From Phaeosaccion multiseriatum (lineage: Eukaryota > Protista > Ochrophyta, other classes): a DNA stretch of 64,000 nucleotides. Below are positions 1-64,000 of this stretch, one piece after another (the first letter of the stretch is position 1; each line of letters starts with the position of its first letter). Under the pieces are notes generated by a model, which was not told where the DNA came from, searched no databases, and worked only from the letters and a program-made list of their open reading frames with translations. Position numbers and translations under genes: made by a program. The DNA lies in contig OZ218963.1 of NCBI GenBank assembly GCA_965112735.1, forward strand, positions 2,976,001 to 3,040,000, written 5' to 3'.

Positions 1-58
1 TCTATTGCGCGTTATTAACGCACAACCCACACACGTTCACGCACAATTGCACACGCAG

Positions 59-3000
59 GTGCAAGAGGACCTGACGCCCGTTAAGGTGCTCGAGCTCTTC
101 ACTAAAATGACGGACGAGGACGCTGAGCTGTTGTGGATGGACCCCGGGGTCGGGCGGCCCGAGAATCTACTGGTGCAGAAGCTGCTGGTGCCGCCTGTGC
201 CCATTCGGCCGTCGGTGGCCATGGACGTTGGAGGTGGTAGTAACGAGGACGACCTCACCGTCAAGCTGCAGGCAAGGAGGGCGGTCGGGGCTTATCTGTA
301 CCTACGTATCTACATACGTGTCATACATGCGTCTTTCATGGGCTTCTATTCATTCGAGCGTTTCGCCTCCCTTCTTTGAACGTCGTTCCATGTGTCCTGG
401 ACATGTCAATGGGTATTGTTCTTGTCATTCCTTCCGTCTGACGTGCCTATACTTCCTCCTCCTCCTCCTCCTCCTCCTCAGGAGATAATCGATGTGAACA
501 ACGCTCTCCGAGTGGCGCTCGAGAAGGGGGCGACGATGAAGATGATCATGGAAGACTGGGACTTCCTTCAGGTGTGTGTGTGTGTGTTGCAGCGGCCCTT
601 GCCCTTGAGGAGAGCCGAGGTCCCTTCTTCTCCCTCTTGCCCGTGCTCTGACTCTTACCCTTGCCCTTGAGGAGAGCCGAGGTCCCTTCTTCTCCCTCTT
701 GCCCGTGCTCTGACTCCTACCCTTGCCCTTGAGGAGAGCCGAGGTCCCTTCTTCTCCCTCTTGCCCGTGCTCTGACTCCTACCCTTGCCCTTGACTCTCC
801 GAGTCGTTCGTGGCTGTACTTGCGCTGTATTGGCTATGCTTCCCTCTTGGGGCACTGGTGATGTGTGTGTGTGAAGCTTTGGCTCTCCCAGTGAAACCCT
901 TATTCCCCCTTCTCTGTGTGGCTCTCTCCCCCTCTCTCTCCCTCTTTCTCTCTGTGTGTGTCTCTTTTTCTCTCCTTTTCTCTCTCTCTTTGTCGGACGT
1001 GGGGGGGGGTCATGTATGTAGGTGCAAGTGGCGCAATACATCAATGGGGAGATGCCGGGCTTACCTCGGCCACTTGGTGCCAGCCGCCCCATCAGAGGCC
1101 TCTGTCAGCGGCTCAAAGGAAAGAGCGGTCGATTCAGGGGCAACCTCTCGGGTAAGGGACAAGTGCAGGATGAAGGATGAAGCAGTAGCGGCACATGGGT
1201 GGGGGGGGGGGAGTAAGAAGGATATGGAAGAATATGGTGTTTGAATGTTCACAGTCCATTCAAGTTGGTTCATTTCCTCCTCCGCCTCCTCCTCCACCTT
1301 CTCCTTCTTCTCCTCCTCCTCGTCCTCCGGCTCCTCCTCCGCCTCCTCCTCCCCCACCTCCTCCTCCTCCACCACCCTCCTCCTCCTCCTCCTCCTCCCC
1401 CTCCTCCTCCTCCTCCTCCACCACCACCACCTCCACCTCGTCCACCACCCCACGCGTCCTTGACTAAAGGCAAACGAGTGGACTTCAGCGGGCGGACGGT
1501 GATATCGCCGGATCCGAACCTTCGGGTAGACCAGGTCAGTACAACGAAACAGAGCCCCATGCCATGGGGAGGGGGGAGAAGATTGCCCCGAAACGGTACA
1601 CTCACGTTTGCATAGCATGTAGATTTGAAGGAGAGCGTGCCCAGGCCTTGCTTGTTTCTCTCGACCCTCATGCCTTCATGCCTTCACTCCCTCTTGTTTT
1701 TGCTCTTCCTTCCTTCTCGGTGCTCCTCGCCTACCCCGCTCTTTGTTGCTCTGTGCGCATCCTGCTGCGGCACTGCTGCACACGCTCGCCTCTGTTCTCT
1801 CGTGTGACGACACACATACACAAACGCACACGCGTTGGTGATACAGGTCGGAGTGCCGGAGAGGGTGGCAAGAATCATGACCTATCCGGAAATGGTCAAC
1901 AAGTACAACATTCACAAGCTCAGAAAGTGAGGGAGTGTGTGATACGGGGCGGGGGGGGGGCATGTACAGGAGAGAGATGGAAGAGCTTTGGACTGACAAC
2001 TCCAACTGTGTCTTCTGTGTATGCACTCCGGTTTGGGTGCGTTGTGTGCTTGTGTCCAAAGGTGCGTCATGAACGGTCCGGATAAGCACCCGGGGGCAAA
2101 CTTTATCCGCCCTGCTGGCCCTGACGGGTTTGTCAAGAAGCTCATGGCAGGTGAGTGGGCAAACCAACGCGGGGTGCTTGTGGAGAGAAGCGGGGGAGGG
2201 TGGCGGAGGAGGAAGGAAGAGGCCGGGAGGGAGGGCGGAGAGAGAGACAGCAGGAGCAGGATGAAAGCGAAAGGGACACAGAGACCGGCCGAGGGGACTG
2301 GGCTCTTTGCATGGGCACTTGCATTGGGCACTTGCATTGGGCACTTGCATGTTCGGATCTCCGTACTAAACATCCGGCGCTTTTCGCGCAATGCGTATGT
2401 GTGTATCTTGTGTATGTGTATGTACTTGCCCTATCAAAGGGGAATCCGGCAAGGTGAAGGACAATCTCGATACTCAGCGAGAGAGGCTGGCCAGGGAACT
2501 CAAGGTACGCAGCGAAACTTCAACTTCAACTTCATCATGTCACTCCATACTTGATTCAAGCTCAACATATCACTTCTTGCTTGACCACTGTACCTTGCTT
2601 GACCAATGTACATTGCTTGACCGCTGCGCAGATGGGCGACATCGTGGAGCGGCACATGGAGGACGGTGACGTGGTGTTGTTCAACAGACAGCCAAGCCTG
2701 CACAAAATGTCCATCATGGTGCGTTGTCAGTTTTCCGTTTTTTCGTTTATGTTTACTTATCAATTGGGATCGAATCGTATCCAATATCGAAGCCTGGTGA
2801 GCTGTTGAGCGATCGTTGTCATTGTCATTCGGCGGCTCTCTGAGGAGAGTCAAATGCCCATTCCATTCTGTACTCGCGACGCCCGTCCTGCGCTTCTCTC
2901 CCTCACTCCCTCGCTCACTCTCTCTTCCTCCCTGTCTCCCTCCCTCCCTCCCCCCTTCCCTCCCGCCCTCCCTCCCTTCATCCCTCCCTCCCTCCATCTC

Positions 3001-4247
3001 TCCCTCCCATCCTTCCTTCCTTCCTTCCTTCCTCTGTGCTGTAAATAGGCCCACCATGCCAAGGTCATGCCCTGGCGAACGTTTCGCTTCAACGAGTGCG
3101 TGTGCTCCCCCTACAACGCCGACTTCGATGGAGACGAGATGAACATGCACCTGCCGCAGACGGAGGAGGCAAGGGCGGAGGCACAGGAGCTCATGGCCGT
3201 CGCCAACAATCTGGTGAGGGGAGGGAGGGAGGGAGGAAAGCAGAGGAGGAGGAGGAGGAGGAGGAGGAGGAGGAGGAGGAGGAGGAGCAGGGTGGGGAGG
3301 GGGGAGGAGGAGGAGAACACCCGGAAATTCCTGTCTCCTGGTGGTTTTGTTGACACATTCACATCACGGACATTCCGATTGAATGAAACGGGGCATGAAT
3401 AGAGAGTGTGAGCGAAGTACTGCCCTGCGATGTTGCCGCTCTGCTCTCCCGTGATGCGCTTCTCTGCTCGACCCAAACGCCCCGCCCCTCCCCTCCCCCC
3501 AACCTCGCTGTGGTATCCACCTACACTCACAGTGCACCCCTCGGAATGGAGAGCCGCTTGTGGCGGCGACGCAGGACTTTCTCACCGCTGCCTACCTCAT
3601 CACGCAGAAGGAGATCTTCTTCGACCGGTCAGTAGCTGGCACTCTTGGCACACGCACACACACTCCATCACTCCATGTCTTGTGTTCACTCAACTTGACT
3701 TGACTCGCTGGACTTTTGCTTGTCTTGCTTGACTTTACTTGACCCTGCTTGACTTTCGCTTGACAGGACTCGATATCCTAAAGGGAGGGGGGGGGGGGGG
3801 GCAAGGGATGCGATGCATGGAGGGGTGGGGGCAGATGTCCTCAGATCAAGTCGATGCAGATGTGGTCAGTCATAGATGTGCCCCTCCTCCCTCCCGCTCA
3901 CCCGCCTGCTCCTCTTGTTCGACTCATTGCAGGGAGACCTTCTGCCTCATTGTGTCGTATCTGGGTGACGCGGGAGAACACGTTGATATGCCGCAGCCAT
4001 CCATCTTCCGCCCCGTCATGCTGTGGACCGGCAAGCAGGTTAGGGAGAAGGACTAGAGCAGAGAGAGAGGCGGTAGAGGAGTAGGAGGGAGGGGATGGGC
4101 GCTGAACGACATCCGTGTGGCTGCTCTCTCGTTCTCTCTCTTCTCTCCGCCCTGCTGTTTTCGGCCTCGCCGATCCGTACCTTCTCACTTGTCTCTTGCC
4201 TCTCTCACGCACACACACACACACGCACGCACACACACACACACACG

Positions 4248-4316
<69 letters not shown>

Positions 4317-5303
4317 CAAGGTGATGAGCTTGTTGGTGCGGCCCAACCGAAAGTGCCCTGTGCTCGTCAATCTCGAGATGAAGGAGCGCAACTACACCTC
4401 CGACCGTTACTTCTGCGCCAAGGACGGTTACGTGTGCTTCCACAACAGCGAGCTTGTGTCGGGCAACCTTGCGAAAAAGGCCCTCGGAGACGGCTCCAAG
4501 TGTGGGCTGTTCTACACGCTCCTGAGGTACCACGGGCCCAAGGAGGCAGCGAGGTGTATGAATAGGTGAGAGAGGGAGAGAGAGAGGGGAGGGAGGTAGC
4601 TAAATATATAGACTAGTTCTTTCTAAGACGAAGCAGAATAAAGCATGAACTTCCCCTCCTCTCCCACGAAACGACGATTCCCTCCCCCTCTCAAAATCTG
4701 TCTTGATTCGACGGCAGGCTGGCCAAGATCTGTGCTCGGTATCTGGGCACGCACAGAGGCTTCTCCATTGGTGAGTGAGTCCCTTGTTTTTTTCTTGGCA
4801 GAGGAAGCTCTTTACAGGCCTGCAACAGACAGACGAAGCTCACCCCCCTCCCTCCCTGGCCCCTCTGTGTGTTTGTGTGTGTGTTTGTGTGTGTGCCAGG
4901 CATCAACGACGTGACCCCCTCGGTGGAGCTCTCCGACAGCAAAGCGAGCCTGTTGGCCAACGGCTACAGAGAGGCAGATGCCAAAATCTCGGACTACGAG
5001 AAGGTAAGAGTGACAGCAATGCCACACCCCCATATCGCTCACAACACTTGCAGTGCACCTGCCACAGTCGTCCACCATCCATCACCACTATCATCATCAT
5101 CATCATCACCACCACCATCATTATCATCATCATCATCATCATCATCACCATCATCATCACCATCCCCGTCATCATTTCATCATCATCATCACCACCATCA
5201 TCATCATCACCATCATCATCACCACCATCATCACCACCACCACCACCACCACCATCATCACCATCATCATCATCATCATTACCACCACCATCATTATGAC
5301 CAT

Positions 5304-5338
<35 letters not shown>

Positions 5339-8300
5339 TATCATCACTATCATGTGCATCATCCTGTTTCTCACACCTCCCCACTCTCTGCGTATTCTGT
5401 CCCTCCCCCTCCCCCTCCCCCTCCCCCTCCCGCCCCCCTCCCCTCTCACCTTCTCGCCTCTGTTGGGGCCTACGTAATAATATATATAATATAGGGTCGA
5501 TTGGCTTTGGCAGCAGGGTGCAACCCCATTCAGTCTCTGGAGAGCGAGCTCAACGGATTGCTGGGCAAGCTTCGAGAGCAGGCGGGGGCTGAGGCAATGA
5601 GGGTAAGGTTGGGTACTCGGCTACCCACTACTTCAGCGGTAGTGCGGCAGTGCGGCAAGTGTGTTATGTTGCAAAGAGGAAGGACACGGCGCCTACCAAG
5701 ATGTGATGACGTGATGATGTGTTGTGCTGGGCTAGGGAGAGGGGCTTACTTTTCTTGTCATCAACCTCCCTAGGCAGGGTCTCTTGGTCCCTCTGCCTCC
5801 CCTTTTGGTGTCTCACGCACCTTGTGTTTCTGTGTGACGCTCTCACCCTCTGACCCCTCAATGGATGGCAATGGATGGGTGGATACGGAGAGTAGGCGCT
5901 GCCGTGGGTCAACTCTCCTCGCATCATGGCCGAGTGCGGGTCCAAGGGAAGCCCCTTAAACATCTCTCAGATGGTAGCGTGCGTGGGCCAGCAGAGCGTG
6001 GGGGGGAAGCGCATCGACGACGGCTTCGTCAGGCGAACTCTGCCCCACTTTCTGGAGGTCGGTGGGATGGACGGAGTGGAGTGTCCGTAGGGGGGGGTGT
6101 TGAAGTTGAAGGGGTGGATTGGGCGGCGCCATTCGATCGCCATGAATTTCCCTCTTGGAGCGGGGGGTTTGTCCGTCTTGCCTCTTCTCTTCGATCTCTT
6201 CGGGCGGGGGGGGGGAGGAGGGGTACGGAGGCGTACGGAGGCGTACGCTGGATGCACTGTCCACCGCTTTGCGTGGCGTAGGCTCCACTGTAGGCTTGGG
6301 TGAAGACTCGTCAAAACGCTCTCCCCTCTCCTCCCTCTACCCCCAGGTCACTCGTACTCGCACCTTTTGTCTTCCCTTCGCGAATCTGTCTTCTGTTTTC
6401 CGGCCTTTTCTTCGCATCAAAACTTGCGTCTGTGTGCCTGTGGGTCTTTCTTCCCTCGCTCACTCACTCCCTCCCTCCCTCCCTCCCTCCCTCCCTCCCC
6501 ACAACCCTCCAGAAATCACTCTTCCCTGCGGCAAAAGGCTTTGTCGCCAACAGTTTCTACAGCGGACTGACGGCCACAGAGTTCTTCTTCCACACCATGG
6601 GCGGCCGAGAAGGTAAGTATCCACAGCCGCCCTCTTTTGCCAAGGACAATGAACAATCAACTGGATCGATCCCGCAGCTTCCCCCCCTTCGTCTCCCCGC
6701 TCCGCCGCGCCCCACTTCTCTGACCTTTACCTTGCCCTTACTCGTACTCTTGCTGTTGCTCTTGGCTCTCCCTCGTGCTGCCCTTTCCTACTTTTGGGGG
6801 GGAAATTGAATCGCACTGAAGGTCTCGTGGACACGGCGGTCAAGACAGCCGAGACGGGGTACATGGCCCGGCGGCTCATGAAGGCTCTGGAGGACCTCAG
6901 CATGCAGTACGACAGGACGGTGCGCAACAGCGAGCAGACCGTGGTGCAGTTTGTCTACGGGGACGACGGACTCAACCCGCAGCTCATGGAGGGGGTGAGT
7001 TGACCCTGCCCCCCTTCTCTTTTCTCTTTTTTTTTTGTCTCTCTCTTCTGTCTCCCTCTGGTTCTCCCCCTCTCTTTCTCTGTCTCTATCTCTCCCTTCC
7101 GTCCTCTCTCTCCCCTCTCTTATTCTCTCCGCCTCTCCCATTCTGTGTGTCTCTCTGTCTCTCTCTCTCCCTCTTCTCTCCCTCTCCCCCCCCCTCTCCC
7201 TCCCACCCTCTATCCGCCCCTTCTCCCCCTCCCTCCCCCTCTTCCTCTCCCCGCTGAGCAGTCTGCAAGGGTGAAGCTTGATCGCAGCGAGGAAGCGGTG
7301 GAGGTGGGCCGTCCTGTGGATCTCTCAAAGCTTCTCTGGGACGTGTGTCGGACACAGCCCTTCCCAGAGGAGCCGGGCCTCAGCTCCGCAGGGCTGAGGG
7401 CAGAAGTGCGATCGATTCTCAAGAGTGCCAAGTTTCAGGTGAGGTATACAGAGATGGCATGGAGGGAGGGGGTGTGACGCTCGCTTGCCTCTTCTTCCCC
7501 ATGCCATCAAAGGTGGTGTCAGCATCATCATCGTTCTACTCTTTTCGCACAACGCACACTGCAAGTCTGAGAGAATACACCCGTTTCGTCTGTGTGCCCC
7601 CGCCCTTTTGTGCCATACTCCCCTTGTGCTATACCGTTGTGCTTTACCCTTGTTTGTGCGCTGCTCAGTCCATTCTGCCCAATGGAAAGGCGTGGCTGGA
7701 GGAGGTGGGGCGGTTTTGGGAGGCGGAGGCGACGGCCCTCGCAGAGCTCAAAAAGTCCCTCATACTCAACGGCATGCCCTCTCTGCAGCGCGAGAGCGTC
7801 GAGGCGAGGGTGGAGGAGCGGCGGATAAAGAGGGAGGCACGGGAGGAGAGGCGGCGGCAGCTGGGAAAGATGCGCGCCCAGGCTGCAGTGGTAGCGGCGG
7901 CAGTCAAGCGGAAGGAGGAGGAAGAGGCGGAGGAGGAAGGCAGAGGACGAGCCAAAGCTCCTCGACAAGTTGTTGTCTCTGCCGCCACGGGGAGCAAGGG
8001 GAAGGGGGCTCGTGTGGGACTGAAAAAGGAAGGAGGAGCGAGGCCGGGGGGCGCCAGGGAGGGCGACGACGACATGTGCATGGAGGACGACAAGGAGGAG
8101 AAGGAGGAGAAGGGGAAGAAGGAGGACGAGGACGAGGAGGACGAGGAGGAAGAGAGCCTTGAGTGGGAGTTGGACCAAGAGGAGAGTTTGGAGGGGACAC
8201 GGGTACTACGGGTAGTGGGGTCCCCGGAGTGGAGGGCGCAGCTGGGTAGCGACTTTAGGGCGTGGGCGGTGGAGGCCGAGGAGTACGGCTCCAAGGCCTG

Positions 8301-9869
8301 GCGGGAGAGCGTGGAATTGGTGCATTGTAACACCAGGTGAGTGGTGCAGTGGTGCTGTACTGGTGCTGCGGACAACGAGCCTGCTGCGCTCATCTACTTC
8401 CTTCACCTCCCTCTCCCCACGGTTCCCTCCCCTGTGCCCTCTTACTTACTCACAGGGCCTTTGCCCCCCCTGCTTTCCCTTCCCCACCGCCCGCGCGCTT
8501 CCCTGATTGATTCTATCCCCCCTCCGCACCCTCACCCTCACCCTCATCCTCATCCTCACTTCCACTCCCTCCCTCACCCTCACCACCCCTATCCTCACCC
8601 TCATCCTCACCTTTGCCCCTCACCCTCACCCGCATCCTGAACCTCATCCTCACCCTCACCCCCACCCTCACCCTCCAGGCGAGTGTCAAAGTCACAGCTC
8701 CACTCCCTCATGGACAAGGCCCTGAACCGGTACCACAGGGCAATCGTGGAGCCGGGAGAGGCTGTGGGGGCCATCGGCGCACAGAGCATTTCCGAGCCGG
8801 GCACACAAATGACGCTCAAGGTAGTGAAAGTGAAAGCTTTTGAGCCTCTGAGGGGGGGTAGTGAGCTTTGACTTTTAACAGTCGCGTGTCGAGTGTGTCT
8901 TTTAACAGTCGCGTGTCGAGTGTGTCTTTTAACAGTCGCGTGTCGAGTGTGTCTTTCTTTGCAAGTGCTTGTCCGCTCTCCTTCCTGCCACCCCGAGGAC
9001 GTCTCTTGTAGCACCTCCAGCCCTCCTTCTATCTCCCCTGTCATGGTCGTTCATTATCCTCAACTGCCTCTCTTGCCCCACTCCCCCTCCCCCTGGCTCC
9101 TTGCCTGCCCACTCCTTCCTTTGATGCTCTGGGAGAAGACGTTTCATTTCGCCGGAGTGGCGAGCATGAACGTGACTCTTGGCGTGCCTCGTCTCAAGGA
9201 GATTATCAACGCCTCGAAAGCCATCTCCACACCCATCATCAGCGCCAAGCTGGAGATTGATGACTGCAAGATCAGCGCAAGATGCGTCAAGGCCAACATT
9301 GAGAAGACTACGCTGGGGCAGGTCAGTCAGTCAGTCAGTCAGTTAGTACTTGGTGGCAGTCCGTGTTTGGTGTCAGTCAGTCAGTCAGTCGGTCGGTCTG
9401 AATTGACAGAGCTAGACTTGTAGTCGCTCACTAAATCAGATCACTCATATAAGCACTTTGTCTGGTGCTATGTGTGTCTGCAGGTGGCTGCATACATCAA
9501 GGAGGTGTACGCCAACGACCAATGCTCCATCGCCATCAAGCTCAACATGGAGGCCATTGAGAAACTTCAGCTCAACGTCACCGCAGCGACTGTGCGCCAC
9601 TCGATCCTCACAGGTACAGAACAGACGAGAGGAGAAGGAGAGGAGGGAGAAGACAAGACGTGAGGAAGACAACGAGAAAACAAGAGAAGACCAGAGACTG
9701 TCCGCTGTTGGTGCTGTGGTGCCGAGAGAGCGCCAACAGCGAGCACACTCGCACTCGGGTTGGGGCAAGTCAACACCGTAACTGTACCTTGCTCAGCACA
9801 CTTGGCTGCACCTTGGCGTCAAACAGTCACTGCCACACGTCCCTTTCTTGCCGCTCATGTTTCTCGTCG

Positions 9870-9919
<50 letters not shown>

Positions 9920-12026
9920 GATGCTTCTGTATATGCTGCTCTTGTTTGGCCTGCTTTTCCTCTTTCCCTCCCCTTCTCCCTCTCTCCCTCCCTCTGTGGA
10001 CCACACCGCTAACCCTCTGACCCTTAGGCGTGTTCGGCGTGACGAGGCCGGGTGTGATGCGGCTGCTAAAGGAGAGCCATGTGCAACTTAAGGCAGGGAG
10101 GGTGGACAAGGTCCGTTGGAACTTTTGGCGTGTGTGTGTGTGTGTGCTTGCGTCTTCGGTGGGTGGGGGGGAAGGGGACACTTGTGCAGAACTTCCTCGT
10201 CGGTGTTTAGAGGCGCAGAACTTTTGCTTACACCCCCCGAACAGACTTGGCTCTCTGTAGCTCTCAACGCTCTCTGTAGAAGGGTTTTGATGCTATTTAC
10301 GTGTATGAAGCATTGAAACATGTGCACCTCCACCTCACTTGCGGTGCTCTTGTCGCGAGTGGAGGTGTTGTGGGAACCGAGCTGATAGCGGGTGGGAGGG
10401 GTGGGAGGTCGTTGCCGGCCCGGTGTGGGCCTGAGCTGACTTGTTGTGTGTCGTCTGTTCTGTGGTCTGTTCTGTGGTCTGTTCTGTGGTCTGTTCTGTG
10501 GTCTGTTCTGTGGTCTGTTCTGCAGACTAGCGGGGAAGAGACTTCCGCGCGTGACAAATCTCCCCCCCCCTGCCCCCTTCCCCCGCCCCCCTGCCCCCTT
10601 CCTCTCCTCTCCTCTCCGTTTAGCTGCGTATCCTCCCACCGGAGCCCAAGGCCTCTACGGGCAGCTCGAGCTTTGGAGGAGATAAGGGCATTCGCAGTAA
10701 GGTACGGGCGGGCTTCGGGCTACGGCACTTTCTCTCAACACTCGTAGCCCTGCACTCGTCTTTGTCTCAAATGCCCCCCCCCCCCCCCCACCTCCCCCCT
10801 TCCTCCGTGCCTCCCAACGACACGAATACACAGACCTACTTTGTGATGCAAGCGCTCAAAGCGTGCCTGCCGCATGTCATCATCAAAGGCATTCCCTCCG
10901 TCAATCGTGCGGTCATCAACGTGCAGGAGAGCTCCTCGGCCTCGCCCGACAAGTCAAGGGCGATGAATCGGGCCGGCAATGCGGCGGCCAATGAGAGGTA
11001 CCATCTGCTTGTAGAGGGGTACGGCCTGGCGGCTGTGATGGGGGCCACTGGAGTGGACGGACGTTACACCAAGTCCAACCACATCATCGAGGTGGAGAAG
11101 ACTCTGGGAGTCGAGGCGGCGAGGACCATGATATCGGAGGAGGTGAGCAACAAGGGGGAAGAGAAGGAGGAAGACGAGGGGGAGGAGGAGGAGGAGGAGG
11201 AGGAGCAGGAGGAGGAGCAGGAGGAGGAGCAGGAGGGTTTCGACGTCGAGGAGCACAAGGCGGAGGGGGGAAGAAATGAGACGTGACCATTGGCAGCCTG
11301 CGCTTGGGTTTTACCTCCGATGCTTTCCCTTCTGCATGCTCACGTGGTGTCTGCACCTCTCCCCTCTCCTCCTTTGATGGCCTATCAATACACACGCACA
11401 CACACACTCACGGGGACGATTCAACAGATCTCATACATTATGAAGGCGTATGGCATCTCCATCGACCGGCGGCACCTGCTGCTGCTTGCCGACGTTATGT
11501 CCTTCAAAGGAGAGGTGCTCGGCATCACGCGCTTCGGAGTGGCCAAGATGCGCGAGAGTGTACTCATGCTTGCCTCCTTCGAGAAGACCACAGACCACCT
11601 CTTTGATGCGGCGGTGCACGGCAGGTCGGATGCCGTGGTGGGGGTGAGCGAGTGCATCATCATGGGTGAGTAGAGGGAAGGGAGAGAGAAGGGGGAAGCG
11701 AAAGAGAGAGTATGAAAACGAGTGACGGCAGTGTGACGGCAGTGTGAGGGCAGTCGGTCCGGCTGCTTCGGGTGGGGTGGGTGACGCAAAGTAAAAGCAA
11801 CGGTCCAGTTCGATCGTCAGGTGCTTCAGGTGCTTACTTCGGCTCCTTCTCCCCCCATTTTTTTTTGTTGGTGTGTGTGTGTTTCCCAGGCATCCCCATC
11901 CCTGTGGGAACGGGTCTGTTCAAGCTGCTGAGGGCGGCAGAAAAGCCCGTGCCCCTTCCCCAGCAGCTGCGTGAACCCCTGGTGCCGCTCTTGCCAGGCC
12001 CTTCGACTCGGGGGGGATGGCTATAG
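59..12026 (+). CDS. RPC1: DNA-directed RNA polymerase III largest subunit (RPC1), multi-exon, 5' end lies upstream of the window
   Basis: Spliced exons (59-271, 482-571, 1022-1151, 1470-1534, 1847-1926, 2062-2150, 2440-2504, 2632-2718, 3049-3213 and onwards to 12026) give [50 protein letters not shown], the catalytic [123 protein letters not shown] and [11 protein letters not shown]. These are Pol III-type variants and there is no RPB1-type CTD. Confidence 0.97.
596..793. repeat. Intronic tandem repeat, 62 bp x ~3.2
   Basis: The unit cccttgcccttgaggagagccgaggtcccttcttctccctcttgcccgtgctctgactcYta starts at 596, 658, 720 and partially at 782. Confidence 0.9.
8873..8956. repeat. Intronic 27-bp tandem repeat x3
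   Basis: ttttaacagtcgcgtgtcgagtgtgtc is repeated three times. Confidence 0.9.
10454..10522. repeat. Intronic 12-bp minisatellite (tctgttctgtgg) x ~6
   Basis: Direct tandem repeats are visible in the sequence. Confidence 0.85.
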
Positions 12027-12502
12027 CGTGATCGACTACTGCAACTACTGCTGCTAGAGTCGTAAGACTGACACTGCTAGTGTTGTCAGACAGACAGACA
12101 GACAGACAGAGAGGGAGGCAGACAGACAGGCAAGCAGACGCCTGTCTCTGCGTGGATGCACACGCAGCGTGGCTCGGCTCTTCAGAGTGTGTGATGTGGT
12201 GCCGAGCGCGAGGGGAGAAACATCTGTCTCTGTATGCGCACAGCCTCTATGAGATGAACCCACATCGCTCACAGCGCTCACATCGCTCGGCGATCCGTGC
12301 CGTCCGTCCTACCGCCTACTCCCTGCTATGTACGATCGCATGGAAAGAGAGAGAAGAGAGGTTTTGCCTCACGATGCCCACGGCCTGAATGAGCCCAGGG
12401 GGGATGCGTGTGTGGTGTGCGGTAGTGTCCTACAGAAGCAAAAGATAGTTTTCAAAACCAAAACTACAATCATCTTACAGAGCTCGATGAAGCATCCTCG
12501 AC

Positions 12503-15500
12503 TTACTCCCCCTCCGCATCCTCCCCCATCGTTGCCGCCTCGTGAAACTCCATGGTGCCTGCCACGGCTGCCCCCATCTGTTTCACCAACGCTTCCACCT
12601 CGAAGCTGCCGAGGTCGCCCGCCTTACGGCTACGGACGGCAAGGGTGCGCTCGCTCACCTCCTTGTCCCCCACCACGCACATGAGAGGCACGCGAGACAC
12701 CTCCGCATTTCGAATCTGCTTGGCAAGGCGATCCGCTCCTCTGTCAACGAGAGAGCAAGAGTGGTCAAGAGAGAGCAAGGCAGTCAAGGCTTAAGGCTTA
12801 AGTGGACATACGGGCATGGTGAATGATCGACCATTCGGCCTCAGAAAAAGGAGTGAAGGGAGGGACGTCGGAAACACGATCCCATCTTCTCTCTACCTCT
12901 CTCTTGTCTGTTCTCTGTCTCTCCCGACCCGACCCAGCTCGTCTCCGTCCGTCCGTCCCTTCCTTCCTTCCCTCTCACCTATCAACAGTGACCCTGACCC
13001 CTCCCTTCTTCATGATGGCTTTCATCTCATGGCAGTAGTCCGCCGCTGCGTCAGTAACGGGAAGCAGGCGCACTTGCTCCGGCGCCAGCCACAGAGGGAA
13101 GTCTCCAGCCGTGCTCTGCAGAGGGGGGTGTGAGGGAGAGGGGTCAGGAAACGAGACGAACCAAATCCCAAAACAACAGCCACAAGGGGCATTTACGGGC
13201 CGAGTAAAAGTGTTGCGCGTGTGTGGGGAAACACTCTTCAAATGGACGCAAGGCAAAAGGAGAGAGCGATACTTACTCAGCACAGCACATCACAGCACAC
13301 ACCCCCCAAGGGTACCCCTCCCTACTAACCTCCAGCAAGATGCCGAAGAAGCGCTCCACTGAGCCGAAGATGGCCCTGTGAATCATGACGGGTCGCTTGG
13401 ACACTCCGTCGGAGTCTGCGTAGAGCAGATCGAAACGCTCGGGTAAGTTGAAGTCGCACTGAATTGTGCTGCACTGCCACGTCCTTCCGATGGCGTCGCG
13501 AATCTGAGCAGAGGGATGGATGGATGGAGGGAGGGAGGGAGGGAGGGAGGGAAGGAGGGAGGGAGGGAGGGAGGGAGGGAGGAAGCGAGGGAGGGAGGGA
13601 AGGAGGGAGGGAGGGAGGGAGGGAGGGAGGGAGGGAGGGAGAGAGGGAGAGAGAGAGGGAGGCGAAGAGGGGGGGGAGGAGGGCATGCATTACGGCCAAC
13701 AGACGAGGGACTAATGTCCGCAGACAGACTGACGCACGAGCGCAGTGAGTGGCAAGCGAGAGAGAGACCGGGGGGGGGGGGGGTCGTCACTCTTCCCCCA
13801 TGTGATAAGCACAGTAGTAGCAGCAGTAGCAGCAGCAGCGGCAGCAACCGCGGCAGCAGCAGTAGAAGTGCATCTGCCTGCCTGCCTTGCCTTGCCCTGT
13901 CGCACCGCTTCCTCAGCCCTCTCAGACACGTGCGTTACCTTAATGTCTATCTTGGGTCCGTAGAACGCCCCCCCCCCCTCATCCACCCCGTACTCCCATC
14001 CCTTCTTTTCCAGCGCTCCCTCCAGCGCCGCCGTGGCCATGCTCCAAATGTCGTCTCCTCCCACGGACTTTTCGGGCTGTGTGGAGAGCATGATGTCGTA
14101 CTTGTCAAAGCCAAACTTGGACAAAATCTCCTCCGTGAGGTCCAGCACCGCAACAATCTCATCCTGCAGCTGGGACGGCAAGCAAAACACGTGTGCATCG
14201 TCCTGCGTGAAGCCTCTGACCCGCATCAACCCGTGCAGCGTGCCGGAGCGCTCGTAGCGGTACACGGTGCCGAGCTCCGCCCATCGCACGGGAAGGTCCC
14301 GATAGGAGCGAGGAGTGTCCTTGAAGATGAGGCAGTGGAAAGGACAGTTCATGGGTTTGATTTGATACTCCTCGTCCTCCACGTCCATCTGGTCGAACAT
14401 GCCTTCCTTGTAAAAGTCAAAGTGGCCGCTTGTCTTCCACAGATTCACATTGGCCACGTGCGGGGTGTAGAGCAAGTCGTAGCCGCGCTCTGTGTGCGTT
14501 TCTTTCCAAAAGGTCTCGATGATTTGGCGAATGGCGCTGCCCCTCGGGTGCCAGAAGACAAGCCCCCCACCCGCGTCCTCCTACAAAGCAAGATGGTCCG
14601 CAACATTGTCACGACAAAAGTAGCAAAAGAATGTGCGTGACATGAGAGCTGAGGTGAGACACGCCAGTGCAGCAGGTGTGGCGTGCCGGTGCCAATCACT
14701 TCGGTTCGCTCGTTCGCTCCCTCACTCGCACACACGCTCATACACACACTCACACACAAACAAACGCACACACCACAAAGCTTCCTTCTGCTCCACCTCT
14801 ACCCTCCCTTCCCCACCTGCAGCGAGAAGAGGTCGAGCTTCTTTCCAAGGACTCTGTGGTCTCTCTTCTTTGCCTGCTCCAGCATGGTCTTGTAGGCCTT
14901 GAGCTGCTGGGGCGTCTCCCACGCTGTACCGTAGATGCGCTGCAGCATCTCGCGCTTCTCGTCTCCTCTCCAGTAGGCACCCGCCACGCTCTGCAGCTGA
15001 ATGGCCTTGGGCGGGAGGGCCCGGGTGGTCTCCACGTGGGGGCCTTTTCGTCGAGGGGGGAGAAGGTCGGGAGGGGGATGGGGGGAGAGAGGGAGAGGGA
15101 AGGGGGGTTAAGGCCTTTCCTCGTGCCTGTGCTTAAGGTTCCAGCCTACTTTTTCCGATGCCAAGGAGCCCCGTCGAAATGTACGCAGCGCATGAGGGAC
15201 GGGACAGGAGGGAGGAGTAGAGCAGCAAGGCAGTCACCCAATGCATGAGAAAGAGCCCAAGAGCCCAAGACTTCCAAAACTCCCAAGACCAAACACCTCC
15301 CCCCGCATCGTGGTGTACAACAGACAAGAGGAGAGGAGCAAGCAATCGTGCATAGAGAACGTAAGAGGAGCCGCACCACACTACACCTGCACACAGATCC
15401 CACCACTCGTCACCACAGTGGTAGATGGTGATGGGTTCGCTCTTGATGCTGTCGAGCAGCTCGAGCTTGAAGGGCTCACCCAGCGCCTCGATTCGCCGCC

Positions 15501-15517
15501 GAGCCTCCTCGCTAAGT

Positions 15518-15548
<31 letters not shown>

Positions 15549-17378
15549 GGGGGGGGGAGAGGGGAGGGGGGAGAGGGGTGAGGGGCTGCACGGGAGGGTC
15601 CTGACTCAGGATGAGGTAGCTTCAATCCAAGGTCCTCGGTTGTTGGGTGCATCACTCACAACTGGCACGCAAGGACAGGAGTAAGTGGGGAAATCATGTC
15701 AACCAAAACGCCGAGCGGGGTGGCGCGTGTGTCCCCGCCCCTCGTAGGTCTACAACCACCCCCCAGACTTTCGTTTACTCTTACGTACCGGGACACTTCC
15801 TCCCTCCTCAGCGGCAAGTCCCGCTTGATGATTTTATCCATCTCTTTCTTAATCGCCTTGAGATGCGTGTCTGTGAACTGCGGGGAGCAATCAAGGGAGA
15901 GACAGTGGTGCTTTGAGGCTTTGCCTTCCCCCTTTGCTCGGACCACCATCTTTCTCGTTCCTTTCTCTTGTCACTCTTTCCCTCCCTCCCTCCCTCCCTC
16001 CCACCCTCCCTCCCACCCCCTCCCTCTCCTCTTGCTCCTCTCTCTCTGTCGCCTCCACTCCCCCCCCCCTCTCTCCCTCTCTCTCTCGCCCTTCTCATCC
16101 CTCTGTCCCATCCCTTCCTTCCCCCATCTCCAAGTCTGCCCCCCTGCCAGCCAGATCGCTAGCCTACACACACTCTCTCTCTCTGCGTCTGCCCACACTA
16201 TCTCCGCCCAAAGCTCCTTCTCATCAACGCGTCTTCACGCCTTCCTGCCCCGTCCCTTCATACGTTCTCTCCTGATGGCTCTGCCAACACCACACACGCC
16301 TCACGCCCGCTGCGGGACCCCTGTACTTCTGCTCCTCTCTCACTCTCTGTCACTCTCTTTCGCCCTCCCTCTCTCTCTCTTTCGCTCTCTCGCCTCCCAC
16401 CTGTTCCTTTGGGTTGAAGAAGTCATAGTAGAAGCCGTTGTCGATCCACGGCCCAATGGTTACCTGCAGGGGGGGCGTCGGAAGGAAGAGAAAGAAGAGG
16501 GGAGAGCGCCAAACCCACACCGCAGCGACGGCTCTTTCATGAGAGGGCGAGAGGCGAGGGGCGAGACAAGAGAAGAAGCTCTTCTCGCACAGAGACTGAC
16601 TGCACTACGCCTTCTCCCTCCTGCGGCATCTAAGTACTCAGCCACGGCCGTACCTGCGTGTCTGGATAGAGGCTCTGCACAGCCATGGCCATAACGTGTG
16701 ATGTGGTGTGTCTAATCTTGAGCAGCTCTGGGCTATTCTCGTTTCGTGGGAGCTCGATTGGCTCCTCGACCACTGCTTGCACCTTGGAGCCTACGCCTTG
16801 TGCTTTCCCGGCGCCGCGCTCGAGCTAAAGTGACAGCAGGGAGGACGGGGGGGGGAGGGACCAAGCGGGTGGGGAGGTGGGTACGAGAACCATCAAGCAA
16901 GGTGGCGGAGAGCAAAGCCACAGCCCCACTCCCCCTCCCATTGCGAGTGTACCGTACCGTGCTTTGCGTCTTTGCTTTCGCGGTCCCTTGCTGCTCGTCC
17001 TGGGCTGACATAGACAAGCTTGCGCTGCTGCTGGTCCACCGGCTACTTCGGAACTTCCTTGGCCTGATCTGCGCTGCTCTGCTCTGACGCTGCCCTTGCA
17101 GGGAGCTGTACAGCCTGCTGCTGGCTACCGCAGGAAGGGTCACTCTGTTGCAGACGAGGAGGCATAACAGCGGGAAGAGGAGAGGGGGGGAGAAGGAGGA
17201 CGATGGTGAGCAGAGGCTGTGCCAGCAATCGGGAGAAAGAAAGGGGGGACGAGAGCATGATTGGGTCCTCGACAGCGTACCGGAACCCCATCGTCCTTGG
17301 CGCCGCGGCGGCCAGTAGCCCTGCCACCGTGACAGTCACCATGACCGACGTCAGTGCAACCCTCGGCCTCCACTCCAT
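12503..17378 (-). CDS. thrS: Threonyl-tRNA synthetase, organellar (plastid-targeted, possibly dual-targeted), multi-exon
   Basis: Exons give [146 protein letters not shown] and WLAPEQV. The N-terminus [32 protein letters not shown] is followed by an S/R-rich transit-like segment. Confidence 0.96.
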
Positions 17379-17540
17379 CTCCCTTTTGGCCTATATGTGC
17401 TGGGCCGGGACCCAGAGGGCAGGAGGGTCCGTCGAGTGCCATCCTGCGTATGCCTCCACTTCTCCTCCCAACCTCCTTCCCCTCCTCCCTCCTCGCACTC
17501 AGCCCGGGAAAAGCCAGTACGGCACATAATCAATAAGCTT

Positions 17541-20500
17541 ATGCCTCGGCGGCAAAGGCAGCCGCGCAGACAGCAGCAACGGCACTGGTTGAGATCATTT
17601 CTTACTCTCACTCTCATCCTTCCAACTAACACATTATTAGTTCAACATTGCATTTGTAAACGGGGCCAACAGCAGGGGAAGCAGCAGGGGCGAGGGGTCC
17701 AGGACGCCAGACATCATGGCTGTGGTCCACACCGGCGGCGGCGGCCTTCTACTTCGCTGTCGGGAGGCAAGTGGCCTTCGAGACAGCAACAGTCGCCTGC
17801 CCCCTCTTCGACGGTCGCACAGGTCCCTCCTGTCGAAGCAGAGGGTAGGGCCGGGGCGCCCGAAGCAGCGGCGGTAGAGACGTCTACAGGCAGAGGCGTA
17901 GCAGGGGAATCCCTACTGCAGTCGCCCCGAGAGAGAAAGACGAAGCAGGGACAGGGCCTGCACGTTCCGTGGATGCGCCGTTACTTCGACAAGTACGCGA
18001 AGGACGAGTGGGGCAGGACTGGCAACGTGGAGGCGCCTGATGTGAGTAGTTTACTTGTGCTGTTGTGCCCTTGCGAGATGAACAAGAAAGACAAGAAAGA
18101 CAATCCACTCCCAAAAGTCCACCTCCCTTCAAGGGAACGAGAGTCCGGGTTATACCCCCTTCCCCGTCCGAGCGCTAACTTGCTGCCCCTCGTATATCCT
18201 CGTCCTTGGTCCTATTGGGTCACCACAGGAGCAGCAGCAGCAGCACCATGCGCAGGCCATAGGGGGGCGGACGGGCACAACAGCAGCCTCCGCACTGGCT
18301 GCTACTGCAGCTATCGCGAGTGCCAAGGCGAGCGCCGCCGCCGCCGCCACGGCTTCCTCTCGCGGTGGCAGAGGAGCAAGGGGTAAGGGCGAGGGCTTGA
18401 CCTTCACAGAGGATGGGGAAGAGGACTACCTGAGGGCCATGGGGGAGGGCCAGCAGCAGCAGTTGGTGATACAGGAGCAGCTAGAGCAGCTAGAGCAGCA
18501 ACCAACGGAGGACGACGAAGGAGAACAGCTCGTGGTGAAAGGGGTGGAGGTGGAGGGTAAAGGGGGGGCAGCGGGGCTTGGACCCACTGGCGCGGGTGCT
18601 GCCCTTGTAGCCCCTCCTGTGTTTGTGCCTGAAGCGGCGACGATGGCAAAGACGGAGGTCGTAGGGCGAGCCATAGCGGCACCGCGGCCACAAGATATGG
18701 ACATCACCGTCAACAAGAGGGAGAAGGTGCAGCAGCAGCGGGAGAAGGCCAATCGGGATGCAGAGGACCGGCCAGGGGTGTGGGCAGGAGATCTCTGGAA
18801 CACGGCGATTAGCAACGCGATGGGCGCCGTCAATGCTCTCGTCGGCAGCGGAGCGGAGAAGGGAGAAGGGGGGGGGGTCCGCTTAAGCGGTTTCCGCTTT
18901 GATGTAGGCGGGAGCAGCAGTGAGGGTATGGACCGCGATGGCTTGGCCGAGAAGGAGAAGGAGGTGTGCGCTGCATCTGGTCCTGCCGATGGCTCCCGTG
19001 TAGAGACTGCGGGGCCAACAGCTGCTTTCGGAGACCCGTCCCTCCCCGCTGGCGACTTTGGATCTGCTACCAGTATGGACGAGGAAGTAGGGAAGGGGAA
19101 GGACTTTGCGGCACCTCCAAGGCGATCACGACGGCGACGAGGGCGCCGACGACGAAGAGAACAAGGGGAGGAAGAGGACGAAGGACGAGTAAAAAGAGGA
19201 GGAGGAGCACGAGGCGCGGAGCAGGTGCGCGTGTCAGGACCCCTTCTCTTTCGTGTCGAGATGTCGAGATGTTTGAGTGTGGAGGGGAGGGGAAGGAACG
19301 GGGCCTTTTGTCTGTACGTACGCCCCTTGGAGCCCTACTACAGACTCTGCGTGCGTGCTTGATTGCTTGCTTGCTTTGGGTAGTTGGGTTGGGTAGGTGG
19401 GTTGGGTAGGTGGGTTGGGTAGGTGGGTTGGGTAGGTGGGTTGGGTAGGTGGGTTGGGTAGTTGGGTTGGGTAGTTTGCTTTGTCCCCAGTCCCTTTCGT
19501 CTCCTCTTCGTTCTATCCCAATCAGAGGAATCTCACCTCCTTTCCGTCCCTCCCTCCGTCCCTCCCTCCCTCCCTCCCTCCCTCTGTCCCGCCCCCTCAG
19601 CCTCCGCCCTTCGTTCCGTTCTCCTTCAACGAGAGCCGTTTCGTGGAGAGCGCGTTAACGGTGGCCTCGTCCATCAATTCGCCGCGCACTGCGGCCAATT
19701 TCCTCTCTCAGGTCAGGCCTGCACCGCAGCGGCCGTGTGCCCTTCCTTCTCTTTCGCCACTCCTCCTCGTTCCTGCTCGAAAGTCGTTTGGGAGAACGTG
19801 TGTTTTCTGTAATGTGTAGTCTCTCACCTTCGTCCCCTCTCATATCCCTTGTGTCTTGGTCCTTCCCTCTCCCGCCTCCCCCGCTTCCTCCTTCCCTTCC
19901 CTTTCCTTTCCCTTTTGTCTTCTGCCCTTCGGTTGCCCATTCCTTCTTCCGTCCCCCTCTTCCTCCCTCCCTCTGTATCACCAACTCCCGTAGGTTGGTT
20001 TGGATCACATAATTGACGGCCTCACGAATTCGGCAGACGCACGGCTTCAGCTTCGATGCCTACAGGTATACCTTGGGAACAGATGTCTTGTAACGGCCGA
20101 ATCAACAACACCGCCACCACCACCACCACCACCACCACCACCACCACCACCACCACCACCACCACCACCTCCACTACCACCTCTCTCTCATACACACACA
20201 CTCTCTCTCTAACACACACGCGCACACACGCAAACACACAACACACACGCTCTCTCTCTCTCACCCACACGCACACACACACATACACACACACATACAC
20301 ATAGCACCCCCGGCCAGCGCCCGAGACTGTGGCCGGCTTTGGTGTCTGTTGTTCATTGTGGGCGTGTGACTCTCCTCATCACTGCCACTGTCCCTTCCCT
20401 TCCCTTCCTTCCCTTCCCTTCCCTTCCATTCCCTTCCCTTCTCTTCCCTTCCGTTACCTTGTCTTCCCTTCCTTTACCGTACCTTTCCGTCACCTTCTCT

Positions 20501-23500
20501 TCCCTTCCCTTCCCTTCCCTTCCCTGCCCTGCCCTTGTCTAGGCGCTGAACAATGTTGTTGACGCGTCGAGCTCCGCGTCAAGCACAGTGGCGCTGAGGC
20601 TCCTCGGTGGGGGCAGTGGCGAGAGAAAGAGGGCAACTACTGAGCACTCCGACGGCAGCAGCGGTGGTGAGCAGAGCAGCAGCGTTGCCAGCACTCTGGC
20701 ATCCATCCTGCTACTGCCGCTGGGGATGGGAATGGGGATCGGGATCGGGGGCAAGAAGGGCGGCCGTTTGAGGTGAGAGAGCGAGGGGTGCTCAGCTTTC
20801 AGGCTGCCGTTTTGATCGGACAGTGGCAGTCTACGGGATGGTCGGCCTGTCGGTCGGTCAGGCGACTGCGGATAACAGACGGACAGGGCCCATACATTGA
20901 TGCTCGAGGTGCTTGTGTGGGCACGTTCATTGATTTCGTATGCTTTCGACTCTCATGTGGCCCCTTAGTGCCCCTCTACACCCCCCCCCCCTCCCTCCCT
21001 CCCTCCCTCCCCCGCTCCGAAACCCCATCACTCTCTCGCCAACAGCGCGCTGGGGGGAGCCTTCCGATCTGCCTCCCTCCGCTTCAAGCCCACCACTCCA
21101 CCCCTGGTCCTGGAGTCTCCGAGAAAGCTGACGCAGTTCCCAGGGCTGGTGAACCCTCCTCCGCAAGGCTCCGTGTACCCTCTCAGTATACCCGGCCCTG
21201 ATCTCAAGGTAAACATGTGTGCTTACGTAGCGTCACGTACCGACAAGCCGTCACCGCGCGTGTATCACCAACATGTGCCATTTGTGACGAACTGAGCTGC
21301 ATGCCTGCGCATGGCTCCCCCTTATATCCCCCTGACCCCATGCCTCGGCTCCTCTTCTCCCCCCTCTCCTCCCCGACAATCTGGCCCGCTCTTTGCGCAG
21401 TCCTTTGGTATTAGCGACCGCTGGGACGGCATCAGGCCTCTCGAGCTCGAGACTCAGTCGGAGGTGGTGAAGGTGAGTGACTCGCTGCCCCAGTTTGCCA
21501 GCCAGCTTTGGATGCCTCCTCCTCCTCCTCCTCCTCCTCCTCCTCCTCCTCCTCCTCCTCCTCCTCCTCCTCCTCCTCCTCCTCCTCCTCCTCCTCCTCC
21601 TCCTCCTTCTCCTCCTCCTCCTCTTCATCCTCTTCATCCTCCTCCTCCCCTTCATCCTCCTCCTCCTCTTCATCCTCCTCCTCCTCCTGCTCCTGCTCCT
21701 CCCCCCCCCTTCCCCCCTCCTTCTCCTCCCCCTCCTGACTGGCCGAGCATCCTCATACTGTTCCCGGGCCATGCCCTTCCTTGTGCTACCCCCTCCCCCT
21801 CCACGGGCCCACCCCCCCTCTTCAGCTGCTGTACAACGTGGCCCTCTCCGACGGCGGCGACGAGGCGATTGAGCAGCTCAGGAACTTCCCCGACGTGCTG
21901 GACGCTCTCAAGAAGGTGTGTGGGGTGGTGTGGTGTGGTGTATCACCAACTGCTTTGGTATTTGTGTGGTGTGGTGTGGTGTGGTGTGGTATGGTATCAT
22001 CACAAACTGCTATCGTGTGGTGTGCTGTGCTGTGTGTTGTGTATCACCAACTGGTGGTGTGGTGTGGTGTGTTCGTGTAAGCACTCTTTGTGGTGCGCCC
22101 ATTTTGTCGGAGTATGAAACACCCTCCTCCCTCCCCTCGCAGCAAAGTTTCGAAAAGATTCATGAGAGAAGTCTGTCTAACTCTTCCTTTCTCTTGTCAT
22201 CACCATGCTGTGCCCTACGGCATGTACGCATCGCAAACAGCCGCTCAGCTTTCTTCGCCCTCTCTTGTGCTGTACTGTTCTCTGCTCTCTGTGCTGTACT
22301 GTGCTCTGCTCTGCTTGCTCTGCTGCTTCTCTCTCTCTCTGCTCTGCTCTGCCTCTCCTCCTCGCAGGTGGCGAACGGCGGCAAGAGGGGCAAGTACGCC
22401 CGGTACACGCAGGGGACGCTCACACCCGTGCAGAGGCTCGCGCACAAGGTCCGGCAGAGGCATTCACGACGGACGCTTTTATACACTTGTATCGTATGTC
22501 AAGTTGAAGACGTGGACAAGCTCGAAGTGCTTTAACCTCCTCGTCGTCTTCCTCCTCCTCCTCCTCCTCCTCCTCCTCCTCCTCCTCCTCCTCCTCCTCC
22601 TCCTCCTCCTCCTCCTCCTCCTCCTCCTCCTCCTCCTCCTCCTCCTCCTCCTCCTCCTCCTCCTCCTCCTCCTCCTCATCCTCCTCCTCCTCCTCCTCCT
22701 CCTCCTCCTCCTCCGCATCCTCCTCCTCCTCCTCCTCCTCCTCCTTCCTCCTCCTCCTCCTCATCCTCCTCCTCCTCCTCCTCCTCCGCCTCCGCCACCT
22801 CCTCCTCTTCCTCCTCCTCCCTTCCTCCTCCTCCTCCTCCTCCTCCTCCTCCTCCTCCTTCATCCACAGACTCTGGCCATGGCGGGCGAGCACGTGTGGG
22901 TCCCCAAGAGTAAGGGACAGCGCGGCCTTCGAATCCTTTGTTTCGACGGAGGAGGTACCAGGGGCGTTCTCACCGTGCAGCTGCTCAAGAAGCTCACAGA
23001 GCAGACCGGCAAGGAGCCGACGGAGATGTTTGACGTCATTATGGGCACGAGCACGGGGGGCATTGTGGCGGCGCTCATTGGCATTCAGGTATGTATGTAT
23101 GTATGTATGTATGTATGTATGTGTGTGTGTATGTATGTATGAATGGATGGGTGGATGGAGGGGAGAGGTCGACGCTTCTCACGCACTGCACTGTGTGTGT
23201 TCATCTTCGCTCTGGGGGGCGTGCACTGAGCGGAAAGGTTTAGTATGCTTGAATCAATCTGTCGCTTGCATCTGCACGCAGAGAGAGCTTCGTTGCTGCG
23301 TCTCAGGGGTACACGTTGTGTTCCTCCGCACCCGTGTGTTTGCGTGTGAAGCCGTCCCCGTGGCTGCTGCTCGCCCGTCGCGTCCTCCCTCTCTGCTGAC
23401 CGCACACGCACACACACGCACACACACACACACAGGGCTACTCCGTGGCCACATGCGAGAGCATGTACGACACCCTCATCCACGAGATCTTCCAAAGGAA

Positions 23501-24296
23501 CCCCGTGGGGGGCGTCAACCTCGCCCTCAAACAGGCCTTCTACGACGATGTCAACTGGATGAAGATTCTGCGCCGCATCATCGGGGATCAGCGCATGATA
23601 GACTCGGCGGACGACCCTCTGAGGCCCAAGATTGCGTGCCCCTCCACCGTGATTAGCGTCAATCCTTCCAAGCTGTGCCTGTGGAGGAACTACAACTATC
23701 CCAAGGGGTACGAGAGTCGCTACTCGGGCGAGTTTCGCTTCCTTGTGCGAGAGTGCATCCGAGCGACGACTGCGGCCCCCACCTTCTTCAGCCCCTTGCT
23801 GAAGGACAGCGTCTTGTACAGCGACGGGGCGCTGCTGGCCAACAACCCCACGGGTGTGGCCATTCACGAAGCAAGGAAGATCTTCCCCGGGATGCCCATC
23901 GAGGCGGTGGTGTCGCTGGGCACGGGCTGCTATTGGGAGTCAAAGGTGTGTGTGGTGTATGGTGCCACAGATAGTGAGTCAGTCTTTTCTGTCTGTCTTT
24001 TGTCTGCCAGTGAGTCAGTCTTTCAGTTAGTCCCGGCCAGGCAGGGCCAAAGGACAGGGTCTGCCTGTGTACTGCGTCTTGTTGGTCATGTGCATTTCCA
24101 AGCTGAGGCTGGAGCTGAGGCTGGAGCTGAGCGATAGAGCTGAGCGAGGGCCATGTCCTAGCGCTCCGTGCCGAGCTCCGCTGCTGCCAAGTGTCGAATC
24201 CTCATTTGTCTCTGTTGTCTCTGTAGGTCTTGGTGGCTGCATCGCGGCGTGTGGCTGTGCACCTGTGTGCGTCTTGACACCTGTAAATCTCTCTCT

Positions 24297-24347
<51 letters not shown>

Positions 24348-24911
24348 TGTGTGTGTGTGTTCTACCTTCTCCCCCACAGTTGGACTTCACGGACCCCGCC
24401 GTGGGGTGGGACGGCATCGTGAACCAACTCGTCGCATCCGCCACAGAGACGGAGCAGAGCCACGACTTCCTCCTTGACTTCATGCCCAGCGACACTTACT
24501 TCCGCTTCAACCCCAAGATGGGCACCAAGGAGAGGCCCATGGATGTTTCCATAGACGAGACCAGGCTGCCCAAGCTTAACTACCTCAAGGCCTTGGCCAA
24601 TGAGTACCTAGAGGAGCCAGAGGTGAGCAACAGAGGAGCAGGAGGGGAGGGAGGGGGGGGGGAAGTGGTGCCTTGCCAGCATGAATAGTGTGAGCGTGTG
24701 AGCGTGTGAGCGTGCAAAGGGTGAAGGAGTGGCGCGCTCCCCCTTTTGGTGTCTGGGCTTTCTCCGTGTCCTTGTATCGTACTTTGTGTGGGTTTTGGTG
24801 TGGTGAGGGCAGGCCTCTGCTGACCAAATCTTGCATCCTTATTATTGTGCTTTTGCTTCTTCGCAGGTGGCTGATCGGATGCGTCGATGCGCAGAGCTGC
24901 TCAGCACGTGA
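17541..24911 (+). CDS. Patatin-like phospholipase (iPLA2-gamma/PNPLA8-like) with a long N-terminal extension, multi-exon; start codon uncertain
   Basis: LRILCFDGGGTRG (oxyanion hole), GTSTGG (catalytic Ser), ATTAAPTFF and DGALLANNP (catalytic Asp), VVSLGTG and YFRFNP are present. The last exon VADRMRRCAELLST* ends at 24911. Confidence 0.9.
19383..19473. repeat. Intronic 13-bp G-rich minisatellite (gggttgggtaggt)n
   Basis: There are about 6-7 tandem copies with repeated GGG runs. Confidence 0.85.
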
Positions 24912-25091
24912 GGTTGAGGAGGGTGCAGACGTGAGGTCAAGGAGAAAGAGGGGGAGGAGGGAGGAGGAGGATGGGCAGCAGAGACACTAAATTGCTTCGT
25001 GAGGGACGGGGGGGGGGAGAGGGCGTGTCACAGATGTCACACTACTATGTGTATATAGAGGGGAACCAAAAAAAAATTAGACTAATAACTA

Positions 25092-25590
25092 CTGTGATTT
25101 CGCGGTTGAGTGGCACTTTTGACGCCCCGTGATTTTTTTTTGACGCCAAATGACGATTACTTTGACGACGTTTGACGACTTTTGAACCCCTTTTTTCCCC
25201 ACTTTAAAGCCCTGTTTGACGCACTTTGACGCCCTTTGACGCCCTTTTATCTTAGTTCGCCTTAATTTCGTCTAAAAAAAATCACGTACTGTGATTTCGC
25301 GGTTGAGTGGCACTTTTGACGCCCCGTGAGTTTTTTTTTACGCCAAATGACGACTACTTTGACGACGTTTGACGACATTTGAACCCCCACTTTAAAGCCC
25401 TGTTTGACGCACTTTGAGGTGCCCTTTCATGGCGCCCTTTTATCTTAATTCGCCTTATTTTCGTCTAAAAAAAATCACGTAAAAAAAAATCACTGAAAAG
25501 GGCGTCAAAGGGCGTCAAAGAGCGTCAAAGGGCTCAAAAGTCGTCAAACGTCGTCAAAGTAATCGTCATTTTTTATTTGGCGAAAATGAC
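25092..25590. mobile_element. Two head-to-tail partial copies of the TGACG-rich palindromic MITE (family B)
   Basis: TA|CTGTGATTTCGCGGTTGAGTGGCACTTTT occurs at 25092 and 25289, identical to the terminus of the complete element at 38380. Internal TGACG arrays are mirrored by CGTCA arrays and the right end is truncated. Confidence 0.85.
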
Positions 25591-25773
25591 GAAAAGGAGA
25601 AGGAAAGAAAAAAAAAAAAAAAAAAAAAAGGCCGACACGCAAGCTGCCATCCCTCTCCTCATCAATCCCTGCTCCCTTCCTCCCTTTCAATTTCTTTTCT
25701 TTTCTCCCCTCTCCTGTTCTCTACAATGGGCCAGAGGCGAAGATTACCGCACGTAGAGAAGTCGTTGGCAGCT

Positions 25774-28700
25774 ATGCAACGGACGGGTGGTGCTTTCTCG
25801 AACGTGCTGCTGCTGCTGGCCATGTTTCCCGCGAGGAGCCAGGCCTTCACCCTGCACGGCACCGCAGGCAGCAGCGCATCGGCCATGACATCGGGAGTGT
25901 CGCGCTTTAGTGGAGGAGGCAACCTCGGGTCCAGTAGAGCTAGCAACAGTAGAAAGGGATCCGGCTTCCGCACCTGCAATGTCGAAGGGGGAAGAGGGGG
26001 ACTTGAAGAGCTCGCTCGACGCAGAGCAGCGCGCGGAAGGAAGGCGGGGACAGGAGCGGGACTGGTGCTTATGATGGCCAACCCCGAGAACTTCAATATC
26101 AAGGACCAGGACCTCGAGTTCATGTTCTGGGATGAGTCCACGGTGAGCTAAGCAGTTTGCGTGCCTCGTGTTTTGACCTCCACTTCTGCTTCACCTCAGC
26201 CATCTCGCGGACGAGACCTCTGAGTGTACTATCCTGCAGGATGACAAGTAGTAGGAGCAGTAGCAGTCGCAAACCCCTGGGAGCTTGACCCAATTGCGAT
26301 GGGGAGAATTTGGAGGCACCTTGCTCACACCCCCTTCCACATGCATTGTGTTGTTATGCAGGTGTTCGTCAAGGGGGGCACGGGGGGGAACGGGGCCTCC
26401 ACGTACAAGGTGAGGGGGTGTTATGGCGTGTACCGCCTCTGGGGCAGAACGCAAATGGCACAGAGGGCTCTCAGCTCTTCTTGTCGTCATTCCTAGGCAC
26501 TGTCTTCTTCCGCCACTCTCTGCTTGCGTGTGTGTAATGTCACCGCGTAATGTGTGTATGTCTCTCCCTCTGTGTGTGTGTGTGTCTGTGTGTGTAATTG
26601 TATGCATCTCAGGTCGGTACGAACTTCCAACGAGGGGCTCCTGACGGAGGCTCAGGAGGTAGGGGAGGAGACGTATGGATGGAGTGCGACGGAGGGCTCA
26701 ACACGCTATCGGGCCTAAGGGGAAGCTCCTCTTACCACGCCAAGACGGGGCTGCCAGGCACCAGCTGGTACTGCAATGGGAAGGACGGTGAGAGGTAGAG
26801 AGGCAGAGAGGCAGGAGTTCCACTGGAAGGTTCTGCATGGAGCAGCTGTTTTCCGCAGTGTTTTTGTGTATTTCCACAGAGGAAGGAAAGGGGGAGAGGG
26901 ACAGTTAGATTTGTTTTTTTCCCGTTCTTTACCTCGCTTGTTCGTTCGATTTTCAGGTCTTTCGGCGTCTATCAAAGTGCCCCCCGGCACCGTGGTGAAG
27001 GAAAGGGAAACAGGCCGCGTCATCGGAGAACTTAAGAGAGAGGGGGACCGGCTGCGCGTTGCCCGAGGGGGTGACGGGGGCAGGGGCAACGCGGCTCAGA
27101 AATACACGCGAGGTATTGCACCCAAGGCCTCGAGCGCGGAGGCTGGAGAGAAGATGTGGCTGCAGGTAATGAATGAATGAATCAATTAGTGAGTGAGTCG
27201 CTCATGGCAGGCTCGAGGAGGGGAGGAATGGATGTATGGGATCGGATGGGAAAGCTGGATGGTAAGGGAGTAGCTGCCATCCCCCCAGCCTCTCCCCCCA
27301 TCTGTCTGTCCGTCTGACTGTCTGCCACGCAGGCCGTCTCCTATCCCCACTTTTGGGAAAGGGTCGGCGGTGTGTTTGTGTGGGCAAGAAGCTGTGATTT
27401 GAGTATGGTGGAGAGATTCGGGGGGGGGCGACGCTGACTGAGCAGGGGCTGAGCAGCAGTGGAGTCCGATTGCCCGCGACTTTTGCACTGCTTCGCTCGT
27501 GCGCGGGCCCGTGTAAGTATGCCCACGCCGCAAGCACGCACGCACACAGACACACTTTTGGTCTGCTCACTCCAGCGTCGTGCTCCCCTACCTCTGCTTG
27601 TGCATGTGCGTGTCCCGCTTGGGATCGATTCTATTGTGTTCATTCATTCACTTGCTTCAATCTCAGCTTGAGCTGCGGCTCGTGGCGGACATTGGCTTAG
27701 TGGGCGTCCCCAGCGCTGGAAAGAGCAGGTGTGCGTGTGTATGTGTGCCCCCGTGCGTGTGTGTGACTTGACACACCATACCCCCTGTGTTGTTCCCCTT
27801 GGTGGTTGAAGCCTTACATCCTCATCCTCCTCAGAGGAGACACCGTTAGTTATGAATTTGCATCATTCTTATCGTACCTTACTTAAGCTTACTTCCATGC
27901 TCGTCCTCGACCCCCCCCCGGCCTCCCTGCCCGCCTCAATTCCAGTTTGTTGGCCAAGGCTAGTAACGCCAAACCCAAGATTGCTGACTACCCCTTCACC
28001 ACCCTCATCCCCAATCTCGGAGTGTGCGACCCGGGGGAGAATGGCTTTCTAGGTCAGTCGTATAGTACGTACGTTCGTAAGTCAACGCACCTTTTACCTA
28101 GATAGTTACAGGGCAAAAGAAGTGCCCACCACAGGATGAAAAGGTCTCACGACCTTTCCCTTCCCTTGCTTTCCTTCCTTCCTCCCCGGCTTTCTTCGAC
28201 CCTCCCCCCTCCTTCGCACGCTCCACACTTTGCACCTCACCCCTTACCCCTCTGTCCTGACACCCCTTACCCCTCACACCGGACCCCTCACCATCGGCCG
28301 TTCTCAGGCCAAGGCATGGTTCTGGCAGACATCCCCGGAATGTTGGAGGGAGCTCACAGAGGCGTGGGGCTAGGGAGGGCCTTCCTCAGGCATGTGGAGC
28401 GCTGCCGAGTCATCATTCACGTCATTAGCGGGTCGTCACCAGACCCCATTGGAGACTTTAAGGTGAGGAGGAGAAAGCAAAGGGAAGGGGGCTTACTTTC
28501 TTTATGGGGGCCCAAGGAAGGGGGAAGGGGGGGGGGTCCCTTTCATCAGGGAGTCGAAAGGAGGGGAAGGGGAGCGAAGGCGAGAGGCCTTCACGTTTCA
28601 TACGGGAGTTGACTCCCACTCCTTGGGGCCTGAAATGAGAGGGAGGGATGGCCTGACGAAGTGAAGAGGATAGCCGAAGGAAGAGAAGATGGTGGCCTCA

Positions 28701-31039
28701 GGAAGAGAAGAGGATGGCCTGAGGAGGACTGAGGGGGGATGGTGTGAGGAAGACGGGGAGTGGCCAAGTCTCTTGTGGACGAAATGGATGTGCCGGCACA
28801 GGGCGGCATGGTGTTTGAGGGGTGTGTGCCACGCTAAGAAACATGTGCTGTGTGCCCTCGGCAAAGGGCGTTACATGTTACAGTCATCTCTCCTTTCTGC
28901 TTCTCTTGTCCGACTCCTTCCGGCAGGCCATCAATCAAGAACTGGCCCTCTTCAGCCCCTCCCTCGGGGAAAAGCCTCAGGTACAGTGTGTGTGTGCATA
29001 GTCTTTGTGAAGATGTTGAGCATCGCGAGGCTTCCATTCGAGGCTCTATTTGTAACAAAACTAGTCTCTCTCGCTCTCGCTCTCTTTTCTCGCACCTCCA
29101 TCCTCCTCTCGAAGCCAGCCCCCCCTCCCCCCCCTTAAAGCTCACGCACGCGCCCACCCACGCACCGCCGCCCTCATCAGGTTGTGGTACTGAACAAGAT
29201 CGACCTGCCCGAAGTGGCACCCCGCCAGCAGGAGCTCCTCGAGGGACTCCGGGCCGAGATGGACCACACGAGGCTCCTGTCCATCTCTGCGTTGGACGGG
29301 TGAGGGGCTCCTTTTGTTCTTTGGTTATGACTGGGTTTTTCGGATATGGCTCTTCCCTGCCACCCTCCCACCCTCCCCTCCCACTCACTTTGGCGTTTCA
29401 ATCCGATCACTACCCACCACATAAATGTTGTGGACTGTGGGTGGACTGTGGGTGGGGTTGGCGTGTGCCGGGGCGGAGAGGTAGTTGTAAGCGGGGGAGT
29501 GGATGAAAGGGTAGGAGCAGACCGCACCGCACTCACCTCTGCTGTCTGTCCGATAGCTGGAAAGCCGATACGATACCACTCTGCGAAGCCCTTCTCTTTT
29601 TCCCTCTGACGTGAGAGTGTGTCGTGTGTTTGGCTGTGCCCCTTCTGTGTCTGCTTCTCTCTCCACCCTCACAGTGACAATGTTTCCGAGTTGATGCGGC
29701 GCTCACGGCAGTTCCTGGATAAGGTCATACGCGACGAGGCCCAGAAGGTAACGCTGCGTTGGCTTTGCTTAACTCCCTCCCCAGCTCTCCCCATAGAAAG
29801 TCCATTTGCTTTGCCTTAACTCCCTCCACAGCCTTCCCTTCTGCTTTCCCCTCAAACTCCGCACCCTAGCCCCACCGCATCCCCGCTGTGCGTACTTCCC
29901 CTCACACGCACCTCCGCTGTGCGTACTTCCCCTCACACGCACCCCCGCTGTGCGTACTTCCCCTCACACACCCCCCCGCTGTGCGTACTTCCCCTCACAT
30001 GCACCTACGTGATGACTCCTCGCGTCCACCTTTCACTCTTCACCGCTCACCCCAGGCCCGCCGTTTGGCGGCCCTTAGGGCGGACAAGCAGCGAGCAGCG
30101 ATGGAGGAAGACCCCGACGCCAACGTTGACGACTTAATCAACGCTTCCCGAGTGTCCGCAGCGGGGGAGGGCATGTGGCTGCTCAGTGATGCAAGGGTGG
30201 AGCAGGTGAGAGGAAGAGAAGAAGAAGAAGAAGAAGAAGAAGAAGAAGAAGAAGAAGAAGAAGAAGAAGAAGAAGAAGAAGAAGGAGGAGGAGGGGGGGG
30301 GGGGGGAGGAGGACGAGGAGGAGGAGGACGAGGAGGAGGAGGACGAGGAGGAGGAGGACAAGGAGGAGGAGGAGGAGGAGGAGGAGGAGGAGGAGGAGGA
30401 GGAGGAGGAGGAGGAGGAACACAGAGAGGGGACTCGGTTGCTCGGAGCCTCTTCTGTGCTGGCTGGGGCAGTTATCACTCAATGGCTGGGGCAGTTATCA
30501 ATCAATCTATCATCATTGGTGGTGAAGCCAGCAGCCAGTCTACAGTGGATGGGAGTGTGAGGGGCGTCACCGAAGAGCAAGTTATGTGTGCGTTTGCCTC
30601 TGCCGCTTCGCACTCCCCTTCGAACTCCATGCCACGTTTCGCACACATGCGGATGAAGAACACTTGCAGGAGGGGGCGGAGCGGTGGTGTGTGTGTGTGT
30701 GTGTGTGTGTGTGTAGGAGGGGGGGGGGAGGGGCTGCGTACTCACACATGAAGGCATGTTACATAAGACCCGTACAACACACCACACACCACACTCACAC
30801 ATACCCCCTCCCCCACCCCTCAGATGGTGCAGACCATAGACTGGGACTATTACGGCTCCGAGGCGCGCTTCATGGTGCTGCTGGAGTCTCTGGGCCTGGT
30901 GGAAGAGTTGCAGCAAGCGGGGGCGGAGGACGGGGAGTTGCTGCTGGTGGGCGACATGCAGATCGCGTATAAGGACCCTGGGGGGGCGGCATCCTCTTCC
31001 AGGGGAGGGGAGGTTGGCAGCAGAGCCGCTCTGCTGTAG
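25774..31039 (+). CDS. obg: Obg/CgtA GTPase, plastid-targeted, multi-exon (alternative ATG at 25726)
   Basis: [110 protein letters not shown] and a C-terminal OCT-like domain ([19 protein letters not shown]) are present. The signal peptide ends in an SQA|F motif. Confidence 0.95.
29879..30000. repeat. Intronic ~31-bp tandem repeat x4
   Basis: ccccgctgtgcgtacttcccctcacacgca units are repeated. Confidence 0.85.
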
Positions 31040-31191
31040 GAGGGAGCAGTAGCAATAACTACGATGTCCCATCTCCCTCCTCCTCCTCCTCCTCCTCCTC
31101 CTCCCCCTCCTCCTCCAACGTTTTGGTTCCTTCGTTCCGGTGCCGCTGAGGGGAGATGAGAGGAGAGGTGAAGGCCCACACCCCCAGTCAA

Positions 31192-31315
31192 CCCCTGATA
31201 CACTATCCGCTATCCGCTATCGGCCTGCGCCAGCCGGCACGCTATCCGCTATCGGCCGGCGCCAGCCGGCGCGCTATCCGGCCCCCCGGGGCCCGATAGC
31301 GCGCTGTATCAGGAG
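31192..31315. mobile_element. Short palindromic MITE, family C (GCTATC repeats), degenerate copy
   Basis: It runs CCCCTGATAC...GTATCAGGAG, with internal (gctatcc)n and gccggc motifs shared with 42189-42349. Confidence 0.75.
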
Positions 31316-31381
31316 TTTTTTTTTTTCGGAGAACCAACAGCTTTATTACAGTTACATTTACTTTAGGGAGGGGGTTCTTCA

Positions 31382-32188
31382 ATGGCCTCTCTCGCATCGA
31401 GGAAGCCACCAGTGCCACCTGAACTGGAAGTGAGTGTGGAAAAGTAGGACAACACTTCTCTCTTCCTCCTCGTTTTGGGTGGCCCTGTTTCCTCAGTCTC
31501 CCCATTCCTCTCTGATCTTGTCTGCCTCTGCGTCCTTGTCCGCACTCCAGGGCTACTTCCACCAGCTTAAGCGTAACCACATCCTGGGAGGCTGGAAGAA
31601 GCGATGGTTTACTGTGGAGCCCACCACGAGGCAGCTCGAGTACTTCCGAGACAAGGAGGTGAGAGAGAGGGGGCAAATGGAAGGATGGAGGAAGAGACAC
31701 GAAAGGAGGCTTTGCAAGCCAGTGCTCAGGCAAGCAGACTTTAAAGCAGTCTCCTGCTCACGTGTTGCTTCCAAGCAATCAAAATATTTTGCTCAAGTGT
31801 TCGCCTCCGCCTACTTTCCTTTCCTGCCTTCCTTCCGGCCTCCTTTCATCTCTCTCTCCCTCCCTCCACCGCTCATTCTCAATACTCGTTGCTTTGCTCC
31901 TCCTTTAGGATGCGTCAAGGGGTACCATACAGCCCTCGGGTGCCATCCGGCTCGAGGACATTAGCTCCGTTCGAGTGATGGACAAAGGTCTGCTCAGCGA
32001 ACGATGGTGATTTCATAATTCTCTCTGTTGTACTCCTTACTCGTTGTTCCCACGCCTCCCACTTTCTCTCAGCCGCTCGAACCTTCACCGTGGAGAGCTC
32101 TGCTCGCTCCTTCCTCCTCAGGGCAGAGAGCTCTGCTCAGCTGACGGCGTGGTACGAGGCGCTGGCAGACTTTGTGCAGAAGAGTAGG
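31382..32188 (+). CDS. Small pleckstrin-homology (PH) domain protein, multi-exon; terminal exon not resolved
   Basis: Exons 31382-31429, 31551-31658, ~31909-31987 and 32073-32188 give MASLASRKPPVPPELE/GYFHQLKRNHILGGWKKRWFTVEPTTRQLEYFRDKE/..PSGAIRLEDISSV../RTFTVESSARSFLLRAESSAQLTAWYEAL, a canonical PH pattern including the terminal-helix Trp. Confidence 0.85.
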
Positions 32189-32755
32189 GTGAGTCGTTAA
32201 ACATGAACAGCTGTTCATGCACAATCCTAACAAAGTGTACCGCTTCCTCCCCATCTTGTCTCCGTGCTGCTGCCTCACCTGAGGCCAGCAATACGAGGTG
32301 TGGAAATGCTCCACAACTCAGCCCCCCCTCCTTGCGCTTTCTGATTGAGTGCAGCGCCTTGTCGTGGAGTCGACCGCCAGGAGGAATCGGACCAGCTGTG
32401 TGAGTGTGTGCGGGGGGGGGGGACTTGTCCCCACCCCCTGCGCTAAGCACACAAAGGTCAGGAGCCTCCGTTAACTGTCCCGGTCAGCACGCACGCACGC
32501 AGGCACGCACGCATACACACACACCAACAGAGCCGCGCACAGCCACCCAAACATCAGAGGGAAGAGCGGAAAGGGGTTGCAAAGCGCCTTCTCCTTCTTT
32601 GGCAAATTAGAAGTACTGTAAATTCAATTTCTACGGCCATACCCGTCCCAAGGGCTCCTACTCAGAATGTCTCAGTCGAGCCTTCAGTCGAGCCTTGATG
32701 CCAAAGTAACGGTGAGAGACTCCGCGTACTGAGACAAGGGAAGAATAATCCTTCC

Positions 32756-33875
32756 TCACTTCTTGGCAGTCTCGAAGTTGGCTGAGAACCACTCGCACAC
32801 CTGTTGAGAGAGGCGCGCGGCAAGGCAGTGAAAGGGAGGAAATGCGCAGTATGTAGCCGACTCTCCTTCCCTCCCTCCTCGTACACCCTCCTCCCTCCCT
32901 CCCTCCCTCCCTCCCTCCCTCTCCTTCTTTCTTCTCCGCCCACGTTCCCGCCCGTTCTCCGCCCTCCCTGTTTATCTTTCTGCCACCACACCCGTAGACC
33001 CAACGCACGCACCTGTCTTAGCCCGTCCTCCATGGTGGTGAACTCGAAGTCGGGCCTGTGCTTCATCAAAAGAGCGTTGGATGCAGTCTTCTTGTACTGA
33101 CCGTCGGACTGAAGTTGCAAGTTGAGTTAAGCAGGTGAGCGAGCGAGTGAGCGCTTGAGTAGTGAGCGAGGGCGGCGAAAGGCACCCCAAAACAACTACA
33201 CATCGCCCGAGCGCCCTGCCGCCCTCCCCTTCTAGTCATCAAACAATAGAACCAAAGGCCAAAGCAAATCAAAAGAAAACCGACGCCAAAAGGCACCTCT
33301 CCCCCCAGCCGCCCTTCCTTCTTTCGCGAGCAACAACCAAGTTGAGTAGTTAGTTGGCTACACGCCCCGTACCTTGGTCGTGTCAAAGATGATCTTGTCT
33401 TGATCGTAGTCCATGCCCTTCGCTACCGCCCGAGCGCAGTCTGCGATGGAAATCTCGCGGTCCTGTACACACGCGCACACACGCACACACACACAACACA
33501 CCCACACACATACACACGACAAAGGAAGGAGGGAAGGAAGACAGTCAGAGGTCAGCAGAGCGCCAGGCACACGGCAGGGTACAGGGTTGGCACGAGAGAG
33601 TTTCGGAGGATACAAAAGAAAGAGTAGGAATGCGCAGGTCAAGGTCACCCTTCGCTCACCTCTCCCACCGACAGGATGATGGGGTCCACCGAGTCGTAGC
33701 TGCGCATCGTCCACACCATCAGCGCACCAAGGTCCACGTTGTAGATGAACTGGCGCAGAGGAGAGCCTGAAGACAAGAGGGGAAAAGCAGAGCAGAGCAG
33801 GACCAACACAACACATCAGGACACGCCGAATCATCTGTATCTCTGCCCTCTCTCTCTCCCTGCTCCCCCCCTCCT

Positions 33876-33951
<76 letters not shown>

Positions 33952-34816
33952 GAGCCCCAGATGGTAAAGTCGGTTCCGTTCTTCTTGGCGAGGTAGCACT
34001 TGTGCACGAGGCCGGGGATGACGTGCCCGTTCTCGATGGAGAAGTTGTCGTGCTTGCCGTAAATGTTGGTGGGGATGACAGATGTAAAGTTGCAGCCGTA
34101 CTCCTGCAAGGGTGAGTGGAACATCGTCCAAAGAAGCGGTGGGGGCGGAGGTGGGCCGTTCAGTTTTGTAGTGCGACACGTGGCATGCGCATCAGCGCCT
34201 GTAGCGAGGAAGGGTATGCTCCTATCGTCCCACCGAGCCAAGGGATATATACATGTGGTATGCTTTGGAAGTGTATTCGCACACGCCTCTGTGTCTGTCA
34301 CCCATCGCACCTCCTTATAGCAGCGGTTCATAACGTCAATCATACGCTTCGCGTACGCGTAGCCCTCGTTGGAGGAGTGGGGGGGGCCGTTGTGGATCAT
34401 AGTCTCGTCGATGGGGTACGACGTCTGTGGTGGGCGGACGTGTCGGCGGTAGTTACATGCAAATAGATCAGAGAAAGGGGTGTGCGGTATATTCGCCCAC
34501 TCATGCCCTCTACGCCCTACCCCACCCTCCACACTCCAGCACAGTCCTACGGAAGCGCTCGAATCTGATCCACTCATTGTAATGTGTTGCTCCCTGCCCC
34601 ACACGCGCACACACACACACTCACTCCCGCGCTTCACGTAGAGTACTCACGCAGAGTACGTCCCTGCCTGCCTGCCCTCCCTCTCCGCTATTTCGTAATT
34701 CTCAGCCCAACTCACCTTATCAGGGAAGACGCAGGTGCTACACGCCATCGACAGAGAGACACAAGAGGAGGGAGCAGGTAGCACCAGAACGACCAGGGGG
34801 GGGAAGCGAGAGAGGC

Positions 34817-34902
<86 letters not shown>

Positions 34903-35542
34903 AGAGTGCGAAAAGCAGAGAACATTTAGCACAAGCCTTCATTTTATCTCCCTCCGTCCGAACCCCGTGACACAGGACGGCCCTTCCTTGTTTCACATCA
35001 CAACCCACCCCTATGAGGGAAGGCGGTGTGTGTGTGTACCTGAGGCAGGAGACGAGCTTCTGCACCTTGAATTCCTTGCAGCATTCCATGACGTTGTCGT
35101 TGATGAGCATGTTCTCCCGGTAGAACTCCACTTTGTAGTTCAGGTTGGCAAACAGGCCCCCCACCTACAGCAAAGGCGTGATACAACACGCGAACGAGAT
35201 GCGGGCTTACGATGATCCTCGCAATACCACACAGATAGGCTCTTTCTTTCTTTAGGCTCTTTCTTTCTTTGGTAAATTTTGTTTTGTTTTGAGAAACGCA
35301 GCAACGCAATCTTTCAAGCCCCCACTCACCCTGGCGGCGAGGTGGATGCAGTGAGTAGGTTGATACTTCTCGAAGACCTTCCTGCACGCCTCCTTGTCCT
35401 TCATGTCCCCGTCCTTGGAGCCGAGGAATACGTACTCCTCATTCGCCTGCGCCTCCGTGTCCGAGCTGACAAACTCCTCAATACCCTTGCCCACCAGGCC
35501 GGTTCCACCCGTCACCAACACCTTCCTCTTCACGTCGGCCAT
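32756..35542 (-). CDS. GFUS: GDP-L-fucose synthase (GDP-4-keto-6-deoxymannose epimerase-reductase), multi-exon
   Basis: [93 protein letters not shown] and [14 protein letters not shown] are present. Confidence 0.96.
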
Positions 35543-35604
35543 GTTGTCCTTGCTGTAGGTATTCAACAAGTGTATCTAGCTCGGAGGAGAGAAGAGAGGG
35601 CGCG

Positions 35605-38363
35605 GGGCCCTTGTATGTCAATTAACCCCCTTGTATGTCAATTAACCGCCCTGAATCTCCGAAATTTTCTTGTCATTTTTTTGGGATCGGCTGGGGCACG
35701 TGAGGGAGGAGATGAATACTAGATATACGGACTATCCCAGACGAAGCGCTTGCGCAAGCTTGAGGAAAACACAGTGAACTCGGGATTGGGCAGCTGAGAG
35801 CGTGCTCGCAGCAGCTTTGTGGCAAGAACTAGCGGGTGAGCGGCAAAGGTGCGTTTTTCTCCAACCTTGGTTTCGATAGAGAGAGAGGACGGAGGGGGGT
35901 ATACCCATAGAGATAAGCGGGGTCCAAGACAGAATCTCTTCTCCAGGAGTATACGAAACTTTTCATATGCAACGCATGCTCTTGCGCCTCCAGCTCGTCG
36001 GCAATTTGGCCCCTGAAGTTAGGGTACTCCACCGTCACAGTTGCATGTCTCTGAGACGTGGACGCTGCTCTGTTCTACCGATTTTCAGGGCCCATCAGGG
36101 CGTCATCTGGTCCGCAGGATACGTCTGACGACTCCCGTACCGCCGCTGTCCATGGGCGGAGGGCAAGAGGTCTATGGCAGGTCGTCGCCCGAGGTGGCCG
36201 AAAATGTGAGGGCGCACGAGAGGGGGAGAGGGCGTGAGATGGAAGGCTTTGCCTGGCAGTTACGAGGGGTCCAAGTGGGATCAATATCAATCATATGTAG
36301 CCTGGCTTGTGACAAAGTTTTAGCTTCAAAGGTCATAATCCCATGTGCAAAATCGCATACGTGTACTCCCCTTTCTTTTGCCTTTGAAGGGCCCTTTCTG
36401 TGAGGTCATGAGCGGCCGATCCCACGCCCCGTCAGAGCATCGGTCTTACTTAAGGGGCGTTATACTAACTCCCCTGCCCCCTGTTATTGCGGGACGTGGG
36501 TGGTGGGGCTATCGGGGGGACTTCGACATCTTCCCCCGATGTCACTGCATAGGTGGGGAAGTATGAGGGTGGAGAGGAAAGGGAATGGAACCTTCCCGGC
36601 GGAGTCAAGGGCGACACAAGGTGTGTTGTGGTATCTAGTGTGTGAGCTGTCAGATGTCCAGCTTTCAGCTTCAGCGAGCTTAACAAGACATGGGAAATCA
36701 CCTCGTGTCCACCTCCCTAATTTTGGCCCCTTCGGTTAGGTCATCACGAGGGTCATTACCGGGGCAGGAGAACGACTGCGGCGACCATCCTGCCTCTCTT
36801 CAGGGAGCGAGAAGGTAAGGAGCAAGGGGTTTACGAGCGGCAGTGGCCAGACGAGCGGAGGGAAGAGAAAGAGGCGTCCAGATAGAAGTCAAGCTTATCC
36901 GCCTCGTCGTCCACCCCGAGGGACGCCGTTGCTGCACGATCAGCTGCAGCTCCTCCTGGCTACTGCGGATGAGCGTGCTCGTATTGAAGCCTACCAGCCA
37001 CGAGTGAGAGAAGCTCAATCAAGCAGCAGCTGGACGCGCCATCGGCAGCCGAGGCGGCCATGGGAGCTGAGCCGGAGAAGGGGGGGGGGGGGGGGAGGTA
37101 GCGTGCTGTTGCTGTGGGTGGTGGTGCTCGTCGTGGCACACGATCGAGAAGCGATTGTGACTCAGGGGCGACAGGGCGATGAGCCGCAAGGCCATACTCA
37201 AGTCGCCGACCGCTCTGTATGCAGAGAAAGTGAGGTGGAGGCCGTGGCAGGGGGGTTAGGAGCTGCCAGAGGAGGGCTTGGCGGGCTACAGAGACGGATT
37301 TCGCAGGTAAGACGGAGCCTCGTGTAGCATCTATAGTAGTAGTAGCCGTAGCAGCACTGATAAGGGGAGGAGGGGCAGTGTGTGTACAGTTGGAGCTGCC
37401 CATCCGTGAAATTGGGTTAAAATGACGAATATACACATAGATAGCGTTGTAAATCGCATCCTCGCCAAGGAGAGCATGTAAAGAGTACCAAATCGGCGCA
37501 TGGTCATGAGGTATAGCCTCGCGTTGTATCTGGCCCATATCTATCGTCATACCCTCTCTTCCCCCTCGATCGAGGGTCAGGATGACGACGAAAAGGGGCC
37601 CTTCACACTTGTAAATTCTCTCCCTCGCTCTGTAGCTCCTGAAAGGACACTTCGAGCTGCCCAGCACTCAGCAGACTATGTATTCCTCAAGTCTTCTCAA
37701 GGGTTTCGTATCTCGTGGTCTGCTGGTCGCACACGCTCCTCCCTCTCCTCACCATTTTTGAGGTGAAAACTGCTGCCATAAGTGTTTCCATCTCGCCTCA
37801 CCCCTTCTGCTCCACAGCACCTGCAATCGCACTCTTAGCTGCTCAACGTCGACTTCCATATGTGGGTCGCAGTCTGCTCAAAGCCATTCCTCCCTCATGG
37901 GCTCTTGCTCGCACACGCTCTTCCCCCACTCCCCCCTTGCTTGTTTGAGGCCCAAATTCCCGCCAAAGCAACGGACATTTCAGCTCCACATGTTAGCCCA
38001 CTATCTCCTAAGACCGCGCTCCCAGCTTTACATCGGCTATTTGACTACATAATTCGTATTCAGCCCGAAGATTATCACCTCTTGTGTGAGCTACGCCTCT
38101 CTCTTTCTCCCTTGTTCAGGGGCAAAGATCTCGTCAACATAGGAGCACATTTCACGCACCTTCTAAATCGCTCTATACAGACGCAACAATCAGACTTTCA
38201 GCTGCTCAGCATCTAGAATACTGTCTTTTCCTCAGATCTCCCCAAGCGCTTCGCCTGTGGTGCTCTGTAGCGTGCGTAATACCTCTTTTCCTGAGCCCAC
38301 TCGAATTTTGGTTCCACTGATTTTCTACTGACATTTATCGGGGTTAATTGACATACAAGGGCC
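35605..38363. mobile_element. Foldback-like non-autonomous element, family A, copy 1 (~2.75 kb)
   Basis: The left TIR GGGCCCTTGTATGTCAATTAACCCC (35605-35629, core 20-mer tandemly duplicated) matches the reverse complement at 38340-38363. The arms are diverged inverted homologues and no transposase is recognised. Confidence 0.8.
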
Positions 38364-38379
38364 GATAAATGTCACAGTA

Positions 38380-38768
38380 CTGTGATTTCGCGGTTGAGTG
38401 GCACTTTTTACGCCCAATTACGCCCCATTAATTTTTTTTTACGCCGAATGACGACTTTTTTTACGACGTTTGACGACGTTTGACGACGCTTTAGCCCCCT
38501 ATTTGACGCCCTTTGACGCCCTTTGACGCTCTTTGACGCCCTTTTATCTTAATTCGCCTTACTTTCGTCTAAAAAAAATCACGTAAAAAAAAATCACGGA
38601 AAAGGGCGTCAAAGGGCGTCAAAAGGCGTCAAAGGGCGTCAAATAGGGGGCTAATAAAGCGTCGTCAAACGTCGTCAAACGTCGTCAAAAAAATCGTCAT
38701 TTGGCGTTAAAAAAAATTAATGGGGCGTCATTGGGCGTCAAAAGTGCCACTCAACCGCGAAATCACAG
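38380..38768. mobile_element. Complete TGACG-rich palindromic MITE (family B), 389 bp, TA-flanked
   Basis: It runs TA|CTGTGATTTCGCGGTTGAGTGGCACTTTT...AAAAGTGCCACTCAACCGCGAAATCACAG|TA and is nearly palindromic throughout. TA duplication is typical of Tc1/mariner-group MITEs. Confidence 0.9.
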
Positions 38769-38838
38769 TAGCGTTCGCCAGTTTCAGTTTCCGCTCCTCT
38801 TTCCTTTCCCCCCCCCTTGGCGGTAAACCTATTGGAAA

Positions 38839-39038
38839 CTTAATTCGCCTTAATTTCGTCTAAAAAAAATCACGTAAAAAAAAATCACGGAAAAGGGCGC
38901 AAAAGGGCGTCAAAGGGCGTCAAAAGGCGTCAAAGGGCGTCAAATAGGGGGCTTAAAGCGTCGTCAAACGTCGTCAACCGTCGTCAAAAAAGTCGTCATT
39001 TGGCGTAAAAAAAAATTAATGGGGCGTAATTGGGCGTA
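38839..39038. mobile_element. Internal right-half fragment of MITE family B
   Basis: It is a near copy of 38548-38740 and joins element A copy 2 at a TA dinucleotide. Confidence 0.85.
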
Positions 39039-41655
39039 CCGACTATCCCAGACGAAGCGCTTGCGCAAGCTTGAGGAAAACACAGTGAACTCGGGATTGG
39101 GCAGCTGAGAGCGTGCTCGCAGCAGCTTTGTGGCAAGAACTAGCGGGTGAGCGGCAAAGGTGCGTTTTTCTCCAACCTTGGTTTCGATAGAGAGAGAGGA
39201 CGGAAGGGGGTATACCCATAGAGATCAGCCGTGGGCAAGATAGGATCTCTTCTCCAGGAGTATACGAAACTTTTCATATGCAACGCATGCTCTTCCGCCT
39301 CCAGCTCGTTGGCAATTTTGCCCCTGAAGTTAGGGTACTCCACCTTCACAGTTGCATGTCTCTGAGACGTGGACGCTGCTCTATTCTACCGATTTTCAGG
39401 GCCCATCAGGGCGTCATCTCGTCCGCAGGACACGTCTGATGACCCCCGTACCGCCGCTGTCCATGGGCGGAGGGCAAGAGGTCTATCGCAGGTCGTCACC
39501 CGAGGTGGCCGAAAATGTGAGGGCGCACGAGAGGGGGAGAGGGCGTGAGATGGAAGGCTTCGCCTGGCAGTTACGAGCGGGGCAAGGGGTATTAACACCA
39601 CTCATATATAGCCTGGCTTGTGACCAAGTTTTAGCTTCAAAGGTCATAATCCCATGTGCAAAATCGCATACGTGTACTCCCCTCTCTTTTGCCTTTGAAG
39701 GGCCATTTTTGTGAGGTCATGAGCAGCCGATCCCACGCTCTGTCAGAGCATCGGTCTTGCTTAAGGGGCGTAATACTAACTCCCCTGCCCCCTGTTATTG
39801 CGGGACGTGGGGGTGGGGCTATCGGGGGGACTTCGACATCTTCTCCCGATGTCACTGCACAGGTGGGGAAGTATGAGGGTGGAGAGGAAAGGGAAGGAAC
39901 CTTCCCGGCAGAGTCAAGGGTTACACAAGGTATGTTGTGGCATCTAGTGTGTGAGCTGTCAGATGTCCAACTTTCGGCTTCAGCGAGCTTAACCAGACAT
40001 GGGAAATCACCTCGTGTCCACCTCCCTAATTTTGGCCCCTTGGGTTAGGTCATCACGAGGGTCATTACCGGGGCAGGAGAACGACTGCGGCGACCATCCT
40101 GCCTCTCTTCAGGGAGCGAGAAGGTAAGGAGCAAGGGGTTCACGAGCAGCAGTGGCCAGACGAGCGGGGGGAAGAGAAACAGGCGTCCAGATAGAAGTCA
40201 AGCTTATCCGCCTCGTCGTCCACCCCGGGGGACGCCGTTGCTGCACGATCAGCTGCAGCTCCTCCTGGCTACTGCGGATGAGCGTGCTCGTATTGAAGCC
40301 TACCAGCCACGAGTGAGAGAAGCTCAATCAAGCAGCAGCTGGACGCGCCATCGGCAGCCGAGGCGGCCATGGGAGCTGAGCCGGAGAAAGGGGGGGGGGG
40401 TAGCGTGCTGTTGCTGTGGGTGGTGGTGTTCGTCGTGGCACATGGTCGAGAAGTGATTGTGACTCAGGGGCGACAGGGCGATGAGCCGCAAGGCCATACT
40501 CAAGTCGCTGACCGCCCTGCAGGCAGGGAAAGTGGGGTGGAGGCCGTGGGAGGGGGGGTTGGAGCTGCCAGAGGAGGGCTTGGCGGGCTACCGAGACGGA
40601 TGTCGCAGGTAAGACGGGGCCTCGTGCAGCATCTATAGTAGTAGTAGCCGTAGCACCACCGATGTGGGGAGTAGGGGCAGTGTGTGTACAGTTGGAGCTG
40701 CCCATGTAATAAATTGGATAGAACAGACGAAAAATGCATATATAGCCTTGTAAACCGCAAACTCGCCAAGGAGAGCATGTGAAGTGTACCGAATCGGCGC
40801 ATGGTCATGAGCTATAGCCTAGCGTTGTATCTGGCCCATATCTATCGTCATACTCTCTCTTCCCCCTCGATCGAGGGTCAAAATGACCATGACAAGGGGC
40901 CCTTCACACTTGTAAATTCTCTCCCTCACTCTGTAGCTCCTGAAAGGACTCTTCGAGCCTCCCAGCACTCGGCTGACAATGTATCCCTCAAGTTTTCTCA
41001 AGGGTTTCACATCTCGTGGTCTGCTGGTCGCACACACTCCTCCCTCTCCTCACCATTTTTGAGGTGAAAACTGCTGCCATCAGTGTTTCCATCTCGCCTC
41101 ACCCCTTCCGCTCCACAGCACCTACAGCCGCACTCTTAGCTGCTCAACGTCGACTACCTCATGTGGGCCGCAGTCTCCTCGAAGCCATTCATCCCTCATG
41201 GGCTCTTGCTCGCACACGCTCTTCCCCCACTCCTGCCTTGTTTGAGGCCCAAATTCCCGCCAACGCAACGGACACTTCAGCTCCACATGTTGGCCCACTG
41301 TCACCAAAGACCGCACTCCCGGCTTCTCATCGGCTATTTTACTACACAATCCGTAGTTTGCCCTAAGATCATCACCTCTTGTGTGAGCTACACCTCTCTC
41401 TTTCTCCCTTGTTCAAGGGCAACGATCTCGTCAAACCATCAGCACATTTCACCTCCTAAAGCTCTCTATACAGACGCTGCAATCAGACTTTAAGCTGCTT
41501 AACATCTAAAATGCTGTCTTTATCTCAGATTTCCCGAAGCGCTTCGCCTGTAGTGCCCTATAGCGCGCACAATACCTCTATTGCCAAGCTCACTGTTTTT
41601 CAGGATTTCTACATTGTACTGACATTTATCGGGGTTAATTGACATACAAGGGCCC
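39037..41655. mobile_element. Foldback-like element family A, copy 2 (left ~120 bp missing)
   Basis: It is a direct repeat of 35726-38363 and its first ~160 bp are identical by eye. The right TIR at 41631-41655 is the perfect 25-bp reverse complement of 35605-35629. Confidence 0.85.
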
Positions 41656-41859
41656 GCCAAAACTTTGTTGCCTTACTAATTCTGAACCCTTTCTTCGTCT
41701 CTCCGCCTGACGATAATCCCATGTGGCGTGTGGGTGGGGCCGCCCGACCGGCTGTAGGCATGCACTCCTCGCAGGGCAGGCGGGGCGGAAAAAGATAACA
41801 AGAATCAAGTCTACCCCCGGGGGGGAGAAGGGGGGGGGGGGGGGGGGTTGGTTCGCCTC

Positions 41860-42160
41860 TCGAGAGGCCACATTTGATGGGCTCAGCAGGGAATTTTCCT
41901 TGACATGCACTGTAAGACGTTTTGTGTAGCGGGGTGGTGGTGTTTGGGGGTGCCAAGGAGGACCCTTCGTACAGGCTGACCATTCTCACTCACACTGTGT
42001 CAGCTCCGGTACACTCGTACTGACAGACAGACGAAATTGCGCCCAAGATTAGAGCCGCCCCGCTGCGCTGTTTACGTACCATCCATCGAGGCCGTTACAC
42101 TTGGCAGCTTTGAGGGTACACCAGGAACAGCTCTCTCTCCCTCTCTCTCTCTCTGTGCAT
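41860..42160 (-). pseudogene. Zn(II)2Cys6 (GAL4-type) zinc-cluster gene fragment or pseudogene
   Basis: The minus strand reads RESCSWCTLKAAKCNGLDG, then an intron ending at 42020 with a CTAAT branch-like motif, then YECTGADTV, then an intron, then ACQGKFPAEPIKCG. Five of six cysteines are correctly spaced and the fourth is disrupted at the splice junction. Confidence 0.55.
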
Positions 42161-42188
42161 GCAAGAGCGTGCCAGGGCCGAAAACCGA

Positions 42189-42349
42189 CCCCTGACGCAC
42201 TATCGCCCACATTCTCGATAGCGCGCTATCGGTCGCCGGCCGATAGCGGATAGCGGATCGGCTGGCGCCGGCGATAGCGGATAGCACGCCCCCCCCCCCC
42301 AAAGCCGGCTGGCGCCGGCGATAGCGGATAGCGGATAGTGCGTCAGGGG
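42189..42349. mobile_element. Short palindromic MITE, family C
   Basis: The TIR is CCCCTGACGCACTATC...GATAGTGCGTCAGGGG, with internal (gatagcg)n and ggctggcgccggc repeats and flanks ccga / tcga. Confidence 0.85.
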
Positions 42350-42573
42350 TCGAAACATAAATGCCTCGCGATGGGGTTGGGCGGTGGAGAGAAGTTGACG
42401 AGTCTGGGGTGCAATGCAGTAAGCACCAAAGCGTGGAGCGGCTTCATACAGGGATAGCTCCAAGCGATGGCCAACCCCCCGACTCTCGAAAAAGAGTCAT
42501 ACACACTTTTTACCCCAGGGTTTGGTGCTGTATCTATCCATATATATCTTACAGGTTGCAGGCCGACAGGTTG

Positions 42574-44808
42574 CTACCGCTTAACGGGCCGTCTCTTGCC
42601 TTGCTCCGAAGTTAGGGCCGTGTCCGTGCTATCTAAGGTCTTGAAAGCCTGATAGCTGAGATATATGTTCCACACAAAGCCCACGCAGTTGCTGAAGAGC
42701 ACTTGAAGCGGAGGGGAGACATACTTGAAGTTCAAGAGCACTTTGGTGGGGGGGGGGGGAGGTGGCGGAGAAGGCGGCACACAGGCAACGGAGCAGACAA
42801 AGACATAATACAAATAGAGAGAGAAGGATAAAGCGTTGGAGGGGCAAGAGAGGCCGAAACGCGCCAGAGGCTGTCCTTGGCGTACTTAGGCGAAAGTAAT
42901 GATAAGGTGCACGAACACATTCAGAAGACGCATGGAGGAGCAAGGCTGGCCAAGCCCTTGGAAGCGTGGGCATTCGACAACTCACTTGCAGGTATCCACA
43001 GGCTCCAGTTGCTGACGACCGTGGAGAAGAAATCCTGATCGCGGTGGGAGGACAAAAAAATGAGGGGGCAGGTTCAGAAGAGGAGGCACGCACGCGCATC
43101 CGAAAGACTTGAGGAGAGAGAGACACACAAAGAGAGAGAGAGAGTTACTTGCGGGCGGCACGGAGAAGCAGCAGCATCAGCAGCAGGGAAGAACATCAAC
43201 AGCGCAGCCAGCCCTTTGGGCCATTCCTTCACAACGTCAAACGACTTAGGCGTGAATCAGAGTGTACTCGAGGGGCGGGGAAGACGAGCAGAGGAGACTA
43301 TATACTATATATGGACCTGCTTTGTTCAGCCGTTGGGGGTTTGATTAGCGAGGAGGGGAGAGAACAGACAAGGCAAGGCCCCTACATACCCTCTTGAGCT
43401 TCTCCGGGACCTTGTCAGCCTTGCTCTCCAGTACCATGATGCTGCTCAAAAAGACTGAGATGAACACAGGTGCGAAGATGAACTGGTCTGATGCCACTCT
43501 CGCTACGATGACGGCGGTGCTCACGCCCGGCAGGCGTCTCCCCAGGAAGCCGTACCACGTGTGCAGTACCGGAGCGGTTAGGGCGGCACCCAAGAATGTA
43601 AACTTTGCCAATCGGCTTGGGTTTTCGTTGACGTTTGAGTGTGTGGGTGTGTGTGGTTGGTGTTGATGTGGAGGATGGGGTTAGTGGGCAGGGGATGGAA
43701 GAAGGTTAGGTCCTATGCCTGGAAAATAGTCACAAAAAGACGGCGGCGTGGGTATCTTGGCGCTACTCGTGCATGTTGTCTCACAAAGAAAGCTCCTCTC
43801 GCCAGATAAGGAAGGACATGCCAGTTCTCACCTCCAATCCATATCGAAGAGGATCTCCTCCTTACTGACTCTCCGGAGCCCGGCTAGCAGACGCTGCATT
43901 TCGCTCTCCTCCGCGTCCTCCTCCTCCTCCGCGTCCTCCTCCTCCTCTTCCTCCCCTTCCCCCTCCCCCTCCCCCTTTCCTGCCTCCTCTTCGTTCGTCC
44001 CTCTTTGCTGGCTCTCCTCCGTCCTCGTCTCGGCGTCTGTTTCGACAATCCTCCTTGCCACAATGATCTGTTGGCAGACAAAATCAGACATTGCTGCGAT
44101 GATCCCGCTGGTTATAGCCTTTGTCAGCAGAGGCCGCGCCTTTAACTGTTCCTGATACCAGGACCAAAATCCACGACGATCCCCACCACCCCCCCCTTCC
44201 CCTGCCCCCCCTCCCCCCCCCCCTCCACGGCCGCCTCCAGCCCCATCCCCTGCCTTCGCACCTTCCACTTCCCTCGTCCACATTCTTCCTCCTCCTGCTG
44301 CTGCTCCTCCTGATCCTTTTCCAACGCTCCGAGCCCCAGCCTGCTTCAAAGACATCCCCGACACGTCAATTGCAAGCAGGGACCATTCTGTGGCTCCACT
44401 GGCTATAGCTGTCTTCCTTTTCGCGCTTTGAAGCCACCACAGTGGAGGCCTGTTGTTGGCGCCGCCTTGTTGCGCAACTTCAAAGTGATGGAGCGTCTGC
44501 TGCGGCTGTGCCTGATTCTGGTGGTGGTACGACTGCTGCTGCTGCTTCTGTGGCTGAAGGCGGCAGGGATGGTGAAGTGGACGCCGGAGCGAGGAAGGGC
44601 CTCCCATGCATGGCTCTCCTAAGGAAGCGCCGCCGCCGCCGCCGCTGCTGCTGCTGCTGCTGCTGCTGCTGCATTGAATTGGGTGCGAGGTCGGCGGCTC
44701 AGCTTGGCACCTCGTTGATCTCAGGCTTAATTGACTACGAAAATGAGGCGGCCGTCGCCGATGCCTTCTCACGCCTACTAGCGCTCGCTCCACCTGTAAC
44801 ATCATCAT
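42574..44808 (-). CDS. Mpv17/PMP22 family membrane protein with a long N-terminal extension, multi-exon
   Basis: WYQEQLKARPLLTKAITSGIIAAMSDFVCQ, DW.RLAKF, PVLHTWYGFL, VASDQFIFAP, NWSLWIP and NFKYVSPPLQVLFSNCVGFVWNIYLS are present. Confidence 0.93.
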
Positions 44809-44937
44809 GGTTCACCGCATTGATGGTCCTCGAGGGGGACGAACCAGAGAGAGAAAGGGAGGAGAAAAAGGGGAGGAGGGATTGGCAGTTTGCGTTTCAG
44901 CTTCAGGAGCAAATCGCAAACCACTTCCTCTCTAATC

Positions 44938-47900
44938 ATGGCAGGGAAGAAGAAGGGCAAGGCGAGTCAGGAGAAGAAGGAGCAAAAGAAGCAAAGACAG
45001 GAGGCCAAGCAGAGCAAAGCTACCAAGAAGCAGGCCTCCAAGGTGCGGTCTCATTAATTTCTCCCCTCCGATCGCTCTCTCCTTGCCTTTCCCTACCAGG
45101 CTGTATCTTCTCCTGGCTCATGGGGACCACCACAAACCCCCTCTTTCTCTCTCCGTCTTTTGCTCCCTCTCTATCTATCCATCTGTTTTTCTCTCTCTAT
45201 CTCTCTCTCTCTCTTTCTTTCTCTCTTACTCTCTTCTCTTGTCCTTTCTCTCTCCCTCTCTGTCCCCATGTCTCTTTCCCTTAGGATGCAAAAGCGGTGG
45301 GAGAGGAGTCCATCGAAAGTATCTTGGCGGACATAGCGAAGAAGGAGGCTGAGCGCACCCACATAGATGTGACCGTGTGCCCCATCCCGCCCTCCCCCCG
45401 AGCCAACTTTAGCCTCACCGCCACGCCAACAGGCATGTAGAGTGGATGAGGCAGAGTAACTGCAAGGAAAGGGGCTTGTACCTCGCCTCTGACTAAATCC
45501 GACCCCTCAAACATGGTCTGAGTAGGCGACTTGTTGCTCTTCGGCGGAGAGTACTACGACGGACAGACTGCCAAATGCCACAACGAGCTGCTTCGCTGGA
45601 GCATTGACAAGGGAGAGTGGCGTCTCATTGAGAGCCCCAACACGCCCCCTCCGCGCTGCTCGCACCAGGCCCTCACGTACAAGGTAGGCAGGTACCTCAA
45701 GGTTTTTGGGCAAGCGGTGCATGTAGCTGGCCTAGAGCCCCTTTTCACCGCTACCCTATCTCACTTGCGCCTTTTCAACCCCGGCCCAAACAGGAGCACC
45801 TCTACATCTTCGGTGGAGAGTTTGCGACGAGTAAGTATCTTCACCTCACTCCGTCCCATATCCACCGTCTATCGCCCAGTCCCCCCCACCCACTGCCTCC
45901 TCTCCTTCACCACACACCAACACCACCCCTTCCCCTCACGGCCTACGTCCCCGACCTCTCTTCCCATTGTGACAGGTGAGCAATTCTTCCACTACAAAGA
46001 CCTGGTGCGCGCTTGGTTTCCCTGCCTTGCTCCCGTGCGTCCCTGTCCTCACCTTCGCTTTCTGTCGACGTCTCTCTTCTCGCTCTCTCTGTCTCTGTGT
46101 GTGTTTGGCACTTCAGTGGCGCCTGGATATCAAGACAAGCGCGTGGGAGGAGATTGAGATCAAGGGCAAGGGCCCGAGTGCCAGGAGCGGTCACCGGATG
46201 GTAGTGTGGCGAAACTATCTGGTGCTCTTTGGCGGCTTTTATGAGGCTTTCCGGGAGACGAAATGGTTCAATGACCTTTATTTGATGAGCCTGCAGGATT
46301 TCCGCTGGCAAAGGATTGACATCCCTCCCACTGCAGTGAGGCCCTCCGCCCGCAGCGGCCACCAGCTTGCTATTCACGTCGATCAGGTACAGAACGGTCC
46401 TGAAGCCTTGCCTTGAGTTGAGGTACAGAACACAGAGCCTGATGAAGCCTTGCCTTGAGTTGAGGCCCTTGCTCCGCTCTTGATCTTTCTCACGGGGTGA
46501 AGCGTCTGAGGCGTTACGCGGACGCACTGGGCTCCTTCGGACGGACATGTCCTCCTTTTCTTTAACCCTTTGTACGTGTGTATTCCTTGTCCGTCTATCC
46601 AAGGGAGGCGAACGCTGACGTCTTCCGCTGCCCCCTTTCCCGGCTCTGGCCACTCCCTCACTCACTCGACAGATGTTTTTGTACGGGGGCTACAGCAAGG
46701 AGAAGGTACGACAGGGTATAGGCGTGAGTTGATGGAGCACCGGCGTGCTCTAGACCTCGAGAGTATGTCGGGTTATTCCTGGACCCCCTGTACCGGAGGT
46801 GGGGTGCGCTTTCCCTCCAAGTCGTCTGTTGTCTTCGGTCTCTCTCCTTTGCACCAGGGGGAGGTCCCCTATACATGTACACGCACAAGACCCACAATTT
46901 TTGTCTCTTACGTTGTTGTCCACCACCGATCTGTGTGTGTTATTTATGTGTTACAGGAGGCAGGGAAGAAGTCGGAGGGCAAAGTTCACAATGACCAGTG
47001 GGTCCTGAATCTCAAGCCTGTACTGTCCAGCGGCATTCCTGTGTGGGACCGTATAGGGAAGAAAGGGGTCCCTCCCACCCCAAGATCTGGCGCAACGATG
47101 ACAGGTGAGCGAGCACCACCCCAGGCCTTGGGCTGGTCGTGAGAAAGGGGGCAGAATGACCCGATGGCAACCCCCCCTTTTTTGTCCATCATCATCAGCC
47201 ACCCCTTTGTTTATTCATCGAAGCGTGTGCCCACCCAGTGTCCACCCAGTGTGTGTGTATCTCATACGTATACCCCAATTTAATGTCTGACTTGAAACAG
47301 TGCATAAGGGCCGGGCCCTTCTCTTCGGCGGAGTCTATGACAAGGAGGTGAGCGAACGTAGGGAAGTAATACATTGACTTCCAAGTAGGAATTCACCAAC
47401 GTATACGTCTAAGGGAAGGACGGGAGAGAAGGGGGGCGAGGGGAGAGAAAGTCGAGAAGGAGATTCCTGCTGTGCTCCGTTGGTATTCGCTTCCGCCATG
47501 ACGCACCGATAGAACTTGTGTGCCTCATTCTGTGCCCCCCTAATAAGGGACCCCATCACGAGCTCGAGAGCGTTTTTTACAACGACCTGTACGCTTTCGA
47601 TATGGAGAGGAGGCAGTGGTACCGCCTGGCGCTGAAAACGCCGAAGGAGAAGGGCGAAGGAGGGAAGGCCAGGAAGATGAAAAAGAGACTGGCTGGGGTG
47701 GAGGAAGAAGGGAAAGAGGACGTAGAGGAGGAGGAGGAGGAGGAGGAGGAGGACTTCATAGACAGTGAAGATGAGGAGACGGAGGAGAATCGCTACAGCG
47801 AGAATGCCTTTGTGTATATAGATGAGCACGGCAAGCTGCAGTACATAGAGCCTGAAGAGGACGAGGAGCAGGAGGAGGAGAAGAAGAGGGGCGGGGGGGA

Positions 47901-49175
47901 TGTCAAGGCGCCAGCAGGAGCTGCGGCTGAAGACAGTGAAGCATGTCTACCGCCACCCCCGACGGGAGCAGAGGAAGGCGACTTGGTAGTACCAGCGCCG
48001 TCGGTGGCGTCGGATGCTTCTCCCCCTCCGGAGCCGCAACGTACGCCCACCTTGGCCGCCTCTGCAGAGGAAGCAGCTGCGGCCAATGCGGCTGCTGCGG
48101 CTGCTGCAGCTGCTGCCATGCGGGCTGTGCCGCTGCCTCGAATCAACCCCGCATTGGTTGTGCGGGGCAACACCCTCTTTATCTACGGGGGGCTGTTGGA
48201 GGTGAAAGACAGAGAGTACACACTTGACGACTGCTGGAGCATCGATCTCAACACCAGAACGGAGTGGAAGCGTTGCTTGGAAGGTAAGCATGTGTGTATA
48301 TGTGTATATGAGAGAAGGAGTGTTTGCTGTCTTGGGGTGAGAAATCATACATGCCCCTCCCCACCCAACCATGACTGAATGCGCTGCCTCTCTTTCCCCT
48401 CGACGCCCCTCTACCCACTTTTTGCCTCCTCCTCGCAGGCACGATGGACTCTCAGGTCTGGAGGGACGATGCAGAGCTGGACAGTGAGATGGGTAGCGAG
48501 ATGGGGGCGGATGAACACGAAGACGACGAGGACGAGGACGACGAGTGGGATGAGGAAGACGACGGTTACGGGGATGAGGACGAAGAGGAAGACGTGCAGG
48601 TGGTCAAGAGCATTGGAATGACGTGTGTGAGCCTCGATGACGATGGCGAAGAGCAGCAATCATCCCGGGACGAGGAGAAGGAGAAGGCGCGCCAGCGCAA
48701 GAAACAGGAGAAAAAGGAGGGCAAGGAGCGGAAAAAGGAGGGTATCCGAGGAGAGATTCGACGGCTGCAGGAGCAGCTCGCCCTGGACGACCCAAATCGG
48801 ACCCCCAATGGACAGGAGACGTTGCGAGAGTTCTACGCGAGGTAAGTTGGCCCTTCCTTGGTGGGCGGGGAAGTCTTCGTGCGCTGGTCCAGATCCCCTT
48901 TCTTCCCTCGCCTCTTATTTCCCTTACTCACTTCCCACAGGACCTGGGGGTACTGGGTAAGTCAGTGGATCGCTCGGCTTGAGGCGCAGGGTAGTCATGA
49001 AAAATTCAGCGAGAAGGAGCTGCGAAGAGACGCGTTTGCCCTTGCTGCAGAGCGGTTCGAGGAGCTGGCGCCTGTGCTGTCACGGCTCGCTGAGCTCGAG
49101 GCCGAGAGGGCAGAGCGAGAGGCCGAGAAGAGGAACGCCAAGTCTGCGGCCGGGGGAGGCAGAAAGCATAGATAG
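44938..49175 (+). CDS. KLHDC4: Kelch domain-containing protein 4 (KLHDC4/Kel3-like) with a C-terminal DUF4110-like domain, multi-exon
   Basis: MAGKKKGK.., PPSPRANFSL, LLFGGEYYDG, PPPRCSHQA, FGGEFAT.EQFFHYKDLWRLD, GPSARSGHRMVVWRNYLVLFGGFYE, FYNDLYAFD and the C-terminal RTPNGQETLREFYART..ELRRDAF are present. Confidence 0.93.
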
Positions 49176-49310
49176 TGTAGAGCAGACGGAGAGGGCAGAT
49201 CTGACCCACAAATGGAGCTTTGGGTCTCATTGGCTATGTGCAGCCATCACCGCAATCCCAGTGCGGACATTCATCTTCGCTGTCACTCGGACGACATGAC
49301 ATTCAATCGG

Positions 49311-49568
49311 CCCTGGACAAGGTTATCTGATTACTGATTATATGGCGCCAGCCGGGCCTGATTACTTCGGCCCCTGACATGCTTCTGAGACAGGCCAGCC
49401 CAGAAGCAGGAAGCAGGGTCGCCTTAGAAGCATGTCAGGGGCTCGACCCTGGACAAGGTTACAGTGTGCGCCGGCCATAATCAGTAATCAGGCCGGGTGG
49501 CGCCAATAATCAGTAATCCGGCCGGCTAACGCCGGTCATAATCAGTAATCAGATAACCTTGTCCAGGG
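49311..49568. mobile_element. Palindromic MITE family D (TGATTAC repeats) containing a nested mini-element E (49371-49441) and a second D left end (49447)
   Basis: The outer TIR is CCCTGGACAAGGTTATCTGATTACTGATTAT...ATAATCAGTAATCAGATAACCTTGTCCAGGG. The inner TIR is CCCCTGACATGCTTCT...AGAAGCATGTCAGGGG. Confidence 0.85.
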
Positions 49569-49921
49569 CCAAAGGGGCCGACCGCGTAACCGGAACACGA
49601 AAACACAGATTTCCCCCCGGGGGAAACGAAATTTGTTGACTTATGCGGCTCATACACACGTCGCATACGAGAAGTTTTCATTGAAGAGAGACAGGTAGGC
49701 AGCGCATCCGTTCCTTCCTCCTCTGGGCGTGGTACATGGACAGGTGAGAGTTGTGGTGCCTTTTTTTGGTAGGAAAGGCTTTGGTTGTTGGTTGCCGTTC
49801 CCTTCGAAAAGAGCATCTCATTTCGTACCCTCTCCTTTCCTTCCTCGTCCGCTCTATCTCTCTGGTCGTTCGCGAGCAGTTGGCCCTGATACACCATCAA
49901 GAGTGGAAAGGGAAAAAGGAG

Positions 49922-50686
49922 ATGCTGGGCCGGTGGTGCATGGGAGGCGACTCTGGTGCGGTAGAGGATGAGTGGGGAGACTTTTCGTTTGAAGATGCCA
50001 TGGTCGGCGAATTTAGCGGTAGCAGCAGCAGCGGAGACGCTTCGCGTACAGTAAAAGCAGTGCCCCGATACGGTCAGGAAGGTCCAGGGAAACTGTCTTC
50101 GCCGGAGCGTTCGTCTTTGGCCAGGGAGAAAGCGGTTCATGCCCTACCCCTCCCTGTTCAACTGTGCCATCCTGTGGCGCACGCAGTGCCAATTGCGTTT
50201 CACCCGGGGAGTTCCTACCTAGACGGAGAGGAGAGCTGCAGCAGCTTAGTGTGGGGGGATGGTGAGGAGGGCTGGAGCTGCTGCAGCACAAGTCTATCTG
50301 TAGCGGGTAGCATGAAGACAAGCGTTGCCGAGGATCTTGTCGCCGAGGAAGAGGAGGACGAGTACGGCACGCATGCCCAAGCAGCCTCACAGCAAACCCG
50401 CCGGCTGTGCATGCCGGCCCCCAACAGTAGCTTCTTGGCCTGCACTCCCCCCACCCGAGCAACCAACCCCCTGCAAATGGACCCCAGCTTCAGGGCCAAG
50501 CAAAGCCTGGCCCATGATGAAGCACATAGAATGAGGGTGGAGGTGAGGAAGGTGGAGCAGGCCATGGCGGATGGGCAAGACGGCAGCGGGACGGAGGACG
50601 AGGGGGAGGAAGGAATCTGTGCCACCTGTGCCACTATTGTGACGCCTGTGGCGGTGATGGTGGATGGGCAGGAGCATGTCTCGTGA
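49922..50686 (+). CDS. Single-exon hypothetical protein, mostly disordered, with a PPxRAxNPL motif
   Basis: The ORF is open from ATG 49922 or 49940 to the stop at 50686 and contains FLACTPPTRATNPLQMDPSF. Confidence 0.7.
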   Translation: MLGRWCMGGDSGAVEDEWGDFSFEDAMVGEFSGSSSSGDASRTVKAVPRYGQEGPGKLSSPERSSLAREKAVHALPLPVQLCHPVAHAVPIAFHPGSSYLDGEESCSSLVWGDGEEGWSCCSTSLSVAGSMKTSVAEDLVAEEEEDEYGTHAQAASQQTRRLCMPAPNSSFLACTPPTRATNPLQMDPSFRAKQSLAHDEAHRMRVEVRKVEQAMADGQDGSGTEDEGEEGICATCATIVTPVAVMVDGQEHVS

Positions 50687-51318
50687 GCGCCAGGAGCAGC
50701 AGGTTTCTTGCTGACTGTACGATACGATGTCTTAGGGGAATTTTTGTTATGAACGGACGGGAGAGGTTGTAATCATGCTGTGTATGAGGGGAGGGGATTG
50801 GTAATTAGACGGAGGGACAGGGGGCAGGTTGACTGCGGAGATGGACAGCTATTAGACATCATCCAAAGTAGTACCTGCCCTTGTACAAACAAAGGCAGAG
50901 GGGGAAGGGGGGGGAGGCGCAAAATACAGGATTAAAAAGAAAGAAAAGAAAGAAAGACAAGAGGACGGAAGAGGAAGAAGCAGAGGTGAAACAGGCGGGT
51001 TGAGTGCTCTGAAAGTTTGGGGAACACTCACACACACGTGCGTGGCAGGTGGTGAGTGGGGCGGGCGGGCACTCACGCGTATACACATACAAACACATGA
51101 CATACGCACATTTCGGCGAGGAGTGTGCATGTTTAGAAATGGAGGCGGGAGGAGGGGGGTTCAGGGTATTTTTGTAGGGATATCCGGCGATGTATTGTAA
51201 GGCGCGGAGCGTGGCGGCATGCGCCACGCAGCTTTTACATGTTTGCGCAGAACCAAAAACAAAAGGCATACGATACCGCTTATTTTTTTCTCTTTTTGGC
51301 ACTGACACTACTAGACAG

Positions 51319-54300
51319 TTATTTATCGTAGCGGAGATGTAGTGAGGTGAGGCCCAGCGCCGAGCAGAGCAAGACCCAGTGACACAACACCGGTTCGGCC
51401 AGCACGCTAAGGCCTCCACACACTACAGTGAGGTAGCAAAGGGCAAGCAAGGCCAGCCCATGACCTTGGTCCGAGGGCAGGTCGCTACCATGCCCCCGCC
51501 GTCGCTCTGAATTCAATCCTCTCCCCCCTTGCCAACCGGCAGCAACTGCGCCGGCACCCCCTGTGCAGACACGGCAAGAGCAGACGCAAAACTCGCAAAA
51601 CAGGCGAGGATCTTGCCGCCAGCGGGAGCAGCAGTCGCAAGCCACGACTCGGAAGGCCGGCCCGACAACCACCCCTCGTGCCACCTCCGTGCTCCCCGTA
51701 TTGCTCTCCTCAAAGATGGCCCCAATGCCCCCATCCGCATGGAAGCACGCTCCGCACTCCCCATGCGGACCTTTAACCCCCCCCTTGACCGCTGACGCCA
51801 CAGCTGCTGCGGCTGCGCTTGCTGCCGCGGCTGCTCTGCGGGCAGCCTCCGCTGCTGCTGCTCCTCCTCCTCCTCCTCCTCGCTCTCCTGGGCGTCCATC
51901 GTGCTGCCCAAACATCCGTCCCCACTCTCCCACCACATAGTCTCTGGCGCTCTCTGGCATGGGAAAGGCATGGCCCAATCTTGCTCGAAGCAGGTTGAGA
52001 GTGACGCATCCCAGAATGAGTATTCCGCGAAGAAGCGGGGCGTTGGAGGGTCGGAAAAAGTCCTCCTTCTCATAGTAGGCATCCCATGCCGGCAACAGCA
52101 CGGGGAAGAGTGCAGCCACGGTCGGTAGGACATGCATTATCACGACTAGTCGCTGATAGCGCCATACATCCGCCCCTGACCTCGGCCCCGGCCCTGCTGC
52201 CGTGGGGAAGACCACCAAGCTGACCACGATGAAACAAAACAGCGCCCACAAGGCCAGTAGTAAGAGAGTGAGCTCAGACCTGGGCGAAAGCGAAAGCCGC
52301 AACTGCAGTTTTCCATTGTCAGCTAGGCCAAAGTGGCCGAAAGCAAACGCCAGGGGGCCTGCAAGCACCATCAACTTCTTCAGCCAGAGCGAGTTCAACC
52401 AACGCTTCCGTGCCGAGGGCCCGGCCCACAGGTGGGCGAAGATACCCAACACGCATAGGAGCAGGTTGAGCAGCAGCATGACCGAAACTACCGCCAGATA
52501 CAGGACGACGACGACGAAAATACCGTCGGGCAAACTCGTCCCTTTTGTCAGCTCTGCCAACTGCTCCAAGAACAGAACGTCAAGGATATTCGCGGGCAGC
52601 CCCATGATTGTCCCCATCGCTCGGCAAGGTGGCTGCAACCACCACGCTGCCTCGCCACTCCACGCCTCCACCGCGGGTGAAAGCATCGAGCCAAACAGCC
52701 CCCACCACAGCACCCCCGTCAGCAACTTGCGTGCTGACGGTGACAATCGCGCCCAAGCACGCCGCAAGCCCGGGCCTTGCACATGCGTTGGGGGGAGGAG
52801 CAGAGAGGCCACGGAGGGCAGTTCCACGAGTGATCGCTCACGCTTAGAGCCCCCCTTTGGATGCATCACGCCGACAGACAAGGCAGCGCCGACCACAAGG
52901 AGACACACCAACACCCACGCAGGAAGCCAGAGCTGTGCATTGCGCACGAGCCCAAGCTCTCCAAGCAACAGGTACCACGGCGTAACCGTTCCCTCCTTCT
53001 CTACCACTGAGCGTCGCCCTTTCCCGTGCGTCCAATGATCCAAGGCCGAAGGAGACAAGAGAGCGTTGGCAAGAACCTCTACCCTCTCCCGCGCAGAAGT
53101 CTCTGTGTCGTGCTGCTGTACTAGGCCGATGAGTCCCTCCGTGACACGTGATACCACCTGACCGCACCACAGCATGGCCATGTGGTCGACTGTGAAGCCC
53201 ACACCGGCCATCTCACCCGTGGAAATGCTAATACTGTTCGCGGGCATTGTGATCCCGGAAGTGTCACACTGGCTACTGTACACAAAGGTGTCGCGTTGAC
53301 CGCCGAAAATGCTCACCAAGGCAACATTGCGGGTGACGCCACTTAGTTCTCCCATTTGCTGCCGTTGCTCCCAAAACCGCTGCTGCACCGACGGAGAGCC
53401 ACCCCCGGCCTCTCCCTGCCCCGCCTCGCCTTCGTCCTGGACGCAAGCTTCATCTTCTCCTCCTTCTCCACCGGCAGCTACTGCGACAGTGGCATTTCCA
53501 CTCAGTGCAACAGCAGCCGCTGTGCCCGACCCCGCCATGCCTTTTACCGGAAGCAAGCCCGCTTCCCTTTGCCAAAGATCATTCGTCGTCCTATAGAGCT
53601 GAGAAATACTAGGGTCCAGCAAGAAGGGGGGGGCTGCATGAGGCGAGCCCAGCGTCACAAGGTCCGAGATGGAGTTGGGGCTGTAGCTCTCTAGAGTGAA
53701 CGCGGCTCGGGCGACAACTCCGCCGAACGAGTGCCCCACCACGATTACCTTCGCATTCTCCTTTCGTTTATACAGGGAACGAATGGTCCGCACTGCCTCG
53801 TTCAGGAAGGCAGCCTGCGCAGTAGAAGGGAGTATCACATAAAGGGGGAAGGAGGACGGAGAGAGAGAGGAGAGTGGGGGGCGTCAGCGGACGCGCCGTC
53901 ATTATCCTTCTCATCTACTGCGTCGAACAAGGGCTGCCACTCAACTTCGCTTAGCATTCACTTCACTTCACCGTCCCTGACCCACCTGCCTCCACGCCAG
54001 AGCGCCCGACAAGGCCGTCATTTCCTCTCCAAAGTCGAGTGCGTAGAAGTCCAGGTTGTGGTGAGGACTCTCTCCACGGACAGCGGCCGCGGCCGCCCCT
54101 CCAAACGATCGCACTTGCTTATAGTCTCCCAGGTGACCCGGCACAAAGAGCACAGGGCTACCCTGCGGGGCCCGCACGGCTTCTTCCCTGGAAGTCTGCT
54201 GGTGCTGCTGTTTGTGCGGGTGCCGGAGGTTATCAAGGTATCGAACTAACTTGTACTTTGGAAACGCTGGGACGACTCCAACCTGCTCATACGAGGCTAG

Positions 54301-54462
54301 CATGTGGCTCATCTCGCACTGGTTGGGCTCGTTCCAACCCGCTTTGGGCCTCTGCAGCACCGCGAGAACCCCCAGCACCACCACGGGTAGCACCACGGAG
54401 AGCCAGGCACTCCATCGTGGAGTGGAGGGGACACTACACGCACTGCTGCCGAACCGCCCCAT
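51319..54462 (-). CDS. PGAP1: GPI inositol-deacylase PGAP1/Bst1-like, two exons (intron ~53985-53815)
   Basis: An N-terminal TM helix, NQCEMS, PKYKLVRY, PVLFVPGHLGDYKQVRS, LDFYALDFGEE, the lipase motif VVGHSFGGVVAR, LVTLGSPH, SIFGGQRD, VDHMAMLWCGQ and a multi-TM C-terminal half are present. Confidence 0.93.
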
Positions 54463-54792
54463 CCTCTGGTTTGTCGCCACTTTTTGGGGCTGCCGTCTGC
54501 CCCGGTTCCCGGGTTGTGGGGCTACCAGTTTCAGTTCCAGTTGGGCTATTTTTTTCGCTCTGCCTGCCGCTGGCTCGCTCGCAATGAAGCCCGCGTGCGC
54601 TCTCAACAGCACGCGGACGGTGTCTGGAGTCTGAGGTGGGTAGAGACCCTCCCTACGTTGCAATTGTGTGCCGCCAAAGTGTGTTTACTTTTTGAAATCA
54701 ATGAAATGGTTTATAACCCCCTTGGGAGAGGGAGCGAGCCGGTTGCCTGTTGCCTGCCTCTCGTCGGCGTCAGTCCGCGCGACTTGGGCCAC

Positions 54793-54850
54793 GCTATCCG
54801 CTAACGCCTATCTGCTAACGCCTATCTGCTAACGGCTGGCGTTGGCCGGT
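54793..54850. repeat. Remnant resembling internal repeats of MITE family C
   Basis: gctatccgctaacgcctatctgctaacgcctatctgctaacggctggcgttggccgg resembles the family C interior. Confidence 0.45.
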
Positions 54851-54886
54851 CCACTACCAACTTTCGCGGCCGCTAGTGCAGTTTGA

Positions 54887-56897
54887 TCAAAAGAGGTTAT
54901 CAAAGAGGCCCTGGGCCGCCTCGGATTTCAGGACATGTTCGATCTCTGCCTGTGAAAATCTCGCCTCTGACGACTGCAGCACCTGCCATGGCCACAGAGA
55001 ATGACAAAAGAAGGGAATGATCGACCAAGGAGTGGGGGAGCCACAGAGAGAGAGAGAGAGAGAAGAGAGAGAAGAGAGAGAGAAAAGCGTCAGAGATACA
55101 GCGAGGCTGAGTGGCAAGACCGGGCGTCCTTGACCGACCCCTTTCATCCTTACCTTCGGGGGACCGAGCTTGGGTTTTCTAGCTACCGTCCAGTCCTTGG
55201 GGAAAGCCTTGTACTAACGGAGGGAGGGGGGAGAGGGAGGTTGTGAGGATAGACAGGGGGCAGTCTCAATCCACTGGAGAGGACGAAAGACGATCGAGAA
55301 GAGCTCAGGGCAAGAAATTCCCTGAGGGAACGTCGGGGTTTTACACCTGAGGGAAACTCATTCTTCCACCTTTCTGGGCCTCAAGACTTCACACACACTC
55401 ACAAGGAAGTCCTCAGTTTCCCCCGATCCCAAGGGCTGAAGGAAGAAGATGGGCTCAAACTCCTTGAAGAAATACTCGCGCTTTGCCTCTGTGGTATGGA
55501 TGGCATTGGGCCACGTTTCGGGGAGAAAGTGAAACGGCGGCATCATGGAAGGGAGGAGAGAGGAGCAGTGGTCGCGGCAGCAGAGACTCTTGGTATCAGG
55601 GGAGGTTGCGATTTGCGCACACGTGCTACCCAGAGCAACGCGACAGAGGGCCGATCGATCCTCTCTCCACCATCGTACTCCCGATGCCCCGCGCCTTACC
55701 ATCCGGTACGCGGTCCAAGCGAGCGTTCAAGAGTATGACTAGGCACCCCATACCGAGACTGTCGAGGTCGTTTTGGACCAGCTGACGCCAGGAAAGGGAG
55801 GAAAACAGAAAAAAGGGACAAAAGAACAACACAAAGAAAAGGGGCAGTACTTTGTGAGAAAAAAGGGGACACGACAGAAGGAGGGAAAGAAAGGTAAGTT
55901 GCGAGCAGAGTACACAAGATTTACGGGCGCACGCGACCCAAGAACTCGATTCAATCGTCAGACATGGAAATGCCACTCCACGTACCGTGAGCTCCTTCTC
56001 TCCCGGGCCCACTACAACTAAAACCTCCGTCCCCTTGGGCACTAGAGTGGACCCGCCCGGTCCACGCTTCTCCTCCGCGGGAGACTCCAGCTCCTGCATC
56101 TTCGCCGCGAATCCTCCCCCCCCTCCCCCGCCGCCTCCACCTCCCCGCCTGAGTACACGACGCACGCGGAGACAGACAACAGAGGAGAGGCAGAACAGCA
56201 GAGTCTAAGCCTTTTAGGGGCATTGTGCATGTTTCTCCTTCCTCCGTCACTCTTGTCCTCACCTTTTGGGGTTCTTGCTGCCCTTCTTTACACCAAGTGT
56301 GACGATGTTTCCTTTGTAGGAGCCTGGAGCCCAAACGGAAGTTGCGCGCTTGGACTCGTCCTCCGTGGCGAACGCTATGGTCTGAAGGAGGAGACGACGC
56401 AGCGGGCTCAGTGGAATGAATGAATCACTGCGACGTTTCCCCCCTTTCTTACCACAGCCTCTCCTATGGGTTGGAACATCTCGAGGAGAAGTCTTGCCAC
56501 CTCTCGGTTGGAGGACGCAATCTTCCCATCGGCCGATGTCTCTTGCTCATCAGGACCCTTGATTTGGGCCTTGTTTGACACCTCTACCCCGTAGGACGTC
56601 GCCATCGGCACTTGAATCTCCATCCGAGAGCACTGTGCTTTCAGCCCGGCCTACAGACACACAAGAGTGTAAAGCTAAGCAAGACGACGGGACGAAGCAG
56701 AAACGCACATCAACCCCTACACACACCTGCACAGCCAGGCGGAGCGAGGTGGTGGACTCCTTGATGCTTCGAGGGAGAGGGCTAGAGGGCTTGGCCATCG
56801 ACATTGGCAGGCGTGCCAGCAGCAGAGCATTCACAATGCATGGTGACAGGGCCACTGACACGAGCAGGGAGAGCCAAAGCCCCCAGAGTAGAGTCAT
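54887..56897 (-). CDS. Probable plastid DUF1995 (LPA3-like) family protein, multi-exon
   Basis: A signal peptide plus transit-like N-terminus is followed by exons giving AGLKAQCSRMEIQVP, SNREVARLLLEMF, GCLVILLNARL, FFKEFEPIFFLQPL, AFPKDWTV and RFSQAEIEHVL. The family call is recalled from the motif pattern, not from a search. Confidence 0.6.
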
Positions 56898-57023
56898 GGT
56901 GGTTTGCTGAAAACATATATTACACCCTGCGGTGCTTCATGCGTCTCTTGGCGTACACGCGGAGGACCAACTGGGTTGGCGTTTCCTTTTCTTTTTTTTT
57001 TTGTCCGTCACTGAAAGGCGAAG

Positions 57024-60000
57024 ATGACCACAGAGGAAGACGATGCAGAAGCCAGTACTTCTGAGTATGCTGGACGGGGTACTACGGAAGAGTATGCAAA
57101 GAGTATCGGAGTCACCTATGATAGGAAGAAGATTATTGCCATTCAACAGCTCTTCCTTTACATTCTGTTCCTGGGCTCCTTCTGTCTCATGGTTTTCCTG
57201 CCCGAAGACACTCACACTGCTTACGACATGACAAGATCACTTCAGGTGAGAGGGAGATGAAGAGGAAAGGGAAGGGTGGAACGTGGTGGTGTACGTGTAC
57301 GATGCTGAGCATCATTGGCATCCAAGATCCTGCCTCTGACTATTCGTCCTGCGATACCTCCCCATCCCCATCGTAAGGCTCGTTTCCTGAAGACTGAGGT
57401 AGATGTGGACACTTTCTTCCGGGACATCTTTACATGGGATCAGGTTTACGACTTTCTAGAAGGTGAGCGTTCCCTTCAGCGCCTCGCTGGGGCCAGAGCA
57501 AAGTCAGCAGAAGACGGAAGCGCCAGCTCGGTTGTGGTGGAGAATGAGCGTGGCTCTTTGTGTTTCTGAAAGTTACAAGTTTCTCGTACTCCTACTCCTC
57601 TTCAAAGACACAACGGAAGCACGAACAGAAACGCGCCCCTGCCTTGTTTGACATGCCAACACCTCACCTCGTCGCTGCAGATGTCTACCTCCCTGCCACG
57701 TATTCGCGAGAGTGGTACAACGGTGACGAATACGGGAAGAACCTAGCTGTCAACCACCAGCCATACTTCATCAATGACGTCAGCATGATGCTGGGAAGGG
57801 TGCGCTTGCGCCAGCTACGGACACGGGACGGGAGCTGCGGACTCTTTTCAGCCTTTCAGAACGTCGGCTACTGCTATGCCTCGTACTACGTTGACGACGA
57901 GGACACCGCAGATGCCAGCTACGTTTCTGGCGACGTGGAGGAGATAACAATGGAGTACCAGTCAGAACACACCTTGGGCGATGGTGGTCCCTGGTACTCC
58001 ACAACGACGAAGGTGCGTGCGGAGGGAGAGGCCATACTCGGCTGCTCTCTGTGAGTCATCCAGTAAGCCCTCCTCTGTGTCTGGCCTTGCTCAGGTGTCC
58101 TACAGCGGAGGGGGCTATGTACAGGACCTGTCCGTCAAGAATCTCAAGACGGCCCTCGAGGAGGTTGCTGCGCTGAGAGAAGGGGGCTGGATACACGTGT
58201 CTACCCGGGCTCTGTTTATGGACGTTTCCTTCTACAATCCCAACACCGACCAATTTGCCTTCTCGAGACTCGTGGTGGAGCACCTCGGATCAGGTACCTT
58301 CCTCGCCACGCCCGCTATTCAATCGGGTGCCCTGCTGCGCATCCTTCGCTCCCTGCTGAGGGACCACAGCAGCCTTCAGTATCTCTGTGCCTTCGTCTTG
58401 AAGGCGGCTCTGTACACGGCCATCATCGCCTACATGGTCCGTATCGCTGACGAGATTGTGGACAATTGGGAATCCTTCGTGAGGTACATCAAGATCGGCT
58501 GGAACCAAATGGACATACTCATGATTGTGTGCTTTCTCAGCAACATGGGTGTGAGCATATTCGCGATTCTAAAGGCATCGACGCTATCGTACAACGTCGA
58601 CGACGCTGTGAACGTGTCGGACTGGGTGAGTGCGTCCAACAGTTTCGAGGATGAATCCCTATAGCTTCTTCCCTTTCCCTTCCTCTCCTCTCCTCTTCTG
58701 TGTGCCGCCGGCAACACCCACCCGCCCTTACCTCACGGTTCCTTGCGATTTCTCCTCTTGGTGTGTACACATGCGTGCCCAAACAACAGGATTTTGACCA
58801 TTACTACGAGCTACGCGAAGTGATGAGCTGGTTCCATTTGGCCCGCCAGTTCATGGCCTTTGGTGTACTGCTGTGCTTCCTTCGCGCCTTCAAGTTCATC
58901 GGCCTCAATGCCAAGCTGCAGACCCTGACCCGAACAGTCGGCAAGGCAAGCAAAGACATGGCCTCCTTCGTCATTATCCTGGTACGAGGAAAGGGAAGAG
59001 GATATGCTTACCATACCCACTTTGCTGCTACTCCCACGCGCGGAGCGACACTTGCAATTTCAACTTTTGCGTTCTCCACCTTGCTTCGCACTAGCTATGC
59101 GGGCCTCGCTTCACACCGTTTCAACATACCGCTCCGTTCGGGTTGCCTTTCTCTATTTATAGGGCATCATCTTCTGCGGGTACGGAGTGGCGTTTCAGAT
59201 GGCCTTCGGTTACGCCATGGTAGAGTTCCAAGACTTTGCCGACAGCCTCATGACCATGCTCCTCATGATCCTTGGGGACTTTGATGTGGACCGCATGCGG
59301 ATGGTCAATCCCACCATTGGCTCCGCTCTCTTCGTCTCCTTTGTCGTGGTGAGTAAGGGAAGGGGAGTGAGTGGGGGGGTGAGTGACAGGAATGAGTGAA
59401 GGAGGGAGCTCCTTTTGCTTTTCGCGAGTTTCGGCCGCCGTTGAAAGCGAGAGCGAGAAGGCAAGAGAAGAAGAGAGGGAAGGCTGAGCTTGAGCGACTC
59501 TGAGCGCAGGCTAGCAGCATGAAGGAAAGGCAGCAATAGAGGTCCAGGCGCATGCACCACCCGTCATTAATACATCAGCCTCAGTCGAAGCGTGTGTCTT
59601 CATCTACACGCAGCAGACACCCGGCTATGTGTCTCAACGTCTGCCCCCTGTCGCCCCCCCCAGCTGCTCGTCATGTGCGTACTCAGTATGCTTTTGAAGA
59701 TTGTGGACGTGGCCTTCAGTGCGGTGATGGAGGAAGTACGCAGCATCAAGAATCCCACGTCGCTTTCCAAGTAAGGCAATGCTCTGCTTCTTTGCTCTGT
59801 CCTCGAGGGTCCTTTCCGTCGAGTCCAAATACGCAGGCCTCTTTGCATAACGTTCGAAAATGCACGCTCTCTCTCTCTCATCCTCCATCCAAGTTGCTTG
59901 TCGGCTCCTGACAACGCAAGCCGATCGATCGTCCTCAACGGCTCCCAGTTCCAACTTGCCGACTTGTCTCTCATTCCCCGCCTCTTCCTTGCGTGTGGCT

Positions 60001-60190
60001 GGCTGCAATAGGGACGTGAGTGTGGCCCTCAGGGCGAGCTGGGAGGACATGAGATGGATCGCAACCTCGAAGAAGGTCATGGTGCAGGCTGAGATTTACA
60101 GATGGAAGAGAGACTCCCTGCTATGGCGGCGTTGGACCCGCGGACGAGGGTACTTGCCCGAAGGCGGCAGCAGCAGAGATCTTTATAATG

Positions 60191-60232
<42 letters not shown>

Positions 60233-60573
60233 GCGCAGGGCAAATGGAGATGACGTTACCCTCTTCTTCCGCAGAGCAAGCAGAGACGGGGTCAGTGAGC
60301 ACTCCCACGGGACGGGGGCGCGGGGTGGCGCCAGCGGGGGCGAAGCGAGGCAGAAGCAAGGAAGAGCGCAAACAAGCTTCGGCAAAGCAGCGGAGGGAAA
60401 GGGGATTTGCAAGCACGCCTAAGGAGGATTGGGACAAGCTCATTGACGACGATGTGACGGGGAAAGAGGTGCACGAGCACTTTGACATGCTACTGCACCG
60501 GCAGGCCGTCATCAAGAAACTCGTGGGCAAGCTTGAAGTTGCAGCTGGCGCGGCACTACCCTCCTCACTCTGA
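57024..60573 (+). CDS. Polycystin cation channel (PKD2/TRPP-like), multi-exon
   Basis: LGRVRLRQLRT, YSGGGYVQDL, GWIHVSTRALFMDVSFYNPNTD, GWNQMD, LRAFKFIGLNAKLQTLTRTVGKA and the pore MILGDFD are present, with six TM segments. Confidence 0.92.
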
Positions 60574-60711
60574 GATTGGATATGAAGCACATCTCCCTGG
60601 GATGCGTTCCTTGGCTCACTTTTCGTCCTCTATATATATACATACTTATATACATCTTTAAGCAGAGTGGACTGCATTCAAGCATCTGTGAGTCGGGTGG
60701 ATGTACAACTG

Positions 60712-61915
60712 TTAAATGAGTCTGCTCGCCATCTCCGTTGCCTGCTTGGCCTCAAAACTGCCGGCGAGAATGCGCCTTCGCTCCTCGTTGGCAAGCGCTT
60801 GATCTGTGGCGAATTGAAGCTTGTGTATAGTGACTTTCTCGTGCGGGCCGGCGAAGCTCTGCACGGGTGAAGCATTGAAGAAAGCAAGTAAACTTGTGGG
60901 AACCAAACCCATTGCGAGCATTCAAGTACGTGGTGAGGGTGGCACGTAGCTCCTCGACATGATTGTCGTTCAGAGGCTCTTTGCCTCTCTCCCCCCCCCA
61001 AGAACCTCCCAATACCTCCTTAAATTCAAGGATGGCTGCACTCCGAACTCACCTCCTTGGCGACGGGTATAATCTCATGTTCATGCATGAGCATGCCCAC
61101 GGGAAGGACGGGGAGACGAGGGTCCCCCTTCTGACGACGCTGCTCCCGCTGGACCTTTAGCTTGTTGACAATCTCCCGCCGGATGCCCTCCTGGTCCTGT
61201 ACGTCGAAGTCAGTACGTGGTACACATAAGAAGGTGAAAAGGAGTGACACCCCTCTTCTCCCCCCCTCCCCCCCCCCAATTCAACGCAGGTGCGCATTCG
61301 GAGAATCATATCGCTGGTCGCTCAGTACGTACCGTAGCGGCAATATGTAGGTCCATTGCGTTCACGCAGTCCTCCCTGTTCCCCCGCTCAGCCAGCTCCT
61401 TGGCTGTGTGCCCATCACCGCAAGTCAGATCTGGATCAGCTCCAAAGCTCAAGAGCAGTCTTATACATGCCTCGCCTGGCCACCCGGTTGGGAGCGAGCC
61501 ATGATGGGCGAATAAGATTTAGTTCACAGAAAGACGAAGAAAGAGCGGGCAAAGTGAATCACCCACCTTCAACACTTTCAGATGCGGCCAGGTGAAGCGC
61601 CGTGAAACCCTTGTTGCTCTGCATATCTATGCAGCTTCCACTCCTCCCGTTGGAGTCTCTGCCAATGTCGTTTGCACAAAGTAGCTCCACGCAGCGAAGA
61701 TTTCCGTTCCAGACACTGTAGTGGAGCGCCGTGAGACCATACTCCTGCATTGACGAGAGGGAAGACGCTTAGAAGACCGAATTATGCGTCCCACATCGAA
61801 AGGGCAAGAGTGTCCTTACATCGACAGAGCAAGGATTCGATCCTTGCACAAGCAATGCCCTCATGGTGTCATGTTCCCCCATCATGGCCTTTCTGCGCAG
61901 AGTATCCCCGCTCAT
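60712..61915 (-). CDS. Ankyrin-repeat protein, multi-exon
   Basis: MSGDTLRRKAMMGEHDTMRALLVQGSNPCSVD/EYGLTALHYSVWNGNLRCVELL..NKGFTALHLAAS is present. The last exon ..QALANEERRRILAG..SRLI* ends at 60712. Confidence 0.8.
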
Positions 61916-62129
61916 TGTGGACAGGAAAGAGTAGCAGGGAGGGAAGCAAGCTAAAGAGGAGGAGGAAGAAAAGAAGAAAAGAAGATGATTGTCTAAAGGA
62001 AAGAAGAAAGAAGGGGGCTGAAACGTTACATCTTCGCGAGTTGGTTCTCCACGAGGGAACTTATCCCTCGGTCCTTTTTTGCTTTTTTCTTCCCTGCCTT
62101 TCTTCTTCGGGCTGCTCTACGCATGGGGC

Positions 62130-63621
62130 ATGGCGGAAGAAGACGTACTTGTGCTCAAGATCCTCCTCGTGGGCGATCCTGGCTGTGGAAAGACGTCATT
62201 AATACGACGCTATGTGGACAACTCCTTCACCGGGAGCGAGCAGCCCACAATCGGCATGGACTTTAGCTTGAAGGAAGTGGTTTTGGCCGGACAGCGCGTG
62301 AAAGTGCAGCTTTGGGACATTGGTGGGCAGGATCACTCGGCTGCCAACCTCAGCAGGGTGAGAGTTTAGAAATCAGAAGAAGAGTTTTTTAAGGTCGTTC
62401 ACCCTCATCCCCCCCCTCCCCCTCTCTCTCTCTCTTGAATTACACCACATGCGTCGTTCTCCATATTTCCAAGGTTTATTTTAGAGGCTCGGTGGGGGCG
62501 TTCATCGTGTATGATATCTCCCGGCCATCGACCTTTGACGGAGCGACGACGTGGAAGGAGGCACTGGACGAAAGAGTCACACTTCCCAACGGAAAGCCCC
62601 TGCCTGTTATCCTCATTGGGAACAAGAAAGACCTGGAGCCTAGTCTCGCGCAGGTTGACAACGAGTACATGGCGAGGTACTTGCTGTCTTCCCCGCCTCT
62701 CTGAAGGCAGAAGTGCTTGGTCTCTCACTCTCTCTTTCCCTCTTCACCTCATGGAGCTGCGACTGTTGATCTGGTCGCGACCTTCCGACCTTTCCCCCCC
62801 TGCCCCTCGCCTGCCGTCTTATTGTCCGTCCCTCCCAGATACACAAAAGAAAAGGGATTTATAGGGTGGAAAGACACAAACGCGAAGGTAGGTGTAGGGG
62901 GTGGATGGGGCATGGGCAGCACTACTCGGCCCCTGACGGGATTCTGAGGGGCGGTGCACAGAATCCGGAATCCGCCCTGCAGAGGCCACCAGAATTCCAA
63001 ATCCCGTTTCCCTGACTTATTATTACGCACTATGACGTCATTCATTGCCTTATTTCTAAGGCGCACCGCCCAGAATCCGGAACCCGCCCTGCAGAGGTAG
63101 AGGTTACCGCAATCCAGAATCCGCCCTGCAGAGGCCATCAGAATCCGGAATCCCCTTTCCCTCAGAATCCCGTCAGGGGCCGACGCTACAGTAGAGACTC
63201 CACCACCTATCAGAGAGACTTGCCACCCCCGAGGAGCCAATATACATACTGTTGTAACTCGACGCGCGAGAGCATGTTGCCTACCCTTCTCCCCTGCAAT
63301 CGATCACCGCCCCCCATCCCCCCCCCCAACGATCCAACAACATCGCATGTAATTCCGTTCACCGATCCTCGCGGTTTTCTTTTTCCACAGGACGAAGAGG
63401 ACCCCGACTTTGGTTTGGCCCTCATGTGGCTGCTGGAGCACGCCTTGGACCACGTCAATATCTTTGGGAAGCGCGTGGGGGGGTCGTCAGCTGCTCGGCT
63501 GGGGGGGGGCAACAAAGGCGGAGGAGGGAAGGCGGGCGAGGACGGCGAGGAAGACATGATCTGGCTCAACGGCAGTAGCGCTTCCGCCTCGCATTCTTTT
63601 ACGGAGGATTGCTGTTCGTAA
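62130..63621 (+). CDS. Rab GTPase, Rab32/38/29-like, multi-exon
   Basis: KILLVGDPGCGKTS, PTIGMDFSLK, VQLWDIGGQD, LPNGKPLPVILIGNKKDL, GFIGWKDTNAK and a C-terminal CCS prenylation motif are present. Confidence 0.9.
62930..63179. mobile_element. Palindromic MITE family F (AGAATCC repeats) inside the last Rab intron
   Basis: The TIR is CCCCTGACGGGATTCTGAGGG...CCCTCAGAATCCCGTCAGGGG, with internal cagaatccggaatccgccctgcagagg repeats and flanks tcgg / ccga. Confidence 0.88.
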
Positions 63622-63782
63622 CTTGGAAGTGTCGGCGGGGGGAGGATTGTAGAGGTCCTCACCCTGTGGCCGGCTGACACGAGTCATGAGTCATTCTGAG
63701 TGTATTCTCTCTAAAAAATTGTAAATACATTTATCTACAACGCGCCCCGCCTCCGCGGAGCCCCTTTTGGCTGTTCCAACCT

Positions 63783-64000
63783 TCAGCTGTCTTCTCGGCC
63801 GAGAGAAATGCCCATTTCTCTCAGCAGATTCGAAGCCGGTCCAGGCATCCCCCCCTGCGCGGAGAATGACTCCAAAAAGCTCTGAACCAGATTCACGTCA
63901 ACGTCCACAGGCGGCGCAGCATCCTCTTCCTCGTCCCCATCCTCCGCTTCCTGCCACATGGTGTCCAGTTCTTTCTCGCATCCATCTCCTTCCCTCTCCG
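63783..64000 (-). CDS. ECD: 3' end of ecdysoneless (ECD/SGT1 family) homologue
   Basis: The minus strand reads PVDVDVNLVQSFLESFSAQGGMPGPASNLLREMGISLGREDS*, the conserved ECD C-terminal motif. It is absent from the ORF track because it runs off the window. Confidence 0.85.
   Translation of the reverse strand, partial: EREGDGCEKELDTMWQEAEDGDEEEDAAPPVDVDVNLVQSFLESFSAQGGMPGPASNLLREMGISLGREDS

Follow-up and report, generated by a model that had tools for sequence, protein, structure and literature searches.

Organization of the repeat block

The window analyzed here is a stretch of 64,000 nucleotides from the genome of Phaeosaccion multiseriatum. Positions 35605-41655 hold a 6-kb block that, on its nucleotide sequence, is made up of two nested copies of one non-coding 2.7-kb family and not of one composite element. 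Copy 1 (35628-38361) has inserted into the left terminus of copy 2, which is older and damaged, and the two 2.7-kb bodies are 92% identical. An earlier note on this DNA had described the block as a tandem element bounded by inverted repeats. The inverted ends are real, but the arrangement is not tandem, since copy 1 interrupts the left terminus of copy 2. Their 20-bp terminal repeat, T1 (CCCTTGTATGTCAATTAACC), occurs at four places in the block: at 35608-35627 and 35628-35647 on the forward strand, and at 38342-38361 and 41633-41652 on the reverse strand.

Copy 1 is a full-length, non-autonomous element of 2,734 bp on the forward strand. Its left end is A-like, with the box GCCCTGA and the inner part, T2, deleted, while its right end, with T1 at 38342-38361, is B-type; its sister copy, L002, shows 97.8% identity. 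Copy 2, also on the forward strand, survives in pieces at 35608-35627, 38362-38379 and 39041-41652. The outermost piece is an exact T1 directly 5' of copy 1's own T1, cut off by copy 1 from the remaining left terminus. The piece at 38362-38379 carries box B (CCGATAA) and T2 (ATGTCACAGTA) and matches the sequence that directly follows T1 in a B-type left end; joined to 35608-35627, it gives a B-type left end resembling that of copy L016. The large piece comprises the body and a B-type right end; its first base corresponds approximately to position 99 in a full-length copy, or to 122 in the search query (35605-38363). The end branch of copy 2 is 0.055, versus 0.009 for copy 1.

The missing part of copy 2, about 120 bp, has been taken over by an unrelated foldback MITE (38380-38768) and related DNA. 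The inverted end of this MITE is CTGTGATTTCGCGGTTGAGTGGCAC; the element contains arrays of a 10-bp unit, TTTGACGCCC, and its 116-nt arms are 95% complementary. The final TA of 38362-38379 was its target, and the TA duplication lies at 38378-38379 and 38769-38770. Its ends have 164 matches genome-wide; TA is found on both sides in 15 of 16 copies, the remaining one (L069) having tt on the left. The segment that follows (38771-39038; repeat families D6 and D11) consists of 68 nt and a truncated second arm of the MITE (38839-39038), and stands in place of about 85 bp of copy 2. The 68-nt segment is also present beside another copy of the MITE, and a similar flank occurs at L068. Kinship of the 2.7-kb family with the CCC(C)TG mini-MITEs of the window was considered and rejected, as the outer ends of the latter are of the TCGG...CCGA type and belong to a different family.

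Beyond the right end of copy 2, at a distance of 16 nt, lies TAAGGCA (41669-41675, reverse strand), which differs by one mismatch from the target word TA[AT]GTCA described below; an epimerase-family gene has its likely start codon about 65 bp downstream of this word. An older B-type copy inserted near TAAGGCA, a younger copy entered the older copy's own left terminus, and a TA-targeting foldback MITE struck that already interrupted terminus.

The 2.7-kb family and its ends

We identified at least 20 full copies of the family, 94-97% identical, on at least 12 contigs. Their flanks are unrelated, and in all copies both boundaries fall at the identical base. The inverted ends are those of a dispersed, multi-copy family rather than of a local duplication, and the earlier proposal of a non-autonomous family with terminal inverted repeats and no recognizable transposase is upheld. 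Inverted ends, many dispersed copies, identical boundaries and no transposase gene are the generic features of class II elements. The interiors are mosaics. Internally deleted mini-elements (L034, L036) were also found, as were diverged relatives, namely one 70% relative and the 3.9-kb L031.

Each inverted end spans 37 bp. Outermost are 20 bp, followed by a 7-bp box, which reads GCCCTGG or CCGATAA, and then by ATGTCAGTAG; the termini are CCCTTG...CAAGGG. At both ends the heptamer TATGTCA lies within these outermost 20 bp, and ATGTCA recurs 20 bp further inward. The box exists in two states and is identical at both ends in all 16 other complete copies; yet box type does not define a clade (AU p 9e-5) and the interiors are mosaics. 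GTATGT also occurs in the outer end, the complement of which ends in AG, and the copy in the window lies upstream of a start codon. At some junctions extra G's adjoin the CCC, for which we offer no explanation.

Neither a transposase nor any conserved ORF was found in the family: no ORF carries a coding signal across the aligned copies, and there are no Pfam or Rfam matches. This agrees with the earlier note, which had recognized no transposase. A search by end sequence that allowed 2-3 mismatches revealed no larger element with these ends; all 57 matches to the outer 20 bp fall within the 2.7-kb family. No autonomous partner was detected by way of the end sequence, the diverged L031, or the metagenome and viral collections.

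Insertion without target duplication

Direct repeats of 2-10 bp were sought at 17 copies, and none had a target duplication; nor is the 14-nt spacer described below found again beyond the opposite end, as a long duplication would require. In a nested case, L006 interrupts the end of L015 between ...CTACTGACAT and CCAGGGC... with zero gain or loss relative to the intact end, a judgment that is drawn from this family-internal case and compared with an intact family end. The sequence between L015 and L006, like that beyond copy 1's right end, had been considered as snap-back filler; this reading was rejected for both, each being the terminus of a host copy split by the insertion. Annotation programs that look for target duplications will overlook the family.

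The junctions themselves share no conserved sequence. The flanks contain instead a short word, TA[AT]GTCA, which lies 21-29 bases outside the end in 17 of 52 distinct end flanks (at exactly 21 in 11 of them), against about 0.8 expected by chance. Over 120 nt of each of the 52 flanks there are only two other exact matches, both from neighboring copies of the 20-bp end. The word occurs on one side only per insertion, which may be either side of the element, and the usual insertion point is 14 bases past the 7-base word. The ruler is not exact, since spacers of 15-20 nt also occur and that in the window is 7 nt; in at least five copies the exact word is absent from both sides. Nested insertions follow the same rule. 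We asked whether the flanking word might be a 5' splice site (GTAAGT) and rejected this because the G is present in only 8 of 19 cases. The A-block, a sequence behind which some copies lie and which has 411 matches and forms the 3' end of a repeat at least 345 bp long, was likewise rejected as part of the element, because only the heptamer is common at nine or more sites.

Subterminal repeats and folding

The right arm of copy 1 contains an array of four units of about 182 bp (37622-38343, forward strand), R1 to R4, beginning at 37622, 37804, 37986 and 38168. Profile matches of these units begin at consensus positions 2003, 2185, 2372 and 2540. Unit R2 recovers R1, R3 and R4 (E 4e-9, 6.5e-4 and 2e-3) with starts 182, 187 and 168 bp apart, and the 70% relative displays an offset of 181-185 bp as well, so the periodicity noted earlier in this arm is genuine. 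The left arm, which had been described as a second array, is not one. A single unit, inverted relative to those of the right arm, is present at 35734-35825 (reverse strand; nhmmer with R2, E 3.5e-4; profile match at consensus 107-198; local alignment z about 4 versus shuffles), and a profile of five units identified no further left-arm unit, all other matches having E > 0.1.

Inverted homology between the arms beyond the ends was upheld for one match, consensus 118-175 with 2563-2620, whose score of 36 exceeds the best of the shuffles (mean 24.2, sd 2.8, maximum 33); the other match that had been quoted, between 36236 and 37794, scores 24, the mean best score of shuffles. A long imperfect hairpin had also been predicted. 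Pairing between the terminal 260 nt of the two ends far exceeds that of shuffled sequence (z -11; z -7 once the inverted ends are left out), but over arms of 1 kb there is no such excess (z -2). The two arms have mirror-image GC skew. The GC-rich core of about 600 bp was found as described, with 58-65% GC at 36800-37400, and the 2-kb interior of the element is unique sequence.

Proposed mechanism and alternatives

The copies, of about 2.73 kb, are dispersed, have precise ends, make no target duplication and follow the target-word rule. We consider it about an even chance that they form a non-autonomous DNA transposon family moved in trans in the following way. An enzyme encoded outside the family would move the copies, recognizing the TATGTCA that each end carries in its outer 20 bp and cutting exactly at CCCTTG...CAAGGG. 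Both ends would be joined bluntly at one target position, and nothing would be duplicated because the two joints coincide. Targets would be captured through the look-alike heptamer TA[AT]GTCA, with insertion about 14 bp downstream; choice of such a heptamer would explain why copies lie next to or inside the ends of their own family and beside a word-bearing repeat. The mini-elements (L034, L036) and the mosaic copies are signs of cut-and-paste movement, both being consistent with repair of the double-strand breaks that excision leaves. As to the enzyme class, a cut-and-paste transposase of the DDE type, acting with zero stagger, is a guess, and only that because no transposase or autonomous partner was found. 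Zero-stagger joining is rare among DDE enzymes. More tentatively, and with doubt prevailing, we suggest an undescribed kind of eukaryotic inverted-end element in which one DNA-binding specificity serves both ends and targets, joining is blunt at 14 bp from the heptamer, and matched 7-bp boxes are required, which would imply either two enzyme specificities or a step in which the ends pair.

The main rival, which we regard as unlikely, is mobilization by a Crypton-type tyrosine recombinase, with excision as a circle and site-specific re-entry beside recombinase-binding words. The joined ends of the circle would form a lox-like palindrome, ...TTGACATACAAGGG|CCCTTGTATGTCAA..., and re-entry would leave no duplication, in keeping with site-directed insertion that duplicates nothing. 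An active 3.6-kb element of this type is co-resident in the genome; at least 32 copies, 98-100% identical, are present, and its protein resembles GCR1_C, NDC10_II and phage-integrase clusters (score 0.90). Its left end has TATGTCT 14 nt from a subterminal palindrome, and it uses the same hot-spot repeat: the A-block follows its right end in at least two independent loci, and the 2.7-kb family lands behind the A-block too. Tyrosine recombinases, however, normally require a common overlap of 6-8 bp, and the crossover point of the 2.7-kb family has no conserved sequence. The ends are only weakly similar to the Crypton left end and the A-block (shuffle p 0.02, 0.04 and 0.2), and we dropped the resemblance to the Crypton left end as evidence. 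The search by end sequence revealed no recombinase element carrying these ends. Described Cryptons, which occur in stramenopiles as this family does, likewise make no target duplication and have non-autonomous derivatives, but they lack inverted ends and carry terminal direct repeats of 4-6 bp (Kojima and Jurka 2011, PMC3212892). In the 2.7-kb family the inverted ends are 37 bp long, and neither terminal direct repeats nor a tyrosine recombinase ORF is seen.

Far less probable is the reading of the earlier note, a foldback- or MuDR-type element in which nucleosome-sized units form two inverted arrays, with a period that would position nucleosomes or phase transposase sites. Foldback elements have long inverted arms of tandem subrepeats on both sides, and Mutator/MuDR elements have long inverted ends (about 100-200 bp) and a 9-11-bp duplication. 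Inverted ends with subterminal repeats, the four right-arm units and their one inverted counterpart, the well-paired terminal 260 nt and the mirrored GC skew all recall such elements. Against this, the arms are short and asymmetric (four units versus one), the left arm having no array. One of the two quoted arm matches is at chance level, pairing extends over only about 260 nt, and the block is nested, not tandem, with a unique 2-kb interior. The foldback assignment is not borne out, and the family is not MuDR-like because it has neither the 9-11-bp duplication nor the long inverted ends. Spread of the copies by segmental duplication or ectopic recombination, with the inverted ends incidental, is the least probable reading and is already strongly disfavored. 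The mosaic copies do imply frequent recombination among copies, but the end base is identical on both sides, the copies lie on many contigs, and their unrelated flanks have in common only a short target word at a fixed distance.

Comparison with known systems

Our preferred interpretation, a DNA transposon family moved in trans, can be set beside several known systems. PiggyBac elements have CCC...GGG termini, as does the 2.7-kb family, and a TTAA duplication; no TTAA flank was seen among the copies examined. Helitrons have 5'-TC...CTRR-3' ends with a 3' hairpin and no inverted ends, and insert between A and T; the ends and flanks of the 2.7-kb family are not of this kind. Introners are copies in genes that are spliced out by means of signals in their own ends. 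Among bacterial insertion sequences, IS30 and the IS3 family target their own inverted repeats and the IS1111 group targets the ends of other transposons. Such elements may offer an analogy in that they insert at a defined point beside or within transposon sequences that resemble ends. They differ in being prokaryotic and in encoding their own enzyme, and most of them either produce duplications of 2-3 bp or insert in a single orientation.

Spy elements of the PHIS superfamily, known from invertebrates, have inverted ends and make no target duplication; they insert between AAA and TTT and have the termini GGANNNNG (Han et al. 2014, PMC4122938). The 2.7-kb family resembles Spy in these inverted ends, in the lack of a target duplication, in precise insertion and in copies that are mostly non-autonomous. 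It differs in having no AAA|TTT in its flanks, in its CCCTTG...CAAGGG termini, and in that its site is set by a word 14 bp away.

The family is unusual in making no target duplication, in having a target word at a fixed distance, and in carrying a two-state box that is matched at both ends. To our knowledge, few eukaryotic cut-and-paste elements leave no target duplication, and target choice at a fixed distance has been described mainly for elements of bacteria and for a small number of retrotransposons. A family with both traits would be a simple system for studying how a transposition enzyme measures its target, and the matched two-state box poses a second question, that of how one end is checked against the other.

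Two nested copies of a 2.7-kb element family

The block at 35605-41655 of the window (C14:2976001-3040000 of a eukaryotic assembly of 67 Mb in 22 contigs) contains two consecutive bodies of ~2.7 kb in the same orientation, with 92% identity. A 20-bp sequence, T1 (CCCTTGTATGTCAATTAACC), stands twice in tandem at 35608-35647, and inverted copies lie at 38342-38361 and 41633-41652. When both ends of 19 genomic copies were aligned, the inverted end proved to be 37 bp long: T1, a 7-bp box and an inner part, T2 (ATGTCAGTAG). Across the genome just two box forms are common, GCCCTGG (A) and CCGATAA (B); beyond these there is a single CCAATAA variant and a single degenerate hybrid.

The block had earlier been read as a tandem element. 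That reading fails, since the 18 nt beyond the right T1 of the first body, copy 1 (38362-38379, CCGATAA ATGTCACAGTA), are the box B and T2 of the second, copy 2. Box B and T2 directly after T1 is the arrangement of a B-type left end (compare the copy at L016), and joining the outer T1 (35608-35627) to 38362-38379 rebuilds an intact B-type left terminus. The right end of copy 2 is also B-type. Together these ends show that copy 1 went into copy 2 at the T1/box boundary of its left terminus, and that the two are nested rather than tandem. The second body begins at 39041, which corresponds to about position 122 of our search query (35605-38363) and, in a full copy, to position ~99. Judging from the end branches in the tree of copies (0.055 for copy 2 vs 0.009 for copy 1), copy 2 is the older element. 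A recent local duplication was excluded as the origin of the two bodies because copy 1 is closer to its nearest relative, L002 (97.8%), than to copy 2 (only 92.4%).

The DNA between the two bodies includes an unrelated foldback MITE of 389 bp (38380-38768), with inverted ends CTGTGATTTCGCGGTTGAGTGGCAC, arms made of arrays of a 10-bp unit (TTTGACGCCC) and a flanking TA duplication. Next to it come 68 nt that flank another copy of the same MITE too, and a truncated second arm (38839-39038) follows these. After the insertion of copy 1, this MITE entered the TA within the T2 of copy 2, and a deletion took ~85 bp from copy 2. The 25-bp MITE end has 164 matches genome-wide, and TA was found on both sides in 15 of 16 sampled copies. 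The family (also at L054-L069) is young, with ~80 copies of 375-424 bp, mostly 396-406, and arms of 10-bp TTTGACGCCC / TTTGACGACG arrays; it resembles the Tc1/mariner-type (Stowaway-like) MITEs. Other small MITEs in the window (42189-42349, 49311-49568, 49371-49441 and 62930-63179) have CCC(C)TG...CAGGG(G) at the core and outer bases like TCGG...CCGA, and are a family distinct from the 2.7-kb one.

The first exon of a gene of the NAD-dependent epimerase/dehydratase family (Pfam PF01370, E 3e-7), which we take to be GDP-fucose-synthase-like, occupies 35252-35569 on the minus strand. The nested pair starts ~65 bp upstream of the likely ATG of this gene, and thus in its promoter or 5' UTR.

Copies and coding content

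In a whole-genome search with copy 1, full-length copies with 94-97% identity numbered at least 20 and lay on many contigs; fragments, and relatives at ~70-82%, were found too. T1 has 57 genome-wide matches at up to 2 mismatches, vs 0 for a control, and these fall essentially always within the family. By its sequence the element appears to be non-coding: stop-free frames of at least 80 aa stay open in at most 18 of the 19 aligned copies, and none has an excess of third-position changes. Ten ORFs of the element had no Pfam match at E <= 0.1, and Rfam gave nothing above noise. Searching the genome by end sequence revealed no element with these ends that encodes anything, and scanning metagenome and viral collections for exact matches gave none.

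Two internally deleted mini-copies, 51 bp at L034:1178-1229 (C13:634178-634228) and ~64 bp at L036:2137-2200 (C1:6154136-), are barely more than two T1 ends; the latter retains 4 nt of T2 as well as box A, has GGGCGGG as filler, and is located 14 nt past a TAAGTCA word. Three copies have an internal 7-8-bp tandem duplication at nearly the same place in T1: L004:1500-1545 (ATTAACCG twice), L019:933-985 (AATTAACC twice) and L006:4222-4260 (GTCAATT twice, with a GATATC filler). These duplications may be footprints of something that inserted and then left. A solo T1 adjoins an ORF at L031:6198-6650 (minus strand), whose PCHRV motif is presumably that typical of O6-methylguanine-DNA methyltransferase.

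Matched boxes at the two ends

Besides copy 1, all 16 complete copies carry the same box at both ends (10 AA, 6 BB); random pairing of boxes would yield ~47% mixed copies. Copy 1 is the sole mixed copy, with an A-like left end from which T2 is deleted and a B right end. The tree of interiors does not separate AA from BB copies, and forcing the BB copies together cost 207 log-likelihood units (p-AU 9e-5). The nearest relative differs between segments of one copy: L003 (AA) and L004 (BB), for instance, differ at 4 sites over positions 38-250 and yet have different boxes. The copies are therefore mosaics. Despite this, separate insertions show matched ends only, copy 1 excepted. We infer that matched ends are required for transposition, a requirement that would reflect either two enzyme specificities or a step in which the ends are paired with each other.

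Insertion without duplication, beside a target word

No direct repeat of any length was found at both junctions in 17 complete copies. On contig C16, the B-type copy L006 sits within the left terminus of its A-type neighbour L015, where the junction reads ...TTTCGATCCTACTGACAT / L006 / CCAGGGCGGTTAAT... vs ...TTTCGGTCCTACTGACATCCAGGGCGGTTAAT... in an uninterrupted end; target bases were neither gained nor lost. On sequence comparison this is the clearest case for absence of target duplication.

Exact TA[AT]GTCA, reading towards the element, occurs 21-29 nt outside 17 of 52 distinct element ends, in 11 of them at exactly 21 nt (a 14-nt spacer). About 0.8 matches would be expected in the flanks by chance. 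Across the 6,240 flank positions, every further exact match is a T1 copy belonging to a neighbouring element. Near-matches (TAAGGCA, TAAGCTA, TAAGCCA) stand at the same distance from three more ends, including the right flank of copy 2 (41669-41675). The spacers show no sequence relationship, which makes the word part of the target and not of the element. No element is flanked by it on both sides; scored by contig and strand, it is to the left in ~10 cases and to the right in ~6. T1 itself contains TATGTCA, with the box/T2 boundary 14 nt downstream. This boundary is exactly where L006 entered L015, and where L021 adjoins the T2 of another copy. The exception is copy 1 in the window, at 7 nt instead of 14.

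A shared insertion hot spot

Six or seven insertions, that of the mini-element L036 among them, come after ...GGTGATTCCTATTAAGTCAATAAA, which we term the A-block. Its 17-mer core has 411 matches at up to 2 mismatches, vs 4 for a control. A longer repeat has the A-block at its 3' end: L042 matches L050 at 72% over 345 nt, and their likeness stops ~14-16 nt past TAAGTCA. Across the genome (L038-L053 among the loci) the block, ...CTTTCAGTTTCTTAGGTGATTCCTATTAAGTCAATAAA, often follows a (CA)n run, and the 5' extent of the longer repeat is variable. Several element families meet at this hot spot: the 2.7-kb family, the foldback MITE, a GGGCGATAGC MITE and an element of 3.6 kb that resembles a Crypton. 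At C1:5.93-6.01 Mb, a tandem array with a ~4.4-kb unit contains A-blocks together with several 2.7-kb-family fragments.

The 3.6-kb element (L072:1924-5539; C14:1838923-1842538) is young (at least 32 copies, 98-100% identical), and at two or more independent loci the A-block directly follows its right end. Its 727-aa protein has no Pfam match and resembles clusters with GCR1_C, NDC10_II and phage-integrase domains (score 0.90), in agreement with the domain make-up of Cryptons (PMC3212892). Its left end contains TATGTCT, then 14 nt to a GTGGGGC...GCCCCAC palindrome; such subterminal palindromes (GTGGGGC-N4/5-GCCCCAC) lie 37 and 19 nt inside the ends. This left end, the A-block and T1 resemble one another weakly (shuffle p 0.2, 0.02 and 0.04), and a Crypton link of the 2.7-kb family is a lead only.

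Arms and ~182-bp units

The earlier note described two inverted arrays of ~180-bp units around a GC-rich core. The core is confirmed, at 58-65% GC over 36800-37400. With the second right-arm unit, R2 (37804-37985), as query, nhmmer recovered R1 (E 4e-9), R3 (E 6.5e-4) and R4 (E 2e-3), and a single inverted left-arm copy (consensus 204-109, E 3.5e-4); a profile built from the five units together found no further copy at E < 0.1. The right arm is thus a four-unit array, as described, and the left arm a single unit. The period is old, since off-diagonal offsets of 181-185 bp also occur in L033, a relative at 70% identity. Homology between the arms in inverted orientation held for one segment, which scored 36 (shuffles: mean 24.2, sd 2.8, maximum 33); a second example quoted for it scored 24, the shuffle mean. 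As for the proposed long hairpin, the terminal 260 nt of both ends pair far above shuffles (z -11; z -7 once the inverted ends are removed), unlike the arms taken to 1 kb (z -2). At L035:1157-1336 (C16:610156-610335) a small palindrome stands alone, made of two inverted ~80-100-bp pieces of the left-arm unit at 91-96% identity.

Mechanism of transposition

The copies end precisely at common points and are inserted without duplication. They nest in one another, the target word stands to one side at a set distance, and mosaics and mini-copies with internal deletions occur. An enzyme acting in trans would bind the heptamer both in the element ends and in the target, and would join both ends at one target position. 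We give about an even chance to this general picture with a DDE-type cut-and-paste enzyme of zero stagger, because the ends are symmetric, orientation is free, and the deletion derivatives and mosaics suit break repair after excision. DDE-type enzymes can insert without duplication, as in Spy elements (PMC4122938). The family is not itself Spy, whose target is AAA/TTT and whose termini are GGANNNNG, and it likewise does not match the defining traits of foldback, Mutator, piggyBac and Helitron elements.

The main rival, movement by a tyrosine recombinase of the Crypton kind, appears considerably less probable. It would account for the absent target duplication and for the hot spot common to both elements, but leaves unexplained the absence of a conserved crossover sequence. 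Moreover, Cryptons as described have no inverted ends and have 4-6-bp direct repeats, and the 2.7-kb family differs in both respects. Overall, the family behaves most like a non-autonomous cut-and-paste element.
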